In this document: in pieces, positions 1 to 8,436 of the stretch
How the letters are laid out: the number at the start of each line of letters is the position of its first letter
Position numbering within the stretch: position 1 is the stretch's first letter
From: a virus
Lineage: Duplodnaviria > Heunggongvirae > Uroviricota > Caudoviricetes
Direction: 5' to 3' (one strand)
Virus record (IMG/VR): IMGVR_UViG_2548876860_000011
Span: 1-8,436 of that record
Length of the DNA: 8,436 nt
The notes under the pieces: model-generated
Seen by the model: the letters and a program-made list of their open reading frames with translations, nothing else
What the model was told of the DNA's origin: nothing
Databases searched by the model: none
Made by a program: the position numbers and the translations under genes

Positions 1-216
1 ATGGCTGAAATGAAAAAAATATCTTTGGTTTCTGAAGTCAATACCTACATCAATACCCATCAGTGGCCTGGCAAAGCTGCTATTGGTCGTCTGAAAGGCG
101 AGGAACTGGCGCAATATAATTTGTGGCTGGATTATCTGGACGCACTGGAGCTGATCGATACTTCCGGTGCGCCAGATATTGAATGGCCTACGCCTCCGGC
201 AGTTCAGGCCAGATGA
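1..216 (+). CDS. tail fibre assembly protein, C-terminal portion (probably 5'-truncated by the window edge; alternative cassette of the invertible segment)
   Basis: The 71-aa ORF ends ...LWLDYLDALELIDTSGAPDIEWPTPPAVQAR, which parallels the C-terminus of the 197-aa Tfa on the opposite strand (...LNAVLDYIDAVTATDTSTAPDVIWPELPEA). The two ORFs converge and overlap at 188-216, as U/U' genes do in Mu G-segment-type inversion regions. Tfa proteins are normally much longer than 71 aa, so the ATG at position 1 is likely an internal Met. Confidence 0.5.
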   Translation: MAEMKKISLVSEVNTYINTHQWPGKAAIGRLKGEELAQYNLWLDYLDALELIDTSGAPDIEWPTPPAVQAR

Positions 217-781
217 CATCCGGCGCGGTGCTGGTATCTGTTGCCGTCACCGCGTCAATGTAATCCAGCACAGCGTTAAGTCTGGTTGTTTCTGCCTGCG
301 TCAGTTTATGTCCGGCCTGCAATTTCAGTTGAATCAGACTGATGGAAGCCATTGCTGCATCAATCAGTGACTGGCGCTGTGCTTCTGCCGCGTCTACTGC
401 GGCACCGTGTTGTGCCTCAGTATCTGTCACCCATTTCTCACCATCCCATTTATCATATGGCGTTAACGGTGAAAGCGTGACATAACCGTTTTTGATGGCA
501 CCGATATAACCCACTGTAACAGCAGCACCATTTTCGATTGAGTAAACAGTCTCATTGCGATGGTCTTCTTCATGGCTCCATCCCTTACCTGTAAATACTG
601 CCACTTTTCCCGGAATGTTTTCGCCCGGGTCAATACCAGTGGAACAGGCGGGCATACTTACGCCAGTATTAATATATTCATCAGACCAGCCCGTATACTC
701 AGATGTTTCAGCATCATAATAAAAACAACGCATATCGCCCGGCACTGTAGCCAGCCCATTTTCATCAAAAACAGGTTTCAT
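188..781 (-). CDS. phage tail fibre assembly protein (Tfa family)
   Basis: 197-aa ORF. Its ATG (779-781) overlaps the stop of the upstream tail-fibre ORF (TAATG on the minus strand), which suggests translational coupling. The C-terminal motif matches the Tfa family. Position next to a tail-fibre C-terminal cassette and a pin invertase gene matches e14/Mu/P1 architecture. Confidence 0.8.
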   Translation of the reverse strand: MKPVFDENGLATVPGDMRCFYYDAETSEYTGWSDEYINTGVSMPACSTGIDPGENIPGKVAVFTGKGWSHEEDHRNETVYSIENGAAVTVGYIGAIKNGYVTLSPLTPYDKWDGEKWVTDTEAQHGAAVDAAEAQRQSLIDAAMASISLIQLKLQAGHKLTQAETTRLNAVLDYIDAVTATDTSTAPDVIWPELPEA

Positions 782-1275
782 TATTTAGCCCTCACCAGAA
801 AGTTAAATGCAATATTTCGCGGTCTGACAGCAACAAAATTCACACCATCACCCACCGAGTTACTGGTGAAATTAAATCGTGAAAATCCTGGCTGATTTCC
901 GGCGATGCCATCATGAAAGTTAATTGCGTGTCCCGCACCTTCGCCTATATTCCCGGCAAACTGAGAAAAGTTTGTAGCGGCCTGCCAGCTTAATAATTCG
1001 CGACCACCGTCTGCACCTCGCCCGTCATCCCAGATACGAATGAAATCACCGCGGGCTTCAGGTAATACCAGCGAAGGAAACACTTTCGCCAGCACAGGGT
1101 AATCAGAGGCAGAAAATTTCGTCCCGTTGAACTTCAAAAACACCATACTGGACCAGCTGTCGATTACAGTATTTGGCATTGCGGCGGAGGGCCAGAAGAA
1201 TGGAACGCCAATAGCTGGAGCACCTTCTACCAAACCAACGTTTACGAAAATGAATATTTCAGGTGCAAATGGCAT
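781..1275 (-). CDS. tail fibre protein C-terminal variable-domain cassette (promoterless, silent in this orientation of the invertible segment)
   Basis: 164-aa ORF, Gly/Asn-rich as in tail-fibre receptor-binding tips. No room exists for a constant N-terminal part, because pin starts at 1305 on the other strand. A hix/gix-like crossover site lies inside its 5' end (1225-1250), so the ATG at 1275 is probably not a real start. Equivalent to stfE' of e14. Confidence 0.65.
   Translation of the reverse strand: MPFAPEIFIFVNVGLVEGAPAIGVPFFWPSAAMPNTVIDSWSSMVFLKFNGTKFSASDYPVLAKVFPSLVLPEARGDFIRIWDDGRGADGGRELLSWQAATNFSQFAGNIGEGAGHAINFHDGIAGNQPGFSRFNFTSNSVGDGVNFVAVRPRNIAFNFLVRAK
1225..1250. other. site-specific recombination crossover site for the Pin/Hin/Gin invertase (hix/gix/pix-like)
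   Basis: TTCTACCAAACCAACGTTTACGAAAA is a 26-bp imperfect inverted repeat with the conserved AAACC-NN-(G/C)GTTT centre. Compare hixL TTCTTGAAAACCAAGGTTTTTGATAA as remembered. It sits about 55 bp upstream of pin and inside the 5' end of the tail-fibre variable ORF, where these sites normally lie. Confidence 0.55.
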
Positions 1276-1304
1276 GCTCCCGGCTTTTAGCGATGGGATT
1301 GATC

Positions 1305-1856
1305 ATGCTTATAGGCTATGTACGGGTGTCAACAAATGACCAGAACACAGCATTGCAAAGAAACGCGCTCGAGTGTGCAGGATGTGAACTGATTTTCGAA
1401 GATAAGATCAGCGGTAAGGTGTCCGACAGACCAGGATTAAAAAAAGTGCTCAGGACGCTATCAGAAGGCGATACGCTGGTGGTATGGAAGCTGGATCGCC
1501 TCGGTCGCAGCATGCGGCATCTTGTCGTGCTGGTCGAAGAAATGAGGGAGCGAGGGGTAAACTTCCGTAGCCTGACCGACAGTATAGATACCTCAACACC
1601 AATGGGGCGCTTTTTCTTTCATGTCATGGGGGCGCTTGCCGAGATGGAAAGAGAGCTTATTGTTGAGCGAACACGGGCTGGCTTAGCTGCTGCGCGCGAA
1701 GATGGTCGGATCGGCGGCAGACGACCAAAGTTAACCGCAGAAGAGTGGGCTCAGGCTGGAAGGTTGATTGCTGCAGGTGAGTCTAGAAAACGTGTGGCTA
1801 TAATTTATGATGTAGGGGTGTCGACGCTATACAAAAAATTTCCTGCGCAGCGTTGA
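1305..1856 (+). CDS. pin: serine recombinase, DNA invertase of the Pin/Hin/Gin/Cin family
   Basis: 184-aa product MLIGYVRVSTNDQ... with the catalytic Ser in VRVSTNDQ, the conserved LVVWKLDRLGRS and SLTDSIDTSTPMGRFFFHVMGALAEMERELIVERT blocks, and a C-terminal HTH (VAIIYDVGVSTLYKK). The ORF track starts at an upstream GTG (1263), but the ATG at 1305 gives the canonical N-terminus. Confidence 0.9.
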   Translation: MLIGYVRVSTNDQNTALQRNALECAGCELIFEDKISGKVSDRPGLKKVLRTLSEGDTLVVWKLDRLGRSMRHLVVLVEEMRERGVNFRSLTDSIDTSTPMGRFFFHVMGALAEMERELIVERTRAGLAAAREDGRIGGRRPKLTAEEWAQAGRLIAAGESRKRVAIIYDVGVSTLYKKFPAQR

Positions 1857-1984
1857 GAAAACGCCACCGCGTCGTCGTATGCAAGAACGGGCGGCGACGA
1901 ACTGGCGAACGTTCGATAGTGCGAGTATTGAATGATTGCCAGTCACGGCGGATTGTACTTAAGCAATATGACGGTTCAAGGCGT

Positions 1985-2227
1985 TTAATCTGAAACCAGC
2001 CACATATCAGCCTTTTCAAACATTTCCTGAACAGTACGGCTTATCTGTTCCTTCTCATGCTTGCTGGCGTCAGTGTTGATCGCCGGCAGTGTCATCATCG
2101 GTTTTACCCGGACATCAGCATCAGGGAAGACCCGGTGAACCCTCTTAGTCAATTCGCCCAGAATGATATCTTTTGCACCGGGCAGGCCATCAAAATTCCT
2201 TTTGTCATAAACGAGTTCCACGAACAT
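1985..2227 (-). CDS. DinI-family DNA-damage-inducible protein
   Basis: 80 aa, MFVELVYDKRNFDGLPGAKDIILGELTKRVHRVFPD...EKEQISRTVQEMFEKADMWLVSD. This is collinear with E. coli DinI (81 aa, ...KEDKQRISEILQETWESADDWFVSE). RBS AGAGG lies upstream of the ATG at 2227, and a LexA-box-like site sits 16 bp upstream. Confidence 0.8.
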   Translation of the reverse strand: MFVELVYDKRNFDGLPGAKDIILGELTKRVHRVFPDADVRVKPMMTLPAINTDASKHEKEQISRTVQEMFEKADMWLVSD

Positions 2228-2242
2228 TGCTTATTGCCTCTT

Positions 2243-2262
2243 TACTGGATGGATACACAGTG
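2243..2262. promoter_or_regulatory. LexA (SOS) box-like operator in the divergent dinI-like / orf80 intergenic region
   Basis: TACTGGATGGATACACAGTG fits the CTG-N10-CAG core of the LexA consensus TACTGTATATATATACAGTA, with CTGG in place of CTGT. It lies between the divergent starts at 2227 (-) and 2302 (+). Confidence 0.5.
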
Positions 2263-2301
2263 CTTGTGCTGTTTTTTTATCCAGTGTTCAAGAAGGGGTT
2301 A

Positions 2302-2544
2302 ATGATGCCACAACGTAGCGATATTGAAATAGCCTGGCATGCTTCGATACAGCGAGAACCGAATGGCCGGAAGACTGTCACCACACAGCGGTTTGTCCAG
2401 GAACTGGGTAAGGTTAACTGGCACTGGACGATGAAGCAGGCCAACGATTGGATAGAATGTTATGTGACAACATTCCGCGATGTATCAACGCAGGAAGGCG
2501 AGAACCGAACCTTTCAGCTGTTCAATCCAAACGGAGGACTTTAG
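2302..2544 (+). CDS. hypothetical small protein (80 aa), probably SOS-regulated and co-transcribed with the downstream umuD'-like gene
   Basis: ATG at 2302 with AAGGGG RBS 4-10 nt upstream. The stop at 2542-2544 is 2 bp before the umuD'-like ATG. Codon composition is typical of the surrounding genes. No motif recognised by eye. Confidence 0.5.
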   Translation: MMPQRSDIEIAWHASIQREPNGRKTVTTQRFVQELGKVNWHWTMKQANDWIECYVTTFRDVSTQEGENRTFQLFNPNGGL

Positions 2545-2546
2545 CC

Positions 2547-2976
<430 letters not shown>

Positions 2977-3645
2977 TCATATTGGCGTTATTAGTTCGGC
3001 GCCCTGATTTTTCACATTCCCGACGGCACGCGTTACGGCGTGCCATATAAATTTATCAGCCGGTACAACACCGTCGGCTGCAATTTCCGCTGCTTCTTTC
3101 CCTCCAACATCCTGCCTCATCCATTCACGCGCGGCTTCCGGTAGCAGTACCAGTGGTCGTCTGTCGTGAATATCAACCAGTCCTTTGTCAGCTGCAGCTG
3201 TAACTATCAGGAAACCTTCTGCTTCATCTCCACGTTCGAATGGTGTGCTGCCGATCGCCGCCATAAAAATCGGCTGACCGTCTGCCCGGTGAATAAAGTA
3301 GGGTTGTTTTTGGTCGCCTTCCTTTTTCCACTCATACCATCCATCAGCAAAGCAAATTGCGCGGCCATGCTGCCAGAGTGGTTTAAACATTCTGCTGGTG
3401 GCAGCAGTTTCAGACCGTGCATTAATGAGCGGCGGTTTATCCCACCAACCGGGGGCGTATCCCCAGATAACTGGATCAAGATGCAACTGCTCATCACGTT
3501 CGCTCAGAAGCAGAACTTTTGTTCCTGGCGCTACGTTGAATCTTCCGATGGGTTCTGGATCGTATGGAATATCGCGTTCTGATTCATCAGCGAGAAGGGC
3601 AAGATAATCTTCACGGGTCATTGACTGTGAAAAGCGTCCACACAT
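2977..3645 (-). CDS. SOS-response-associated peptidase (SRAP, YedK family; abasic-site processing protein)
   Basis: 222-aa product begins MCGRF (the Cys2 nucleophile hallmark of SRAP) and is collinear with E. coli YedK as remembered (...DPEPIGRFNVAPGTKVLLL...WGYAPGWWDKPPLINARSETAATSRMFKPLWQHGRAICFADGWYEWKK...). Strong RBS GGAGG precedes the ATG at 3645. It is convergent with the umuD'-like gene and abuts it with no spacer. Confidence 0.85.
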   Translation of the reverse strand: MCGRFSQSMTREDYLALLADESERDIPYDPEPIGRFNVAPGTKVLLLSERDEQLHLDPVIWGYAPGWWDKPPLINARSETAATSRMFKPLWQHGRAICFADGWYEWKKEGDQKQPYFIHRADGQPIFMAAIGSTPFERGDEAEGFLIVTAAADKGLVDIHDRRPLVLLPEAAREWMRQDVGGKEAAEIAADGVVPADKFIWHAVTRAVGNVKNQGAELITPI

Positions 3646-3879
3646 AGAAACCTCCAGCCGTATGTCAGACTGAAAGTATAGGGCAGTTAGAAAAAGTGGT
3701 GCACACCGTTAAAGATTTAAAAGGAGCATGTAAGGTAAATCGGAATGATGGTTTTGTGAATTGATGAATTCCGAAAGTGAAAAAGATACTTAATCATTGT
3801 GTGCTGGCGATACGGGGGCAACATTTGACGGGGTTTTTCCCCTGTAATTCCCCATTGCTTCCCCGTTCAGAAAACAGGC

Positions 3880-3904
3880 AAAAAAACCAGCCGTAACAGG
3901 CTGG
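3880..3904 (-). terminator. rho-independent terminator (native tRNA terminator carried in repeat copy 1; also terminates the 4043-4828 gene)
   Basis: On the minus strand: CCAGCC-tgttac-GGCTGG hairpin followed by T7. Confidence 0.7.
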
Positions 3905-3919
3905 TTCTTCGAGGATTTT

Positions 3920-3964
3920 TGGTCGGCACGAGAGGATTTGAACCTCCGCCCCCCGACACCCCAT
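3920..3964 (-). pseudogene. tRNA-Pro 3' fragment (about 45 nt: anticodon-proximal part, T-arm, acceptor 3' strand and CCA); not a complete tRNA gene
   Basis: Minus-strand sequence ATGGGGTGTCGGGGGGCGGAGGTTCAAATCCTCTCGTGCCGACCA has T-stem/loop GGAGG-TTCAAAT-CCTCT, acceptor 3' strand, discriminator A and CCA. It matches the 3' portion of E. coli proL tRNA-Pro(GGG) as remembered, with one mismatch. The 5' half is absent; flanking sequence diverges after 3964. Confidence 0.7.
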
Positions 3965-4042
3965 AGTGTCGTGCTAATATTCTGATGGCCTATATGCGTC
4001 TACAGTAAGTTGATAGCATCATTCGTCGGTCGCTTCGTAGTC

Positions 4043-4828
4043 TCACATACGGATAAAATTTTTTCTATTGATTTTGTCTCTATCAGAGCCATAAATGATG
4101 GTTGCAAAAAAACGACCTAATTCAAGATGGTGGAAGTGATTATCTTTTGCTTGAACTGTCATTGAGTCTAATATGTTATAGATGCATTCTATGATATGAA
4201 TAACTAATAAAGTGCGATAACCAGCAAGCATTTCACTTCTTTTAAGTAAATAATTTAAATCCCCTGCAGAGTTTATATGGTTTCTGTCTTCATCATAATA
4301 TCCAAGCACATAGCATGGCAGTGTTTCACCATAGCTTCGGTATTGCTCGCATTTTTTATCAATTATATTTTTTTGTCTTTTTGTTAATATTTTGTCGTAA
4401 ATGCTCTTATCGATTTCATTATACCATTGCTTCATGGGATCATTGTCGTTGTCATTAGTAATGAAATCAATATTACTATATCTTGATGAATTTGCAAAAT
4501 TAGTTAACAACTCCATCACTCTGTAGTGAATTTCATTTAAGCCAGAGGGAGAATCAACTCTCTCAATGACTAGGTTAAATAACTTGCTTAAGTTATGACC
4601 GTAATCTCTTAATTTTTTGCGTGATGTATATTTTCCATTTTTATTATAATCATCAAGCATAAGGCAAAGTTTCATAAGCCTTTCTAATCCTAAACTGATG
4701 CCGGATAATGCTTGAAAATACAATCCTCTACTTGCAAAATTTGCTTTCCTTAGGGAAGTGAGCCCTATGCCTAATAATTGTCTTGAAAAGTCAACCTCAT
4801 CAACAAATCTTCTGTATTTTTCATCCAT
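4043..4828 (-). CDS. hypothetical protein (AT-rich cargo gene; possible phage-defence/abortive-infection candidate, function unknown)
   Basis: The ORF track gives 4043-4858 (271 aa), but position 4856-4858 is a TTG with no RBS. The in-frame ATG at 4826-4828 has GAGG 6-9 nt upstream, giving 261 aa starting MDEKYRRFVDEVDF. GC content is roughly 30%, against roughly 50% in the prophage genes to the left. No catalytic motif recognised by eye. Confidence 0.6.
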   Translation of the reverse strand: MDEKYRRFVDEVDFSRQLLGIGLTSLRKANFASRGLYFQALSGISLGLERLMKLCLMLDDYNKNGKYTSRKKLRDYGHNLSKLFNLVIERVDSPSGLNEIHYRVMELLTNFANSSRYSNIDFITNDNDNDPMKQWYNEIDKSIYDKILTKRQKNIIDKKCEQYRSYGETLPCYVLGYYDEDRNHINSAGDLNYLLKRSEMLAGYRTLLVIHIIECIYNILDSMTVQAKDNHFHHLELGRFFATIIYGSDRDKINRKNFIRM

Positions 4829-4892
4829 AAAAACCTCAGTCAGCCAATTAATATTCAAGAATGATTTCTATAAAGAACTAATCTAGTTAAAT

Positions 4893-4928
4893 CATCTGAT
4901 GTAATTAGTATTACAATACCATCAGACG
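4893..4928. promoter_or_regulatory. nested palindrome upstream of the 4043-4828 gene (candidate operator)
   Basis: CATCTGATG-(18 nt)-CATCAGACG inverted repeat, with an inner GTAAT-tagt-ATTAC palindrome, centred about 80 bp upstream of the ATG at 4828. Confidence 0.3.
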
Positions 4929-5014
4929 ACATTGAAGCAGTATTGTGCCTTATCTACCCTATGTACGTCCATTGATAAAAATCTGCGCTTTTCGCAGTGG
5001 GGTCAACCGTAAGC

Positions 5015-5136
5015 TAATTTCCCCATTGCTTCCCCGTTCAGAAAACAGGCAAAAAAAACCAGCCGTAACAGGCTGGTTCTTCGAGGATTTTTGGTCAGCA
5101 CGAGAGGATTTGAACCTCCGCCCCCCGACACCCCAT
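5015..5136 (-). repeat. direct repeat copy 2 (~122 bp): flank + intrinsic terminator + tRNA-Pro-like fragment
   Basis: About 97% identical to 3845-3964. Confidence 0.9.
5051..5076 (-). terminator. rho-independent terminator (copy 2; downstream of the 5333-6301 gene on the minus strand)
   Basis: CCAGCC-tgttac-GGCTGG hairpin followed by T8 on the minus strand. Confidence 0.7.
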
Positions 5137-5150
5137 GGCGGTGATCTACC
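5092..5150 (-). pseudogene. degenerate tRNA-Pro-like fragment (about 60 nt from the D-loop region to CCA; 5' part not recognisable)
   Basis: Same T-arm and acceptor 3' end as copy 1, with G to A in the acceptor strand. The match to tRNA-Pro extends further (GGTAGATCACCGCCATGGGG vs GGTAGCGCACCGTCATGGGG) with mismatches. No convincing 5' acceptor strand. Confidence 0.6.
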
Positions 5151-5332
5151 TTCTCATCAAGGGTAACCATGTGCCAGAAGCAGCCCTTGCGCACATTGGA
5201 TGGGTATCAAATAATGAAGTAGGTCAACTTTATTAAATAAAATTGTGTTGGTTCAGATGATCGAATGGGAATGAATAGTTTATTACTTTTGGTGACCGCA
5301 AGCGCGATCACCTTCGATTTGGTGGCAATTAC

Positions 5333-6301
5333 CTAGAATGATGCACAATCTTTAAGCTCTTTTTCTAGTTGTTCAACCAAGTCACAGCATTTTTTGATAA
5401 CATCTTTAACTGACTCTGAATCTAACTTATGAAAATTACCATTTTTTGTTTTACCTGCTCGATGAACTAAGTCATGCCTAATTAACACGCTTTTATAAAC
5501 TTCTGTGAAAACAGGGAATTTAATACCAAAGGTATCTCGATACATGCCACTTACTTTTGGCAGATTATGATAAAGAACACTCTTCATAGACTCTATCGCT
5601 TGAGACTCTATTTGTTCATGCCTTATAAATAATTCAGAAAGTAAGAATTTTTCTGTATTGTAATCTTTGAAGGTTTCAACAAAATTTCTCAAATTAGTTT
5701 GGCTACCATGAATTAGGGAAATAAATCTGTCACATAAATATGTTTCCAAGGAAGTTATTGTATTGGCATATAGCATATACGATATTTGTATTTGTAAAGT
5801 GCTATCAATTTTTAACTGAGCATCATTTAGTTTTATGGCGTTCTGCATACTATTTTGGAATGTCATATAGACATCTCGTTCAGATAGCGTTCGATCATCA
5901 GAGTACTGCATATCAATAACATCTAGAATGCGCTGTTCGATTAATGAAGGTCTATTCAACTGTAATATATCTATAGTCGCATGTCCTCGCTCAGTTAAAC
6001 CTTCTAAATATCCATTTTTATTTTGTTTCATATGTTCTGAAAAACTTTCATTTAAAGGATTTAGAAGTAATGGTTTGCCATTTTCATCGAGAGGAAACTG
6101 ATCTTTTTTAATCATGCTACATGCCTTACAAGCGATGAGCAGGTTGTCTGTAGCATCTTGGAAGTCAGTATACTTTGATTTTGGGAAAAAACGATCAACA
6201 TCCGCCATCAATGGTTCATAAAGTTTAGTGCCACAGTAAGCACATTGATGCTTAAACTTCTCCCATAGTTCAAGTTTAAACGTTTTATAATTCTTATTCA
6301 T
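5333..6301 (-). CDS. hypothetical protein with N-terminal HNH-like Cys-rich motif and C-terminal HEPN-like Rx4H motif (candidate nuclease/RNase toxin or abortive-infection effector)
   Basis: 322-aa ORF with ATG at 6299-6301 and AAGGAA RBS. N-terminus: CAYCG...DVDRFFPKSKY...DNLLIACKACSMIKKD, an HNH-type CxxC...D-x-D-[H]...N...CxxC layout, but with Arg where the catalytic His normally sits. C-terminus: SVLIRHDLVHRAGK, i.e. R-x4-H as in HEPN RNase motifs. Very AT-rich. Occupies the slot next to icdC where K-12 e14 carries mcrA. Confidence 0.7.
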   Translation of the reverse strand: MNKNYKTFKLELWEKFKHQCAYCGTKLYEPLMADVDRFFPKSKYTDFQDATDNLLIACKACSMIKKDQFPLDENGKPLLLNPLNESFSEHMKQNKNGYLEGLTERGHATIDILQLNRPSLIEQRILDVIDMQYSDDRTLSERDVYMTFQNSMQNAIKLNDAQLKIDSTLQIQISYMLYANTITSLETYLCDRFISLIHGSQTNLRNFVETFKDYNTEKFLLSELFIRHEQIESQAIESMKSVLYHNLPKVSGMYRDTFGIKFPVFTEVYKSVLIRHDLVHRAGKTKNGNFHKLDSESVKDVIKKCCDLVEQLEKELKDCASF

Positions 6302-6745
6302 TGAATAGTTCCTTTATATTCTTGACTTGATTGTTTGTTTGCCAATTTAAGCCAAAGACACACGACTTTAATTGGGCTTGAATCATAGTTATATGTAATC
6401 TATTAAGCAAACACTTTTCATTAATAGCATGAGATAACGCTCAATTCTTTATTTTCCGGGAGTGTGTAACTTCATATCCACCTCTCACTCACAGCGTACG
6501 TTATTGGCGAAAAATTTAGTTAAGCCATTGATAGTTTGTGAAAACACGCATGATTTAAAATCCCTTTGCCGTGAAGGGGCTGATAGGTACAGGCACTTGT
6601 TTTTGCCCTCTAAAACGGTTATCAAAACCAAAAAACATACATTGATAATCAATAGGTTAGGGGAAAGATAAAAGCCAGTTGATTTACAATAAAATTATAG
6701 GATTATTTTTATTTATCATGCGGTTGTATATGAACCATCTAACTA

Positions 6746-6910
6746 CTGTTACGCCATATGGGCTGGACTGAAGCCGCAGACCTGATTGTTAAAGGTATGG
6801 AAGGCGCAATCAATGCGAAGACCGTAACCTATGACTTCGAGCGTCTGATGGAAGGCGCTAAACTGCTGAAATGTTCAGAATTTGGTGATGCGATCATCAA
6901 GAACATGTAA
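6746..6910 (+). pseudogene. icdC: displaced 3'-terminal fragment of icd (isocitrate dehydrogenase), the att-site duplication at the right end of the e14-like element
   Basis: In-frame translation [55 protein letters not shown] matches the Icd C-terminus as remembered. An in-frame stop precedes it at 6740-6742 and no icd-like coding sequence lies upstream (AT-rich intergenic DNA). The length (about 165 nt) matches the icdC remnant of K-12. Confidence 0.8.
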
Positions 6911-6933
6911 TCACTACATGTGTTTAATATTGC

Positions 6934-6967
6934 AACGGGCGTATAACACGCCCGTTGTTTTATTTAT
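6934..6967 (+). terminator. rho-independent terminator of icd
   Basis: AACGGGCG-tataaca-CGCCCGTT perfect 8-bp stem followed by GTTTTATTTAT, beginning 24 nt after the icd stop. Confidence 0.75.
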
Positions 6968-7012
6968 GTAGGTACTATTAATAGCATATCGAGCATATTT
7001 ATATAAAACCCT

Positions 7013-7336
7013 TTACTTGAGCCCATATGGGCATATTTTTATAATGCAACTATTATGCAAACATTTATTTGTTATTTTTCTTTCTCCTGGAGGACACTCT
7101 TGACTGCTTTTGAGTAGACTCCATAAATCCTTGTTGAATGGTGCGATGTTATAAATAGTAATAGGATATTCTTTATCTTTAAGGATAATTCCAGATTTAA
7201 CCGGTGTAAATATACTGCCAGGAGGGAGAAATATAGTAGATTGATACCAGATGATCATTTTCATATTACCCCATATGGCTGAAAAAGATATGCCGCATGA
7301 AGGTTGAATTATCGTGTCAATTACTATCCACTTCAT
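7013..7336 (-). CDS. iraM: anti-adaptor protein IraM (inhibitor of RssB-mediated RpoS degradation)
   Basis: 107-aa AT-rich [35 protein letters not shown]... Length, sequence as remembered and position immediately right of icdC match E. coli iraM (elbA). Confidence 0.75.
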
Positions 7337-7773
7337 TTGTTATGTCTTATCCCACGGTATTTAATATACTTCATTTGGATGTTCATTTCTTTATTTTGCA
7401 TATGAGTATATTACCCCTTCAAAAAATAAATTAATTAAAACGATTGCTTATATAAAACAAAATTTAAAGCAAGGAATCTCAATGGATGTTAAACAAAATG
7501 AGATTTAGTGAAAACAATAAATTATTCACTTCGTTTTAGATTTGTTTAGCTATAATGTTATACATTCAAATGACTGAACATCCTGTAATTAAAACATAGC
7601 CTTTATGCTACTTTGTGCCAATTTGCTAAACATTATGGTTGCCTTTTTATATAACGATAATAATGAATATAAGCATGACATGAGAATAAGGTTTCAATTT
7701 TTGAGTTATATAGGAAAGGTTTAACCTGTTCCTGGCTAAAATACATATAACTGGATGATGACTAAACCAAAAC

Positions 7774-7828
7774 ACATGTGCGTTAAGTATTGAAACGGGC
7801 GTATGGCACACCCGTTGTTTTTATAAAT
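7774..7828. repeat. second, diverged copy of the icd terminator region (hairpin AACGGGCG-tatggca-CACCCGTT + T-run)
   Basis: ACATGTGCGTTAAGTATTGAAACGGGCGTATGGCACACCCGTTGTTTTTAT is about 80% identical to 6917-6967. It lies between iraM and ycgX, oriented as a plus-strand terminator although both neighbours are minus-strand genes. Confidence 0.6.
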
Positions 7829-8031
7829 ATATTAACCGTTATAAAATAACGTATAGAAAGTCAAGTGATCACATTTCAAATATCAATTTGATAGTATTGG
7901 CATGGTGATTATTTATGGGTAGCAATAAAAGGACAGTATTTATCATCCATAGGGATAGTCTCTGTACTTTTATTCCCATTATGCTAATGCCTTACTGAAT
8001 TATGAAGCATTTCTTAAGCATCCAACTTTAG

Positions 8032-8436
8032 CTAGATTAATGGTTTATTATTTTCTACATCTTCAATATATAAAAGCGTATTATCAATGGCGTAGTAACT
8101 GCGTTTGTTATGATTAACATCAGTAACCCACCGGAAAACGCCCGCGCCTGCTAGTGTTGAACAGTATTCCCGAAATGTAGATTTTCCGCAAATATGAAGC
8201 AATGCGGCCTCTTTTATTTTAGCAGGGTTCTTGGTCGTACTAACTTTTAACAGGTTCCTGGTTCCTCTTAATAACAAAACCGTGTCATCGTGAGTAATAA
8301 TTCTGATGTTATCCGTAGCCAGATAATAAATGTAATGTGCAATACGGTGATGTTTTAATTCTGAATAAAACCAGGAGAAGTTTTGCTCTTTTCTCACTTG
8401 CTCAAACATCTTTTGAAAAACAACGACCTGATCCAT
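8032..8436 (-). CDS. ycgX: YcgX-like protein (DUF1398 family), host gene
   Basis: 134-aa ORF starting at the window edge (ATG at 8434-8436 on the minus strand). Length and position after iraM match the K-12 order icdC-iraM-ycgX. Sequence recognised only by context and approximate memory. Confidence 0.65.
   Translation of the reverse strand: MDQVVVFQKMFEQVRKEQNFSWFYSELKHHRIAHYIYYLATDNIRIITHDDTVLLLRGTRNLLKVSTTKNPAKIKEAALLHICGKSTFREYCSTLAGAGVFRWVTDVNHNKRSYYAIDNTLLYIEDVENNKPLI

Follow-up and report, generated by a model that had tools for sequence, protein, structure and literature searches.

A probable Pin/Gin/Cin-type invertible tail-fibre segment at the right end of an e14-family prophage in Escherichia coli

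Introduction

The window analysed here, a stretch of 8,436 nucleotides of viral DNA (positions 1 to 8,436 of IMG/VR record IMGVR_UViG_2548876860_000011), opens with a region (1-1856) that is very probably one half, the right-hand one next to pin, of an invertible tail-fibre segment of the Pin/Gin/Cin type ('P segment'); the prophage carrying it is of the e14 family and sits at icd in E. coli. The P-segment system is itself already known, the locus being an ordinary member of a long-studied family (e14 P, Mu G, P1 C), and the half of it that lies in the window looks intact and recently active. The identification rests on the anatomy of the locus, its homology to known systems, the intactness of pin, the occurrence of both orientations in near-identical elements and a swap of half-sites that accompanies the change of orientation.

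Layout and setting of the locus

The window corresponds to the right-hand end of an e14-family prophage in E. coli. Its chromosomal surroundings are e14-like: an icdC remnant (ORF 6758-6910), which encodes the C-terminus of icd, precedes iraM and ycgX, the order known from K-12. What places the element in this family is its insertion at icd, where the right junction has a second copy of the icd 3' end (icdC). Downstream of pin, the window carries DinI, an UmuD-like gene, SRAP and a PtuB-like HNH gene, with no mcrA, while tRNA and Rfam scans of the whole window found nothing.

One complete set of fibre tip and assembly chaperone is present (188-1224, minus strand), together with the end of another set (1-216). 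The two tail-fibre-assembly (tfa) genes are convergent and overlapping, as a sequence-only reading of this DNA had described them: the ORFs at 1-216 (plus strand) and 188-781 (minus strand) both match Pfam Caudo_TAP (E 7e-16 and 5e-27, respectively) and share 29 nt, an arrangement also found for tfaP/tfaE in K-12 e14. The former is a tfa 3' end (the last 71 codons), which belongs to the left, currently expressed cassette; its product is ~96% identical (68/71 residues) to the C-terminus of a 147-aa full-length Tfa in L014, one of the relatives discussed below, and the gene runs on to the end of the source contig, 62 nt left of the window. The latter, the tfa of the pin-proximal cassette, encodes 197 aa and also matches phrog_105 (tail fiber assembly, E 4e-83). 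At its left extremity, the source contig has ~230 nt (window 1-168 plus the 62 nt) that have no match in the closest complete genomes and are tfa sequence present in up to seven places per genome. Since the left end of the contig falls in such multi-copy sequence, a repeat-driven assembly join would be possible for the source taken alone; a chimeric join confined to the source assembly was considered for window 1-168 and rejected, since L014 and L015 share the join.

The feature at 781-1224 (minus strand) is a promoterless, variable C-terminal tail-fibre cassette, that is, a receptor-binding tip. The ORF that contains it (781-1275, minus strand) matches phrog_3100 over positions 209-381 of 382 only (E 1.9e-50), and had no match in a Pfam search. 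It is devoid of the ~100-aa constant N-terminus (MHRIDTKTAQ...ENLGLGEGA) of full fibres, which bears out the claim that this cassette has no constant region, only C-terminal parts of tail-fibre PHROG profiles being matched. The missing part is supplied elsewhere. In six other assemblies encoding an identical Pin protein, in which the segment is flipped, the same cassette is joined in frame to the constant part, giving a fibre of 248 aa. L013 shows such an in-frame fusion, with an identical cassette sequence and a fibre 248 aa long. In phage 500465-2, a near-identical cassette (96.7% at the DNA level, with one residue difference in the region shown) sits on a 506-aa gpH-like fibre, so that, judging by its context, this cassette serves as a real fibre tip in the genome of a P2-like phage. 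The full two-cassette convergent arrangement and both in-frame fusions are present in L013 and L014. Because the constant part adjoins the left crossover site in L014 and L015, the 781-1224 cassette is disconnected from it in the orientation seen in the window; the earlier description of this cassette as the silent one holds to that extent, although 'silent' may be too strong a word, for reasons considered below.

Invertase, crossover site and putative enhancer

The pin gene (1305-1856, plus strand) encodes a small serine DNA invertase of 183 aa, with a resolvase-type catalytic domain at the N-terminus (Pfam Resolvase, E 3e-50) and a helix-turn-helix at the C-terminus (HTH_7, E 2e-14), which is the domain composition of small serine recombinases. 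A GTG at 1263, taken from the mechanical ORF list, was rejected as its start in favour of the ATG at 1305. Pin aligns over its full length with the Mu Gin structure 3uj3 (E 9e-93), and is 99% identical to the fEC.1 allele, 98% to that of Chris1, 87% to K-12 PinE and 79% to Mu Gin. Inactivating changes in pin would speak against a working switch. None was found, the protein being full length, ending as in its relatives and retaining its catalytic residues (R7, S9, D64, R65 and R68, which are invariant in a five-way invertase alignment).

Pin lies directly beside a 26-bp crossover site of the pix/gix/cix type at 1225-1250 (TTCTACCAAACC-AA-CGTTTACGAAAA, with the core AA at 1237-1238), from which its ATG is separated by 54 nt. 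Both the site and its adjacency to pin had been proposed from the letters alone, and both stood up. The 26-mer, TTCTACCAAACCAACGTTTACGAAAA, occurs once in the window, and none of 200 shuffled controls matched the site even at three mismatches (0 expected by chance). It is co-located with the pin-proximal site of K-12 e14, from which it differs at two positions (24/26 identical), and the search pattern also lands on the annotated cixL and cixR sites of P1. The site is imperfectly symmetric around a 2-bp core, aligns with both the e14 and the annotated P1 cix sites, and is homologous to, and placed like, the Mu site as well. In P1, the annotated crossover corresponds to positions 13/14 of the aligned 26-mer, and the exchange point predicted here is the central AA (1237-1238), which would be the right boundary of the invertible segment.

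The 54-nt spacer between site and gene (1251-1304) contains the pin ribosome-binding site and the minus-strand ATG of a 164-aa ORF. Its length is the same in e14, Chris1 and Mu as it is here, and an alignment shows two blocks, ATGGCAT and GCTTTT, to be invariant from Mu to e14. An exact-match search of IMG/VR with site and spacer returned one contig, which has sequence in common only on the pin side, from base 1225 onward. That contig carries a different cassette, with no partner site in its 1.6 kb upstream, and adds one more mosaic breakpoint at the site.

A putative recombinational enhancer lies inside the pin coding sequence at 1327-1389 (plus strand), in the form of two Fis-type 15-mers (TGTCAACAAATGACC at 1327-1341 and GTGCAGGATGTGAAC at 1375-1389; motif KNNYRNNWNNYRNNM), 48 bp apart centre to centre. 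The region is homologous to the annotated Cin enhancer of P1 (cin nt 19-90 align with window 1323-1394, ungapped, at 79% identity), and synonymous-codon conservation is raised over this stretch. The window has no other such pair, and in eight out of eight invertase genes compared it is the sole pair, at gene positions 23/71, the pattern on its own being expected 0.68 times per window by chance, which is not significant. The scan used a Y-R-step consensus anchored on the P1 annotation and, in part, on the Fis consensus that Huebner & Arber 1989 reportedly gave. A stricter version (G...C ends and an A/T-rich centre) was dropped, as its pairs were inconsistent across genes. At the level of sequence only, the stretch has the make-up of a two-Fis-site enhancer.

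Partner site and inversion among relatives

A second copy of the site was not found in the 8.4-kb window with up to three mismatches allowed. Since the source contig stops 62 nt beyond the left edge of the window, the partner site could be read in near-identical loci only, namely L014 and L015, which are 99.3% identical to the window over -61 to 2000. In both, an inverted partner site (4000-4025, core AA) lies 1921 bp left of the right site, which corresponds to window -696 to -671. The upstream partner that had been proposed is therefore there in these relatives, at a distance of ~0.7 kb and not the 2-3 kb envisaged. An inverted left site with the same core is also present in fEC.1, AH01 and K-12. 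The partner site in L014 and L015 is located inside a 247-aa fibre gene, the first ~100 aa of which are the constant part (MHRIDTKTAQKDKFGAG..., left of the window), in agreement with the proposal that the constant part of the fibre lies upstream. By extension, the source strain itself probably still carries the partner site. Damage does occur in relatives: on the left side, L017 is without the left site and L019 has a 1-nt deletion in it, and in PMV-1 pin is truncated.

That such segments flip is indicated by two independent pairs of prophages whose members differ only by an inversion bounded by a 25-bp inverted repeat. Between fEC.1 and AH01, there is a clean inversion of 1758 bp (flanks 100% and 99.9% identical), and between L014 and L013 one of 1941 bp (flanks 99.9% and 99.2% identical). 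An identical Pin protein is encoded at ten places, of which three are in the window orientation, six in the opposite one and the last is uninformative (L022, a contig cut at the site). Comparison among relatives thus reveals both orientations, with the exchange confined to the site. A natural marker adds precision: an A/C polymorphism at site position 5, in the inner half-site, is found in the right site in the window orientation and in the left site when the segment is flipped, while the outer half-sites stay put. Since the position-5 marker moves with the segment and the outer half-sites are fixed, exchange takes place between site positions 5 and 15, and a half-site marker travelling with the segment is the very signature that site-specific exchange at this site would leave. 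This fits what is known of K-12, in which the e14 P segment (1797 bp) has been found by experiment to invert under PinE and PinQ and is inverted in 33% of 562 E. coli genomes (PMC12529663). The closest complete genome, fEC.1, has an apparently complete prophage of ~42 kb, which makes the word 'remnant', previously applied to this locus, probably too pessimistic.

Mechanism and alternatives

The switch would work as follows. The fibre gene would have a constant 5' part of ~100 codons, left of the window, ending in a 26-bp crossover site, and a second, inverted copy of this site would be the one at 1225-1250 adjoining pin. Two alternative tips would lie tail to tail between the sites, each with an assembly chaperone gene of its own downstream. 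Pin dimers would bind both sites, Fis would act on the enhancer (1327-1389), on which inversion is likely to depend, and strand exchange, probably at the central AA (1237-1238), would flip ~1.9 kb, so that each event would connect the constant part with the alternative tip and chaperone. As each flip would swap both tip and chaperone, a phage or lysogen population could alternate between two receptor specificities, the two orientations thereby presumably switching host range. In the window orientation, the 781-1224 tip and the 197-aa chaperone would be the unexpressed set.

Could the copy in the source strain be locked? It would then no longer flip, its partner site or constant part being lost or damaged or its prophage defective, and pin, site and cassette would be relics. 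This is distinctly unlikely. The source contig does stop 62 nt left of the window, which puts the partner out of view, relatives do show decay on the left side (L017 and L019) or in pin (PMV-1), and K-12 e14 is itself a cryptic, deleted prophage. However, the break falls in the multi-copy tfa repeat, which accounts for it with no need of a deletion, the site in the window is intact, loci 99.3% identical carry an intact partner, and a full-length Pin with all its catalytic residues is encoded by elements of both orientations as an identical protein. A different doubt concerns the agent of orientation change, which might be RecA recombination between short inverted repeats, or horizontal replacement of modules, rather than Pin. 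The cassette block (window 61-1250) is common to the P2-like phage 500465-2 and to lambdoid phages, and there are mosaic breakpoints at the site and in the tfa overlap, from which it follows that horizontal shuffling clearly happens as well. Yet as an explanation for the two orientations it is, like RecA, highly improbable. The breakpoints between inverted and non-inverted elements all fall within the 26-bp site, and identity both within the segment and beyond it is 99.8-100%. At 25 bp, the inverted repeat is shorter than efficient RecA exchange requires, and it is a bona fide invertase site beside an intact invertase. A repeat scan of window 1-1900 found short chance repeats only, with no tfa-tfa inverted repeat able to drive RecA inversion.

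Two further readings accept inversion and differ on what drives it or what it is for. According to one, inversion is mainly driven in trans by a host PinQ/PinR-type invertase, and its output is host defence instead of phage host range. In K-12, PinQ, encoded by prophage Qin, has a stronger inverting effect on the e14 P segment than PinE, and adsorption of T2 is blocked in the inverted state by way of StfE2 (PMC12529663); the same work, however, found the segment locked in one orientation in pinE mutants. Nothing in the window favours a trans factor, the cis pin being intact and the site-to-gene geometry conserved. The T2 effect is not transferable to this locus since the cassettes differ from those of K-12 (23-49% identity), and the most similar complete relative has the appearance of a full phage, one that would put its fibre to use. 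We therefore regard this reading as unlikely. According to the other, the pin-proximal cassette is not silent: an orphan receptor-binding tip would be made without the constant part, and could mask a surface receptor and exclude other phages, as StfE2 is reported to do in K-12 e14. The pin-proximal ORF (781-1275, minus strand, 164 aa) has its own ATG at 1275-1273, within a block of the site-pin spacer that is invariant from Mu to e14, which makes production of such a tip possible, and the equivalent ORF in K-12 is reported to yield the protein StfE2 (PMC12529663). A promoter scan around the site gave weak 9/12 matches only, for which reason no promoter is claimed for either pin or the orphan ORF, and PADLOC defence profiles had no match on the cassette. 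An orphan tip of this kind is improbable. If it were made, each flip would also swap which orphan tip the lysogen makes, and the switch of a fully intact prophage would act on host range and defence together; expression of the cassette alone, as claimed for K-12 StfE2, would render the switch relevant to phage defence. Pin-mediated inversion that exchanges fibre tips is the reading retained here.

Relation to known systems

K-12 e14 (stfP-tfaP-tfaE-stfE-pinE) has the same icd site and icdC remnant, the same gene order and strands, and a constant fibre N-terminus that is also that of the window's relatives. It differs in its tips: the fibre cassettes are not the K-12 StfP/StfE alleles, the window cassette being 49% identical to StfE (same system, different tips) and, on the left, the cassettes of the fEC.1 and PMV-1 types that were compared having little in common with StfP apart from the constant N-terminus. 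Other differences are that the site, spacer and pin 5' end in the window are of the Citrobacter phage Chris1 type, that the window's relatives carry a full-length prophage whereas e14 is deleted, and that the cargo 3' of pin is not the same (mcrA being absent from the window).

The layout is that of Mu G (Sc, site, Sv-U, U'-Sv', site, invertase), with which the locus shares an invertase 79% identical over its full length, the 54-nt spacing and an enhancer-like pair at equal gene positions, although the Mu segment is 3 kb long with much longer fibres, its core is GA and not AA, and its site is identical at 17 of 26 positions. P1 has a homologous invertase and cix sites with the same AAACC-AA-GGTTT centre, but its C segment is 4.2 kb, and cin is on the other side, reading towards the segment, with cixL overlapping the cin 3' end. 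Among other phages, Escherichia phage 500465-2 (P2-like) has a 96.7% identical counterpart of window 61-1250, with a site of the same type as its boundary, and Citrobacter phage Chris1 has the 98% identical invertase and the site variant with A at position 5; the fibre modules of Chris1 and of P2-like phages (500465-2 and Fels-2) differ in having a much longer constant part (gpH-like, 506 aa) and another phage backbone. Hin, responsible for flagellar phase variation in Salmonella, belongs to the same recombinase subfamily, with the same 26-bp site logic and a Fis-dependent enhancer (PMC3798978), but it flips a promoter and not coding cassettes, and hin lies inside its H segment.

Significance

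Beyond correct annotation, the locus has little significance: its proper label is that of an invertible tail-fibre (P) segment together with the invertase, and what stands next to pin as a 'partial tail protein' is an ordinary silent cassette rather than a pseudogene. Two assemblies of such strains may show different orientations and both be right, and this is a place where contigs tend to end. The A/C marker at site position 5 is a handy natural tag of recent segment flipping by this Pin allele.

Architecture and genomic setting of the fibre module

The window covers the right end of an E. coli prophage of the e14 family that sits in icd; the icd 3' end is duplicated at 6758-6910 and followed by iraM and ycgX, the same as in K-12. 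Its first 1,856 nt (1-1856) hold the last 71 codons of a tail-fibre-assembly (tfa) gene (1-216, + strand), a complete tfa gene of 197 aa (188-781, -) that overlaps the first by 29 nt (both match Pfam Caudo_TAP), a fibre-tip ORF (781-1275, -) whose 5' end contains a 26-bp crossover site (TTCTACCAAACCAACGTTTACGAAAA, 1225-1250), a 54-nt spacer and the invertase gene pin, which runs from an ATG at 1305 to 1856 (+) and encodes 183 aa with Resolvase and HTH_7 domains. The convergent tfa genes, the fibre-tip cassette, the 26-mer and the adjacent pin are all as the sequence-only reading had described them. The fibre-tip ORF has no Pfam match and aligns with nothing but the C-terminal ends of PHROG tail-fibre/tail-collar profiles (phrog_3100, positions 209-381 of 382, E 1.9e-50); in alignments it lacks the ~100-residue constant N-terminus of complete fibres (MHRIDTKTAQ...ENLGLGEGA) and meets them precisely where the 26-bp site supplies the codons.

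K-12 e14 (stfP-tfaP-tfaE-stfE-pinE) has the same gene order, that is, two convergent tfa genes, a leftward fibre tip, the site and a rightward pin, and differs only in its fibre-tip alleles, its invertase and site allele, and its downstream cargo. All testable hallmarks of Gin/Cin/Pin-type tail-fibre inversion systems, and those of the e14 family at icd, are present in this element. Knowledge of such fibre inversion dates from the 1980s, with renewed study in 2025, and the present system is likewise already known, as e14 at icd with other alleles.

Only 62 nt to the left of window position 1, still within tfa, the source contig (GCA_000446625.2, AIBD01000071.1) breaks off, which makes the left half of the switch unreadable in the source strain. 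Of 5,426 complete E. coli genomes, 2,529 have the tfa sequence at this break, each in up to 7 places, and this multiplicity is sufficient reason for the assembly to end there; it follows that contigs break systematically at invertible fibre modules.

Crossover site and spacer

The 26-mer is present once in the window, and shuffled sequence gave zero matches to it, even at three mismatches. It occupies the same position as the pin-proximal site of K-12 e14, with 24 of 26 bases equal; the left e14 site of K-12 is inverted and lies inside stfP. Site and start codon are 54 nt apart not only in the window but also in e14, Mu and Citrobacter phage Chris1. The search pattern for the window site also lands on cixL and cixR as annotated in the P1 record, where the crossover falls between positions 13 and 14 of the aligned 26-mer, so that exchange is predicted at the central AA (1237-1238). 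Within the spacer (1251-1304), the blocks ATGGCAT and GCTTTT are invariant in Mu, Chris1, e14, PMV-1, the related prophage of E. coli fEC.1 and the window, the remainder diverging; they could be part of the invertase promoter or of the start of the pin-proximal ORF.

Both orientations in near-identical elements

Three comparative lines argue that elements of this kind do flip. One and the same prophage is present in E. coli strains fEC.1 and AH01: the flanks agree at 100% and 99.9%, and the sole difference is a 1758-bp inversion whose boundaries are a 25-bp inverted repeat. An exact-protein search with the window's Pin gave ten places, three with the window's arrangement (L014, L015, L017) and six with the opposite one (L013, L016, L018-L021), the last (L022) being cut at the crossover site and uninformative. 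Between L014 and L013, the flanks are 99.9% and 99.2% identical, and a 1941-bp segment is inverted at 99.8% identity. Flipped elements read from the constant part straight into the window cassette (781-1224), an in-frame fusion that encodes a 248-aa fibre (...ENLGLVEGAPAIGVPFFWPS...NFLVRAK). By rough junction counts among the 5,426 complete genomes (query coverage at least 80%), the cassette lies next to pin in 246 genomes and is joined to the constant part in 71.

The third line is a natural marker within the sites. When the segment lies as in the window, the right site is TTCTACC... and the left one (reverse complement) TTCTCCC...; in flipped elements this A and C are swapped between sites and the outer halves, CGTTTACGAAAA and GGTTTTCGAGAG, are unmoved, which places the exchange between site positions 5 and 15, where cleavage at the central dinucleotide would put it.

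Over -61 to 2000, L014 and L015 are 99.3% identical to the window, and this match extends to the leftmost bases, at which fEC.1 differs. In both, the partner site lies 1921 bp to the left (equivalent to window -696 to -671), within a fibre gene of 247 aa; the tfa gene after it encodes 147 aa and resembles window 1-216 at its C-terminus (68/71 residues). The sequence-only reading of an invertible tail-fibre segment is upheld by both orientations and a partner site in near-identical elements; in L014 and L015 the inverted partner that it placed upstream lies at about 0.7 kb rather than 2-3 kb. The homologous 1797-bp segment of K-12 was inverted experimentally by PinE and PinQ, and the inverted state was found in 33% of 562 genomes (PMC12529663).

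Two places with the identical Pin protein are damaged on the left: L017 (3145-3496) lacks the left crossover site and has a gapped fibre gene, and L019 (1545-1570) has a 1-nt deletion in its left site. These are possibly locked variants or assembly errors.

Invertase and putative enhancer

Over its full length Pin can be aligned with the Mu Gin crystal structure (3uj3, E 9e-93); it is 99% identical to the fEC.1/AH01 allele, 98% to that of Chris1, 87% to K-12 PinE and 79% to Mu Gin. It shows no truncation, and R7, S9, D64, R65 and R68, invariant among the invertases compared, are kept.

In the P1 record, the C-inversion enhancer is placed at cin nucleotides 19-90, the gap-free counterpart of which is window 1323-1394, inside pin. 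This stretch shares 79% of its bases with P1 and 81% with Mu, whereas the remaining part of the gene shares 68% and 67%. Two 15-mers in it (1327-1341 and 1375-1389), exactly 48 bp apart, fit a Fis pattern of Y-R steps at positions +/-3-4, an A/T centre and degenerate end positions, the last reportedly described by Huebner and Arber in 1989. Y-R steps and an A/T centre are features of Fis sites (PMC4784862). This is the sole such pair in the window. Eight invertase genes were compared, and each has a single 48-bp-spaced pair, at gene positions 23 and 71. Protein-conserved codons are nucleotide-identical at 0.59 in codons 7-30 versus 0.39 elsewhere in the gene (one-sided Mann-Whitney p = 0.003). 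As 0.68 pairs are expected per window by chance, the argument rests on position and conservation rather than on the match alone, and we infer that Fis may bind at these two putative sites.

Function of the two tips

The closest complete relative is an apparently full myovirus-type prophage of ~42 kb, with genes for integrase, repressor, lysis, terminase, portal, capsid, sheath, tube, tape measure and baseplate. The classical role, alternation of the fibre tip and hence of host range, is therefore most likely, and the word remnant in the sequence-only reading was probably too pessimistic. By analogy with Mu and P1, the two tips would bind different receptors.

A second, non-exclusive role is raised by K-12, whose fibre cassettes are unlike those of the window and whose pin-proximal chimeric ORF product (StfE2) is reported to block T2 adsorption (PMC12529663). 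The window ORF starts at its own ATG (1275-1273, -), in a block conserved from Mu to e14; inspection by eye saw no ribosome-binding site conserved across relatives, and a promoter scan around the site gave no convincing candidate. The cassette earlier called silent is indeed disconnected here, but with its own ATG and the StfE2 report the silence may not be absolute.

Mosaicism

The window and fEC.1, whose prophages are otherwise ~99% identical, differ by 42 substitutions in a patch at ~979-1328 centred on the crossover site and spacer; beyond base 1328, pin equals that of fEC.1 save for one base (1849). Chris1-type sequence extends in the window from site position 5 across the spacer as far as pin codon 8, and the best match to 1025-1450 among complete E. 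coli genomes in the collection is at most 90.8%. P2-like Escherichia phage 500465-2 has block 61-1250 at 96.7% identity; relative to its own invertase the block is inverted, and it is fused to a gpH-like fibre of 506 aa. Bases 649-1243 are part of the side tail fibre in lambdoid phages mEp213 and mEp043, and one IMG/VR contig has the pin side alone in common, from base 1225. The cassettes are thus exchangeable modules and the crossover site a recurrent mosaic boundary; mosaicism of this sort is typical for this gene class.

Neighbouring cargo

Directly downstream of pin lies an SOS-type module (1985-3645) consisting of DinI (1985-2227, -), an 80-aa ORF without family (2302-2544), a repeat-interrupted UmuD/LexA-like S24 peptidase gene (2547-2976, +) and an SRAP/YedK-type peptidase (2977-3645, -); in Chris1, too, a DinI gene comes after the invertase. 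The S24 peptidase gene contains a perfect (CAGC)13 run (2612-2663), for which otherwise ~99% identical prophages have 5, 7, 8, 9, 11 and 13 copies. A 137-145-aa ORF is restored only at multiples of three, and among 13 distinct loci fEC.1 (9 copies) alone is in frame. The run looks like a slipped-strand ON/OFF contingency locus, which would be unusual for E. coli; a literature search yielded no direct match.

Further right, a 122-nt direct repeat (3845-3964 and 5015-5136; 97.5% identical in relatives) brackets a single 271-aa ORF (4043-4858, -) without Pfam or PADLOC match. On the minus strand, the copies hold what we take to be the 3' half of a proL-like tRNA-Pro (...GGTTCAAATCCTCTCGTGCCGACCA) followed by a terminator hairpin; ARAGORN found no full tRNA in the window. 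The repeat is an att-like duplication with no integrase between its copies. A 322-aa protein (5333-6301, -), with no adjoining PtuA partner and no Pfam match, occupies the place of mcrA in K-12 e14, and its N-terminal half matches PtuB/HNH of the Septu defence system (PADLOC PDLC00337, E 1.9e-23) and type IV restriction HNH.

Follow-up and report, generated by a model that had tools for sequence, protein, structure and literature searches.

An attP that bears a replacement gene end is an established arrangement, as described in PMC10111431. The pair of tRNA-Pro-derived direct repeats found in the window, by which we mean the whole 8,436-nt stretch of DNA that was analysed, resembles the attP of phages that integrate into the anticodon loop of tRNA genes by means of lambda-Int-type tyrosine integrases with an arm-binding domain. 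As in such sites, identity extends from the anticodon loop to the 3' end, which indicates that integration exchanges the 3' half of the tRNA for the phage copy; the anticodon stem provides inverted core sites around a loop-sized overlap; and the block adjoins int in a free phage. The three closely spaced arm-type repeats of the P' arm likewise recall P'1–P'3 of lambda. Unlike these attPs, however, the window site has neither a P arm nor a cognate integrase, and one of its two copies (copy B) has one motif fewer. The surrounding prophage is of the e14/phage 21 type found at icd, with xisE/intE by icd, a 3' pseudogene of icd closing the opposite end, and the pin invertase and tail-fibre genes before the cargo. 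In e14 of E. coli K-12 the corresponding end reads pinE–mcrA–icdC, and mcrA likewise separates pinE from the icd pseudogene in the most similar other icd-end prophages of the E. coli set. In the window, this slot is occupied by DinI, a frameshifted umuD-like gene, the gene for an SOS-response-associated peptidase (SRAP), copy A, the cargo gene hyp261, copy B and an HNH endonuclease gene.

ICE/CIME arrays consist of cis-mobilizable elements flanked by att copies and grow by tandem accretion. The window is comparable in that att-derived direct repeats bracket a segment devoid of an integrase, but differs in that both repeats are of the P' type, one being truncated at a non-specific point, in that the segment is a single moron, and in that the data searched contained no related arrays. 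Prophage ends are also known for morons and defence hotspots, as in P2, P4 and the lambda b region. These share with the window variable, AT-rich, self-contained genes with their own terminator, situated between the last structural genes and att; here, in contrast, the terminators of both cargo genes are recycled att relics. Finally, the Salmonella prophage Gifsy-2, which is known to integrate elsewhere, contains, some 1.5 kb inside the right end of its record, a copy of the tRNA-Pro 3' half together with the terminator and flank (80% over 128 nt), although as a single copy and in a different phage type.

We propose, with a probability of roughly 80%, that the two repeats are relic halves of a proL attP within an icd-integrating e14-like prophage. 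The features concerned are as follows, with positions referring to the window.

2977–3645, minus strand: SRAP gene, nearest phage gene on the downstream side of copy A
3837–3842, minus strand: third GGGGAA of copy A, just beyond the repeat and followed by the SRAP leader
3848–3964, minus strand: copy A (from the repeat search and comparison with proL)
3848–3853 and 3859–3864, minus strand: GGGGAA motifs inside the repeat, copy A
~3881–3910, minus strand: terminator hairpin and T-run of copy A
3920–3964, minus strand: tRNA-Pro(GGG) 3' part of copy A, anticodon loop to CCA
3965–4042, minus strand: 78-nt spacer from the hyp261 stop codon to copy A
4043–4828, minus strand: hyp261, 261 aa from ATG, the sole cargo gene between the copies
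4906–5018, minus strand: 113-nt segment from the truncated P' arm of copy B to the hyp261 moron
5019–5136, minus strand: copy B (from the repeat search and comparison with proL)
5019–5024 and 5030–5035, minus strand: the only two GGGGAA motifs of copy B
~5052–5082, minus strand: terminator of copy B
5092–5136, minus strand: tRNA-Pro 3' part of copy B
5137–5181, minus strand: degenerate stretch immediately upstream of copy B, resembling a tRNA-Pro 5' half
5333–6301, minus strand: HNH endonuclease gene, 322 aa with a PtuB-like N-terminal domain, the cargo upstream of copy B
6743–6910, plus strand: icd 3' pseudogene (icdC), the real attR of the prophage (from comparison with strain CDF6)

The repeat search of the window returned one repeat, 3848–3964 versus 5019–5136, with an identity of 98–99%, within which an 85-nt match (3880–3964/5052–5136, 99%) and a 39-nt match (3848–3886/5019–5057, 100%) were distinguished; blastn aligned the two copies at 98.3% over 117–118 nt. 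Such identity over 117 nt is far above chance. The differences amount to one C/T mismatch in the acceptor 3' strand and one indel in an A/T run. Stretching the repeat to 3845/5015 gains a common TAATT and costs one further indel, in agreement with the ~97% reported in the preliminary description for these wider edges. On the minus strand, each copy contains ATGGGGTGTCGGGGGGCGGAGGTTCAAATCCTCTCGTGC(C/T)GACCA; apart from 1–2 changes, this is the 45-nt part of K-12 proL that spans the anticodon loop to CCA. On the 3' side of CCA follows GAAGAACCAGCC-TGTTAC-GGCTGGTTTTTT(T), a terminator-like hairpin of −17.5 kcal/mol (z = −4.9; 12-pair stem in copy A), and ~35 nt more lie beyond the hairpin and T-run. 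With a GC-rich hairpin, a T-run and a location 3' of a same-strand gene, both copies have the predicted make-up of intrinsic (Rho-independent) terminators, and the stem varies in a compensatory manner among lineages (CCAGCC/GGCTGG and GCAGCC/GGCTGC, against CCAACC/GGTTGG in the native locus). The GGGGAA motifs are spaced by 11 bp; copy A has three of them and copy B two, the loss of the third leaving the P' arm of copy B truncated. Neither of the copies is a tRNA: ARAGORN found 0 tRNA genes in the window, and Rfam gave no match there at E ≤ 1. The earlier reading of each copy as an incomplete tRNA-Pro, made up of its 3' part and a hairpin/T-run terminator on the minus strand, was thus borne out by the proL match, the hairpin score and these scans.

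Comparison with 5426 E. coli genomes separated the repeat into two parts. In 5419 of them, the initial 85 nt hit native proL, and the match is confined to these 85 nt, at 88%, with a terminator that likewise shares 88% identity with its native counterpart; the native proL flank lacks the last 35 nt. Full-length copies were found in only 72 genomes, always at prophage ends or within prophages and never on plasmids. The repeat occupies a median of 1 and a maximum of 4 places per genome, each of them at proL or inside a prophage. The terminator and flank are not chromosomal; they belong to the P' arm that proL-integrating phages carry in their attP. Ecol_545 and C1 have a fourth match to the repeat.

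The corresponding site was followed in relatives that integrate at proL. In strain 100181, yejM, an intact proL, SRAP, umuCD, DinI, pinE and the tail genes succeed one another, and the proL 3' half, terminator and flank match the repeat at 93% over 120 nt. The opposite end of that prophage comprises an Arm-domain integrase, two cargo genes and a P arm, after which come the displaced native 3' fragment and yejO. The block constitutes attL at the native target yejM–proL in strains 100181 and CX21, and the native fragment displaced to attR adjoins yejO (L009:32405-32449). In the free phage Flotzy, the order is int, 140 nt, the block and then umuD/DinI/tail fibre, which represents attP, and int is found 137–155 nt upstream of the block at five further loci (L060, L071, L091, L110 and L136). 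A conserved P-arm block, ctaactcattgatgtatatag...gcactgtttg..tatacag, occurs at every locus with a proL-type int upstream. The similarity of this canonical P arm to tRNA was not significant, and the notion of a tRNA-like P arm was dropped. From 106 distinct phage P' arms, gathered with a pattern that did not require the motifs, nearly all showed by inspection three 11-bp-spaced motifs starting ~55–58 nt 3' of CCA; the exact GGGGAA triple was present in 37 of the 106, and the remaining lineages have GGGGTG, TGGTGA or AGGTAA at the same positions. In most lineages, the lone P-arm motif near −130 matches the P' motifs in type, and because the two vary jointly across lineages we read them as integrase arm sites, so that the GGGGAA motifs are putative sites of integrase binding. 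A lysogen at a secondary site, where the terminator hairpin of pdeF mimics the anticodon stem-loop, places the crossover in the anticodon loop, CCGACAT being followed across the junction by GGGGTGTCGG. The crossover point coincides with the left edge of copies A and B. In the open literature on phages of this kind, we found proL only listed as a prophage site.

Each repeat corresponds to the phage-borne half of a proL attachment site, reading from the anticodon-loop crossover through the replacement tRNA-Pro 3' half and the terminator to the P' arm with its putative arm-type sites; in the proL-integrating relatives, this block rebuilds a working proL and its terminator upon integration. The window phage belongs to the same e14-like lineage but now carries xisE/intE and integrates at icd, which leaves its proL site a relic without canonical P arm or cognate integrase. 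Strain CDF6, 98.9% identical to the window, has a prophage that spans from xisE/intE by icd to the icd 3' pseudogene, and icdC is 81% similar to the icd attP of the free-form contigs L051 and L139. The CDF6 prophage has the gene order of the 100181 prophage and some identical proteins, but carries xisE/intE by icd. This suggests a switch of the integration module from proL to icd within one phage lineage. No P arm was detected upstream of copy A or copy B, tblastn revealed no proL-type int near them, and the integration module of the prophage is xisE/intE only; both elements are also lacking in L051, L139, L035 and AR_0128. Since the window prophage has neither a proL-type integrase nor a canonical P arm, both copies are relics. 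Their present role would be confined to intrinsic termination after the HNH and hyp261 genes and to a 117-bp homology through which hyp261 could be deleted.

These comparisons uphold two further elements of the preliminary description, namely the att origin of the proL 3' fragments, as the same block is attL at native proL and attP in Flotzy, and the placing of the cargo between pin and icdC of an icd-integrated e14-like prophage, as delimited in CDF6. Its interpretation as an attL/attR pair left by small proL-targeting elements did not hold: both copies have the same polarity, core plus P', instead of complementary arms, and come with neither P arm nor proL-type integrase. The extension of the repeat into terminator and flank, taken as a sign of accretion, proved to be a regular part of attP, next to int in Flotzy and within attL of proL prophages. 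Nor can the SRAP–umuD–DinI–pin block by copy A have been imported by a small element, since it is collinear with the proL-integrated e14-like prophage of strain 100181. Tandem cassette accretion is not supported as a general feature, as this lineage alone has two copies among ~145 att copies in ~140 loci, and the repeat was not found flanking hyp261 homologues elsewhere. Of the interpretation as a whole, the att-derived proL fragments stand and the accretion does not, whereas an integrase acting once at the relic site could still account for the second copy.

Single-copy relatives document the state from which the array can be derived. In L051 and L139, an IntE-like int, the icd attP, cargo, one relic and SRAP follow one another, and the array formally equals such a single relic plus a 1172-bp insertion comprising the hyp261 moron and a 117-nt duplicate. 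Copy B has kept the pseudo-5' half of the lineage, and copy A its third motif and SRAP leader. In the ancestral state, the stretch from the icd attP to SRAP would have contained cargo and a single relic, and the 1172-bp gain would have comprised the 113-nt segment, the hyp261 moron, the 78-nt spacer and the 117-nt relic duplicate, giving the succession cargo gene, relic, cargo gene, relic. The second copy might have arisen through one illegitimate join of two sibling phages, or through a single integrase-mediated insertion at the relic followed by deletion. If the junction at copy A was made without integrase, the left edge of the repeat at the crossover point would be a coincidence. Segments 3965–5018 and 5137–6460 matched, by megablast and blastn, only 8 array-bearing genomes among the 5426, and exact junction patterns in viral, metagenome and genome contigs retrieved the same array or nothing. 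Related genomes yielded no empty-site, excised or deletion forms. As no parent phage was found with only HNH plus relic or only hyp261 plus relic, the origin of the second copy remains conjecture. One metagenome locus with the array stops before copy A.

Among the alternatives, a chromosomal or dispersed origin was refuted. The first 85 nt are indeed shared with native proL in nearly all of the E. coli genomes compared, as expected if the flank were DNA of a proL-linked island, but the last 35 nt are absent from that flank; and a REP/IS/MITE-type element is contradicted by the copy number (at most four places per genome), the consistent prophage linkage and absence from plasmids of the full-length copies, and the lack of a transposase and of terminal inverted repeats. 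Decayed phage-encoded tRNA-Pro genes, rather than att sites, are highly improbable. The homologous region of AR_0128, away from proL, is annotated as an 82-nt tRNA-Pro, and a tRNA-5'-half-like stretch lies upstream of copy B and its relatives; however, ARAGORN does not call the AR_0128 gene either, the conserved part starts at the integrase crossover and reaches arm motifs for which a tRNA gene has no need, and the block is the attL at native proL and the attP of Flotzy. Scarcely more credible is an integron-like, active cargo system, in which a proL-type integrase would repeatedly capture or exchange single defence genes at the relic copies. One copy stands behind each cargo gene, these genes resemble defence cargo (a PtuB-like HNH protein, and hyp261 in P2-like and P4-like hotspots and in islands), and several prophages have variable cargo just upstream of the relic. 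Yet two copies occur in one lineage only and always with the same gene content, the P arm present in every attP that has its integrase is missing from both, copy B is short of one arm motif, and the cargo of other phages is not singly flanked by copies.

The strongest competitor, which we still consider unlikely, is site-specific accretion, whereby a small proL-targeting element, or a proL-type phage later cut down by deletion, entered the relic through an integrase acting in trans and left the hyp261 segment as an att-bracketed remainder, similar to a cis-mobilizable element. It would explain why the identity of the copies begins exactly at the anticodon-loop crossover and why the array is formally an insertion into a single relic site; moreover, this integrase family uses secondary sites, as in the pdeF lysogen, and among the phages circulating in E. 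coli are proL-type ones whose GGGGAA motifs match. Against this, the duplication stops on its right side between arm motifs two and three, a boundary that is not site-specific, no P-arm remnant lies upstream of copy A, and no integrase or other element gene lies between the copies. Furthermore, no second array was seen among the ~145 att copies, hyp261 homologues elsewhere have no att fragment, and scans of the 5426 E. coli genomes, IMG/VR, and metagenome and genome contigs gave no empty or alternative form. A related and distinctly less probable proposal is that relic proL sites serve as landing pads at which the proL-type integrase of a co-resident phage inserts or removes att-bearing DNA; in that case, a dead att site would allow e14-like phages to capture single defence genes site-specifically, and the two-copy array would be the first trapped intermediate. 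In a weaker version, the conserved 117-bp terminator/att block may act as a homology anchor driving cargo exchange between different phages. Under the preferred reading of relic attP halves, one defence-like gene between relic copies is ordinary phage mosaicism, and the puzzling tRNA-fragment pair is explained without a new element: the copies would mark both the change of integration site from proL to icd in one lineage and the place where cargo joins the prophage end. By-products of the comparison, which may help in the annotation of prophage ends and att sites, are a sequence-level map of the proL attP, with its anticodon-loop crossover, phage-supplied terminator and three P' motifs that vary jointly with the P-arm motif, a natural secondary site that mimics the anticodon stem-loop, and the recurrence of such relics in prophages integrated at other sites.

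The remaining segments of the array were compared with the fetched loci. The 78-nt spacer showed no significant similarity to the P arm, the tRNA 5' half or any of these loci, and neither it nor the 113-nt segment, which contains a small terminator-like hairpin at 4983–4997, could be matched to a source among them. The stretch 5137–5181 is homologous to the pseudo-tRNA 5' halves of single-copy relatives (z ~8 against AR_0128 and L035; 0 of 1000 shuffles), and those of AR_0128 and L035 score z 4.8 and 3.2, respectively, against the native 5' half. Two origins are conceivable for this stretch, either a remnant of an attL that was captured or a regular portion of some attPs close to the core. A pseudo-tRNA 5' half at copy A was discarded, as the similarity was not significant. 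The mechanical ORF of hyp261, with a TTG start, extends to 4858, and homology to a moron of a Klebsiella P2-like prophage covers 4054–4905 only. Homologues of hyp261 reside in a P2-like gpS/gpV slot, in a P4-like satellite and in islands, without a tRNA-Pro fragment near them; together with the HNH gene, hyp261 is a candidate phage-defence gene. SRAP starts ~275 nt after CCA, in the position and at the spacing seen in prophages at native proL. Variable cargo directly upstream of a relic was observed in several prophages, and relics recur in prophages that use other sites, namely those of AR_0128, AR435, L051 and L139 and, apparently, Gifsy-2.

A repeat search of the window and comparison with proL confirmed the coordinates, strand and description of the two direct repeats in the preliminary description; the copies differ by one mismatch and one homopolymer indel (98.3% identity in blastn). 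On the minus strand, each starts with ATGGGGTGTCGG, continues through GGAGG-TTCAAAT-CCTCT, the acceptor 3′ strand and CCA, and corresponds, with 1–2 substitutions, to the part of E. coli K-12 proL, tRNA-Pro(GGG), that begins at the first anticodon-loop base and runs to the 3′ end. This part is followed by a 12-pair hairpin with a T-run (−17.5 kcal/mol, z = −4.9) and by ~35 nt more. An acceptor-strand C/T difference between the copies is constant in all available arrays. ARAGORN called no tRNA gene in the window and Rfam returned no tRNA match at E ≤ 1, consistent with the earlier view that neither copy is a complete tRNA. E. coli CDF6 matches the window at 98.9% identity, and its annotation was transferred to window coordinates to give the gene order, listed here with the two repeats.

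Before the invertase: tail-fibre assembly genes
1305–1856: pin-type invertase
1985–2227: DinI
2431–2976: umuD-like S24 peptidase gene, frameshifted
2977–3645, minus: SOS-response-associated peptidase (SRAP) gene
3848–3964, minus: copy A
4043–4828, minus: hyp261, a 261-aa hypothetical gene
5019–5136, minus: copy B
5333–6301, minus: HNH gene, 322 aa
About 6743–6910: icd 3′ pseudogene
Beyond the pseudogene: iraM and ycgX

The CDF6 prophage spans ~42 kb and, because it ends with xisE/intE adjoining icd, was classified as e14-like and integrated at icd. The two-copy arrangement is present in 8 of 5426 complete E. coli genomes, and only in those. In two of the eight, Ecol_545 (L002:5620–6732) and C1, IS421 disrupts the SRAP gene next to copy A, and both genomes carry a fourth match to the repeat as well.

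In native proL loci the match stops after the first 85 nt of the repeat unit, with the terminator at ~88% and the last 35 nt unmatched; the full 120-nt unit has 91–93% matches in other genomes. We regard strain 100181 as the decisive case for what the unit is. In this strain, yejM precedes an intact tRNA-Pro; the repeat unit makes up the 3′ half of this tRNA together with its terminator and flank. SRAP, umuC, umuD and DinI come next, then a HipA-family kinase gene accompanied by a DUF3037 gene, and then pinE and tail genes. The prophage continues with heads, early genes, an integrase with a lambda-type arm-binding domain and two cargo genes, after which a displaced native proL fragment adjoins yejO at the far end. 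The CDF6 and 100181 prophages have the same gene order and share some identical proteins, e.g. the portal protein WP_000466255.1 and WP_000424732.1. In the isolated phage Flotzy, the unit lies 140 nt after the integrase gene and is followed by umuD-like, DinI and tail-fibre genes. Its position next to the integrase gene in Flotzy and its rebuilding of proL in 100181 identify the unit as the side of a proL attP that the phage carries; upon integration it replaces the tRNA 3′ half and supplies the terminator. The att origin proposed in the preliminary description thus held for the proL 3′ fragment, whereas the flank is absent from native proL and belongs instead with the phage attP. A replacement gene end carried by attP is established according to PMC10111431, and proL is among the E. 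coli prophage sites listed in PMC8767318.

All phage/host junctions share one divergence point, a single base directly before ATGGGGTGT, and the left edge of both window copies coincides exactly with this crossover point. The ECONIH5 lysogen carries the same phage type as the native-proL lysogen CX21, but at a secondary site in the pdeF terminator hairpin, 16 nt after the stop codon (ECONIH5 L007:6985–7045; K-12 L144:7600–7760). The empty K-12 site is a hairpin, GCGGGCCGAC-ATTTCTC-GTCGGCCCGC, that mimics the anticodon stem-loop, and the ECONIH5 junction reads CCGACAT|GGGGTGTCGG. This junction maps the exchange to the interior of the anticodon loop; the stem arms are the likely core sites. All phage versions retain the terminator hairpin, whose stem varies in a compensatory manner (CCAGCC/GGCTGG and GCAGCC/GGCTGC; native CCAACC/GGTTGG). 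The P′ arm of copy A contains three GGGGAA motifs at 11-bp spacing. By inspection, nearly all of 106 distinct phage arms, collected from IMG/VR with a search pattern that did not specify the motifs, have three 11-bp-spaced motifs from about 55–58 nt after CCA; the exact GGGGAA triple is found in 37, and GGGGTG, TGGTGA or AGGTAA occupies matching positions in other lineages. A conserved P arm accompanies every upstream proL-type integrase; it has one motif near −130, whose type matches the P′ motifs in most lineages. The motifs of both arms are putative arm-type integrase sites.

Compared with proL-type loci, both window copies lack the conserved P arm, the window's prophage encodes no proL-type integrase, and copy B is left with two of the three P′ motifs, since the repeat stops after the second, short of the third. 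On these grounds the window copies are relics, not working sites, of the well-known attP of tRNA-targeting phages, with its replacement gene end and arm-type sites; they are housed in a mosaic prophage. AR_0128, L035, L051 and L139 likewise lack the P arm and a proL-type integrase. In the viral contigs L051 and L139, the circular order is an IntE-like integrase, an icd attP (81% identical to window 6744–6961), a stretch of other DNA (2.4 kb or 0.66 kb), one relic and SRAP. These contigs show icd-type phages with a single copy. Most simply, the integration module would have switched from proL to icd within the lineage, leaving the old site behind. AR_0128 (L005:8964–9045) and nine similar genomes have an 82-nt tRNA-Pro in their RefSeq annotation, located away from proL in a defective prophage; it is a relic with a less decayed 5′ half and probably a pseudo-tRNA, since ARAGORN makes no call there. 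The Salmonella prophage Gifsy-2 has an internal tRNA-Pro 3′ half with terminator and flank (L049:1507–1637; NC_010393.1 44204–44334) ~1.5 kb from its right end, with SRAP-like sequence downstream (tblastn).

The 45 nt upstream of copy B share homology (z about 8) with the pseudo-tRNA 5′ halves in AR_0128 and L035, and these are themselves similar to the native 5′ half, with z 4.8 and 3.2. Copy A retains the third motif and the SRAP leader, as found after the single relic in relatives. Formally, the array can be described as one relic plus a 1172-bp insertion in four parts.

4906–5018: 113-nt segment
4054–4905: extent of homology to a Klebsiella P2-like prophage, for the hyp261 moron
3965–4042: 78-nt segment
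117 nt: duplicate of the relic

On its left, the duplication is bounded by the integrase crossover point; on its right, it stops within the P′ arm, at a position that is not a site-specific boundary. These facts fit one illegitimate join of two sibling phages with different cargo upstream of the relic; they also fit insertion of DNA carrying an att site into the relic, mediated by an integrase acting in trans and followed by deletion. Scans of 5426 E. coli genomes, IMG/VR, metagenome contigs and genome contigs revealed no parent, empty site or excised form. Among ~145 att copies at ~140 loci, two copies occur in the window lineage only (the window, CDF6, Ecol_545 and IMG/VR contigs L016 and L045), and metagenome contig L150, outside this survey, has the same array. 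No tRNA-Pro fragment was found near hyp261 homologues. Because of these two observations, a gene plus att copy is not a mobile cassette in available data, and the tandem cassette accretion suggested earlier was not borne out as a general process; the two-copy layout around one moron is unusual and lineage-specific. That relic sites act as landing pads, with cargo captured by an integrase supplied in trans, is very improbable.

The family of hyp261 homologues is rare, with 26 clusters, and its members are located in the P2-like gpS/gpV slot in Klebsiella, a P4-like satellite and integrative islands; those in islands adjoin an AAA_21/AAA_15 ATPase. The protein had no Pfam or PADLOC match, one homologue cluster has a precomputed PF05168 match, and hyp261 is a candidate single-gene defence. 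The HNH protein is standalone, with a PtuB-like HNH N-terminal domain (PADLOC 1.9e-23), a C-terminal half that received no domain assignment, and no PtuA partner near its gene. Defence-like cargo directly upstream of the att core varies among prophages: SMODS and SLATT in AR435 (L006), a HEPN-domain gene and a hypothetical gene in AR_0128 (L005), and a RelA/SpoT-like gene in 100181 (L009:31079–32206). Each copy lies downstream of a cargo gene on the minus strand, at a distance of 196 nt from HNH for copy B and 78 nt from hyp261 for copy A, and may serve as an intrinsic terminator ahead of the SOS-related SRAP/umuD block. Homologous recombination between the two 117-bp repeats could remove hyp261, but no deletion product turned up in the genome, IMG/VR and contig scans named above.

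A separate 43-nt direct repeat (6919–6961 and 7779–7821, 84% identical) brackets iraM, contains the hairpin ACGGGCGT...ACGCCCGT and has a weak Rfam tpke11 match (E = 0.033); contig L045 lacks the segment between its copies. Within the frameshifted S24/umuD-like gene, a (CAGC)n tetranucleotide run (2612–2663), which has 13 units in both the window and CDF6 and is 11 units long in Ecol_545, could allow slipped-strand on/off switching of the phage umuD homologue.

Follow-up and report, generated by a model that had tools for sequence, protein, structure and literature searches.

What takes the place of mcrA in an e14-like element that lacks it, and how did it come to lie there? The DNA considered here, referred to below as the window, is a stretch of 8,436 nucleotides (IMG/VR record IMGVR_UViG_2548876860_000011) that contains the right-hand end of an e14/SfV-like prophage inserted at icd, with iraM and then ycgX following icdC. 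The gene order in K-12 is pinE-mcrA-icdC-iraM-(ymgK, ymgL)-ycgX. The initial annotation had correctly placed mcrA between pinE and icdC in that strain and had noted its absence here, and we indeed found no mcrA homology within the window. Relative to K-12, positions 1847–6611 stand in its place. We consider it probable, at roughly 0.6, that 3646–6910 is an att-proximal accessory mosaic in which independent HEPN nuclease morons were accreted as cargo at attachment sites.

The element at icd

The following features delimit the interval on its two sides.

1263–1856: Pin-type serine invertase gene, with Resolvase and HTH_7 domains
6612–6745, plus strand: e14-type attachment arm of 134 nt, GC 0.27, which borders the cargo slot on the right and is conserved
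6746–6910, plus strand: icdC, the displaced 165-nt 3' end of icd (attR), identified by alignment to K-12 icdC (b4519) and by the Pfam Iso_dh C-terminus

The translation of 6746–6910 is the C-terminus of Icd, as expected from the icd fragment that had been recognized earlier at this position. The element had also been said to end there; the right limit of the variable region, however, is 6611 and not 6745. Homology to other icd elements always starts at 6610–6612, and the arm that follows is approximately 70–94% identical to theirs, with only blockwise similarity to the arm of K-12 e14.

The window resembles e14 of K-12 in using the same icd site, with a 165-nt duplicate of the icd 3' end at attR, in its chromosomal flank (iraM, ycgX), in having a Pin-type invertase with tail-fibre genes on the left and a recognizable arm of about 134 nt to the left of icdC, and in carrying a nuclease-type gene in the slot. 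The invertible tail-fibre segment adjoining pin (169–1247) is found in the opposite orientation in strain AH01. The two elements differ in that the pin of the window is only 75% identical to pinE and in that the mcrA interval of 1.05 kb in K-12 compares with 4.8 kb here, which contains DinI, an 81-aa ORF, a umuD-like pseudogene, SRAP, proL-type att fossils and two HEPN-type genes.

Slot content among E. coli genomes

Frequencies were counted over 5,426 complete E. coli genomes, in which there are about 1,935 extra copies of the icd 3' end; the catalogue of slot contents consists of some ten inspected loci and three frequency counts and covers a minority of these right ends. The exact cargo of the window is present in eight genomes and the mcrA-type slot in 330, and nine genomes have an acyltransferase and a LEM-3-like GIY-YIG protein beside the same right flank. 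Elsewhere the slot contains IS66 together with gtr-like genes for glucosylation and a HumD pseudogene, or a satellite-like element whose three genes are hypothetical, or IS26/Tn3/tetA. At least six content types thus lie to the left of the arm and icdC within conserved flanks (arm, icdC, iraM). The content differs between genomes and is not conserved in all relatives, which supports the earlier proposal of a variable cargo slot immediately to the left of icdC.

It had further been suggested that the slot is a good place to look for new defence genes. This holds to the extent that its cargo includes mcrA, by annotation an established restriction gene, together with nuclease-type candidates, for which we only infer a role in defence. 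At that strength, the slot would be a new example of a prophage att-proximal defence slot, a kind already known. Defence hotspots have been described in P2 and P4 (Rousset et al., 2022; PMC9122126), and the locus shares with them conserved flanks around one to a few genes that vary strongly, with HEPN-domain and unannotated proteins among their products, and homologues of both window genes in P2-like prophages and a P4-like satellite. It differs from them in belonging to the e14/SfV-like family, with its slot between the tail-fibre/pin module and attR and with candidates proposed from sequence; the P2 sites occupied by the homologues (gpS-gpV and after ogr) are also not the gpA-gpQ hotspot of PMC9122126.

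Phage backbone and proL-type repeats

Between SRAP and the arm at 6612 the following features were located.

2977–3645, minus strand: SRAP (YedK-like) gene (Pfam SRAP, E = 7e-51), the last backbone gene before the variable region
3646–3847, no strand assigned: arm of a proL-type phage attachment region, GC 0.41
3848–3964, minus strand: repeat copy A, from a repeat search and alignment to K-12 proL and prophage ends
3848–3880, minus strand: 33 nt of phage arm in copy A
3881–3910, minus strand: proL-type terminator hairpin in copy A, from a terminator scan
3920–3964, minus strand: 3' 45 nt of tRNA-Pro(GGG) in copy A, from the anticodon loop
4043–4828, minus strand: gene for a 261-aa HEPN-fold protein, GC 0.32, GC3 0.29, a candidate single-protein abortive-infection nuclease
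4983–4997, minus strand: small hairpin resembling a terminator, situated between the 261-aa gene and repeat B, by consensus scan only
5019–5183, minus strand: repeat copy B, of which 5019–5136 is 98% identical to copy A
5333–6301, minus strand: gene for a 322-aa fusion protein, GC 0.33, with a PtuB/TIGR02646-type HNH domain at the N-terminus and a RiboL-PSP-type HEPN domain at the C-terminus
6318–6345, minus strand: weak sigma-70-like promoter candidate directly preceding the 322-aa gene, 9/12 positions in a consensus scan, in a region with fewer matches than its shuffles

The initial annotation had the interval filled by an SOS module and two AT-rich orphan genes. This content is present, in the order DinI, a decayed S24/UmuD-like gene, SRAP and then the two AT-rich genes, but DinI and SRAP are shared backbone and not cargo specific to the slot, and both genes have homologues. 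Frameshifted in a (CAGC)n tract, the umuD-like gene is a pseudogene, and no umuC accompanies it; most carriers of the cargo of the window have lost pin, DinI and half of the umuD-like gene. SRAP and the 319 nt downstream of it show 93.6% DNA identity to the end of a proL-integrated prophage. The arm at 3646–3847 was found in 22 of the 5,426 genomes, eight times at icd (this type) and 14 times beside tRNA-Pro or a remnant of it, the latter copies being 94.5% identical; in strain 100181 it adjoins genuine proL, which has yejM as its neighbour, and in UTAK-5 it abuts a satellite-like element. Judged from these alignments, DinI, SRAP and the arm beside SRAP belong to a backbone shared by a sister lineage of prophages with an att in tRNA-Pro.

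The direct repeats (117–118 nt) at 3848–3964 and 5019–5136 each contain the 3' 45 nt of tRNA-Pro, from the anticodon loop onward. Copy B extends further, to about 5183, and there resembles a full-length but degenerate tRNA-Pro; 5019–5183 is 85% identical to a phage-type tRNA-Pro annotated in strain AR_0128; ARAGORN called no tRNA in the window. Both repeats carry changes not present in proL or in the sister prophages (GGGGGGC; identical post-tRNA sequence). On sequence grounds the repeats are phage-type tRNA-Pro (proL) attachment sites, and their bracketing of the 261-aa gene is newly described here. The bracketed module is 1,172 bp long and has this gene as its sole ORF, with no integrase between the repeats. 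Other repeat-bracketed modules were seen around a Serratia homologue of the 322-aa protein and around a Proteus 262-aa homologue.

The duplication of the 118-nt att could also be attributed to homologous recombination or unequal crossing-over between related phages with different att-adjacent cargo, which would need neither an integrase nor a circle and which is silent on how the cargo was acquired. The repeats are long, 98% identical and share private changes, as they would after a recent duplication or gene conversion; no integrase separates them, and searches of complete E. coli genomes, of IMG/VR contigs and of metagenome contigs gave neither an empty site (SRAP-att-322 without the 261 module) nor a variant arrangement. 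However, the homology of copy A begins exactly in the anticodon loop of the tRNA, which is a typical position of integrase crossover in tRNA-integrating elements. The same att region is also common to several different neighbouring elements, and the modules in Serratia and Proteus are bracketed by repeats as well. We therefore regard recombination without an integrase as possible, if on the unlikely side, while noting that a single homologous crossover by a circle and the integrase model are not separable from the structure alone.

The arrangement recalls the accretion of cis-mobilizable elements (CIMEs) at att sites in ICE-IME biology (PMC5704250), where an integrase-less short module likewise lies between att direct repeats and adjoins a larger integrative element using the same att. 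The elements of that work are ICEs and IMEs of Firmicutes, whereas the module of the window is cargo within a prophage, read from sequence, and its whole array is embedded in a prophage with another att (icd).

The 261-aa protein

The ORF had been given as 271 aa; its actual length is 261 aa from an ATG at 4828, and its homologues are 259–267 aa long. The AF2 model (pLDDT 88) has the HEPN helical fold. No match was obtained in Pfam, PADLOC, NCBIfam or PHROGs, but the gene is not the orphan that it was taken to be, as the wider family comprises at least 1,132 clusters, which are unannotated. In the family alignment R50, R116 and Y117 are invariant and H78 is nearly so, with a conserved stretch R116-Y117-x-N119. 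The canonical Rx4-6H motif is not conserved, so that nuclease activity is not assured. In a P2-like prophage of Klebsiella a homologue lies between gpS and gpV, and in one of Proteus a homologue follows gpD-ogr at the prophage end; the Xenorhabdus homologue has HicAB and phage genes as neighbours. For a relative with 73% identity the DNA homology is confined to the coding sequence. HepS of the Salmonella prophage Gifsy-1 (PMC13043305) is an example of a single HEPN protein providing abortive infection from a prophage or other MGE. The 261-aa protein has no sequence similarity to HepS, a PDB profile search giving nothing at E ≤ 10, and its family differs further in having no obvious Rx4-6H. Less probably, the protein could be the founder of a large unannotated family (>1,000 clusters) of non-canonical HEPN abortive-infection proteins.

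The 322-aa protein

The N-terminal domain matches PtuB both in PADLOC (2e-23) and in a PDB profile search (4e-7). The match to Pfam HEPN_RiboL-PSP (0.012) is below the cutoff, with the domain recorded for many homologues, and the C-terminal domain has both the HEPN fold and the Rx4-6H motif, here an intact RHDLVH (R275-HDLV-H280) of which R275 and H280 are invariant in the family. The HNH domain retains paired CxxC zinc ligands and a conserved Asn (C20, C23, N53, C58 and C61 are invariant), but the catalytic general-base His of the (D/E)H motif is lost: the residue at position 37 is Arg (codon CGT), as it is in the representatives of the E. coli clusters, compared with His in 37 of 38 other aligned family members and Gln in P0039. 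This substitution may indicate that the gene is decaying in the E. coli lineage. The HNH domain of this lineage is probably a zinc-binding sensor or oligomerization domain only, with HEPN as the effector.

Relative to PtuB of Septu and of type I-A retrons (Ec78/Eco7, Ec83), the protein differs in its fused HEPN domain and in the His-to-Arg change, and neither a PtuA ATPase, a reverse transcriptase nor a retron ncRNA was found in the window (ORFs, Rfam) or at the homologue loci. This gene, too, had been called an orphan; a Serratia homologue lies beside a type I RM island where a P4-like satellite ends, one from Pantoea neighbours xis-int in a lambdoid prophage, and one from Vibrio is part of an array of short cassettes. 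RAZR/PD-T7-4, a zinc-finger protein with a divergent HEPN RNase, acts alone in abortive infection (PMC13017515). It joins an N-terminal Cys4 zinc-binding domain and a C-terminal HEPN RNase in one polypeptide, much as the 322-aa protein combines CxxC...CxxC, with the HNH active-site His lost, and HEPN. The N-terminal domain of the latter is a PtuB-type HNH and not a zinc ribbon, and its HEPN is of the RiboL-PSP type and not DUF4145; the analogy is one of design rather than of demonstrated homology.

Function and origin of the cargo

From their fold, domain content and genomic position, both genes most likely encode single-protein abortive-infection nucleases. Neither has a partner gene conserved across homologue contexts, and in unrelated prophages and satellites the homologues of either gene stand alone at cargo sites. 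PADLOC lacks a model for the 261-aa protein; for the 322-aa protein its matches are at domain level only, and there is no system-level match. Each gene would be an independent, constitutively expressed moron for a latent nuclease; a superinfecting phage would activate the nuclease, HEPN would cut RNA (tRNA, rRNA or mRNA), and translation would halt, aborting the infection and protecting the lysogen population together with its prophage.

The AT-rich genes might instead be selfish or decaying passengers (remnants of toxin modules or homing-type nucleases) of no anti-phage benefit, in a region that is a junkyard of recombination scars. The loss of the HNH catalytic His, the neighbouring umuD-like pseudogene with its (CAGC)n frameshift and missing umuC, a further 1.5-kb deletion in most carriers, a truncated 322-aa gene in one E. 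coli metagenome copy (P0032) and the lack of a PADLOC system-level match are all consistent with this. However, neither ORF is broken in any of the full-length copies inspected, full-length proteins are kept across genera at 40–83% identity with invariant motif residues, and both families recur where tested defence genes reside (PMC9122126). We consider this explanation unlikely.

It is very unlikely that the two genes form one two-component system (sensor and effector, or toxin and antitoxin). In all E. coli loci recovered they are neighbours with the same orientation, and both proteins have a HEPN fold, but the E. coli copies are near-identical (~99%), so that this co-occurrence amounts to one evolutionary event. 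About 500 nt lie between the genes, and these include a copy of the att, a terminator hairpin of the tRNA type and one more hairpin; Klebsiella, Proteus and Xenorhabdus have the 261-type only, while Serratia, Pantoea and Vibrio have the 322-type only.

Under the preferred reading, that of an accreted mosaic of independent nuclease genes, 3646–6910 comprises five pieces: the end arm and att site from a sister lineage of prophages using tRNA-Pro (proL), the 1,172-bp module with the 261-aa gene between two proL-type att copies, the separate AT-rich gene for the PtuB-like HNH-HEPN fusion, the 134-nt e14-type arm and finally icdC. The two att copies would be fossils of a small circular module that entered the att of an ancestral proL-type phage, by site-specific (integrase-mediated) or Campbell-type insertion, and this phage would later have gained an icd-specific int/att module. 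If the copies are such fossils, we propose that the cargo of the slot was gained by accretion at att sites.

Base composition

The initial annotation placed an abrupt fall in GC content at about 3650. The fall is real, from 0.497 (1–3645) to 0.357 (3646–6745), and a single-changepoint fit is far above chance (2*deltaLL = 152), but the best changepoint lies approximately 400 nt further right, at about 4052, which is the 3' end of the 261-aa gene. Positions 3646–3964 are conserved phage backbone of intermediate GC content (0.41–0.54), and a GC-rich island at 5019–5150 (0.54) breaks the low-GC tract. Because the chromosomal flank past icdC (6911–8436, GC 0.32) is equally AT-rich, low GC by itself is no marker of the element end.

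The similarity of this flank to both genes would suit the view that the tract belongs to an ordinary AT-rich island of the chromosome that runs on into iraM-ycgX, which is extremely improbable, as several observations mark the cargo as phage-borne: its position is internal to attR, with icdC and the e14-type arm between it and the chromosome; the same block is also carried on IMG/VR viral contigs; in some assemblies the right end (block, icd') is followed by int-xis instead of iraM, an attP-like or tandem junction; and K-12 and other strains carry different genes beside the same flank.

Implications

A more far-reaching possibility, which we consider quite unlikely, is that the 1,172-bp unit is a minimal integrase-less att cassette, with phage or satellite integrases inserting and excising single-gene defence modules at the att of resident prophages. 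Were this so, the repeat-bracketed modules of the Serratia 322-aa and Proteus 262-aa homologues would be further examples, and prophage ends would act like integrons for anti-phage genes.

Map of the window and borders of the slot

The window was mapped from six-frame open reading frames (ORFs) and Pfam matches, with the result listed here.

Features of the window (coordinates, strand, description, basis where recorded)
188-781 (-) tail-fibre assembly gene; ORF and Pfam
781-1275 (-) tail-fibre fragment; ORF and Pfam
1263-1856 (+) Pin-type invertase; ORF and Pfam
1985-2227 (-) DinI; ORF and Pfam
2299-2544 (+) 81-aa conserved phage ORF, phrog_3893; ORF and PHROGs
about 2448-2976 (+) decayed S24/UmuD-like gene, broken by a (CAGC)13 tract
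2977-3645 (-) SRAP; ORF and Pfam
4043-4828 (-) AT-rich gene, 261-aa protein
5333-6301 (-) AT-rich gene, 322-aa protein
6746-6910 (+) icd fragment, 165 nt
7013-7336 (-) iraM
8032-8436 (-) ycgX

The K-12 gene order given in the initial annotation agrees with the K-12 record, which reads pinE-mcrA-icdC-iraM-ymgK-ymgL-ycgX. The abrupt drop in GC described there is also real: GC is 0.497 in 1-3645 and 0.357 in 3646-6745, and the likelihood ratio for a single changepoint is very large (2*deltaLL = 152). Its placement at about 3650 did not hold, however, since the best changepoint lies at about 4052. The stretch 3646-3964 has a GC of 0.41-0.54, and the AT-rich tract is broken by a second GC-rich island at 5019-5150 (GC 0.54). 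Both AT-rich coding sequences have a GC of 0.32-0.33 and a GC3 of 0.27-0.29. As the chromosomal flank past icdC is just as AT-rich (GC 0.32), the right end of the element is marked not by composition but by the icd fragment.

In an alignment with K-12, and when 5,426 complete E. coli genomes were searched at high sensitivity, homology to other icd-integrated elements began at 6610-6612 every time. Segment 6612-6745 is therefore a conserved attachment arm, and the interval that varies relative to K-12 is 1847-6611, which spans 4.8 kb compared with a K-12 counterpart of 1.05 kb containing mcrA. Neither ARAGORN nor Rfam reported a tRNA in the window, and Rfam returned sub-threshold matches only (tpke11 at the icd terminator, and SNORD72); no functional RNA gene emerged from these scans to explain the GC-rich islands, and that explanation was rejected.

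Variability of the slot

The exact interval 3646-6910 was found at at least 99.5% identity in only eight of the 5,426 complete E. coli genomes, always at icd/iraM; 330 have the mcrA type of K-12. Sampled loci with a related arm, read to the left of the arm and icdC, had the following contents.

Slot contents in sampled loci
IS66, gtr-like O-antigen glucosylation genes and a HumD pseudogene
acyltransferase and LEM-3-like GIY-YIG protein (nine genomes)
satellite-like element with three hypothetical genes
IS26/Tn3/tetA beside a frameshifted GIY-YIG gene
pinE-mcrA

The contents differ across these loci instead of being conserved and syntenic in all relatives, and the proposal of a hypervariable slot stands. 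Its variability, its mosaic make-up and the attachment-site fossils within it were observed directly. The 3' 165 nt of icd occur 7,361 times in the 5,426 genomes, or about 1,935 copies in excess, so occupied icd sites are common; an extra copy is present in about one in three complete E. coli genomes, and most right ends at icd are still uncatalogued.

Attachment-site repeats around the 261-aa gene

A repeat search revealed a direct repeat, 3848-3964 (copy A) and 5019-5136 (copy B), which is 98% identical except for one indel. Each copy contains, on the minus strand, the 3' 45 nt of tRNA-Pro(GGG) from the anticodon loop, followed by a proL-type terminator hairpin and about 33 nt. The match to the K-12 proL locus is limited to the tRNA part and the hairpin (85-87%), and the changes common to both copies are missing from proL and from sister prophages. 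Copy A ends exactly at the anticodon loop; copy B extends further, as far as about 5183, forming a tRNA-like sequence that is full-length but degenerate. Segment 2984-3964, comprising SRAP, its arm and copy A, matches the end of a pin/DinI/UmuDC/SRAP prophage in strain 100181 at 93.6% identity; that prophage adjoins a genuine proL beside yejM. Judged by their sequence, the GC-rich islands are relics of proL-type attachment sites.

The arm at 3646-3880 was found in 22 genomes, eight of the window's type and 14 at 94.5% identity. In UTAK-5 it adjoins a satellite-like element, with homology ending within the T-arm. In AR_0128 it adjoins a phage-type full-length tRNA-Pro-like sequence, to which copy B is 85% identical, and then a membrane protein gene, IS1 and another HEPN-domain gene, which is further HEPN cargo at the same attachment region. 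The AR_0128 tRNA-Pro is annotated (82 nt, 7276-7357 of locus L041) and lies far from proL, near paoD; the membrane protein has 327 aa, and the HEPN-domain gene (10200-11132) encodes 310 aa with the motif RSKAVH. Kinship of this HEPN protein with the 261-aa and 322-aa proteins was considered and rejected, the similarity being not significant (E = 0.2).

This repeat anatomy places the 261-aa gene in a 1,172-bp unit between two copies of a foreign, proL-type attachment site, within a prophage whose own attachment site is the one in icd. Insertion of a small circle at an attachment site, through an integrase or one homologous crossover, would produce such a structure; tandem accretion, a concept described for attachment sites (PMC5704250), followed by deletion would equally leave it. 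Complete genomes, IMG/VR and metagenome contigs yielded neither an empty site (SRAP, attachment site and 322-aa gene without the 261-aa module) nor any other arrangement, and IMG/VR and metagenome contigs gave only the same arrangement for copy B, with no alternative context; these searches thus lend no support to mobility of the module.

Comparable arrangements surround homologues elsewhere. A Serratia 322-aa homologue lies between repeats of about 170 nt (6131-6300 and 8380-8549 of locus L018), between a P4-like satellite end and an integrase fragment; another locus (L019) has three repeat copies. A Proteus homologue of the 261-aa gene is bracketed by 43-nt repeats (6854-6896 and 8649-8691 of locus L016) where a P2-like prophage ends. 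Repeat-bracketed cargo modules are a recurring pattern.

The 261-aa and 322-aa proteins

The start of the 261-aa gene was assigned to the ATG at 4828 because all homologues are 259-267 aa long. Close relatives are few and patchily distributed, forming 26 clusters from E. coli, Pectobacterium, Klebsiella, Xenorhabdus, Proteus, Aeromonas, Pantoea and Gallibacterium; when 1.84 billion representatives were searched with a profile, the family grew to 1,132 clusters at E<=1e-3 (643 at E<=1e-10). Pfam and PADLOC gave no match for the protein or ten distant relatives, nor did NCBIfam and PHROGs for the protein itself. Across 45 diverse members, Glu11, Gly22, Arg50, Arg116, Tyr117 and Trp135 are invariant and Glu49, Lys53, His78 and Asn119 nearly so; a canonical Rx4-6H motif is absent. 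The Klebsiella gene lies between gpS and gpV of a P2-like prophage, that of Proteus follows gpD-ogr at a P2-like prophage end, and that of Xenorhabdus has HicAB and phage head genes as neighbours. With a 73%-identical relative, DNA similarity is limited to the coding sequence, which fits a single-gene moron. A scan of species-representative genomes gave a single match, in Gallibacterium; this is an accessory family, seldom present in species representatives.

In the 322-aa protein, a fusion of PtuB-type HNH and HEPN domains, codon 37 (6191-6193) is CGT (Arg) in all E. coli representatives instead of CAT for the catalytic histidine. This position of the (D/E)H motif is histidine in 37 of the 38 other aligned family members and glutamine in one, so that arginine, a single transition away, is unique to E. 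coli among the 39. To judge by other HNH nucleases, cleavage of DNA has probably been lost in the E. coli protein, and the domain may be left as a zinc-binding module. Window ORFs and Rfam revealed no PtuA, reverse transcriptase or noncoding RNA near the gene, and membership of Septu was ruled out because PtuA is missing. Related genes are found at a P4-like satellite end adjoining a type I restriction-modification island (Serratia), beside xis-int of a lambdoid prophage (Pantoea) and in an array of short cassettes (Vibrio).

A terminator scan and direct reading of the sequence placed the hairpin of copy B and a second hairpin between the two genes. Given these hairpins, and since each gene type occurs without the other in other genera, we treated them as separate units.

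Flanking regions

The cargo block is phage-borne and is also present on IMG/VR viral contigs. In several assemblies SRAP, both cargo genes, the arm and icd' are followed by int-xis and lambdoid early genes, not iraM; this arrangement represents a junction at icd, either between tandem prophages or in attP form. In five such E. coli loci (L005-L007, L009 and L010, about 4400-6100) icd' leads directly into genes for a 380-aa integrase, Xis and RecT/Gam/KilR.

In the window, iraM lies between 43-nt direct repeats (6919-6961 and 7779-7821, 84% identical) that are copies of the icd terminator hairpin region, and 6962-7775 is wholly missing from three loci (L011, L012 and L034). From these features, the presence or absence of iraM looks like an indel polymorphism with the repeats as its borders. 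The sub-threshold match to the sRNA family tpke11 (6915-6985; E = 0.033, 26 bits where the gathering score is 43) spans the icd terminator hairpin.

On the left, the perfect (CAGC)13 tract (2612-2663) interrupts the UmuD-like gene at QHPSATYF and shifts its frame; strain AH01 has 11 copies, so tract length varies. With the frame shift, no GDSM catalytic-serine context and no umuC, the gene looks like a pseudogene. Most other cargo carriers (L005-L012, L033 and L034) have a clean 1.5 kb deletion of 1236-2753, which takes out pin, DinI, the 81-aa ORF and the 5' half of the umuD-like gene; a Pin-mediated origin, by recombination between similar sites, was rejected, the endpoints being without convincing similarity. 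Segment 169-1247, with the tail-fibre and tfa genes, is in the opposite orientation to AH01 (29-nt overlap, 1219-1247) in an otherwise collinear alignment, consistent with a Pin-invertible segment caught in its other orientation. Sister prophages of proL type (L002 1671-3226; L040 2670-4225) carry a DUF3037 gene and a HipA-family kinase gene between pinE and DinI, an interval that gives the same arm a second variable position.

Likely function and significance

Fold, domain content, position and precedent lead us to favour, with a probability of roughly 0.55-0.6, the interpretation that both genes encode single-protein abortive-infection or superinfection-exclusion nucleases. Two nuclease-type genes would then fill the role of mcrA in K-12 e14. 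Precedents are HepS, a stand-alone prophage HEPN tRNase (PMC13043305), RAZR/PD-T7-4, which combines a zinc finger with a HEPN RNase (PMC13017515), and the defence hotspots of P2 and P4 (PMC9122126). Our literature searches found no paper citing WP_032162445 or WP_032162444 and none joining RiboL-PSP, HNH and phage; among the matches listed for e14, mcrA and hotspots, no paper treats the pin-icdC slot as a hotspot.

Cargo and defence genes beside prophage attachment sites are an established concept, of which this locus is a new, well-anchored instance with two candidate genes and an unusual attachment-site-bracketed module. To prophage ends already known for lysogenic-conversion and defence genes it adds a concrete hotspot that is easy to anchor, the slot of e14-like phages between pin and icdC. 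It also offers two testable candidate anti-phage genes, one from a large family unannotated in Pfam, NCBIfam, PHROGs and PADLOC. The fossil tRNA-Pro attachment-site copies bracketing the 261-aa gene suggest that such slots are filled by accretion at attachment sites, which, if confirmed, would help to predict where new defence genes accumulate.

Follow-up and report, generated by a model that had tools for sequence, protein, structure and literature searches.

The target gene, which lies close to the right end of an e14-like prophage, is predicted to encode a stand-alone HEPN-fold protein belonging to a large unnamed family. On balance, we favor the explanation that it is an acquired HEPN gene in the cargo of the prophage, that its product is likely an abortive-infection or exclusion effector, and that it is situated between vestigial copies of a phage attachment site (attP).

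Prophage setting and acquisition of the target gene

The analyzed window, a DNA stretch of 8,436 nt, covers the right-hand end of an e14-like E. coli prophage that has icd as its integration site (Table 1). The genes and repeats follow each other in the order pin, dinI, umuD-like gene, SRAP gene, repeat A, target gene, repeat B, HNH gene, and icdC, the last of which is the right attachment site marker of the e14-like prophage carrying the whole gene stack. Comparison with e14 of strain K-12 demonstrated that homology ended after pin (~1846) and restarted at 6612. Thus, the target gene is located inside a variable cargo region of ~4.7 kb by the prophage attachment site; this region spans about 1850-6500 at the right end of the prophage. 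The corresponding interval of K-12 contains mcrA alone, the position of which is taken by the HNH gene in the window, and a third strain has O-antigen-conversion gtr genes in the same interval. The C-terminus of the HNH gene product gave a weak match to the RiboL-PSP HEPN model (Pfam, 0.012). As a separate observation, the pin-dinI-umuD' segment (1236-2753) was present in some and absent from others among otherwise near-identical contigs.

Table 1. Position and strand of the features discussed in the 8,436-nt window.
Feature	Position	Strand	Remarks
Tail-fiber and assembly genes	188-1275		
Pin invertase gene	1263-1856		
dinI	1985-2227		
umuD-like gene	after dinI, before the SRAP gene		frameshifted
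SRAP gene	2977-3645	minus	SOS-response-associated peptidase; Pfam SRAP 6.8e-51
Repeat A	3842-3964	minus	tRNA 3' half 3920-3964; intrinsic terminator 3881-3910; phage arm continuing into the SRAP gene
Target gene	4043-4828	minus	261 aa; start ATG 4828; ORF extends to 4858
GAGG ribosome-binding site	4834-4837	minus	5 nt upstream of ATG 4828; direct sequence reading
Nested imperfect palindrome	4892-4929	none	arms 4892-4906 / 4915-4929, 12/15 complementary; inner GTAAT/ATTAC
Small extra terminator-like hairpin	4983-4997	minus	between repeat B and the target upstream region; consensus scan only
Repeat B	5013-5136	minus	tRNA 3' half 5092-5136; same terminator hairpin at ~5053-5082
HNH gene	5333-6301	minus	PtuB-like nuclease, single-gene cassette; PADLOC PtuB 1.9e-23, mREase_IV 4e-12
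icdC	6758-6910	plus	duplicated icd 3' end; ORF, RefSeq annotation in carriers and K-12
iraM, ycgX	beyond icdC		chromosomal genes

Nearly all full-length homologues of the target protein were 259-267 aa long and began with MDEKY; therefore, ATG 4828 was taken as the true start. The RefSeq annotation of the gene likewise gives 261 aa, and GAGG or GAG is kept upstream of the Klebsiella and Xenorhabdus copies. The choice of this ATG with its GAGG over TTG 4858, made in the initial annotation, was thus borne out by the homologue N-termini and by RefSeq, and the same N-termini ruled out TTG 4858 as a start. The gene is monocistronic, since a ribosome-binding site belongs to it alone and terminators flank it on both sides.

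The GC content of the target gene was 31.8% (GC3 28.6%), while that of the tail, pin, dinI, and SRAP genes was 47-51%, so that the earlier remark on a GC content far below that of the neighbors was correct. The gene and ~80 bp of upstream DNA were found to be 76-78% identical in Klebsiella and Xenorhabdus, where the prophage slots are quite different. DNA homology in other species was restricted to 4042-4905, that is, to the target gene and these ~80 bp, and the repeats were absent there. Both the low GC content and the occurrence of the 76-78% identical unit in the differing Klebsiella and Xenorhabdus slots support the proposal, already made in the initial annotation, that a single gene had been acquired horizontally.

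A palindromic site had also been pointed out upstream of the gene. The palindrome is indeed present, 64-101 bp upstream of the start, but it is only marginally unusual, as 3.2% of shuffled sequences do equally well. Its right half is partly common to the closest Klebsiella copy only. Judged from the sequence, it is possibly an operator or an element of the 5'-UTR, the statistical significance being marginal. A consensus scan revealed no sigma-70 promoter upstream of the target gene. The 25-aa ORF at 4855-4932, which has neither a ribosome-binding site nor conservation, was treated as spurious.

HEPN fold, family, and gene neighborhoods

The AlphaFold2 model of the target protein, built on the family alignment, consisted of helices throughout and was of high confidence (pLDDT 88.3, pTM 0.89). 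Approximately residues 1-150 formed the HEPN core, and the C-terminal half was helical as well; the protein falls within the HEPN superfamily. With Foldseek, no structure in the PDB and viral libraries matched the whole chain significantly, and the C-terminal ~110 residues are therefore family-specific.

Conservation was assessed on an alignment of 121 members, most of which share 22-32% identity with the query. The near-invariant residues were E11, G22, G47, E49 (120 of the 121 sequences), R50 (121), K53 (120), H78 (119), F111, R116 (120), Y117 (121), N119, and W135. According to the model, E49 and K53 (Ex3K) are located on the long helix 2 (residues 34-64), H78 in a helical insert ahead of core helix 3, and R116 directly after core helix 3. 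The pair E49/K53 thus provides the acidic residue of helix 2 in the Ex3[KR] form. The canonical Rx4-6H at the end of helix 3 was not found: R116 is kept, but position 121, at +5, is D or N in 110 of the 121 members and His in none.

An earlier study described the Rx4-6H motif where helix 3 ends, and Ex3[KR] in helix 2 of many HEPN families (PMC3710099). The same study recorded that the motif His is swapped for Asp in several cases in HEPN-T (PF05168), and that AbiV and AF0298-like proteins are devoid of the motif His and have a further conserved His on the N-terminal side of the motif, a possible alternative active site (PMC3710099). Because such substitutions are on record in the HEPN-T and AbiV-like families, the deviation from Rx4-6H does not exclude HEPN membership. 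Compared point by point on the alignment and the model, the target family has the residues of the HEPN-T/AbiV variant instead of the canonical set. The lack of the canonical Rx4-6H His leaves RNase activity uncertain. The protein might instead be a non-catalytic HEPN module that binds nucleotides, other ligands, or RNA and plays a regulatory or lysogenic-conversion role for the prophage. We regard this as unlikely: E11, E49, R50, K53, H78, R116, and N119 remain near-invariant at 22-32% identity, which is more like a catalytic site, and defense genes were repeatedly found as neighbors of the homologues (see below).

The target gene had initially been described as an orphan, which is contradicted by a family of more than 1100 clusters. 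The close relatives comprised 26 clusters in Enterobacterales, Aeromonas, and Pasteurellaceae. The profile search against sequences clustered at 50% recovered 1132 family representatives, with values below 1e-10 for 643, from Bacteroidota, Alpha- and Gammaproteobacteria, Actinomycetota, and one archaeon, with every annotation being hypothetical. A locus search with the close alignment added one further genome locus and three viral contigs.

When Pfam, NCBIfam, PADLOC, and PHROGs were scanned with the protein and the family alignments, only a weak HEPN signal was obtained. The window protein itself matched the Pfam HEPN model PF05168 with E = 0.17 and 12.5 bits, the cutoff being 22 bits. At E <= 1, the model matched 9 of 23 close homologues (best 1.6e-5), one close homologue had a precomputed PF05168 match, and at E <= 0.01 only 1 of the 121 distant family members was matched. 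No match for the window protein was found in PADLOC 2.0, PHROGs, or NCBIfam; PADLOC gave only three matches on the 121 family members, all at chance level. Neither family profile recovered a meaningful sequence match in the PDB, where the searches were empty or gave noise, for example casein kinase. The protein had no match to the AbiV model PF18728 in Pfam. Although one UniRef entry names an allele of the target protein "AbiV family abortive infection protein," by the Pfam model the window protein is not an AbiV member.

The genomic contexts of the homologues were compared at about a dozen loci, a small and non-random sample. The Klebsiella michiganensis homologue is located in a P2-like prophage between the tail genes S and V, and that of Proteus mirabilis also belongs to a P2-like prophage, in which it follows gpD/ogr at the end with the attachment site, a tRNA-Gly being ~1.2 kb away. 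In Gallibacterium, the gene is part of a type I R-M operon, where it separates hsdS from hsdR and has a 4-nt overlap with hsdS. The Aeromonas homologue is found between two filamentous prophages and adjoins a DUF2971 gene, the Xenorhabdus homologue is near hicAB and phage remnants, and the Pantoea homologue adjoins a PDC-S31/DUF2971 candidate defense gene (1e-54). In Caulobacter, the gene directly follows a P2-type Old nuclease gene (1.5e-66) in an integrase-rich island at tRNA-Ser; in Marinifilaceae, it directly follows a Lamassu LmuB gene (1e-157); and in Micromonospora, it belongs to an integrative conjugative element and adjoins DruA (1e-125). The Alteromonas homologue is situated among IS elements, and the homologue of the abundant metagenomic lineage P0068 has an ordinary-looking neighborhood. 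Neither MNT nor any other conserved partner gene was detected in the window and 12 other contexts. Within the limits of this small, non-random sample, the distribution is typical of a mobile stand-alone gene of defense islands.

The absence of a partner also bears on the possibility that the protein serves as toxin in an addiction or toxin-antitoxin-like module and mainly stabilizes the prophage end instead of defending against phages; this might be, for instance, a type III module in which the antitoxin is an RNA, as has been suggested for AbiV. HEPN proteins are common as TA toxins (SO_3166 and HEPN/MNT matches), AbiV has been reported to be RNA-inhibited (bioRxiv 10.1101/2024.05.05.592566), and the partly conserved ~80-bp upstream region with the palindrome travels with the target gene. 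Against this stand the lack of MNT or another conserved partner in any context, an upstream conservation that stops at the closest relative, and an upstream ORF of only 25 aa with no evident ribosome-binding site. We therefore consider such a module very unlikely.

The target protein would most likely be a solo prophage HEPN effector of abortive infection or superinfection exclusion, as suggested by its sequence, its model, and analogy with characterized proteins. The initial annotation had raised the possibility of a defense or abortive-infection gene, and this idea may be retained as an inference from the HEPN fold, the variant motifs, and the neighboring defense genes. The effector would stay inactive in the lysogen and would be switched on by an incoming phage; once active, it might cleave or sequester RNA of the host or the phage. 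A candidate module for sensing or oligomerization is the C-terminal half, which is specific to the family.

Origin of the flanking repeats

Repeats A and B are direct repeats of ~123 bp that were identical at 119 of 125 aligned positions, and the target gene is the only gene between them. The initial annotation placed the gene exactly between two ~120-bp repeats. The repeats are real and bracket the gene, but they are not flush with it: 78 bp separate repeat A from the stop codon, and 184 bp separate the ATG from repeat B. The initial reading of the repeats as tRNA fragments was confirmed, as their tRNA parts match the last 45 nt of tRNA-Pro(GGG), from the anticodon loop on. Beyond the tRNA part, each repeat continues on the minus strand with a strong terminator hairpin with a T-run and then ~40 bases. 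ARAGORN called no tRNA in the window. Rfam gave a sub-threshold tRNA match on copy B at 5103-5158, and the BLAST alignment of this copy to the tRNA-Pro locus extended to 5150. Copy B contains a decayed tRNA-like stretch to about 5150-5158, with a decayed D-arm and anticodon arm; Rfam support for these arms was obtained for copy B only. The proM gene was ruled out as the source of the fragments, because ARAGORN identified the tRNA at the real yejM-adjacent locus as tRNA-Pro(GGG), proL.

E. coli strain 100181 carries a related prophage at proL, the end of which reads umuDC, SRAP, the arm, tRNA-Pro, and yejM. The free phages Flotzy and Eeyore have the gene order tail fiber, (invertase), DinI, UmuD-like, repeat segment, and integrase. 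Integrases of the Flotzy/Eeyore type occur in phages of E. coli. From these gene orders, the repeat segment was identified as the attP of tRNA-Pro-integrating phages. As the context of strain 100181 shows, related prophages integrated at tRNA-Pro have SRAP as their final gene ahead of the attachment site, and the SRAP gene defines the native context of repeat A. The attachment site of the prophage in the window is icd, not tRNA-Pro, and no cognate integrase gene adjoins either repeat. The repeats are better explained as vestigial attP copies of tRNA-Pro(GGG) phages than as a sign of current mobility.

All versions of the repeat agreed as far as ...CCCCAT, which lies in the anticodon loop, and diverged sharply beyond it. 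The two window copies were ~99% alike on the arm side, while the identity on the other side was 50% against a shuffled mean of 49%. A reading of these far sides as weakly similar decayed 5' halves of the tRNA was rejected, because shuffling put the similarity between A and B, and of each copy to the tRNA 5' half, at chance level. Apart from copy B, only the copy of S88 gave statistically detectable links on the far side. Site-specific recombination would be expected to leave such an abrupt edge at the att core; however, related phages undergoing homologous exchange could give rise to it as well. In S88, the same att fragment lies among DUF262, GIY-YIG, and PD-(D/E)XK genes, and in UTAK-5 a satellite-like element adjoins the same att arm. 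Other cargo and elements have thus come together at this att fragment.

Alternatively, the target gene together with one att copy might form an integrase-less mobilizable cassette, which the integrase of a tRNA-Pro phage would excise in trans as a circle and insert at other attP or attB (proL) sites; the repeats would then be functional recombination sites. The gene has att-core direct repeats on both sides and no integrase inside, as in a CIME-like cassette, and one repeat edge falls exactly at the att core, that is, at the crossover point. Near-identity on the arm side together with unrelated sequence on the other side is what site-specific insertion predicts, and the element adjoining the same arm in UTAK-5 and the fragment amid other nuclease cargo in S88 fit as well. 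Nevertheless, this explanation seems improbable to us. No integrase adjoins the repeats, homologous recombination between related phages could give the same structure, the foreign homologues are repeat-free, with DNA homology ending at the limits 4042-4905, and the genome surveys revealed no empty site.

In these surveys, the full region was found in 8 of 5426 complete E. coli genomes and the neighboring HNH gene in exactly those 8, so that the target gene was present in all eight complete genomes with the HNH flank. The order HNH, target, SRAP was observed in every one of the 24 contigs examined that encode the exact target protein, and the contig tallies for the target and HNH proteins were about equal (~480 vs 495). 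The predicted deletion junction was not found by an exact-match scan of viral and metagenome collections, a weak negative, since the control junction missed locus-bearing contigs owing to a SNP. Neither an occupied/empty-site polymorphism nor an excised form was seen in the 5426 genomes, the 24 contigs, and the exact-match junction scans. The initial annotation had proposed that the gene is gained or lost as a unit by recombination between the repeats, and had suggested a survey of presence and absence at their boundaries. No repeat-precise variation was detected in the 5426 complete E. coli genomes, and the proposal is not supported by the coincidence of both genes in the same eight genomes, the uniform order in 24 of 24 contigs, and the repeat-free foreign homologues. 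In principle, the length and similarity of the repeats allow RecA-dependent deletion; none was observed.

In a still broader scheme, the vestigial attP at the cargo end of temperate phages would act as an integron-like stacking platform, with integrases of tRNA-Pro phages inserting and excising, in trans, small integrase-less circles of one defense gene plus att, and the HEPN protein would be a new solo abortive-infection nuclease with a site formed by the upstream His and R-x4-D. This would explain why single-gene nuclease cassettes (HEPN, HNH-HEPN, and the DUF262, GIY-YIG, and PD-(D/E)XK genes of S88) crowd one att fragment, but in our estimation there is little chance that the scheme as a whole is correct.

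We thus return to vestigial attP copies as the preferred reading of the repeats. The attP copies would have come in with the dinI-umuD-SRAP module. The repeats could then represent old recombination joints where single-gene cassettes were stacked; in the present-day prophage, they would most plausibly serve only as terminators that insulate each cassette. They would record that the cargo end of an icd-integrating phage was built from a tRNA-Pro-integrating relative. For genome annotation, this is of practical value, as tRNA-fragment repeats in prophages are easily mistaken for island boundaries or current mobility.

Comparison with known systems

The best sequence and structure matches of the target protein were the HEPN-T (PF05168)/AF0298-like and AbiV-type proteins. 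The likeness includes the four-helix core, which carries an insert after helix 2 and before helix 3, the Ex3K motif of helix 2, the Arg ending helix 3, Asp/Asn in place of the motif His, and a further conserved His on the N-terminal side of the motif. However, the target protein is below the PF05168 threshold, has no PF18728 match, and is about twice as long, its ~110-residue helical C-terminal half being devoid of a structural match; unlike HEPN-T genes, the target gene has no adjoining nucleotidyltransferase gene.

With regard to the att sites, the locus resembles tandem att and cis-mobilizable elements in its repeats of a tyrosine-integrase att core, in the absence of an integrase between them, and in the edge at the anticodon-loop crossover. 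It differs from them in that both window copies are attP relics inside a prophage that uses icd, and in that the searches revealed neither an excision product nor an empty site nor a cognate integrase for the target gene.

The Gallibacterium homologue, being placed within a type I R-M operon, resembles the PrrC/RloC-type anticodon nucleases, which are linked to restriction systems. In the EcoprrI locus, prrC occupies the same position between hsdS and hsdR. The target protein differs from PrrC/RloC in having neither the ABC-ATPase domain nor Rx4-6H, and the window copy is not R-M-linked. Linkage of HEPN proteins to R-M systems is a recognized theme (PMC3710099).

By analogy, the closest functional counterparts of the target protein are probably HepS and AbiV. 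AbiV is a metal-independent HEPN RNase (bioRxiv 10.1101/2024.05.05.592566). HepS is a solo HEPN abortive-infection nuclease of the Salmonella prophage Gifsy-1 that is activated by phage tail-tip proteins (PMC13043305). Like hepS, the target is a single HEPN gene of a prophage, located in an accessory slot and without a conserved partner. HepS is therefore proposed as a working model, according to which the target protein would be off by default, with the infecting phage as the trigger.

If the target protein is a true defense effector, the catalogue of such effectors would gain a widespread single-gene HEPN family of ~1100 clusters at 50% identity, which occurs across bacteria and in at least one archaeon and is covered by no Pfam or PADLOC model. 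The protein would also provide a test case for the non-canonical HEPN site (upstream His and R-x4-D), which was predicted in 2013 and has been little studied. In terms of the known systems, the target gene is a family-level variant of the solo HEPN accessory genes that occupy cargo hotspots of prophages.

Neighbouring nuclease genes and a possible recurrent partner

The HNH-type gene in the window encodes a product with a PtuB-like nuclease domain and, in its C-terminal part, a weak match to the RiboL-PSP HEPN family (Pfam, 0.012). The gene is located where the K-12 e14 prophage carries mcrA, so this slot contains two single-gene cassettes of the HEPN type, the target gene and the HNH-type gene. 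Elsewhere, the Pantoea and Aeromonas homologues, whose contexts are unrelated, each have a DUF2971/PDC-S31 candidate defence gene as a neighbour, which could hint at a recurrent pairing.

Coordinates of the features described in this part (L numbers are related loci in their own coordinates)
Feature	Sequence	Position	Strand	Details
HNH-type gene	window	5333-6301	-	322 aa; PtuB-like HNH nuclease domain (PADLOC, 1.9e-23; mREase_IV, 4e-12)
DUF2971/PDC-S31 candidate defence gene	L035 (Pantoea)	3253-3912		
DUF2971/PDC-S31 candidate defence gene	L013 (Aeromonas)	5433-6350		
Satellite-like element	L003 (UTAK-5)	6200-12300		
Related prophage with att fragment	L024 (S88)	4300-9400		
SRAP gene split by an IS421 insertion	L001 (C1)	6989-9006		
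pin, dinI and 5' part of umuD-like gene	window	1236-2753		
Frameshifted umuD-like gene (ORFs)	window	2448-2976		
(CAGC)n tract	window	2604-2667		~12 units
icdC, then lambdoid integrase region	L014-L016, L018, L019	~2400-3900		
43-nt direct repeat	window	6919-6961; 7779-7821		copies 84% identical

Other elements at the tRNA-Pro att fragment

In strain UTAK-5, a satellite-like element with genes for a small terminase, a capsid-protease fusion, an SSB, and a primase adjoins the att arm on the side of the SRAP gene. Identity to the tRNA-Pro fragment stops inside the acceptor stem in this strain, and this end point suggests that the same att region was reused by a second element. A related prophage in strain S88 carries the same tRNA-Pro att fragment among nuclease genes, namely DUF262 (GmrSD-like), GIY-YIG, and PD-(D/E)XK. 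A P2-like integrase and CI come after these genes, and the locus is another nuclease-rich cargo stack at this att relic. The SRAP gene, which adjoins repeat A, is split by IS421 in strain C1 but is intact in the window.

Variable pin-dinI-umuD segment

Most contigs that are otherwise 96-99.8% identical lack the segment from pin through dinI to the 5' part of the umuD-like gene; position 1235 is joined directly to 2754 in L014, L017, L021, L033, and L034, and the segment is present in the window and L036. No obvious direct repeat was found at its joints. The tetranucleotide tract in the umuD-like gene could be a slipped-strand on/off switch; alternatively, it could merely be the lesion that turned the gene into a pseudogene. 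A homologue is annotated in RefSeq as a frameshifted S24 peptidase.

The icd end of the prophage

In several E. coli assemblies, the genes beyond the icdC fragment are not iraM/ycgX but a lambdoid integrase and an excisionase with RecT/YqaJ genes; this arrangement represents tandem prophages at icd. In the window, a hairpin-containing direct repeat has one copy after icdC and the other ~440 bp past the iraM start (7336), in the direction of ycgX. The same pair of repeats was found in K-12.

Follow-up and report, generated by a model that had tools for sequence, protein, structure and literature searches.

We asked what kind of protein is encoded by a gene that, in an e14-like prophage, lies in the cargo slot held in E. 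coli K-12 by the restriction gene mcrA, and whether it is likely to be a defence gene. We analysed a stretch of 8,436 nucleotides that includes the right end of the prophage (the window). The gene encodes a 322-aa protein with two recognizable halves. We consider it probable that this is a stand-alone prophage cargo gene for a single-protein anti-phage defence factor, in which a HEPN RNase would be the obligatory effector and a zinc module derived from PtuB would be accessory. The defence role would most likely be of the abortive-infection type.

The gene and its surroundings

We found that the slot is filled differently in the window and in K-12. The K-12 order at the e14 end is pinE-mcrA-icdC-iraM. 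In the window, a pin-type invertase gene (1263-1856) is followed by five other genes and then by icdC, iraM, and ycgX. The five genes encode, in order, a DinI-like protein, a frameshifted S24 (UmuD-like) peptidase, an SRAP peptidase, a protein of 261/271 aa, and the 322-aa protein. This is the e14 cargo slot in which an initial annotation, made from the sequence alone, had placed the gene.

The features of the gene that we use below are as follows.

5333-6301, minus strand: coding sequence of the 322-aa HNH(PtuB-like)-HEPN protein, ATG to TAG (ORF list; exact-sequence look-up; PGAP in strain AH01)
5828-6292, minus strand: N-terminal PtuB-like domain, aa ~4-158, with the HNH core and a PtuB-specific helical extension
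6107-6244, minus strand: HNH core with a Cys4 zinc site (C20, C23, C58, C61) and a degenerate catalytic centre (alignments)
6191-6193, minus strand: R37 codon, in place of the general-base His (alignments)
6116-6118, minus strand: S62 codon, in place of a mostly conserved Asn (alignments)
5336-5884, minus strand: C-terminal HEPN module, aa ~140-322, also found in proteins with other N-terminal domains
5459-5479, minus strand: RHDLVHR, aa 275-281, the Rx4H HEPN catalytic motif (conservation in 46 relatives)
6310-6314, minus strand: Shine-Dalgarno-like AAGGA, 8 nt 5' of the ATG at 6301-6299 (read from the sequence)
5169-6495, minus strand: mobile module of ~1.33 kb, comprising the 322-aa gene with 194 bp upstream and 164 bp downstream (blastn, upstream alignment)
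6758-6910, plus strand: icdC, the duplicated 3' end of icd and the attR marker at the right-hand end of the e14-like prophage (ORF translation, PGAP, K-12 comparison)

The open reading frame and all of the motifs quoted at the outset are present in the ORF list and the sequence: CAYCG (aa 20-24), DVDRFFPKS (aa 34-42), NLLIACKAC (aa 53-61), and IRHDLVHR (aa 274-281), the last containing an Rx4H motif from R275 to H280. The gene had been described as AT-rich, with its own ribosome binding site. Its G+C content is indeed 0.31-0.34, compared with ~0.50 for the phage genes that lie left of it, and the AAGGA sequence is also conserved in the Serratia and Proteus copies (upstream alignment). A consensus scan for promoters gave fewer sites than were found in shuffled controls. 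We therefore claim no promoter for the gene, only the conserved 194-bp upstream stretch. The protein is identical to WP_024234292.1 (exact-sequence look-up), where it is annotated as 'HNH endonuclease'.

The N-terminal half is PtuB-like and has a broken HNH centre

We found that the N-terminal half is related to PtuB. PADLOC models of PtuB matched aa 6-156 of the protein (E = 1.9e-23), and homology to PtuB was also indicated by profile matches in the PDB and by structure matches, which gave a PtuB/HNH fold for this half. The PDB matches came from the family profile; a PDB search with the 322-aa protein as a single sequence was uninformative. The NCBIfam PtuB equivalog model matched the protein weakly (32 bits; cut-off of 150) and, because this score is below the equivalog cut-off, we regard the N-terminal half as a relative of PtuB and not as an equivalog. 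PHROG matches to phage HNH endonucleases cover the same half. Judged by these matches, the N-terminal half is a whole PtuB-like domain and not the generic HNH module that had been described.

The HNH catalytic centre is not intact in the window copy. The family profile aligns IEHFyPK with IEHFRPR of the solved PtuB chains, and the corresponding residues in the window protein are VDRFFPK. Arg37 therefore occupies the position of the HNH general-base His, as the initial annotation had it. At position 62, which we take to be that of the metal-binding Asn from its nine-residue spacing after the structural Asn in the HNH domain of Cas9, 36 of the 46 relatives have Asn and the window copy has Ser. 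Most relatives have the expected residue at both positions (H37R and N62S in the window copy). The window copy retains all four zinc cysteines.

The C-terminal half is a predicted HEPN RNase

Several lines of evidence point to a HEPN domain in the C-terminal half. The Pfam profile PF18735 (RiboL-PSP-HEPN) matched the window protein with an E value of 0.012 and 16 bits, which is below the gathering score of 28.4. The same profile matched 13 of 36 relatives (best E = 5.7e-9) and 80 of 133 wider representatives (best E = 2.6e-12). The fold of the C-terminal half is the all-alpha helical bundle of HEPN proteins, and HEPN toxins of toxin-antitoxin pairs were among its structural matches (8xdj, 5yep, 7ae2). 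Across the 133 superfamily representatives, H280 was invariant and R275 was conserved in at least 90%. We take the C-terminal half to be a HEPN domain and predict that it is an RNase. A profile search of the PDB with the C-terminal domain detected no solved structure related to it in sequence. PADLOC, run on the C-terminal half alone and on relatives with zinc-ribbon and NTD1 N-termini, gave no defence model and a marginal match to RTasHEPN on the last helix.

The protein had been called an orphan, which proved incorrect for the whole protein and for its C-terminal module. Approximately 45 full-length relatives are present in the protein database (90% clustering), with 37-83% identity, from Serratia, Proteus, Enterobacter, Pantoea, Vibrio, and metagenomes. 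Contigs chosen as one genome per species added Pseudomonas, Algoriphagus, Minicystis, a Saccharibacteria MAG, Faecalimonas, an Oscillospiraceae MAG, and Flavobacteriia, and the full-length HNH-HEPN relatives thus span several bacterial phyla. The HEPN module alone (from ~aa 140) is far more widespread, matching 2239 cluster representatives (profile search, E <= 0.001). The same module is also joined to other N-termini, including zinc-ribbon-like, HEPN/RES-NTD1, and phosphorylase domains, among others.

The HEPN site is invariant and HNH catalysis is dispensable

We found that the two putative active sites differ in conservation. In all 46 of the aligned members, R275, H276, D277, H280, R281, E186, and H245 are invariant. 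A short Rx4H motif on its own would mean little, but the invariance of RHDxxHR in 46/46 is more than would be expected by chance, and it bears out the HEPN signature reported initially. In the HNH centre, His37 is kept in 37 members and lost in nine, in which it is replaced by Arg (twice), Gln (three times), Ala, or Ser, or is deleted (twice). The acidic residue before this His is kept in 40/46. All four of the zinc cysteines are kept in 44/46, and each single Cys is conserved in 44 to 46 of the 46.

Both halves of the protein are under purifying selection (pairwise dN/dS of 0.19-0.31 in both). R37 and S62 were present in every E. coli and Citrobacter cluster member examined, and one variant was found on 463 contigs. 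A general decay of the N-terminal domain in E. coli was considered and rejected: of 37 changes in the window copy, 3 fall at conserved columns, which is similar to other members and no excess, and dN/dS is ~0.2-0.3. Because of the conservation in the 46 members and the dN/dS values, we conclude that the family can do without HNH catalysis but not without the zinc module, and that it never loses the HEPN site. With R37 and S62, but with zinc cysteines and a fold that are under purifying selection, the N-terminal domain of the E. coli and Citrobacter lineage is most likely non-catalytic. The proposal that the protein combines a zinc finger with a HEPN effector therefore fits this copy. The degenerate HNH centre is confined to some lineages, and the 37 of 46 relatives that keep the His may be dual nucleases.

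These data also bear on an alternative in which the protein is a restriction-like enzyme with two nucleases. Its true effector would then be the HNH DNase, as in PtuB or McrA, the HEPN domain would be regulatory or secondary, and the E. coli copy, with Arg37 and Ser62, would be a crippled or inactive remnant. The frequent retention of the His and of the acidic residue before it is what this alternative predicts, and it also draws on the homology of the N-terminal half to a proven nuclease effector and on the HNH restriction enzyme, McrA, in the K-12 slot. We consider it unlikely. The His was lost by several different changes in members with intact open reading frames and an invariant HEPN motif, and the supposed remnant, R37/S62, is widespread and is the sole form seen in E. 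coli and Citrobacter. Both halves are under selection, there is no excess of changes at conserved columns, and the HEPN module persists with N-termini that are not nucleases. These observations are more consistent with the HEPN domain as the obligatory effector.

The locus was found in only 8 of 5426 complete E. coli genomes, and any benefit that it confers is therefore not general.

The gene moves alone among defence-rich hotspots

We found that the 322-aa gene moves alone, as a single-gene module of ~1.3 kb without a conserved partner. Positions 5169-6495 of the window share ~86% identity with sequences from Serratia P4-like satellites and from an island in Proteus (blastn against fetched loci). 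In the P4-like satellites, relatives of the gene lie between the primase gene and an integrase remnant. In a Pantoea lambdoid prophage, a relative lies between the repressor region and xis-int, and in Vibrio, relatives are found in arrays of short, same-strand, cassette-like (integron-like) genes. Another relative is near SIR2-HerA in a different integrative element, and relatives in distant phyla adjoin genes for SIR2-like, Fic, DUF2806, or CAP12/Pycsar-type TIR proteins.

No conserved partner family was detected among neighbours clustered from 19 loci. The PtuA ATPase was absent beside the gene in the window and in the same 19 loci, and neither the window nor related loci had an MNT nucleotidyltransferase gene or a conserved antitoxin-sized gene next to it. 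In many distant loci, a same-strand gene of 310-410 aa lies immediately upstream. We considered these genes as a conserved partner and rejected them, as they are mutually unrelated (SIR2-like, Fic, DUF2806, TIR, and others).

The mobility of the module could instead reflect selfish spread. A free-standing HNH homing endonuclease would move by cutting empty sites, and the HEPN-like part would then be a helical DNA-binding extension. The presence of so compact a module in unrelated elements and the PHROG phage HNH endonuclease matches over the N-terminal half are consistent with this. We regard it as very improbable, given that the catalytic His was lost repeatedly and the C-terminal Rx4H motif never, that no common target sequence was identified among the insertion sites, which are cargo hotspots, and that the closest HNH relatives are PtuB effectors and not homing enzymes.

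Alternatively, the HEPN RNase could be a toxin, acting in an addiction module that stabilizes the mobile element or in competition between elements. The gene is always on mobile elements, the Vibrio cassette arrays that hold relatives also hold toxin-antitoxin pairs, and the toxins 8xdj, 5yep, and 7ae2 are among the structural matches. This second alternative also seems quite unlikely to us: the module shared between elements is one gene, with neither an adjacent conserved antitoxin-sized gene nor an MNT partner, and the nearest characterized single-protein HEPN factors are non-toxic until triggered by a phage protein (PMC13017515, PMC13043305).

In Proteus, positions 87-13077 of one locus (L013, Proteus sp. 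CD3) form an island that encodes a reverse transcriptase, an ATPase, a 215-aa protein (a retron I-A-like order), a NACHT protein, the HNH-HEPN protein, and an integrase. The retron I-A is complete and distinct from the HNH-HEPN gene, having a 215-aa gene of its own where PtuB would be. The island also adjoins an icd-like fragment that is 82% identical to positions 6744-6911 of the window. Here an e14-like integration site has come to serve as a defence island in a different genus.

Counter-defence genes, too, are carried at prophage ends. The protein could accordingly be imagined as an anti-defence decoy, a dead PtuB mimic that binds and poisons the PtuA complexes of the host (Septu or retron I-A). 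A match to nearly the whole of PtuB and a dead HNH centre in the E. coli and Citrobacter lineage are what such a mimic should have. We give this little credence. Most relatives have an intact HNH centre, the invariant HEPN catalytic motif would be left unexplained, and the location of the Proteus gene beside a retron I-A in one island suggests coexistence rather than antagonism.

Based on the mcrA slot, the satellites, the prophages, the arrays, and the defence islands, genomic context strongly suggests that the gene is swapped-in defence cargo, as had been proposed. Guilt by association at hotspots fits toxins and anti-defence genes too.

We made two further observations on neighbouring genes. 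A small gene encoding a DUF6404 protein adjoins the HNH-HEPN gene in the Serratia P4-like satellites (L002-L005, ~7320-7667; L005, 7387-7734), and is on both sides of it in L005. A DUF6404 gene is also beside an NTD1-HEPN relative in a Vibrio cassette array (L017, 6498-6854), and is absent from the window. This adjacency may be a coincidence, or DUF6404 may be a recurrent hotspot neighbour. Most of the E. coli contigs examined (L109-L111, L113, and L114; ~2400-5500) have xis, int, a short open reading frame at the position of icdC, and then the 322-aa gene. Unlike the window, these contigs do not have the chromosomal ycgX-iraM genes before the 322-aa gene. Tandem e14-like prophages at icd would fit this arrangement, as would a phage genome that is permuted.

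Other features of the window

The cargo slot contains three DNA-damage-response genes (1985-3645), encoding the DinI-like protein, the UmuD-like (S24, frameshifted) peptidase, and the SRAP (YedK-like) peptidase. This SOS-related set adjoins two genes for proteins with a HEPN fold, the 261-aa and 322-aa proteins, and in E. coli these two genes always travel together. Kinship of the two adjacent HEPN-fold genes was considered and rejected (hhalign probability of 0.4%).

The 261-aa gene is flanked by a direct repeat of 117 nt (3848-3964 and 5019-5136; 99-100% identical). The repeat consists of the 3' part of a tRNA-Pro gene and its terminator, and in other E. coli this stretch is annotated as 'tRNA-Pro', beside the SRAP gene. 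ARAGORN found no complete tRNA gene in the window, and the tRNA-like stretches are fragments only. The repeat looks like an att-site duplication from small islands that inserted into tRNA-Pro and subsequently became part of the prophage.

The frameshifted S24 (UmuD-like) peptidase gene contains a perfect (CAGC)x13 tract at 2612-2663. AH01, which is 99.8% identical to the window over the searched 3.2-kb stretch adjoining the tract, has 11 copies of CAGC; neither 11 nor 13 copies alone restores the S24 frame. The tract may be a slipped-strand on/off switch, which would be unusual for E. coli.

An Rfam scan of the window gave only two matches, both sub-threshold. One was to the tpke11 sRNA (6915-6985, plus strand), just after icdC, with 26 bits (gathering score of 43; E = 0.033), and may be due to chance.

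How the protein might work

We suggest that the C-terminal HEPN domain is the effector and that two copies pair to bring the Rx4H residues R275 and H280 into a composite active site, by analogy with other HEPN enzymes. Pairing or oligomerization would switch the HEPN RNase on, and infection would be what activates it. In most family members the N-terminal half still resembles an active DNase, and the protein may cut both DNA and RNA. Since 37 of the 46 relatives have an intact HNH centre, cleavage by the HNH domain may be of central importance to most members. In the lineage of E. coli and Citrobacter, the probably non-catalytic N-terminal domain might bind nucleic acid or a phage protein, or might restrain the HEPN domain until infection.

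A more specific version of this model is that the protein belongs to an uncharacterised class of single-protein immune sensors, in which a PtuB nuclease domain taken from Septu and retron systems now works without catalysis, as a zinc module that detects a phage cue and switches on the fused HEPN RNase. We put this forward tentatively, as a possibility that is somewhat less likely than its opposite. PtuB is known as an effector and not as a sensor, and a sensor role for the N-terminal domain is therefore without direct precedent. If the model is true, the shared HEPN module, which is found in more than 2000 clusters with HNH, zinc-ribbon, NTD1, and other N-termini, would define a large family of swappable sensor-plus-RNase defence proteins.

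The HNH-HEPN family is a natural experiment on the second domain of such proteins, with live-HNH and dead-HNH relatives side by side and an unvarying HEPN site. It could reveal whether nucleases of the PtuB type are able to act as sensors or scaffolds. It could also bring the first function for a HEPN module that occurs in more than 2000 protein clusters without a tested or solved member, and the known cargo of prophage and satellite hotspots would gain a compact defence gene of 1.3 kb.

Comparison with known systems

The N-terminal half is closest to PtuB (TIGR02646), the HNH effector of Septu (PtuAB) and of retron I-A (Ec78/Eco7). The window protein differs in that it has no PtuA, has a C-terminal HEPN fusion, and has Arg in place of the catalytic His. 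Lacking PtuA and an intact active site, and scoring under the equivalog cut-off, the window protein is not a Septu or retron I-A component. EcoKMcrA, from the same e14 slot in K-12, is not homologous overall. Only the HNH region of the window protein matches mREase_IV and 6ghc, and no match was seen outside it. McrA combines an active HNH with a modified-DNA-binding domain; the window copy has a dead, degenerate HNH centre and a HEPN domain. HEPN-MNT toxin-antitoxin systems differ from the window locus, which has no adjacent MNT gene.

The single-protein HEPN defences HepS and RAZR have been explained only recently, and both sense phage structural proteins directly, which activate them to cut RNA (PMC13043305, PMC13017515). 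RAZR (PD-T7-4), the ring-activated zinc-finger RNase, is a single E. coli protein with an N-terminal zinc-binding domain, which sets phage specificity, and a C-terminal HEPN RNase, and it is activated on phage ring proteins (PMC13017515). The window protein is likewise a single protein, found in E. coli, with an N-terminal zinc domain and a C-terminal HEPN domain, and RAZR is the best model for how it may work. The zinc domain of RAZR is a Cys4 ribbon, and its HEPN domain is of the DUF4145 type (R146/H154). In contrast, the window protein has an HNH-type zinc site in a PtuB fold and a RiboL-PSP-type HEPN domain with Rx4H. Pfam and PADLOC reported no match of DUF4145 or PD-T7-4 models to the window protein. 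Because the zinc domain and the HEPN family both differ, the window protein is not RAZR.

HepS, from prophage Gifsy-1, is an abortive-infection protein with HEPN as its sole domain; it stays inactive until bound by a phage tail-tip protein, whereupon it cuts tRNAs (PMC13043305). Like the window protein, it is a prophage-encoded, stand-alone Rx4H HEPN protein with no partner gene, and it is found in an accessory slot of a lambdoid prophage. However, HepS has a single HEPN domain and no HNH or zinc module, and a sequence relationship to the window protein was not detected.

The RiboL-PSP-HEPN family (PF18735), whose profile matches the C-terminal module of the HNH-HEPN family, was described by Anantharaman et al. 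in 2013 as distantly related to AbiF/AbiD (PMC3710099). It was defined on endoRNase L-PSP fusions and operons with ParB, unlike the family described here, and the same survey noted independent HEPN fusions to HNH/EndoVII-fold nucleases in general terms (PMC3710099). In the literature text and the PDB, we found no PF18735 member whose function has been tested or whose structure has been solved.

The initial annotation had recognized no named system in this combination of domains, and our searches agree. PADLOC 2.0.0 (2023) has no model for the C-terminal half or the whole architecture, a comparison that covers the models of 2023, with the later-named Esos (a HEPN-only integron cassette) and HEC-08 outside it. 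Literature text searches found no paper on a fusion of PtuB-like HNH and RiboL-PSP-type HEPN domains, on 'HNH-HEPN', or on WP_032162444 (the AH01 allele). Single-protein HEPN defences and HNH-HEPN fusions are both known; what is unnamed is the combination of a PtuB-like domain and a RiboL-PSP-type HEPN domain, with repeated loss of HNH catalysis.

What the first reader, a model, noticed from the sequence alone, without database searches (positions are those of the whole stretch)
6917..7828. iraM is flanked by two copies of the icd terminator region
Seen in sequence: the icd terminator hairpin and flank (6917-6967) recur at 7774-7828 with about 80% identity, in plus orientation, between two minus-strand genes where a plus-strand terminator has no obvious role. 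Inference: the second copy may be a relic of an older icd-targeted integration event, which would make iraM itself ancient cargo captured at the icd att site.
Basis: inference. Interest (0 to 1): 0.4.

Follow-up and report, generated by a model that had tools for sequence, protein, structure and literature searches.

The report
Old prophage scar flanking iraM
The RpoS-stabiliser gene iraM of E. coli sits between two copies of the terminator that follows the icd gene, and the second copy is most likely the orphaned original icd terminator left by an ancient phage-type insertion at icd, an ordinary kind of genome scar that also explains how one fifth of E. coli strains lost iraM cleanly.

Summary
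Copy A (6916-6963) and copy B (7774-7824) are a direct repeat of about 82-84% identity, far above chance, with a median of two copies per E. coli genome, so it is not a generic repeat.

- The repeated module (spacer after the icd stop, hairpin, T-run) is what phage 21 and e14-type phages carry and duplicate when they integrate into icd. It ends at the same base as the phage/chromosome homology.
- 1036 of 5426 complete E. coli genomes (B2 strains such as ATCC 11775 and LF82) lack iraM and have one terminator with the left side of A and the right flank of B.
- A divergent "E. coli" lineage outside the sampled phylogroups has both iraM and copy B, and its copy B still carries the last codons of icd. 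The two-copy state is therefore probably ancestral, and B2 probably lost iraM by recombination between A and B.
- IraM homologues are otherwise cargo genes of lambdoid and Stx prophages.

No integrase remnant or full 165-bp icd fragment survives, and the copy B hairpin is decaying in some lineages. This is a new example of a known kind of scar, of modest interest.

The parts
6600..6743 (+). Right end (P-arm side of attR) of the resident e14-like prophage, with a GTTATCAAAA arm-type motif at 6618-6627
   Evidence: prophage genes to the left; 98.8% identical to strain fEC.1. (motif). Homology with phage-borne icd segments starts at 6744.
6744..6910 (+). icd' 3' fragment (last ~55 codons plus stop), displaced by the resident prophage. 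It is the chromosomal copy from before that integration.
   Evidence: Annotated as a partial isocitrate dehydrogenase in fEC.1. Equivalent to icdC of K-12. 92-97% identical to the icd segments of phage 21-like phages.
6916..6963 (+). Copy A: spacer, hairpin and T-run of the icd terminator; convergent with iraM
   Evidence: -20.9 kcal/mol; called as a terminator. Phage/chromosome homology ends at 6963. Phage 21 annotates the same element as a terminator.
6964..7012 (.). 3' flank of iraM, the first part of the iraM unit
   Evidence: BLAST homology with the outgroup lineage starts at window 6958 in the longest alignment (6981 when the window itself is the query). In the outgroup it abuts a different terminator's T-run.
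7013..7336 (-). iraM (anti-adaptor of RssB; PmrD family PF11183; PHROG 4407)
   Evidence: Homologues of 57-71% identity are cargo genes in lambdoid/Stx prophages.
7337..7773 (-). iraM upstream region, including the small gene ymgK (7589-7633). 7370-7730 is homologous to the region upstream of a ymgB-like gene in the outgroup. 7746-7775 is the stump of a ~225-nt segment otherwise deleted in E. coli.
7774..7824 (+). Copy B: orphaned copy of the icd spacer/hairpin/T-run module, inferred to be the relic attR-side (original chromosomal) icd terminator. The hairpin is weakened by a G-to-A change in the 3' stem.
   Evidence: (-9.9 kcal/mol on +, -13.4 on -). The orthologous copy in the outgroup keeps the icd tail.
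7825..7868 (.). Right flank of copy B, identical to the right flank of the single terminator in iraM-less genomes. It weakly resembles an e14-type P' arm in the same register (tentative).
   Evidence: flank identity. (local alignment p about 0.002-0.013; register-restricted p 0.016-0.04).
7869..7979 (-). ymgL (small protein gene); its stop codon is 45 nt from copy B
   Evidence: Annotation of fEC.1 and K-12; start and stop codons checked in the sequence.
8032..8436 (-). ycgX (DUF1398), a gene family otherwise found in the late regions of lambdoid prophages
   Evidence: PHROG 413.

Best explanation
Copy B is most likely the orphaned original terminator of icd. An integrative element of the kind that targets icd (as phage 21 and e14 do) inserted there before E. 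coli diversified. Such elements bring their own copy of the icd 3' end and terminator, which became the copy next to icd (the position of A). The chromosome's own icd 3' end and terminator were pushed to the far side of the element (the position of B). The element then decayed by internal deletions until, in E. coli proper, only iraM and its control region remain between two ~50-nt direct repeats 860 bp apart. iraM is surviving cargo of that element. The copy next to icd keeps being overwritten by the nearly identical modules of later icd-targeting phages. Copy B instead drifts, with a loop change and stem mismatches. In phylogroup B2 a recombination between A and B removed iraM and left one terminator. 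Shown here: the repeat, its specificity to this locus, the phage-borne module and its boundary, the one-copy allele, the icd tail beside copy B in an outgroup, and the prophage distribution of the IraM family. Inferred: that an integrase made the duplication, which copy was chromosomal, and the order of the deletions.
For: 1. The repeat is real and locus-specific. It is 84% identical over 43 nt against at most 30 of 43 in shuffles. E. coli genomes hold a median of two copies. A scan of 185,579 species genomes with a degenerate hairpin pattern found it only next to icd or in this locus in Escherichia, Shigella and Citrobacter, plus scattered hits in unrelated bacteria at about the number I had estimated by hand for chance.
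2. Phage 21-like phages and e14 carry icd 3' end, terminator, arm sites and int. Their homology with the chromosome covers window 6744-6963, ending where the A/B repeat ends.
3. 1036 of 5426 genomes (ATCC 11775, LF82, ATCC 25922 and others) have icd'-single terminator-ymgL-ycgX. Its left flank and loop are of the A type and its right flank is that of B.
4. A lineage that lies outside all sampled E. coli on both flanks has icd-A-e14-type arm-455 aa-trkG-iraM-ymgB-like-copy B-ycgX. Examples are MFDS1022581 and GCA_040836545; 17 complete genomes match at 95% or more. Left-flank identity is 96.4-96.8% against 97.7-98.7% within E. coli; right-flank identity is 92.6-94% against 96.8-99%. Its copy B is preceded by ATCAAGAATATGTTAA, 12 of 13 matches to the end of icd in colinear register. 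BLAST joins this with the hairpin into one 65-66-nt match to icd ends of phages and chromosomes at 80-83% identity.
5. Divergence from that lineage rises smoothly towards icd: bluR about 96%, ycgX 87%, the block of copy B, ymgL and ycgX 80%, iraM 79%. There is no break at copy B, which fits one old block rather than separate acquisitions.
6. IraM homologues of 57-71% identity are cargo genes of lambdoid/Stx prophages. IraM, TrkG and YcgX all fall in PHROG families.
Against: No integrase, excisionase or structural gene remnant lies between A and B in any genome examined. Nowhere is the full 165-bp icd' segment with the crossover core found next to B; the outgroup keeps only about 15 nt of icd tail, and an unanchored test gives just p 0.02-0.05. 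In E. coli proper the left edge of B is a deletion endpoint, so the original extent of the duplication cannot be read there. In the outgroup, trkG and the e14-type arm beside A could belong to a later insertion. The polarity rests on one outgroup lineage, because representatives of E. albertii, E. ruysiae and others showed only prophage attL junctions. A Campbell-type insertion through homologous recombination of a circular DNA carrying a terminator copy would give the same repeat.
Confidence: 0.68

Rival explanations
1. The scar is the same kind but the polarity is reversed. The one-copy arrangement of B2 strains is the ancestral empty site, and an iraM-carrying element inserted later in the ancestor of the other phylogroups, and separately in the divergent lineage. 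On this reading iraM is a more recent gain and was never lost from B2.
For: Among the E. coli loci compared, the B2-type flanks are the most distant (96.8-97.4% against 97.9-98.7%), so within E. coli alone gain and loss are equally parsimonious. iraM and its upstream region are only 72-79% identical between E. coli and the divergent lineage. The single copy has A-type sequence throughout.
Against: The divergent lineage lies outside B2 and the rest on both flanks, yet has iraM and copy B in the same order. Its copy B shares the B-specific TTAAGTATTG. Divergence shows no step at copy B. Two independent insertions that left the same scar would be needed.
Confidence: 0.15
2. Copy B is kept mainly for a present function. 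It would act as a bidirectional terminator or insulator that ends ycgX-ymgL transcription on the minus strand and shields the PhoP-controlled iraM promoter. The duplication need not involve a phage; it could be a local duplication or a Campbell-type homologous insertion.
For: Copy B lies 45 nt past the ymgL stop codon. In iraM-less genomes the single hairpin sits 34 nt from ymgL. In the window the hairpin is better on the minus strand (-13.4, z -2.6) than on the plus strand (-9.9, z -0.4), through a G-U pair. In strain PS_131_S11 it is intact on both strands (-15.3).
Against: The hairpin has picked up uncompensated mismatches in the window and K-12 lineages (about -10 kcal/mol against -20.9 for A). 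The minus-strand tail (UUUCAAUAC) is a poor U-run, and the scan calls no terminator at B on either strand. One sub-lineage (L163) deleted it altogether. The icd tail beside B in the outgroup points to descent from the icd end, not to a purpose-built terminator.
Confidence: 0.12
3. The similarity is chance, or the hairpin belongs to a generic family of repeated terminators or REP-like elements.
For: The element is short (about 50 nt) and dominated by a GC-rich hairpin.
Against: 36 of 43 matches against at most 30 of 43 in shuffles. The similarity includes the non-hairpin spacer. There is a median of two copies per genome, both at this locus. Across 185,579 species the pattern occurs in Enterobacteriaceae only beside icd or in this locus.
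Confidence: 0.01

Closest known systems
attL/attR duplication made by phage 21 and the e14 element when they integrate into icd (Hill et al. 1989 and Wang et al. 1997, cited from my own knowledge; phage 21 genome OL657228 as annotated)
   Same: Same gene, same orientation and same module: the phage supplies a replacement icd 3' end and terminator, and the original is displaced to the far end. The right edge of the A/B repeat coincides with the right edge of the phage/chromosome homology. The window itself holds a current example, an e14-like prophage ending at 6743 with icd' at 6744-6910.
   Different: The repeat around iraM is only about 50 nt. It lacks the crossover core and nearly all of the 165-bp icd segment. 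No int/xis is present, no arm sites are recognisable next to A in E. coli proper, and the enclosed DNA is 0.8 kb rather than 15-45 kb.
Decayed (cryptic) prophages that leave single useful cargo genes in E. coli, such as trkG in Rac (my own knowledge) or iraL on a prophage-like island of CFT073 (PMC4045071)
   Same: An AT-rich, variably present regulator from a phage gene family (PHROG 4407) sits at a known phage integration hotspot. Its paralogue IraL and other homologues sit in lambdoid prophages.
   Different: Here almost everything except the cargo gene and the two att-side terminator copies has gone. The literature places iraM 'on the e14 prophage' (PMC4045071), whereas it lies outside e14's attR.
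Accretion of att-flanked remnants (CIME-type elements) next to integrative elements at the 3' end of a housekeeping gene, for example ICESt1/CIME at fda in Streptococcus thermophilus (my own knowledge)
   Same: Successive insertions at one site push older, decayed, repeat-flanked remnants outwards. The window shows a live e14-like prophage, then the iraM remnant, then possibly an older arm-like relic before ymgL-ycgX.
   Different: A CIME keeps functional att sites and can be mobilised in trans. The repeats around iraM lack the core site, so mobilisation by the phage 21 or e14 integrase is not expected.
Bidirectional intrinsic terminators between convergent genes
   Same: Copy A lies between convergent icd and iraM. 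In iraM-less strains the single copy lies between convergent icd and ymgL. Both strands fold well.
   Different: Copy B now lies between two genes of the same orientation, and its stem is degraded in several lineages.

Membership tests
Prophage att-site duplication of the phage 21 / e14 type at icd | Direct repeats derived from the icd 3' end and terminator bracket the inserted DNA, in the orientation of icd | tested here: met
   The outgroup copy B also carries the icd tail.
Prophage att-site duplication of the phage 21 / e14 type at icd | The repeat spans the crossover core and the whole ~165-bp icd 3' segment | tested here: not met
   No significant icd coding similarity left of copy B in the window, K-12 or PS_131_S11. 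Only about 15 nt of icd tail survives in the outgroup. E. coli proper has a deletion ending at 7774.
Prophage att-site duplication of the phage 21 / e14 type at icd | Integrase/excisionase genes and arm-type binding sites lie next to the attL-side copy | tested here: not met
   Only 49 nt separate copy A from the iraM stop codon, and there is no int. An e14-type arm follows copy A in the outgroup, but without int, and it may be of later origin.
Prophage att-site duplication of the phage 21 / e14 type at icd | Enclosed genes are of phage type | tested here: met
   IraM falls in PHROG 4407 and its homologues sit in Stx/lambdoid prophages. In the outgroup the interval also holds trkG (PHROG 1916).
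Prophage att-site duplication of the phage 21 / e14 type at icd | Presence/absence polymorphism, with an allele carrying a single copy of the repeat | tested here: met
   1036 of 5426 genomes have one terminator joined to the right flank of B.
Rho-independent (intrinsic) terminator | Stable GC-rich hairpin followed at once by a U-run | tested here: met
   This verdict is for copy A: 11-bp stem, -20.9 kcal/mol, z -4.5, called by the scan. Copy B in this window gives -9.9 kcal/mol (z -0.4) on the plus strand and is not called. An intact form exists in PS_131_S11 (-15.3).
Generic dispersed repeat (REP/BIME-like or reused terminator family) | Many copies at unrelated loci in a genome | tested here: not met
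   Median of two places per genome, highest 4-5, all linked to icd, prophage att sites or this locus.

The most novel reading that the evidence does not exclude
The DNA downstream of icd in E. coli may be a layered record of at least three successive integrations at one att site: the current e14-like prophage, the iraM remnant between A and B, and an older e14-type attL relic to the right of B that brought in ymgL-ycgX. Each layer would begin with an icd-terminator copy. On this reading part of the RpoS/biofilm regulatory neighbourhood (iraM, a lost ymgB-like gene, ycgX) was assembled by phage accretion. The orphan terminator would now insulate iraM from ycgX-ymgL read-through, and the repeats would set the rate at which lineages lose iraM.
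Probability: 0.2. Interest if true: 0.45.

Novelty: new member of a known kind. Interest (0 to 1): 0.33.

Why it matters
iraM is one of the three classical anti-adaptors that stabilise RpoS in E. coli K-12, and it is missing from many pathogenic strains.

- **Origin and loss.** The result gives iraM a concrete origin, as leftover cargo of an old icd-integrated element. It also gives a concrete mechanism for its patchy distribution: about 50-nt direct repeats that allow clean loss, as in phylogroup B2.
- **Correction to the literature.** The published statement that iraM lies on e14 is not accurate; iraM lies outside e14's attR.
- **Practical value.** The icd 3' region can be read as a stack of dated integration scars, which is useful for typing and for studies of prophage domestication.

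It does not reveal a new mechanism.

Tried and rejected
1. icd coding remnant left of copy B in this window, K-12 and PS_131_S11: local alignments and sliding gapless matches were not significant. MAFFT aligned 7738-7775 with the icd tail at 58% identity. This is spurious, because that stretch is homologous to a unique segment present in two other lineages.
2. Similarity between the right flanks of A and B: none.
3. Outgroups by a hairpin-pattern scan of species genomes: E. albertii, E. ruysiae, Escherichia sp. MOD1-EC7003 and Citrobacter gave only prophage attL junctions, so they could not set the polarity. The pattern would also have missed the diverged copy B of the outgroup lineage.
4. BluR-based outgroup: in Citrobacter freundii the bluF-bluR-ycgZ module is not next to icd and lacks ycgX, so it is uninformative.
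5. YcgX homologues of E. albertii and Escherichia sp. E10V10 are paralogues elsewhere, in a prophage late region and the fli region.
6. B-type terminator in real phage attP regions: all 27 IMG/VR hits are provirus calls that overrun into the chromosomal iraM locus.
7. Phylogroup of the iraM-positive strains with the most divergent alleles could not be settled from flank identities.
8. An exact e14 arm motif (GTTATCAAAA, at most 1 mismatch) is absent right of copy B, so the arm-like resemblance stays tentative.
9. Literature searches found no description of the duplicated terminator. The supplementary strain tables of PMC4045071 are not held.

Full report
**What the window is.** The window is E. 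coli chromosome at the right end of an e14-like prophage inserted in icd. It is 98.8-98.9% identical to strains CDF6 and fEC.1. From left to right it holds:
- prophage tail and invertase genes and cargo, including an HNH endonuclease at 5333-6301;
- the displaced icd 3' fragment (6744-6910);
- iraM (7013-7336, minus strand);
- the small genes ymgK (7589-7633) and ymgL (7869-7979);
- ycgX (8032-8436).

K-12 has the same layout, with mcrA as the cargo gene.

**Observation.** The repeat is real. The repeat finder gives 6919-6961 against 7779-7821 at 84% identity without gaps. With two small indels the units are 6916-6963 and 7774-7824. Shuffled windows never exceed 30 of 43 matches, against 36 of 43 observed. 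Copy A is a strong terminator directly after the icd' stop. In this window the similarity stops at both edges of the unit.

**Not a generic element.** BLAST of either copy against 5426 complete E. coli genomes finds a median of two places per genome. A degenerate hairpin pattern scanned over one genome from each of 185,579 species gave 24 stretches. Among Enterobacteriaceae they were only icd ends or this locus in Escherichia, Shigella and Citrobacter. The rest were scattered hits in unrelated bacteria, about the number I had estimated by hand for chance.

**What the module is.** Phage 21-like phages carry, in this order, a 165-bp icd 3' pseudogene, the terminator, three arm sites and int. Their homology with the window spans 6744-6963, so it ends where the A/B repeat ends. 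K-12 e14 carries its own diverged version, followed by GTTATCAAAA-type arm repeats. Integration therefore always produces two copies of this module. The phage's copy ends up next to icd, and the old chromosomal copy ends up at the far end.

**iraM-less genomes.**
- About 71% of genomes (3838) have the full two-copy arrangement.
- 1036 genomes, including ATCC 11775, LF82 and ATCC 25922, have icd'-one terminator-ymgL-ycgX.
- That single copy has the spacer and loop of A and the right flank of B.
- O157:H7 has a single terminator match, at icd next to a lambdoid prophage, and no match to the iraM-ycgX segment.

On its own the one-copy allele fits either an empty site or a deletion between the repeats.

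**Polarity.** A YcgX homologue of 89-90% identity led to a lineage labelled E. coli that lies outside all sampled phylogroups on both flanks. It includes GCA_009898965, GCA_040836545 and MFDS1022581, with 17 complete genomes matching. Left-flank identity is 96.4-96.8% against 97.7-98.7% within E. coli. Right-flank identity is 92.6-94% against 96.8-99%. It may be cryptic clade I; that is my inference.

The arrangement in this lineage is: icd, copy A, an e14-type arm, a 455-aa gene, a transposase fragment, trkG, a different terminator, iraM (79% nt identity), a ymgB/ariR-like gene, a ~225-nt segment with a weak IS3-transposase match, copy B, and ycgX. One sub-lineage (L163) has lost 435 nt that include copy B.

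Two details matter:
- This copy B is preceded by ATCAAGAATATGTTAA, the last codons of icd. BLAST joins it with the hairpin into one 65-66-nt match to icd ends at 80-83% identity. At the colinear offset, 12 of 13 matches has a chance probability of about 1e-5 by my binomial estimate. The unanchored test gives p 0.02-0.05.
- Divergence between this lineage and E. coli rises smoothly towards icd, with no step at copy B.

Hence iraM and copy B most likely predate E. coli diversification, and B2 most likely lost iraM by recombination between A and B. In E. coli proper the icd tail next to B was removed by a deletion that ends at 7774. The preceding 30 nt match the start of the 225-nt segment seen in two other lineages.

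**Cargo.** IraM is a PmrD-family protein and falls in PHROG 4407. Homologues of 57-71% identity lie in lambdoid prophages. In Stx2 phages the gene sits between stx2B and nanS-p; in other prophages it sits in the same late region, with LpxR and other cargo in place of stx. TrkG and YcgX also belong to phage families. Published work records iraM as variably present and horizontally linked, but places it on e14 (PMC4045071). It actually lies outside e14's attR.

**State of copy B.** The oldest-looking E. coli allele (PS_131_S11, MS14387) keeps a perfect stem and differs from A in the loop (GG for AA) and the spacer. The window allele has a C-A mismatch on the plus strand, which is a G-U pair on the minus strand. 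K-12 has an A-G mismatch. Folding energies are -20.9 kcal/mol for A, -15.3 for PS_131_S11, and about -10 for the window and K-12. This looks like drift under weak constraint. A residual role as a minus-strand terminator for ycgX-ymgL cannot be excluded.

**Model and its limits.**
- Shown: the points above.
- Inferred: that an integrase made the duplication, that B is the pre-integration chromosomal terminator, and that A has since been overwritten by later phages. A-type sequence is the form found in phages and in Citrobacter.
- Missing: any integrase relic or the crossover core next to B.
- Still possible: the reverse polarity, and a non-phage Campbell-type insertion.

**Verdict.** This is a new, tidy example of a known kind, a decayed integrative element with a domesticated cargo gene. 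Interest is modest.

Noticed in passing
window 3848-3964 and 5019-5136: A ~117-nt direct repeat (99-100% identical, 1172 nt apart) brackets the minus-strand ORF 4043-4858 in the prophage cargo region. On the minus strand it holds a hairpin/T-run and what looks like the 3' end of a tRNA (GGTTCAAATCC...GCCGACCA). ARAGORN finds no whole tRNA. It looks like another att-type duplication.
   Followed up: partly
window 7825-7868; L007 3051-3092: The right flank of copy B, and of the single terminator, resembles the e14-type P' arm (TGCTAACGGTTATCAAAAT..TATCAAAA) at the same distance from the T-run. Local-alignment p is 0.002-0.013 for the single-terminator flank and about 0.05-0.12 for the window's copy B flank; the register-restricted p is 0.016-0.04. 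This hints at a still older e14-like attL in front of ymgL-ycgX. No exact arm motif is present.
   Followed up: partly
L155 (APEC O2-211) about 5064-5820; also hits H89 and H93: IS200C is inserted between copy B and ymgL in several strains. In APEC O2-211 the match to copy B stops at about the end of the T-run.
   Followed up: no
L039 50-6327: In a lambdoid prophage a DUF1398 (YcgX-family) gene and an IraM homologue lie on the same strand, in the same order as ycgX and iraM in the chromosome, separated there by the lysis cassette and nanS-p. ycgX and iraM could both come from phage late regions.
   Followed up: no
L167 3328-8670 (MFDS1022581): The divergent lineage carries trkG (a Rac-prophage gene in K-12, from my knowledge), a 455-aa gene of unknown function, and an extra ymgB/ariR-family gene next to iraM. 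E. coli proper lacks all three at this site, and ymgK lies in what was the upstream region of the ymgB-like gene.
   Followed up: partly
L006 2965-2993 (K-12 copy B): Both partners of one stem base pair changed (G-C to A-G) without restoring pairing, and a loop-edge change adds a new G-C pair. This is an odd pattern for a decaying hairpin.
   Followed up: no
window 6744-7336 and K-12 L006 1914-2504: Published text places iraM 'on the e14 prophage' (PMC4045071). In K-12 and in this window it lies beyond the prophage's attR (icdC plus terminator).
   Followed up: yes
L044 4730-9587 (Citrobacter freundii): The bluF-bluR-ycgZ-ymgA/B module exists in Citrobacter, but next to a fimbrial operon and gdhA rather than icd, and without ycgX. 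Its position next to icd in E. coli is therefore secondary.
   Followed up: no
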